A stretch of DNA of 12,406 nucleotides from the NCBI GenBank assembly GCA_051117555.1, contig JBNPEG010000019.1, positions 1-12,406 of the forward strand, read 5' to 3'. Of this stretch, positions 1 to 12,406 are shown in pieces. This DNA comes from Elainellaceae cyanobacterium. GTDB lineage: Bacteria > Cyanobacteriota > Cyanobacteriia > CAZCXK01. The first letter of the stretch is position 1; every line of letters begins with the position of its first letter. The notes below the pieces were generated by a model. It searched no databases, was not told where the DNA came from, and saw nothing but the letters and a program-made list of their open reading frames with translations. Both the position numbers and the translations under genes were made by a program.

Positions 1-122
1 TAAAACGGGTCGAAAAGTTGCTGAAGATTTCAAAGCCAACATGAAGATTGTCTTCGATGAAGTTTTACCACAATGGAATTACACAGCCAAACCAGAATTA
101 CAGATTATTTAATTCCCGTTCC
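1..122 (+). mobile_element. Right end of an ISAzo13-like IS; putative terminal inverted repeat ~104-122, possible 3-bp target duplication TTA 123-125
   Basis: The transposase stop overlaps ATTATTTAATTCCCGTTCC, which is followed by TTA. The boundary is inferred because the left end is not in the window. Confidence 0.55.
2..112 (+). CDS. C-terminal fragment of an ISAzo13-family (DDE_Tnp_ISAZ013-like) transposase; 5' part lies outside the window
   Basis: Manual translation from base 2 gives KTGRKVAEDFKANMKIVFDEVLPQWNYTAKPELQII* (TAA 110-112). This matches my recollection of the cyanobacterial ISAzo13 transposase C-terminus (TGRKV..DFK..M.I.FD..LP.WNY). Not in the ORF track because it has no start codon in the window. 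Confidence 0.75.
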   Translation, partial: KTGRKVAEDFKANMKIVFDEVLPQWNYTAKPELQII

Positions 123-127
123 TTAGT

Positions 128-241
128 CTAAACTCCAGTGATGAAGGGAGATCCCGCTATCGGTGAAGGGAGCAATGGCACCTGTCGAGTCTTGCTCTCT
201 GCTGTCGTGCCTGGGTCGGGCAGAGAACGAATTACTTTTTT
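128..241 (-). pseudogene. -1-frame continuation of the CHAT-TIR gene (KKVIRSLPDPGTTAESKTRQVPLLPSPIAGSPFITGV*); probable truncated start of a linker + ATPase region
   Basis: Frame is open from the slippery site (241) to TAG 130-128. It encodes a Pro-rich linker then SPFITG, resembling the (N/S)P(F/Y)xxG motif that precedes Walker A in many STAND/AAA ATPases. It stops a few bases from the putative IS end. Confidence 0.45.
170..241 (-). promoter_or_regulatory. Putative programmed -1 ribosomal frameshift signal (A_AAA_AAG + downstream stimulatory structure)
   Basis: Minus strand reads TCA AAA AAG TAA (243-232), heptamer at 241-235 in X_XXY_YYZ phase. Stem TCTCTGC(226-220)/GCAGAGA(202-196) starts 8 nt later. 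Second stem GAGCAA(197-192)/TTGCTC(175-170). Loop GGCAC(211-207) is complementary to GTGCC(181-177). Confidence 0.6.
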
Positions 242-1347
242 GACAGAGATTCTACGGCGCGGCGAATGCCTTGAACTATATCTAGGAACGCAGAGTCGCG
301 ATCGCCCCATTGAGTGACTGGCTTTCCATCCTCAGGCAATGCCTTGAGTTTGCTGAAGGGAGAATCTTTCCAATCACAGGGGCGAAGAATAATAGGAATA
401 ACACGAGCCGTACCTTCCTCATGACGCTGCATGGCTCGCTGCATTTCAATGTCATAACAATAGTCTGATGCCATAAAAGGTGGACTAATCAGCAGCAAAA
501 TAATGCGAGCCGATTCTAGCTTGGCTTTAATTTGGGCATCCCATTCGTCTCCTGCTTCAACAGCACGATCGTGCCATGCTGTAATCTTTTTCTGACGTTT
601 TAAGTTCGAGAGATGGATAACCAACTCGTCCTGTAAGTCATCATCGTTGTGGGAATAGGAGATGAAAACTTCAAGTGGGGCTTGGGAGGCATGAGGCTGG
701 TTTGGAGACATGGGAGTTGGTATTGAATCGGGAGACATAGGATCGACCTGAATCAGTGCCTCGTCGGTTGCAGGTTGCTTCAAAATGACCGGGGTTAGAT
801 GCTCAGCAATGCCCTCCATTTGAATTGCGGCACAGCCTAGCTTATAGGCAAACTCCACGTCACGACCCGCACCCAAGGCATCGTAAAAGCCAACCGCAAA
901 GGCGATCGCCGCTCTATCCCCGATCGCTTTGTTCATCCCAATCACATAGGGGATGTGCCGTGAAATAGCCTGAGCCTGCACCTCTGAATAGCAGCCATTC
1001 AGCACCACACAGGTAATCTGGTCGGCGAATAATTCAAACAAGCCTGACAGCGCACCCCCATTTACCAACTTGGCCTTACCCACGTCATCTTCAAAAACCA
1101 ATCCTTCCTCTCCTGCCCCATGCCCAGAGAAGTGAATGATTTGCGGGCTGATATCCAGCATGGCTCGTTGAATATCACGGGGGCGCACAGCCATGCGTTG
1201 TTCTAGGGTAAATTGGTCGCGCTTTTGGGCGCGTTGCAGCCCGTCACTAATATCACGCAGCTCCTGATCGAGCCGCAGGCGACCCGTATCTTTGGGGTTA
1301 GCGGCAAGAAACAGAATCGTTTGTGGATCGGCACTGAGGAAGGACAT
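232..1347 (-). CDS. CHAT (caspase-like peptidase) domain + C-terminal TIR domain protein, ~371 aa
   Basis: N-terminal ILFLAANPK...LRLDQE...HFSGHG (1134-1117)...VVLNGC (LNGC 1002-991) carries the CHAT His/Cys dyad. After a Pro-rich linker, VFISYSH...AWHDR...AGDEW...ILLLIS..F.ASDYCYDIEM...VIPIILRPCDW is a TIR_2 domain with the conserved Glu (447-445). ATG at 1347 is preferred to the TTG start at 1389. Confidence 0.9.
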   Translation of the reverse strand: MSFLSADPQTILFLAANPKDTGRLRLDQELRDISDGLQRAQKRDQFTLEQRMAVRPRDIQRAMLDISPQIIHFSGHGAGEEGLVFEDDVGKAKLVNGGALSGLFELFADQITCVVLNGCYSEVQAQAISRHIPYVIGMNKAIGDRAAIAFAVGFYDALGAGRDVEFAYKLGCAAIQMEGIAEHLTPVILKQPATDEALIQVDPMSPDSIPTPMSPNQPHASQAPLEVFISYSHNDDDLQDELVIHLSNLKRQKKITAWHDRAVEAGDEWDAQIKAKLESARIILLLISPPFMASDYCYDIEMQRAMQRHEEGTARVIPIILRPCDWKDSPFSKLKALPEDGKPVTQWGDRDSAFLDIVQGIRRAVESLSKK

Positions 1348-1433
1348 GAAAAGCAGCGAAAAACTAGCAGCGTGATTCAGGTGCCTCAATTATTGCCCGA
1401 AAAAAGAGAATGCGCTATTGATCTCAGTCACCG

Positions 1434-1533
1434 CAAAGCGCAGCGTGCCCTTCGAAATACGTATGATTTTGGATTTTAGATTTTGAATTTTGGATTGCAA
1501 GCCCCGTAACAAAGCGCAGCGTGCCCTTCGAAA
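1434..1533. repeat. Two perfect 24-bp direct repeats (CAAAGCGCAGCGTGCCCTTCGAAA; 1434-1457, 1510-1533) enclosing an STRR-type heptamer run (1465-1497)
   Basis: Read directly. The inner tract is GATTTTG GATTTTA GATTTTG AATTTTG GATTG. Confidence 0.85.
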
Positions 1534-1544
1534 GCGATAGGTTC

Positions 1545-1610
1545 AGATTCCCGGCTTCTGCGCATCATCTTTGATTGCTCAGATGAATTCTCGAAAGAAG
1601 CCGGGGATCT
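1545..1610. repeat. 15-bp inverted repeat element (AGATTCCCGGCTTCT ... AGAAGCCGGGGATCT)
   Basis: Arms 1545-1559 and 1596-1610 pair with 1 mismatch (G-T). Resembles AGATCCCCGACTTCT/AGAAGTCGGGGATCT-type dispersed repeats of filamentous cyanobacteria (from memory). Confidence 0.7.
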
Positions 1611-1613
1611 TTC

Positions 1614-1718
1614 GCGTTTGCTCTGAATGTAAACTCTGGCGTTACAAAAAAAGTTGCATTTGCTCTGAAAAAATTCACATTTATTGCAAAATGACTTGCA
1701 TTTGCTTTGCTGTGAATT
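1614..1718. repeat. Degenerate 21-bp tandem repeat, 5 units, alternating A/B (42-bp super-period)
   Basis: A units GCGTTTGCTCTGAA (1614), GCATTTGCTCTGAA (1656) and GCATTTGCTTTGCT (1698). B units at 1635 and 1677 share TT(A/G)CAAAA...TT. Confidence 0.65.
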
Positions 1719-1733
1719 GAAATGCAAGGATTA

Positions 1734-1834
1734 TACCAATTCTCGATTTTGGATTTGCGATTTTGGATTGACGGTCATCAGCCTTGCAAGGGTTCTAGCC
1801 TGTTCATTTGTAGCCTTACTTTGAAGAATTGGTA
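1734..1834 (+). mobile_element. 101-bp MITE, copy A
   Basis: Perfect 10-bp TIR TACCAATTCT/AGAATTGGTA, flanked by TTA on both sides (1731-1733, 1835-1837). 93/101 identical to the reverse complement of 3509-3609. Confidence 0.85.
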
Positions 1835-1876
1835 TTACTCAGAACTGATCGGAATTTTGTGTAGGCTCTACTTCTC

Positions 1877-1987
1877 GGCGTTGCGAAATTGATGAATGAT
1901 AGGGAAACCACTAGCTCACCAACCACCCGTTGTACGGGCATGGCAATGCTATGCCCCTCCGAAAATCATTCGTCGATGAGCAATGCT
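1877..1987. mobile_element. 111-bp MITE with 9-bp target-site duplication, carrying an internal REP-like palindrome
   Basis: CTACTTCTC at 1868-1876 and 1988-1996. Imperfect TIRs GGCGTTGCGAAATTGATGAATGAT / ATCATTCGTCGATGAGCAATGCT. Internal hairpin GGGCATGGC-AAT-GCTATGCCC at 1936-1956. Confidence 0.75.
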
Positions 1988-2021
1988 CTACTTCTCAGCT
2001 AAGACTGCGAGGATTCACCCA

Positions 2022-2066
2022 GTAACGCACCGCCCCGACAGGCTTTGATGCGTTACGCTATCGCTA
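2022..2066. repeat. Truncated REP-like doublet (GTAACGCACC ... GATGCGTTACGCTATCGCTAA)
   Basis: Inverted arms 2022-2031 and 2047-2056. Same family as 2130-2160 and 12289-12393. Confidence 0.55.
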
Positions 2067-2073
2067 AAATATT

Positions 2074-2194
2074 CTAGTCTGACATGCCTAAAATAGTGCA
2101 AATCCTAAAGGACTGAGGCTCTTGAATCCGGTGCGTTACGCTGCGCTAACGACACCCTACCCAATGCACAATTTTAGCTGTGCCACGCCACTAG
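2074..2194. mobile_element. ~120-bp MITE-like element bounded by CTAG, containing a REP-like half (2130-2160)
   Basis: CTAG at 2074-2077 and 2191-2194. Imperfect inverted ends GACATGCCTAAAATAGTGCA / TGCACAATTTTAGCTGTGCC. Internal GGTGCGTTACGCTGCGCTAACGACACCCTAC. Confidence 0.6.
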
Positions 2195-2244
2195 TATGCG
2201 CTAAACGCATACGGTTTGAAGCGCTAGTTTAAGACCTTCCTGCC

Positions 2245-3345
2245 TTAAAACCCTGCAACCGGCCAATCTAGAACATCAAAGCTCGTGCCAGTTGACAACC
2301 GCATACTGACATCCCCATTCTCAAACACAGACACCAGATCCATTCGGCGATCGCCGTTAAAGTCACCATCAAGGTTATAGCCCGGTTCTCCCCATTTCGA
2401 AATTTGGAGAGTCTGGCTTTGAAATTCAGAGTCGCCCGTCAGATGAATGAACGTATTCGTTTCTAACGCCGATACCAAATCGGTTCTACCATCCCCATTG
2501 ACATCATCTGCCCAGGTATAGTTCGATCCGCCCCATTGAGTTTGAACGGCCCACGTCTCTACATCAAAGTCTGTGCCGTTGAAAAATCGCAGGGTCATAT
2601 CGCCATCGGGATGAGCAGATACGATATCAACTAGGCGATCGCCATTAAAATCACCCACCCAGTTGTAACCCGGATCTCCCCAGCGCCCGGAGGCATCAAG
2701 GGTAGTACTACTAAACTCGTCTCCTTGAGACATATGCACAAAAATATCGTTTTCTAGGGCAGACACTAAGTCAGTCAGACCGTCCCCATCAAAATCTTCA
2801 GCCCACGAATATCGGGCTCCTCCCCATTGGGTTGGCACAAACCAGGTCTCTAGATCAAAGTCTGATCCGGTTAACAGTCGGATTGTGACGTCTCCATCGG
2901 GATGAGCCGACGCAATATCTAACAGACCATCTCCATTAAAATCACCAGCCCAGTTGTAGCCGGGTTCTCCCCACCGGTCGGGCGTATCGAGAGTAATACT
3001 GCGAAATTCGTCGCCTTGGGATAAATGCACGAAAATAGTACCTTCTAAAGCAGATACCAAATCAGTGCGGCCATCCCCGTCAAAATCCTTCGCCCACGTG
3101 TAGTTGGAGCCGCCCCACTCTGTCGGAACAAACCATGTTTCAAGGTCAAATCCCTGTTCAGTGGATAGATGCAGGATCACATCTCCGTTGGGGCGCACCG
3201 ATGCAATATCATCCCGACCATCACCATTAAAGTCTCCTACCCAGTTGTAACCCGGTTCGCCCCAGTCTGCGAACGGCTCGTCTTGAGCGGTTACAGGAAC
3301 GGCAATACTCGTTAAAGCGACGCAGAATAGCAATAGTCTCACCAT
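2245..3345 (-). CDS. Secreted FG-GAP/VCBS-repeat protein (predicted 7-bladed Ca2+-binding beta-propeller), ~366 aa
   Basis: Seven D(F/V)(N/D)GD(G/R)xxD(I/L) motifs. Signal peptide MVRLLLFCVALTSIAVPVTA|QD if started at ATG 3345. The longer ORF-track start (3471) runs through a non-coding-looking tandem duplication. Confidence 0.88.
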   Translation of the reverse strand: MVRLLLFCVALTSIAVPVTAQDEPFADWGEPGYNWVGDFNGDGRDDIASVRPNGDVILHLSTEQGFDLETWFVPTEWGGSNYTWAKDFDGDGRTDLVSALEGTIFVHLSQGDEFRSITLDTPDRWGEPGYNWAGDFNGDGLLDIASAHPDGDVTIRLLTGSDFDLETWFVPTQWGGARYSWAEDFDGDGLTDLVSALENDIFVHMSQGDEFSSTTLDASGRWGDPGYNWVGDFNGDRLVDIVSAHPDGDMTLRFFNGTDFDVETWAVQTQWGGSNYTWADDVNGDGRTDLVSALETNTFIHLTGDSEFQSQTLQISKWGEPGYNLDGDFNGDRRMDLVSVFENGDVSMRLSTGTSFDVLDWPVAGF

Positions 3346-3421
3346 CCTGGAAGTTGAGCATCGAGTGGCCGCCAGACAATTTATAGGCGACTTGAATGAG
3401 TAAAAATTCCACATAGGTTTT

Positions 3422-3469
3422 AATCCAATATCAAACACGTTCATCAATCCAATATCAAACACGTTCATC
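3422..3469. repeat. Perfect 2 x 24-bp tandem duplication (AATCCAATATCAAACACGTTCATC)
   Basis: Units 3422-3445 and 3446-3469 are identical and lie upstream of the FG-GAP gene. Confidence 0.9.
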
Positions 3470-3508
3470 ACACATTTCCAAAATGAACGCTAATCTCAAC
3501 TAGTTTTA

Positions 3509-3609
3509 CACCAATTCTTCGAAGTAAGGTTACAAATGAACAGGCTAGAACCCCTGCAAGGTTGGTGGCCGTCAATCCAAAATCGCAAATCTAAAATCGA
3601 GAATTGGTA
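3509..3609 (-). mobile_element. 101-bp MITE, copy B (inverted relative to copy A)
   Basis: Ends CACCAATTCT/AGAATTGGTA, flanked by TTA (3506-3508, 3610-3612). 8 mismatches to copy A. Confidence 0.85.
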
Positions 3610-3653
3610 TTACCTCCTTAGCTCGGGAAATTTCCAGGAATAAACATGCCATC

Positions 3654-3708
3654 GTAGGTTAACGTCGAGGTACAAGACCCAACGTTTCCAGAATCCTTAT
3701 TCTGTTGG
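3654..3708. repeat. Degenerate GTAG-type REP-like element
   Basis: GTAGGTTAACGTCGAGGTACAAGACCCAAC...TGTTGG resembles GTAGGTTGGGTTGAGG..AAACCCAAC cyanobacterial repeats, heavily decayed. Confidence 0.4.
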
Positions 3709-3715
3709 ATGACGT

Positions 3716-5458
3716 CTAGTTAGACTTTATCCTTGTTATACAGGCAGCATCGAGTGCTATCAGGTTTTTTTCCGCAAACACTGAACAGTGTCCAAGCAGA
3801 GGGGCGATCGCCGGTAATTGTCCTTGTTCAAGCCGCGCCTTAACCTGGCGTACCTCAGCGCGAATCGAGCTATTGAGTAACCAGTGTTGACGACTCAGAT
3901 ACAGGGGCTGCTGAAAATCACGATCAACAATGAGATAATCAATGCCGTAGGTATTTAAAAGCGACTGAACCGTTGACAAATCTGGGCTGTATTGCACTGC
4001 GAGCGTATCTCTAATTCGCTGCGTCATGACCGTATAAAACTCCGGATGATAGGGCAATGCCAGTTCTTCACTGACTAATACCGATCGCTGGGCGAATGCC
4101 GGGATATTATTGGTTTCAGCCGTTAACGAAGCAATTAGCGTGTCGTTGGGCTGCTGCGCCAGAAATTGATAGAGACTGGGCGTCGTTCCGATCACCCATC
4201 CTTGACAGGGAATCACCCATGCGGGAATAGCTGGAACCACTACGATCGCGATCGCCAATAGCCCCATCAGCCAAATTTTCATTGAAGTATATAACGGCAA
4301 TCGAGTATACTGCTGCCGCTGAGTTAAGACCCAACGCCGAAGCCTATCAAGCAGGATCGTGAGAACGATGCCTGTGGCGATCGCCATCACCACCCGCAGA
4401 CTGTAAAAGGTATATCGACTCGGAAGATATAAGGTCGGAAATAGCAGATGCGCCGCCCCAAACAATCCCAAAGAGGCAATCACGCACTGCCCAAGAATGC
4501 GGATGTCTCGCGTCAGGTGCTGGGCAAGTGGCGAACGAGCCTTCGCAAACCACGGAAGCAAGACGCCGATTCCGATAATAGGGGGGAATAGGGGAAACCT
4601 GAGACCGCTCGCGCCGCTGAACCAAAACTGAATCGGATGAACGCCAAAATATTCTCGCCGCCCCTCTGGCTGAAACTCTGGCATTGCTTTCATCTGCTCA
4701 GCGGTGACCAGATCTCCTACCTGGTTAGACACGCCGGATGAAAACACCAGCAGCATAAAACCGACAATGGCGATCGCCCCTAGCCAGACTGCATAGGTGC
4801 TCTGACGTGAACGCTTTGCAGACAAACCTTTCCAGTGAATCAATCGCAGGGTTAATATGCCGACCTCAACGAGCATGAGTTGGGGATAAAACAGCCCTTG
4901 CAAAAAAATCGTCATCAAGCACGGGAGGGGCGATCGCCTGACGAGGTAATACAAAAAAGCAGCAAAGAGAGGATACACAAACGCTCTGGGCGTTGCCGAC
5001 ACTAGGTCATCTTTGAGCCAAATATTTTGATTAAAAATTAGCGCGACTAACACCCCGCTCATCGGCACCGGCAACAGATAGTGCGCCACGTGAAACAAGT
5101 AGACGGTCGCAATGATGGCTAAGCCGAGGGGTAGGAGTTTAGCAAACACGAGAGGGGTAATCCCGATGTGAGCCATCAGCCCATAGACCCATTGAAAGCC
5201 AACGGATTGAATCGCCGAATAGTAGTCTGCAATCACATCGTGGGTGAACAATTGCGGATCGACAAACCGCTGAAGCCAAACAATGTGAATTCGAGCATCG
5301 TCTTGAACGACGTACCTCTGGCTAAACGCATGTTGAATCGCCAATAGCCCATAATACAGCGGAGCCATGAGGCTCAAACAAAGCCATCCCCAGCGAACGG
5401 GGTGGGGGCGATCGCGCTCGATTGGACTAGGATTAAACCCCTGATGAAACCAATCCAT
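3716..5458 (-). CDS. Multipass membrane protein, putative GT-C-fold glycosyltransferase, 580 aa
   Basis: About 10-12 hydrophobic segments. Acidic QDDAR motif (D53-D54) in the loop after the first TM helix. C-terminal soluble domain with YGIDYLIVD. This topology is typical of GT-C enzymes; function is inferred. Confidence 0.6.
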   Translation of the reverse strand: MDWFHQGFNPSPIERDRPHPVRWGWLCLSLMAPLYYGLLAIQHAFSQRYVVQDDARIHIVWLQRFVDPQLFTHDVIADYYSAIQSVGFQWVYGLMAHIGITPLVFAKLLPLGLAIIATVYLFHVAHYLLPVPMSGVLVALIFNQNIWLKDDLVSATPRAFVYPLFAAFLYYLVRRSPLPCLMTIFLQGLFYPQLMLVEVGILTLRLIHWKGLSAKRSRQSTYAVWLGAIAIVGFMLLVFSSGVSNQVGDLVTAEQMKAMPEFQPEGRREYFGVHPIQFWFSGASGLRFPLFPPIIGIGVLLPWFAKARSPLAQHLTRDIRILGQCVIASLGLFGAAHLLFPTLYLPSRYTFYSLRVVMAIATGIVLTILLDRLRRWVLTQRQQYTRLPLYTSMKIWLMGLLAIAIVVVPAIPAWVIPCQGWVIGTTPSLYQFLAQQPNDTLIASLTAETNNIPAFAQRSVLVSEELALPYHPEFYTVMTQRIRDTLAVQYSPDLSTVQSLLNTYGIDYLIVDRDFQQPLYLSRQHWLLNSSIRAEVRQVKARLEQGQLPAIAPLLGHCSVFAEKNLIALDAACITRIKSN

Positions 5459-5622
5459 AGATTAATGTACTTAGATTTGAGATGAAGTTTGCTACACAAG
5501 TCACCCGGTTTAATCAATACAAGGCTATGATATGCACGACGTTGCGCCGATTGGATTCAATCTAGCGTTATGCCACGGTTGGCCTCACCGGATTTTGCCT
5601 CAGCCAAGCGAGGAATTAGTCC

Positions 5623-6333
5623 ATGAGAATTGATGCTCAAACATTTTGGCTGGAGAGCTTGAGGGCTGCAAGCCATTATAATCAGTGGATTTTTTCTCAA
5701 ATCTATCCCCATCTGGGCGATCGCATTTTAGAAGTGGGCTGCGGCAATGGCAACTTCACAGAACTCCTCGCCCACGCCTGTTCTCACCTAGTCGCTATCG
5801 ACCATAATGAACACTATGTTCAAACGGCGATCGCCCGACTCCCTCAGACCTCCGACGTTCACGTCTTGACAGCGGATGTCACTCAGCTTCGATGGCATCA
5901 GTCGTTTGATACGATCATCATGCTCGACGTGTTAGAACATATTGCCGATGACGTCGACCTGCTGCATCAGCTCAATCAGCACCTAACCCGCAACGGCAAG
6001 TTGATTCTCAAAGTGCCTGCCCTCAATTCGCTCTATACCCCAATGGATTCGGCAGTGGGACATCATCGCCGCTATTCTAAATCGAGGTTGATCCAAGCAT
6101 TACATCGGGCGTCATTTCCCAATCCAGAAACGTGGTATTTCAATGTGGTGGGTATCCCAGGCTGGTGGTTCAATGGCACTGTGTTGGGGCGTACCACGCC
6201 ACTTCAACATCACGTTAGCTGGTTTGATCGAGCCGTGCCGTTACTTCGCCACATCGAGTCTAAAGTCCCGCCTCCGGTTGGGCTATCCTTGTTTGCAGTC
6301 GCGACAAAATCTGCCGAATCATTTACTAGGTAG
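5623..6333 (+). CDS. Class I SAM-dependent methyltransferase, 236 aa
   Basis: Motif I ILEVGCGNG, FDTIIMLDVLEHI, GKLILKVPA, MD..VGHHRRY. RBS-like GAGGA at 5610-5614. Confidence 0.9.
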   Translation: MRIDAQTFWLESLRAASHYNQWIFSQIYPHLGDRILEVGCGNGNFTELLAHACSHLVAIDHNEHYVQTAIARLPQTSDVHVLTADVTQLRWHQSFDTIIMLDVLEHIADDVDLLHQLNQHLTRNGKLILKVPALNSLYTPMDSAVGHHRRYSKSRLIQALHRASFPNPETWYFNVVGIPGWWFNGTVLGRTTPLQHHVSWFDRAVPLLRHIESKVPPPVGLSLFAVATKSAESFTR

Positions 6334-6341
6334 CTGCCCCC

Positions 6342-8216
6342 ATGCTGTCTCAATTCACTCAAGATCTCACGCTAGTTGATCTACTGCGCGATCGCGCTCA
6401 AGGCCAGCCCCAGAAAACAGCCTATACGTTTCTCAAAGATGGGGAAACTCTCCACAGCATTCCCTATCATGAGCTAGATCACCGCGCCCGGGCGATCGCC
6501 ACCCATCTCAATGCGACCCTTTCCCAGGGCGATCGCGCGCTGTTGGTTTATCCCTACGATGCTGGCATCGAATTTATCACCGCCTTTTTGGGCTGTTTAT
6601 ATGCCGGAATTATTGCGGTGCCTAGTCACGCGCCCCGTAATCGCTATGCATTCTCCGATTTATCAGGGCGACTCGTATCATCAGGAGCACGCGCCGTCCT
6701 CACGCCAGGCTCTCTGCAAGCAAAACTCAGACAGCAGTTTGGCGATGCCGATATTGCAGCCTCGCTCAAAGACGTGCACTGGATTGTCGCGGATGCCGTT
6801 CCCGACGATGCCGCATCCCAGTGGATAGATCCCAACATAGGCATGGATGACTTGGCGTTTTTGCAATATACCTCTGGGTCGACGGGCACCCCCAAAGGAG
6901 TGATGATTACTCACCAGTGCCTTCTGCACAATCAGCGTGTGTTACAGATGGCGTTTGGGCACACCGACGCGTCGATTGGGGTTGGCTGGTTGCCCATGTT
7001 TCACGACATGGGGTTGATTGGCAATGTGCTCCAAGCTCTATATCTGGGGACCTCCTGCATTTTGATGTCTCCCATTGCATTCATCCAAAAACCGATTCGA
7101 TGGCTACAGGTCATTTCAAACTATCGAGCCACCACCAGCGGAGGTCCCAATTTTGCCTACGATTTGCTCTGCCGTCAGGTGAGCGATCGCCAGCGTTCAC
7201 AGCTCGACCTCAGCAGTTGGGAGGTAGCCTTTTCAGGAGCCGAACCGATTCGGGCAGAAACTCTGAATCGATTTGCGGCTAAGTTTGCTCCGTGCGGCTT
7301 CCGGCGGGAGGCATTTTATCCGTGTTACGGCATGGCAGAAGCCACCTTATTTATTGCGGGCGGAAAAAAGACGCGCCCACCCCGGATCTGCCATATTGAC
7401 GAGGGCGCGTTAGAAAAAGATCGAGCCATAGTGACAAAGGCATCCCATCCTCGAAGTCGCGCTATCGTCAGTTGTGGACACCCCTGGCTTGATAGCAAGC
7501 TGGCGATCGCCCATCCCGAAACGTTAGCACAGTGCGCTCCGGGGCAGGTTGGCGAAATTTGGGTCTCTGGTTCAGGCGTGGCACACGGGTATTGGAATCA
7601 GCCGGAGCTAACGCAGCAAACCTTTCAAGCCCACTTAAAGGACACCCTCAATGACACCCTTGACGACACGCTAGACACCCCCTTTCTGAGAACAGGTGAT
7701 TTAGGGTTTATCAATGACGGTGAACTGTTTATTACGGGTCGACTGCATGATGCTTTAGTATTCTGGGGGCTCAACCATTATCCAGATCACATCGAACAAA
7801 CCGTCGAAGCCTGCCATCCTGGATTTCATGCCAATAGTGGAGCTGCCTTTGCGATTACAGTTAATGGCGACGACCGGCTTGTCGTCGTTCAAGAAGTCAA
7901 ACGAGAGGAGCGCAACCGAATAAGGGCGGCTGATGTGGCAGACATTATTAGCTGGAATATCTTTGACCAGCATTTCATTGATGTCTATGGCATCGTCTTG
8001 CTCAAGCCGGGCGGTATTCCCAAAACGCCGAGTGGCAAGATTCAGCGTCGTGCCTGCCGAGACAAGTATTTGAATGGAGAGTTAGATATCCTGGACGAAT
8101 GGCGATCGCCCCTAGATACGCCCTGTGACATCTCGTCGATGGTCAGACGGTATATGAATCCAATGATTCACCTCAGGCGCCATTGGGCTATTCTGAAGCA
8201 GCGCTACCGATGGTAA
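6342..8216 (+). CDS. Fatty acyl-AMP ligase (FAAL), stand-alone, 624 aa
   Basis: LAFLQYTSGSTGTPKGV, WLPMFHDMGLIG, YGMAEATL, FAAL-type insertion before VSCG, FLRTGDLGF and PKTPSGKIQR. Starts 8 bp after the methyltransferase stop, so the two are probably co-transcribed. Confidence 0.92.
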   Translation: MLSQFTQDLTLVDLLRDRAQGQPQKTAYTFLKDGETLHSIPYHELDHRARAIATHLNATLSQGDRALLVYPYDAGIEFITAFLGCLYAGIIAVPSHAPRNRYAFSDLSGRLVSSGARAVLTPGSLQAKLRQQFGDADIAASLKDVHWIVADAVPDDAASQWIDPNIGMDDLAFLQYTSGSTGTPKGVMITHQCLLHNQRVLQMAFGHTDASIGVGWLPMFHDMGLIGNVLQALYLGTSCILMSPIAFIQKPIRWLQVISNYRATTSGGPNFAYDLLCRQVSDRQRSQLDLSSWEVAFSGAEPIRAETLNRFAAKFAPCGFRREAFYPCYGMAEATLFIAGGKKTRPPRICHIDEGALEKDRAIVTKASHPRSRAIVSCGHPWLDSKLAIAHPETLAQCAPGQVGEIWVSGSGVAHGYWNQPELTQQTFQAHLKDTLNDTLDDTLDTPFLRTGDLGFINDGELFITGRLHDALVFWGLNHYPDHIEQTVEACHPGFHANSGAAFAITVNGDDRLVVVQEVKREERNRIRAADVADIISWNIFDQHFIDVYGIVLLKPGGIPKTPSGKIQRRACRDKYLNGELDILDEWRSPLDTPCDISSMVRRYMNPMIHLRRHWAILKQRYRW

Positions 8217-8263
8217 AACCCGTTCTCGATTTTGGATTTTGGATTTTGGATTTTGGATTGGTA
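8217..8263. mobile_element. 47-bp minimal relative of the 101-bp MITE, filled with a GATTTTG heptamer run
   Basis: TAA-AACCCGTTCTC-(GATTTTG)4-GATTGGTA-TAA. The left TAA (8214-8216) is the FAAL stop codon and the right TAA is at 8264-8266. Ends resemble TACCAATTCTCGATTTTGG / ATTGGTA of the MITE. Confidence 0.6.
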
Positions 8264-8279
8264 TAAGACCTATCCACCT

Positions 8280-11200
8280 TTATTTCGACGAACATAGGTG
8301 TTTTCTCTCCCCTCCTATGTCCTCATGCCGAGTGACCTCACGAGACGGCGCGATCGCCCCTAGCGCAATCAGGGCAGATTGCTGAACATCCGTGAGCCCT
8401 TGAATTCCTGATATAGTCGTGCCTGCATAAATCTTATCGGCACTGAGAATAGTCCGGCAGTTGCCCGTAGGGAGATGCCACAGTCGAACGGTTTCATCTT
8501 GGCTGCCGCTAATCACCGTTCTACCATCCCCGCTAAAGGCGACCGACCATGCCAGGTTGGTATGTCCGTGCAGGTTCCGGTAGCAGGTGCCTGTTTCAAT
8601 GTCCCAGATCTTCACGGTGCGATCGCTGCTGGCACTGGCAATCTTGCGGCCATTGGGGCTAAAGGCAACTGACCACACCCGGCTGGTGTGTCCATAAAAT
8701 GTTTGCACACATGATGCTTGATTGATATCCCAAAGCTTCACAGTATGGTCGCCACTTCCGGTCGCAATCAGTTGACCATCTGGGCTAAACGCCACTGCCC
8801 ATACCCATGCATCATGTCCCTTCAGTGTGCGCACACATCGGTTTGTCCTCAGATCCCAAATCTTTGCGGTTTGGTCATAACTGCCCGTCACGAGGTGGTG
8901 TCCCGTTGGGCTAAACGCGACGGAGCAGACCCAACTCGTATGTCCTCGCAGCGTCGTCGTACATTGCCCTGATTCGATATCCCAAAGCTTGACTGTGCTA
9001 TCTTCGCTACTGCTTGCAAGGGTTTTTCCATCGGGGCCGAATGCAACTGACCAGACGCGGCTGGTATGCCCACAAAACGTCTGCACGCATTCTCCCGTCT
9101 CAATATTCCATAGCTTTACGGTTTGGTCGTCGCTGCCGCTGGCAAGGAGATGAGATCGAACTGCCACAGAACAAACCGAGCTTGTATGCCCGCGAAGAAC
9201 TCGATAGGGGCGATCGCTCGAATACCTACCAATTTTCCACACCGTAATGGTGGCGCCGTCATTGCCGCTGGCGATGATTGAATCTGCTCTCCACCGGGTC
9301 GTAGCCTGTTGGGAATCTACCGCGACCGCCCAAACCCGATTGGTATATCCGTGCAAGGTTCTACTACATTGGCGATCGCAAACATTCCAAAGTTTAACGG
9401 TATGATCTCCACTACTGCTGGCAAGGCTGTGCCCATCTGGGCTAAAGGCCACCGATCGAATCCAATTGGTGTGTCCATGCAAGGTGGATAAACACGTTCC
9501 AGACTCGATATCCCATAGCTTTATCGTTTTGTCTTCGCTGCCGCTGGCGAGAATCTTGCCATCGGGGCTCAAGGCGATCGCGCGAATCCAGTTGGTGTGG
9601 CCATGCAACGTTTGGGAACAGGTGCCTGTCTTGATATTCCAAATTTTCACAGTGCGATCGCTACTGCTGCTGGCAATGTGCTCACCGTCCATACTGACAG
9701 CCACTGACCAGACCCGATCGGTATGCCCTGAGAGCGTTTGATCGCAGTTGCCCGTTGCCAAATTCCATACTTTAATAGTTCGATCCTCGCTGCCGCTGAT
9801 GAGAGTCATTCCATCGGGGCATAGGGCGATCGCGCGAACCCAGCCCCCATGACCGGTTAGGGTGCGTTGACATCTCCCCGTCATCAGATCCCACTCCTTG
9901 ATGGTGTAGTCTTCAGAACTACTTAACAGGGTGTTGCCGTCCGCACTAAACACCAGAGATGACACGTGCCCGACATGCCCCTCCAAGGTCTGTTCACATT
10001 GCCCCGTCCGCATATTCCAAACTTTAATCGTCTGATCGTCACCGCCGCTCGCCACGCGAGTGCCGTCGGGACTCACCGCTATAGCCCAAATCCAACCGTC
10101 ATGTCTCTTACAGATGTGCTGCAACTGCCCCGTCAATCGGTTCCAAATCCGCACCTGACCCTCGGCATCTCCGGTCACTAAATGCTGACCATCCGGGCTA
10201 AAGGCGATCGCCAGCGGCACTCCAAAGCTTTCCGTGAATGCAGATTGAGAAACGTAAGCATGCGACAGATTGACGCGATGAAGTTCACCGCGCAAGTCTG
10301 CCTGTCGAAGCGCGAGATGAGACAGGTCATAGCCATCGAAGCACGCTCCAAGCTGTCGCAAGAGGTTAACGAGATTGCCTCCGGCATAGCCCACATCATG
10401 AGGTGCCTTTCCTCGAAAGCTCACCAGCACTTCTACTAACCGCTGTTCAACACGGGTAGATGCTCCCAAAATCGCGCGGAGCTGATTGAGAATAGGCTGA
10501 GCAATCAAGACGGCTTGTGTGTCTCGGATATAATCGGGAGCTTGCGCTTTTAAGACGGCGTAGCGAGAAATAGATCGAGTCGCAAGACGGGATGGCCGGT
10601 GAGGCGATCGCGCTCGTGGATAACTCTCATCAGCGTTCTGAATTCCGGTATTCAGACTCTTGGGCGACTGAACGACGGATAGAAACCCTAACAGTTGCAT
10701 CACATCTTGCGTAATCTGTTTGATGAGTCGGTGCGTCACATAATCCATTACGATGGACTGCTGAGTATATCGGCATCCATTAGCATTGGCAAATGTCTCA
10801 ATCAGCGAACGGCGTTGGAGGGAGGCGATCGCCTGAATGATCTCTCCAGTAGAAACAGGATGAACCACATCATCGACAAGTTCCACGAGTGAAACAGGCT
10901 CTCGATTGATGGCGAGCCAATGCATCACCGTTTGTTCCAGCTCACTGAGCCGATAAAACTGCTGATCAAGCACGTCACGAATATCGTCAAAAACAACGAT
11001 ACCTTTTTCTAAAAAGCCTAAGAAATGTGAAATATCGCCATCAAATGAGTCACAAATGGTAGGCGCAATCAGTTTGAGAGCAAGGGGATTGCCGCCATAA
11101 TAGTTGACCAATTGAGCAAAATCAGCATCGTCCCCGTGAACATTTGCATGATGAGAAATGACCTGCTGACCCGCAGCAGCAGAAAGTGGGTCAACGGATA

Positions 11201-12068
11201 AACAGTGCATATTGGGCAGACTGCTTAACCTGCTGGGCTGCTCTCGCGAGGTCAACATCAGGCAACTTTGATGCGATGATTCTCCGATGTAAGTAAACAG
11301 TTGCTCGTATTTCTCATATCCGTCACGATAGTTGCCCGCGCGATCGCCCGGTTTTAATATAGATTCGACATTATCAAACACCAACAAACATCGCTGTTCT
11401 CGTAAATGATGAAGTAGTACAGGCAGGCATCCATCAAGAATATTGGGCAGTGTAAGCTGCTGAGCTGACAAGTGCTGTGTAATATCAACCACCAGTGTTT
11501 CAACAGCAGGTGCGTTGCGAAGATTGCGCCAGATGATCCGGTCAAAATCATGCTGGTGCAGTCGGGAAAACCAGGCTGCGAGAGAGGTCTTTCCCATACC
11601 CCCCATCCCTATTATGCTGACCATGCAACCGCTTGGATGAGGGCTTTCTGTACTGCCAAAGATCCACTGTTCAAGGGTCGCTAGTTCATTCTGTCGACCG
11701 TAGATGCTATCGGTTGTAGGCTCATCGCCCCAATCAGGTGGGCAAGTCTTGCAACGTGGATCAGAATCGGGGCGATCGCGAGCCACTGAGGACGGCTTGT
11801 CGGCATGCAGATGAGACGAGAGACGAGGCGATATCTCATCGTCGCAGCCTCCCGCAGATACGGTTCTCCAATCGACATGAACGGCATCGCAGATCGCGAT
11901 AAAAATCTCGCGTCGAATTGGCTGACCCGCCCAAAATCGACTCAGGGTTGCCCGCGACGTAAACGCTGCTTCGCACCAAATTGAAGCTGTTTTATTCCAG
12001 TTTTTGTGTCGTCGCGCCTGATCGACCCGATGTAGTCCTGGTTGAGATGCACATACAGAATCAACCAT
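8280..12068 (-). CDS. STAND NTPase: N-terminal HTH-like domain, NB-ARC, pentapeptide repeats and 14 WD40 repeats, 1262 aa
   Basis: DWG...YGRQNEL, Walker A GMGGMGKT (11609-11586), Walker B LLVFDNVE, LTSRE, GNPLAL, DLSHLALRQADL, and 14 counted GH...W(D/N) repeats. GGAGG lies 9 nt before ATG 12068. Confidence 0.93.
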   Translation of the reverse strand: MVDSVCASQPGLHRVDQARRHKNWNKTASIWCEAAFTSRATLSRFWAGQPIRREIFIAICDAVHVDWRTVSAGGCDDEISPRLSSHLHADKPSSVARDRPDSDPRCKTCPPDWGDEPTTDSIYGRQNELATLEQWIFGSTESPHPSGCMVSIIGMGGMGKTSLAAWFSRLHQHDFDRIIWRNLRNAPAVETLVVDITQHLSAQQLTLPNILDGCLPVLLHHLREQRCLLVFDNVESILKPGDRAGNYRDGYEKYEQLFTYIGESSHQSCLMLTSREQPSRLSSLPNMHCLSVDPLSAAAGQQVISHHANVHGDDADFAQLVNYYGGNPLALKLIAPTICDSFDGDISHFLGFLEKGIVVFDDIRDVLDQQFYRLSELEQTVMHWLAINREPVSLVELVDDVVHPVSTGEIIQAIASLQRRSLIETFANANGCRYTQQSIVMDYVTHRLIKQITQDVMQLLGFLSVVQSPKSLNTGIQNADESYPRARSPHRPSRLATRSISRYAVLKAQAPDYIRDTQAVLIAQPILNQLRAILGASTRVEQRLVEVLVSFRGKAPHDVGYAGGNLVNLLRQLGACFDGYDLSHLALRQADLRGELHRVNLSHAYVSQSAFTESFGVPLAIAFSPDGQHLVTGDAEGQVRIWNRLTGQLQHICKRHDGWIWAIAVSPDGTRVASGGDDQTIKVWNMRTGQCEQTLEGHVGHVSSLVFSADGNTLLSSSEDYTIKEWDLMTGRCQRTLTGHGGWVRAIALCPDGMTLISGSEDRTIKVWNLATGNCDQTLSGHTDRVWSVAVSMDGEHIASSSSDRTVKIWNIKTGTCSQTLHGHTNWIRAIALSPDGKILASGSEDKTIKLWDIESGTCLSTLHGHTNWIRSVAFSPDGHSLASSSGDHTVKLWNVCDRQCSRTLHGYTNRVWAVAVDSQQATTRWRADSIIASGNDGATITVWKIGRYSSDRPYRVLRGHTSSVCSVAVRSHLLASGSDDQTVKLWNIETGECVQTFCGHTSRVWSVAFGPDGKTLASSSEDSTVKLWDIESGQCTTTLRGHTSWVCSVAFSPTGHHLVTGSYDQTAKIWDLRTNRCVRTLKGHDAWVWAVAFSPDGQLIATGSGDHTVKLWDINQASCVQTFYGHTSRVWSVAFSPNGRKIASASSDRTVKIWDIETGTCYRNLHGHTNLAWSVAFSGDGRTVISGSQDETVRLWHLPTGNCRTILSADKIYAGTTISGIQGLTDVQQSALIALGAIAPSREVTRHEDIGGERKHLCSSK

Positions 12069-12124
12069 TGATTCATGCCTCCAAGATAGACATTTCCGAG
12101 GGCACTTTATTATGGGCGCGCGAC

Positions 12125-12186
12125 CTGAGAAATGCCTGCCGGTTTCCTGAGAAAACTGGGAAAGAACTCTGAGAATCTTCTCAGGA
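12125..12186. promoter_or_regulatory. Phased CTGAGAA repeat array upstream of the STAND gene (putative operator)
   Basis: CTGAGAA at 12125, 12147 and 12169 (exact 22-bp period), variant CTGGGAA at 12156, inverted TTCTCAG at 12178-12184. Confidence 0.55.
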
Positions 12187-12288
12187 TGCGGATTAGGTGA
12201 TCGATTAAACGAAGCTCGACTTTATCCATGTGTGACATCGACCCCGTCTATTCCGCCCGCAGCAGCACGGTTGTTATGCCTAGTAGAA

Positions 12289-12393
12289 GTAGGGTGTGTT
12301 GCTGTTAGGCAAACGCACCGTCTCATCATGTTCGATTGTTCAGCAACCGTTTTGATTGTTTAAGCTTAAAGGTGCGTCATTGACACACCCTAC
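12289..12393. repeat. REP doublet (REPIN-like) element
   Basis: Outer IR GTAGGGTGTGT/ACACACCCTAC. Inner IR ACGCACC(12313-12319)/GGTGCGT(12371-12377). GTAG end typical of REP families. Confidence 0.75.
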
Positions 12394-12406
12394 AAGATGG
12401 CGATCG

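Follow-up and report, generated by a model that had tools for sequence, protein, structure and literature searches.

To our knowledge, few chromosomal bacterial genes outside mobile elements have a conserved programmed -1 frameshift, examples being dnaX, copA, csoS2 and cdd. Phage tail chaperones G/GT and the carboxysome proteins CsoS2A/B are made in a comparable manner, one mRNA yielding short and long forms at a set ratio for assembly. The closest described signals are found in E. coli dnaX (tau/gamma), which combines A_AAA_AAG, a single tRNA-Lys(UUU) and a stem-loop at a short spacer (described in part in PMC3711429), and in the OrfA-OrfAB pairs of IS3/IS911, which combine A_AAA_AAG or A_AAA_AAA with a hairpin or pseudoknot and have a 0-frame stop soon after. 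The motif A_AA.A_AA.G is among the most efficient in E. coli, a property associated with the readiness of Lys-tRNA(UUU) to shift on AAG, and A_AAA_AAG and A_AAA_AAA together account for 72% of IS1/IS3 heptamers (PMC4066793). On the protein side, single-ORF cyanobacterial ATPase fusions have been assigned to NTP-dependent conflict systems by Kaur, Burroughs, Iyer and Aravind in 2020 (PMC7159879). The term 'frameshift' is absent from the main texts of PMC7159879 and PMC8195603, and the titles and abstracts surveyed yielded no report of a programmed -1 frameshift in immunity or conflict genes of the TIR, CHAT or STAND type.

The CHAT-TIR gene analysed here lies at one end of a 12,406-nucleotide stretch of an Elainellaceae cyanobacterium genome (contig JBNPEG010000019.1; hereafter the window) and carries the same heptamer, a stop codon and a stem-loop at its 3' end. 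Comparison with related loci suggests that this arrangement is probably a conserved programmed -1 frameshift through which a free effector and an effector-ATPase fusion are both made, and that the copy in this genome has been broken by an insertion sequence (IS).

The CHAT-TIR gene end and its interruption

The identity of the gene as a CHAT-TIR effector, proposed in a preliminary description of the sequence, was confirmed by Pfam, where both domains scored above their cut-offs: TIR_2 (PF13676) at 61.9 bits (cut-off 28; 1.1e-16) over residues 241-348 and CHAT (PF12770) at 27.3 bits (cut-off 24; 3.2e-06) over residues 40-178, the latter match spanning profile positions 103-255 of 289. Alignments with homologues begin at the ATG at 1347 (residue 15, MSFLSADPQ...), which is therefore a likelier start than the TTG at 1389. 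PADLOC returned ThsB1 TIR-like (2.1e-60) and chat (8.2e-23) for the protein; the ThsB1 match notwithstanding, the locus is not filed as Thoeris, and its conserved partner here is an ATPase. The features of this end of the window are collected in Table 1.

Table 1. Features of the CHAT-TIR gene, its 3' end and the adjoining insertion sequence (positions in the window)
Feature	Position	Strand	Details
ISAzo13-like insertion sequence end	1..122	+	bases 1..~122; repeated element, strand opposite CHAT-TIR
Terminal inverted repeat, 16-bp	123..138	.	CTGGAGTTTAGACTAA on the minus strand; supplies TAG 130..128
Target-site duplication TTCATCA, 7-bp	139..145	.	minus-strand reading; second copy at the C242 junction
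Native -1-frame coding stretch	139..235	-	linker VIRSLPDPGTTAESKTRQVPLLPSPIAG, then SPFIT, the ATPase opening motif
Possible second pairing (pseudoknot)	177..211	-	loop GGCAC 211..207 with GTGCC 181..177; inference only
Stem-loop	194..228	-	5' arm 228..220 GTTCTCTGC; loop 219..203, 17 nt; 3' arm 202..194 GCAGAGAGC
0-frame stop TAA	232..234	-	within the spacer separating heptamer from stem
Slippery heptamer A_AAA_AAG	235..241	-	in phase, codons TCA AAA AAG
CHAT-TIR effector gene	232..1389	-	385 aa from TTG 1389; ORF list, Pfam, PADLOC

The earlier reading of the gene end was largely accurate at the level of the letters. The ORF ends TCA AAA AAG TAA, with the heptamer in phase before the stop, and direct reading of the -1 frame gives VIRSLPDPGTTAESKTRQVPLLPSPIAGSPFITG as described. 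The stem, put at 7 bp and 8 nt downstream, is real but has nine pairs, including one G-U, and begins 6 nt 3' of the heptamer; an SD-like upstream stimulator, of which the earlier reading saw no clear sign, is indeed lacking in the window, whereas GGAG lies 8-11 nt upstream of the heptamer at 13 of 22 junctions in relatives. Single-sequence folding gives the window hairpin a stability that is not unusual (z = -0.28). Across the genome, 95 in-phase A_AAA_AAR heptamers occur in 3460 ORFs of at least 200 codons, and only two of the 95 fall within three codons of the stop. Lysine is encoded by AAA in 57% and by AAG in 43% of cases, and the only tRNA-Lys in the genome has the UUU anticodon. Since heptamers are not rare and the hairpin is unremarkable in single-sequence folding, the case for more than chance rests on the relatives. 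A -1-frame ORF beginning at ATG 310 was considered as a genuine start and rejected, a start near -80 being present in only three of 13 sequences and the ORF being a by-product of QW codons.

Contrary to what had been claimed, no ATPase follows in the -1 frame within the window: after ...ITG comes V and then TAG 130..128, which closes the extension at 35 codons, and a Pfam search of these 35 codons gave no match. A native origin of this TAG was rejected, as the codon is part of the 16-bp IS terminus. The stretch before it is homologous to the -1 frame of two related loci, L046 and L012 (IIRSLPNPGT...ESPFITGTPISHPRHFFGRQ), where the frame runs on into a 288-aa ATPase with a Walker A motif. The view that the -1 frame simply dead-ends without an ATPase was dropped, since homologues have an ATPase in that frame and the remainder of this one, including its Walker A motif, is found on contig C242 of the same genome.

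The window begins at a contig end (C24), inside the IS repeat, and the 3' end of the transposase gene (2..112, stop included) is convergent with CHAT-TIR. Stretches of 109-127 identical bases are found at eight contig ends of the genome, the flanks diverging past ...CCCGTTCC+TWAN, and the body of the IS is absent from the assembly. Contigs from three DNA sequencing runs leave 1..336 uncovered and so carry no information on the junction or the IS. The last 36 aa of the transposase match ISAzo13 weakly, at 18.3 bits in Pfam (cut-off 26.9) and 21.1 bits in NCBIfam (cut-off 200), and only over the final 31 positions of the models; the scores fall under the cut-offs because just 36 aa are present in the window. 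The same IS terminus, inverted, abuts the ATPase remainder on C242, and its outer 12 bases occur at 10 places in the genome, including C24 and C242 (the other eight are on C43, C78, C106, C139, C182, C206, C213 and C248). The IS insertion severed the ATPase 32 codons past the slip site in this genome. A frameshift here would add only a 35-residue tail, because the IS cut off the ATPase, and the cassette in this genome is most likely a relic.

Junctions and ATPases in related loci

The sample consisted of 119 loci carrying the ATPase (27 + 15 + 77), brought into one uniform tabulation; a search of the family of genome G093 returned 17 genomes, all already in the sample. A junction was counted where the upstream ORF ends at most 150 nt from the ATPase opening motif, and 33 of the 119 loci have such an ORF. 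Flagged upstream ORFs at L079, L082, L108, L132 and L145 were left out, either because a long N-terminal domain is already encoded in the ATPase frame or because the ORF is a short fragment truncated at a contig end. At L142 and L143, a long ORF in another frame passes the ATPase start.

Relative to the upstream ORF, the ATPase is in the -1 frame at 30 of the 33 junctions, in +1 at two and in frame 0 at one; at L076 the two are in frame and separated by TAG. An in-phase A_AAA_AAR is present at 22 junctions (21 AAG, 1 AAA) and an in-phase C_CCT at six, and at 28 of 28 no stop interrupts the -1 frame between the slippery motif and the ATPase, though these counts overstate independence because the sequences are related. 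The six C_CCT junctions rely on the weaker tetramer and have no heptamer. The lysine pair is AAA AAR at all 22 heptamer junctions, and the codon before it (GCA 11, TCA 5, ACA 3, CTA 1, GGA 1, CCA 1) ends in A in every case despite encoding six amino acids, a pattern showing that the heptamer is conserved at the nucleotide level beyond what the protein would need. The stop usually follows the heptamer directly (0 codons), with one intervening codon in L105 and L152 and five in L111. Because the stem keeps its short distance from the heptamer while the position of the stop varies, the geometry of the junction follows the heptamer rather than the stop. The linker after the heptamer is 21-28 codons long, and all differences in its length are whole codons. 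Two orthologues with no downstream ATPase (L011 and L022) end GCA AAA AAG TAG; the heptamer can thus outlast its target, and L011 looks like a recent deletion.

The stem begins 2-8 nt 3' of the heptamer at 21 of the 22 junctions, and the stem at L092 is bulged and was found by RNAfold only. The hairpin covaries in an alignment of 13 sequences: 88.6% of cells are paired compared with 46-56% after sliding the partner, and both sides change at eight of the 12 pairs. The 3' arm is purine-rich and GAGGA/GGAGG-like. The stem-loop may extend to a pseudoknot, as the GGCAC of the loop is complementary to GTGCC at the same positions in the window, L046, L051, L083, L084, L093-095, L111 and others, and a conserved in-frame GTG (181..179 in the window) sits within this pairing. 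Both sides of the GGCAC/GTGCC pairing are invariant and show no covariation, and the pairing is not significant per sequence, the window score being reached by 80 of 500 shuffles and that of sequences with this type of pairing as best match by 42-230 of 500. Rfam gave five matches, all far under the gathering score (best E = 2.3), and so no known RNA family, and in a promoter and terminator scan no terminator-like site was present at the junction.

Slippery codons, a downstream hairpin and an ATPase in the -1 frame, all expected of homologues in the preliminary description, were found. The expectation of a start-less ATPase ORF held only in part: an in-frame GTG lies 17-19 codons past the heptamer at 15 of the 22 junctions and another start at four more, and because this GTG is conserved in frame the ATPase is not strictly start-less. 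One junction, L057, has no ATG, GTG or TTG from the stop to the ATPase, and the only start at L050 and L053, a TTG, lies inside the 5' arm of the hairpin.

The ATPase alignment has GxxxxGKT/S and hhhhDE motifs. Against STAND profiles, the L039 ATPase scored 29.9 bits for AAA_16 (PF13191; below 32.6) and 21.1 bits for nSTAND1 (PF20703; below 27.1), and the L040 and L060 ATPases scored 37.2 bits (above 27.1) and 34.1 bits, respectively, for nSTAND1. Searches of the ATPase against NCBIfam and PADLOC gave no match. The cassette occurs with two ATPase clades that are 27% identical to each other.

Single-ORF, in-frame effector-ATPase fusions (TIR-ATPase, CHAT-ATPase and HTH-ATPase) are common in cyanobacteria. 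The ATPase of the fused homologues is 71-77% identical to the query and is likewise preceded by a linker ahead of its xPFxxG motif, and on the ATPase tree the split and fused forms are interleaved. The fused proteins P0029 and P0045 read ...SLTKKVI..., which is the predicted trans-frame junction, and the linker of fused L098 (PKRPQLT) matches the -1 frame of split L096 (KKVTCPQLT). L098 is the sole fused junction read as DNA and has no heptamer.

Alternatives to ribosomal frameshifting

An arrangement of two ordinary genes, with the ATPase initiating at the conserved GTG, is in our estimation rather unlikely; it could also coexist with frameshifting, in which case three products would be made. 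The hairpin would then mask a purine-rich ribosome-binding site, to be opened by terminating ribosomes (translational coupling), or would stabilise the mRNA, and the heptamer would be a by-product of a conserved KK C-terminus. The GTG at 15 of 22 junctions is consistent with this, as is the GAGGA/GGAGG-like 3' arm, which is what a masked ribosome-binding site would look like. L077 has a TTG 4-5 nt after GGAGGGG, the ATPases at L150 and L144 stand alone and start with an ATG of their own, and gene callers in public data annotate the ATPase as a separate protein of about 288 aa. However, the GAGGA precedes the GTG by at least 13 nt, a long spacing for a Shine-Dalgarno sequence, the conservation of the GTG may instead reflect the loop-downstream pairing, and L057 is startless, while L050 and L053 have no start past the hairpin. 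Two independent genes would also leave unexplained the constant third-base A across six kinds of pre-heptamer codon, the use of AAA AAG instead of AAG AAG (22/22), the -1 frame open into the ATPase at 28 junctions, heptamer-GTG distances in whole codons only (17, 18, 19 and 21) and the translation of the same linker in frame by the fused homologues.

Transcriptional slippage, in which RNA polymerase adds one A within the A6 run and the fusion protein is identical, seems very unlikely. The site is homopolymeric, with A6 at most junctions and A7 in L046, and poly-A runs are listed among known slippage sites in a passage of PMC3711429; the run is nonetheless short, with more than seven As being cited there for transcriptional realignment. 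Polymerase would require neither the G that follows the run in 21 of 22 junctions nor the X_XXY_YYZ phase that is always kept, the hairpin at a fixed 2-8 nt would have no role, and the six C_CCT junctions have no A run at all. A bypass resembling that of T4 gene 60 (stop, hairpin, gap of about 50 nt) was considered and rejected, as L070 has no matching take-off and landing codon.

That the split is functionless, arising from a 1-nt homopolymer deletion in a fused TIR-ATPase or a miscounted A run, is barely credible: homopolymers are prone to indels and assembly error, fused in-frame versions are known and this genome's copy is broken (though by an IS), but 22 loci from a wide range of genera and metagenomes show the same split, with the stop just behind the heptamer, an intact downstream ORF and ATPases down to 27% identity, both ORFs are open and conserved, and the split is accompanied by a covarying hairpin.

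Proposed mechanism and relation to known systems

Ribosomal frameshifting is supported by the constant -1 frame, the heptamer conserved in its nucleotides, the covarying hairpin and the junctions of the fused homologues. The proposal that recoding produces both an effector and a fusion has strong support in intact relatives, though the ATPase frame itself is missing from the window. The 3' end of CHAT-TIR would represent a cassette of the dnaX/IS3 type, with A_AAA_AAG, a 6-nt spacer holding the 0-frame stop and a conserved stem-loop. In intact relatives, we infer that termination at the 0-frame stop would be the usual outcome, giving free TIR or CHAT-TIR effector, and that a minority of ribosomes would slip one base back on the two lysine codons. 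The slipped ribosomes would read a linker of 21-28 codons and then a P-loop ATPase of about 285 aa (AAA_16/nSTAND1-like), yielding an effector-ATPase fusion with the architecture of the many single-ORF TIR-ATPase and CHAT-ATPase proteins.

A broader reading is more speculative and, we think, quite improbable as a whole: cyanobacterial conflict systems may share the cassette as a portable recoding module, with the recoding site itself part of immune or cell-death sensing. One small ATPase would be shared by unrelated effectors (TIR, CHAT-TIR, CHAT and serine esterase), each joined to it by one of several interchangeable recoding signals of low efficiency (A_AAA_AAG, the tetramer C_CCU or, in a single lineage, a TAG in frame), so that a small fixed share of effector-ATPase fusion would be present amid free effector. 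Because a shift would depend on a single tRNA-Lys(UUU) and on the speed of the ribosome over the hairpin, the ratio could respond to attacks on translation, such as tRNA cleavage, loss of modification or phage shut-off.

Should programmed frameshifting hold, standard annotation would misdescribe a whole family, recording two genes or a pseudogene in place of an effector and a fusion, and selection in a prokaryotic death or immunity module would act on the ratio of free effector to effector tethered to the ATPase. The family would also offer a clean, testable system, as relatives would make the same fusion in three ways: in frame, by the heptamer and by the tetramer. The practical point for this genome is that its module is broken by the IS.

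Among the known systems, dnaX is alike in making two products with a common N-terminus, and an SD-like GGAG is found upstream in 13 of the 22 homologues here. It differs in gene family and in outcome, since slipping in dnaX soon meets a stop and yields the shorter protein, whereas here the 0 frame stops at once and a shift would add an ATPase domain. As in IS3/IS911, a small upstream product would be fused to a larger catalytic domain that has no good start, but the effector-ATPase pair is not a mobile element: the locus is of the conflict or immunity type, and its products would be a P-loop ATPase and an effector with TIR or CHAT-TIR domains. G/GT and CsoS2A/B would share the fixed-ratio logic with unrelated proteins. 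The single-ORF fusions of the NTP-dependent conflict systems have the same ATPase, effector domains and linker, and differ in that one frame, uninterrupted by a stop, encodes what the split loci would assemble by recoding.

The slippery end of the CHAT-TIR gene and its conservation

Within a single ORF, the CHAT-TIR gene of the window matches the Pfam models TIR_2 (61.9 bits vs a cut-off of 28) and CHAT (27.3 bits vs 24), and in PADLOC the TIR hits a ThsB-type model (2.1e-60) while the N-terminal part hits the chat model. Direct reading bore out the preliminary description with regard to the A_AAA_AAG heptamer, in phase before the stop, and the -1 frame as far as VIRSLPDPGTTAESKTRQVPLLPSPIAGSPFITG; beyond this the frame reads V and closes with TAG at 130..128. 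The stem 3' of the heptamer is likewise present, though at 9 bp starting 6 bases on it is slightly longer than described, and folding of the single window sequence gave a stability no greater than that of shuffles. Because the -1 frame closes at this TAG, there is no ATPase inside the window; the proposed continuation into an ATPase frame holds in relatives, where 28 junctions are open, but not here.

Coordinates of features in the window and at related loci (L044, on contig C242 of the same genome, and L041)
Feature	Location	Strand	Remark
CHAT-TIR ORF, 385 aa	window 1389 to 232	minus	last codons TCA AAA AAG TAA
Heptamer A_AAA_AAG	window 241..235	minus	X_XXY_YYZ phase
9-bp stem, 17-nt loop	window, arms 228..220 / 202..194	minus	starts 6 bases past heptamer
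Direct repeat TTCATCA, 7 bp	window 145..139		second copy at C242 junction
Inserted 16-bp terminus	window 138..123		contains TAG closing -1 frame
580-aa ORF	window 3716-5458	minus	multi-pass membrane protein by appearance
1262-aa protein	window 8280-12068	minus	about 13 WD40 repeats
88-aa ORF, 149-aa HNH protein, membrane-protein start and its homologue	L044 (G000:C242) 358-1089 and 2-361; L041:718-3609		downstream of ATPase

Across the window and 21 homologous loci, the two lysines are AAA AAR throughout, as had been anticipated for homologues, while genome-wide lysine codon usage is 57% AAA and 43% AAG. The preceding codon (TCA 5, ACA 3, GCA 11, CTA 1, GGA 1, CCA 1, with one more GCA before the lysine pair in L096) specifies six amino acids and has A as its third base throughout. 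The heptamer directly adjoins the stop in most junctions; one codon separates the two in L105 and L152, and five do so in L111, where the 0-frame stop falls in the hairpin loop, and in all three the stem again starts 2-8 nt past the heptamer. Stem distance is therefore tied to the heptamer where the stop has shifted, and the conserved unit is heptamer-spacer-stem, not a C-terminal KK. The anticipated hairpin is conserved and covaries in a 13-sequence alignment, with pairing in 88.6% of cells vs 46-56% for slid partners, two-sided change in 8 of 12 stem pairs, and a covariation score of 0.47 vs 0.26 in shuffles (reached by 0/500), figures that overstate independence because the sequences are related. 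An SD-like GGAG/GAGG occurs 8-11 nt 5' of the heptamer in 13/22 junctions and is absent from the window, in agreement with the preliminary description.

ATPase loci in relatives

Loci were gathered through the ATPase (a P-loop protein of ~288 aa opening with an xPFxxG motif) instead of the heptamer, so that the heptamer would be counted fairly. The class sample comprised 401 genomes, of which 39 matched and gave 30 loci; one family was searched in full (173 genomes, 18 of them matching), and a metagenome sample gave 77 loci. A uniform script applied to 119 ATPase-hit loci required an upstream ORF of at least 100 codons, or 30 codons where a contig end cuts it, ending within 150 nt of xPFxxG, which was found at 33 loci. 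Relative to this ORF the ATPase lies in frame -1 in 30/33, +1 in 2/33 and 0 in 1/33; by comparison, the ordinary upstream neighbours flagged for long-N-terminus ATPase forms are mixed (5 +1 vs 6 -1). An in-phase A_AAA_AAR is present at 22 of the 30 -1 loci (21 AAG; AAA in L046) and an in-phase C_CCT one codon ahead of TAG at a further six, and in 28/28 of these no stop interrupts the -1 frame between the slippery motif and the ATPase. In the remaining two "-1" loci the ATPase of L150 forms a gene of its own, starting at an ATG, and the -1 frame is closed, while L108 has only a stub of 33 codons where the contig ends. In both +1 cases (L132, L145) a contig end cuts the ORF, and the frame of the ATPase carries a long extension in phase with it.

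The C_CCT loci (L047, L071, L075, L077, L087, L099) form a second junction type, in which upstream genes of different kinds (TIR, CHAT, PGAP1/DUF676-like esterase) end ...C CCT CRN TAG and a G+C-rich hairpin of ~10 bp, CCCCTTCG.../...CGRAGGGG, directly follows the stop; the ATPase again lies in frame -1. At L076:650-900, a TIR gene and ATPase share one frame with a lone TAG between them; no ATG, GTG or TTG lies between TAG and SPFITG and there is no heptamer or hairpin. Read-through, a fresh nonsense mutation and an error are all conceivable explanations of this locus. In L142 and L143 (about 1100-1300, high-G+C metagenome) a long ORF in another frame crosses the ATPase start, and in L161 (about 1290-1310) the ATPase frame itself changes past a FFGRERELKRLF motif; frameshift, error or decay could account for these three. 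The only other in-phase A_AAA_AAR in the window's genome with a -1 frame of >100 codons past the stop lies at G000:C22 about 61128 (+), where the frame extends 255 codons beyond the 0-frame stop, and may be an IS or another case of recoding.

The ATPase search returned 1277 proteins at E <= 1e-20, and the best 120 of 1277, from which architectures were taken, include numerous fusions encoded by one ORF, among them TIR-ATPase (443-477 aa), CHAT-ATPase (476-482 aa) and HTH-ATPase (about 360 aa). Among 21 of these proteins that were read, P0029 and P0045 have ...DSLTKKVI(N/T)PQP..., the residues that slipping by -1 on the heptamer would yield (the window's predicted product is ...ESLSKK|VIRSLP), and P0011, ...NSIIQPTIAHSNNADLRSQG, agrees with what a C_CCT shift in L075 would yield, ...NSIIHP|SIAPSINNTDARSEGQ, including an S/T residue encoded in the -1 frame only. 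At the DNA level, the linker PKRPQLTETV of the in-frame fusion L098 corresponds to KKVTCPQLTLGT in the -1 frame of the split locus L096. On a FastTree of the 119 ATPase domains, used for a qualitative point only because it is quick and unrooted, split and fused TIR forms interleave and the heptamer label changes at least 6 times, counting well-supported branches alone. The cassette also accompanies a second ATPase clade (L068, L070), whose identity to the main clade is just 27%.

An insertion in the window's genome, and neighbouring genes

The same-genus homologue of the window's -1 peptide runs on into a 288-aa ATPase, and a search of the window's own genome with this protein gave a single match, on C242, at 84% identity from query residue 8; the Walker A (GQRRSGKTS) of the severed ATPase sits there. 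On the ATPase sense strand, the window junction reads ...TCTCCC TTCATCA, then CTGGAGTTTAGACTAA, then an ISAzo13-like end, and the C242 junction reads ...TTAGTCTAAACTCCAG, then TTCATCA CAGGGACGCCC...; the direct repeat therefore flanks 16-bp inverted termini, whose outer 12 bases occur at 10 places in the genome, including window and C242. With the insert removed, the sequence equals the same-genus homologue save 2 bases in 30. Given this repeat and the TAG inside the inserted terminus, the ATPase gene is cut by an IS at codon ...F-I-T, apparently a nested or composite element, and the effector-ATPase module is broken in this genome.

The insertion comprises window 1-138 and G000:C242:1915-2039 (L044), with the ISAzo13-like copy adjoining at TTAG on the window side. 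The window opens contig C24, and its first ~110-127 bases are carried by eight contig ends in the assembly, their flanks diverging past ...CCCGTTCC+TWAN. In these bases lie the final 36 codons of a gene convergent with CHAT-TIR, which matches ISAzo13 transposase models at their very C-terminal end, weakly because only a fragment is present. The body of the element is absent from the assembly.

The HNH protein downstream of the ATPase weakly matches NCBIfam models in the HNH regions of IscB/Cas9. Past it and the 88-aa ORF begins a multi-pass membrane protein, whose homologue in genome G050 has 963 aa and a C-terminal AAA_22/ATPase_2 region; this gene lies 3' of the small ATPase in G050, G002 and the window's genome, and the module may therefore have a third conserved gene. 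By eye, the N-terminus of the WD40 protein resembles the HTH-like domain that the in-frame group carries joined to its small ATPases, and the WD40 gene is probably another STAND-type conflict gene of the same neighbourhood. The 580-aa ORF had no Pfam match at E <= 0.01.

Proposed mechanism and relation to known recoding systems

A -1 slip on the lysine codons of the heptamer would carry ribosomes through the linker to yield an effector-ATPase fusion. According to PMC4066793, only two heptamers at most surpass A_AA.A_AA.G in efficiency in E. coli when a stimulator is present, an effect ascribed there to Lys-tRNA(UUU) being shifty on AAG; of the 42 tRNAs that ARAGORN finds in this genome, one alone is a tRNA-Lys, with anticodon UUU, and none has CUU. 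By the tetramer order in the same source (A_AA.G >> U_UU.C > U_UU.U > C_CC.U = C_CC.C > A_AA.A), the motif of the six C_CCT junctions is likewise a recognised one, albeit weak, and a strong hairpin of about 10 bp lies 6 nt past each. The hairpin loop, often GGCAC(C), is complementary to (G)GTGCC about 10 nt past the stem, and the two could form an H-type pseudoknot, which would also account for a conserved GTG; the pairing lacks covariation because both sides are invariant, and its significance within single sequences is poor.

The data also fit an ATPase initiated separately and coupled to effector translation, and both routes may operate. The in-frame GTG, 17-19 codons past the heptamer in 15/22 junctions, agrees with separate initiation, as do the purine-rich 3' arm of the hairpin and free-standing ATPases with their own ATG (L150, L144). 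Other in-frame starts occur in L048, L152, L105 and L056, and the sole one in L050 and L053 is a TTG within the 5' arm. The start-less -1 ORF envisaged earlier is thus realised in L057, with no in-frame start from heptamer to ATPase, but not in the junctions with GTG. From heptamer to xPFxxG the linker spans 21-28 codons in 19/22 tabulated junctions, differing only by whole codons (L057, L068 and L070, where the pattern is unmatched, are excluded). Weighing against the frameshift reading, two orthologues without a downstream ATPase (L011, L022) nonetheless end GCA AAA AAG TAG; in L011, where 23 bases from the start of its neighbour's spacer survive, the loss appears to be a recent deletion. 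The in-frame TAG of L076 and the unremarkable stability of the window's own hairpin weigh on the same side.

On comparative sequence evidence, a programmed -1 frameshift is a well-supported interpretation for the gene family. The proposal of an effector joined to an ATPase by frameshifting is supported at the level of the family, through frame, heptamer, hairpin and fusions, and fails for the window itself, which has no ATPase and where an IS has broken the module.

Kaur et al. 2020 (PMC7159879) described the NTP-dependent conflict systems of multicellular bacteria, among which these proteins fall, and the main text of that paper and of its 2021 sequel (PMC8195603) does not contain "frameshift", "recoding", "slippery" or "readthrough". 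Full-text searches combining ribosomal frameshifting with "TIR domain" gave no report on such a junction by title or abstract, those with anti-phage defence systems and related topics gave none, and TIR and ATPase are absent from the main text of the GeneTack survey of conserved frame transitions (PMC3711429). The mechanism would be of a familiar type and, as far as found, has no earlier description in this biological setting. The CHAT-TIR/ATPase junction resembles dnaX and, more closely, IS3/IS911 OrfAB, with the same heptamer, a structure, a stop just past the heptamer and a downstream domain that the shift would join on, but it belongs to neither family.
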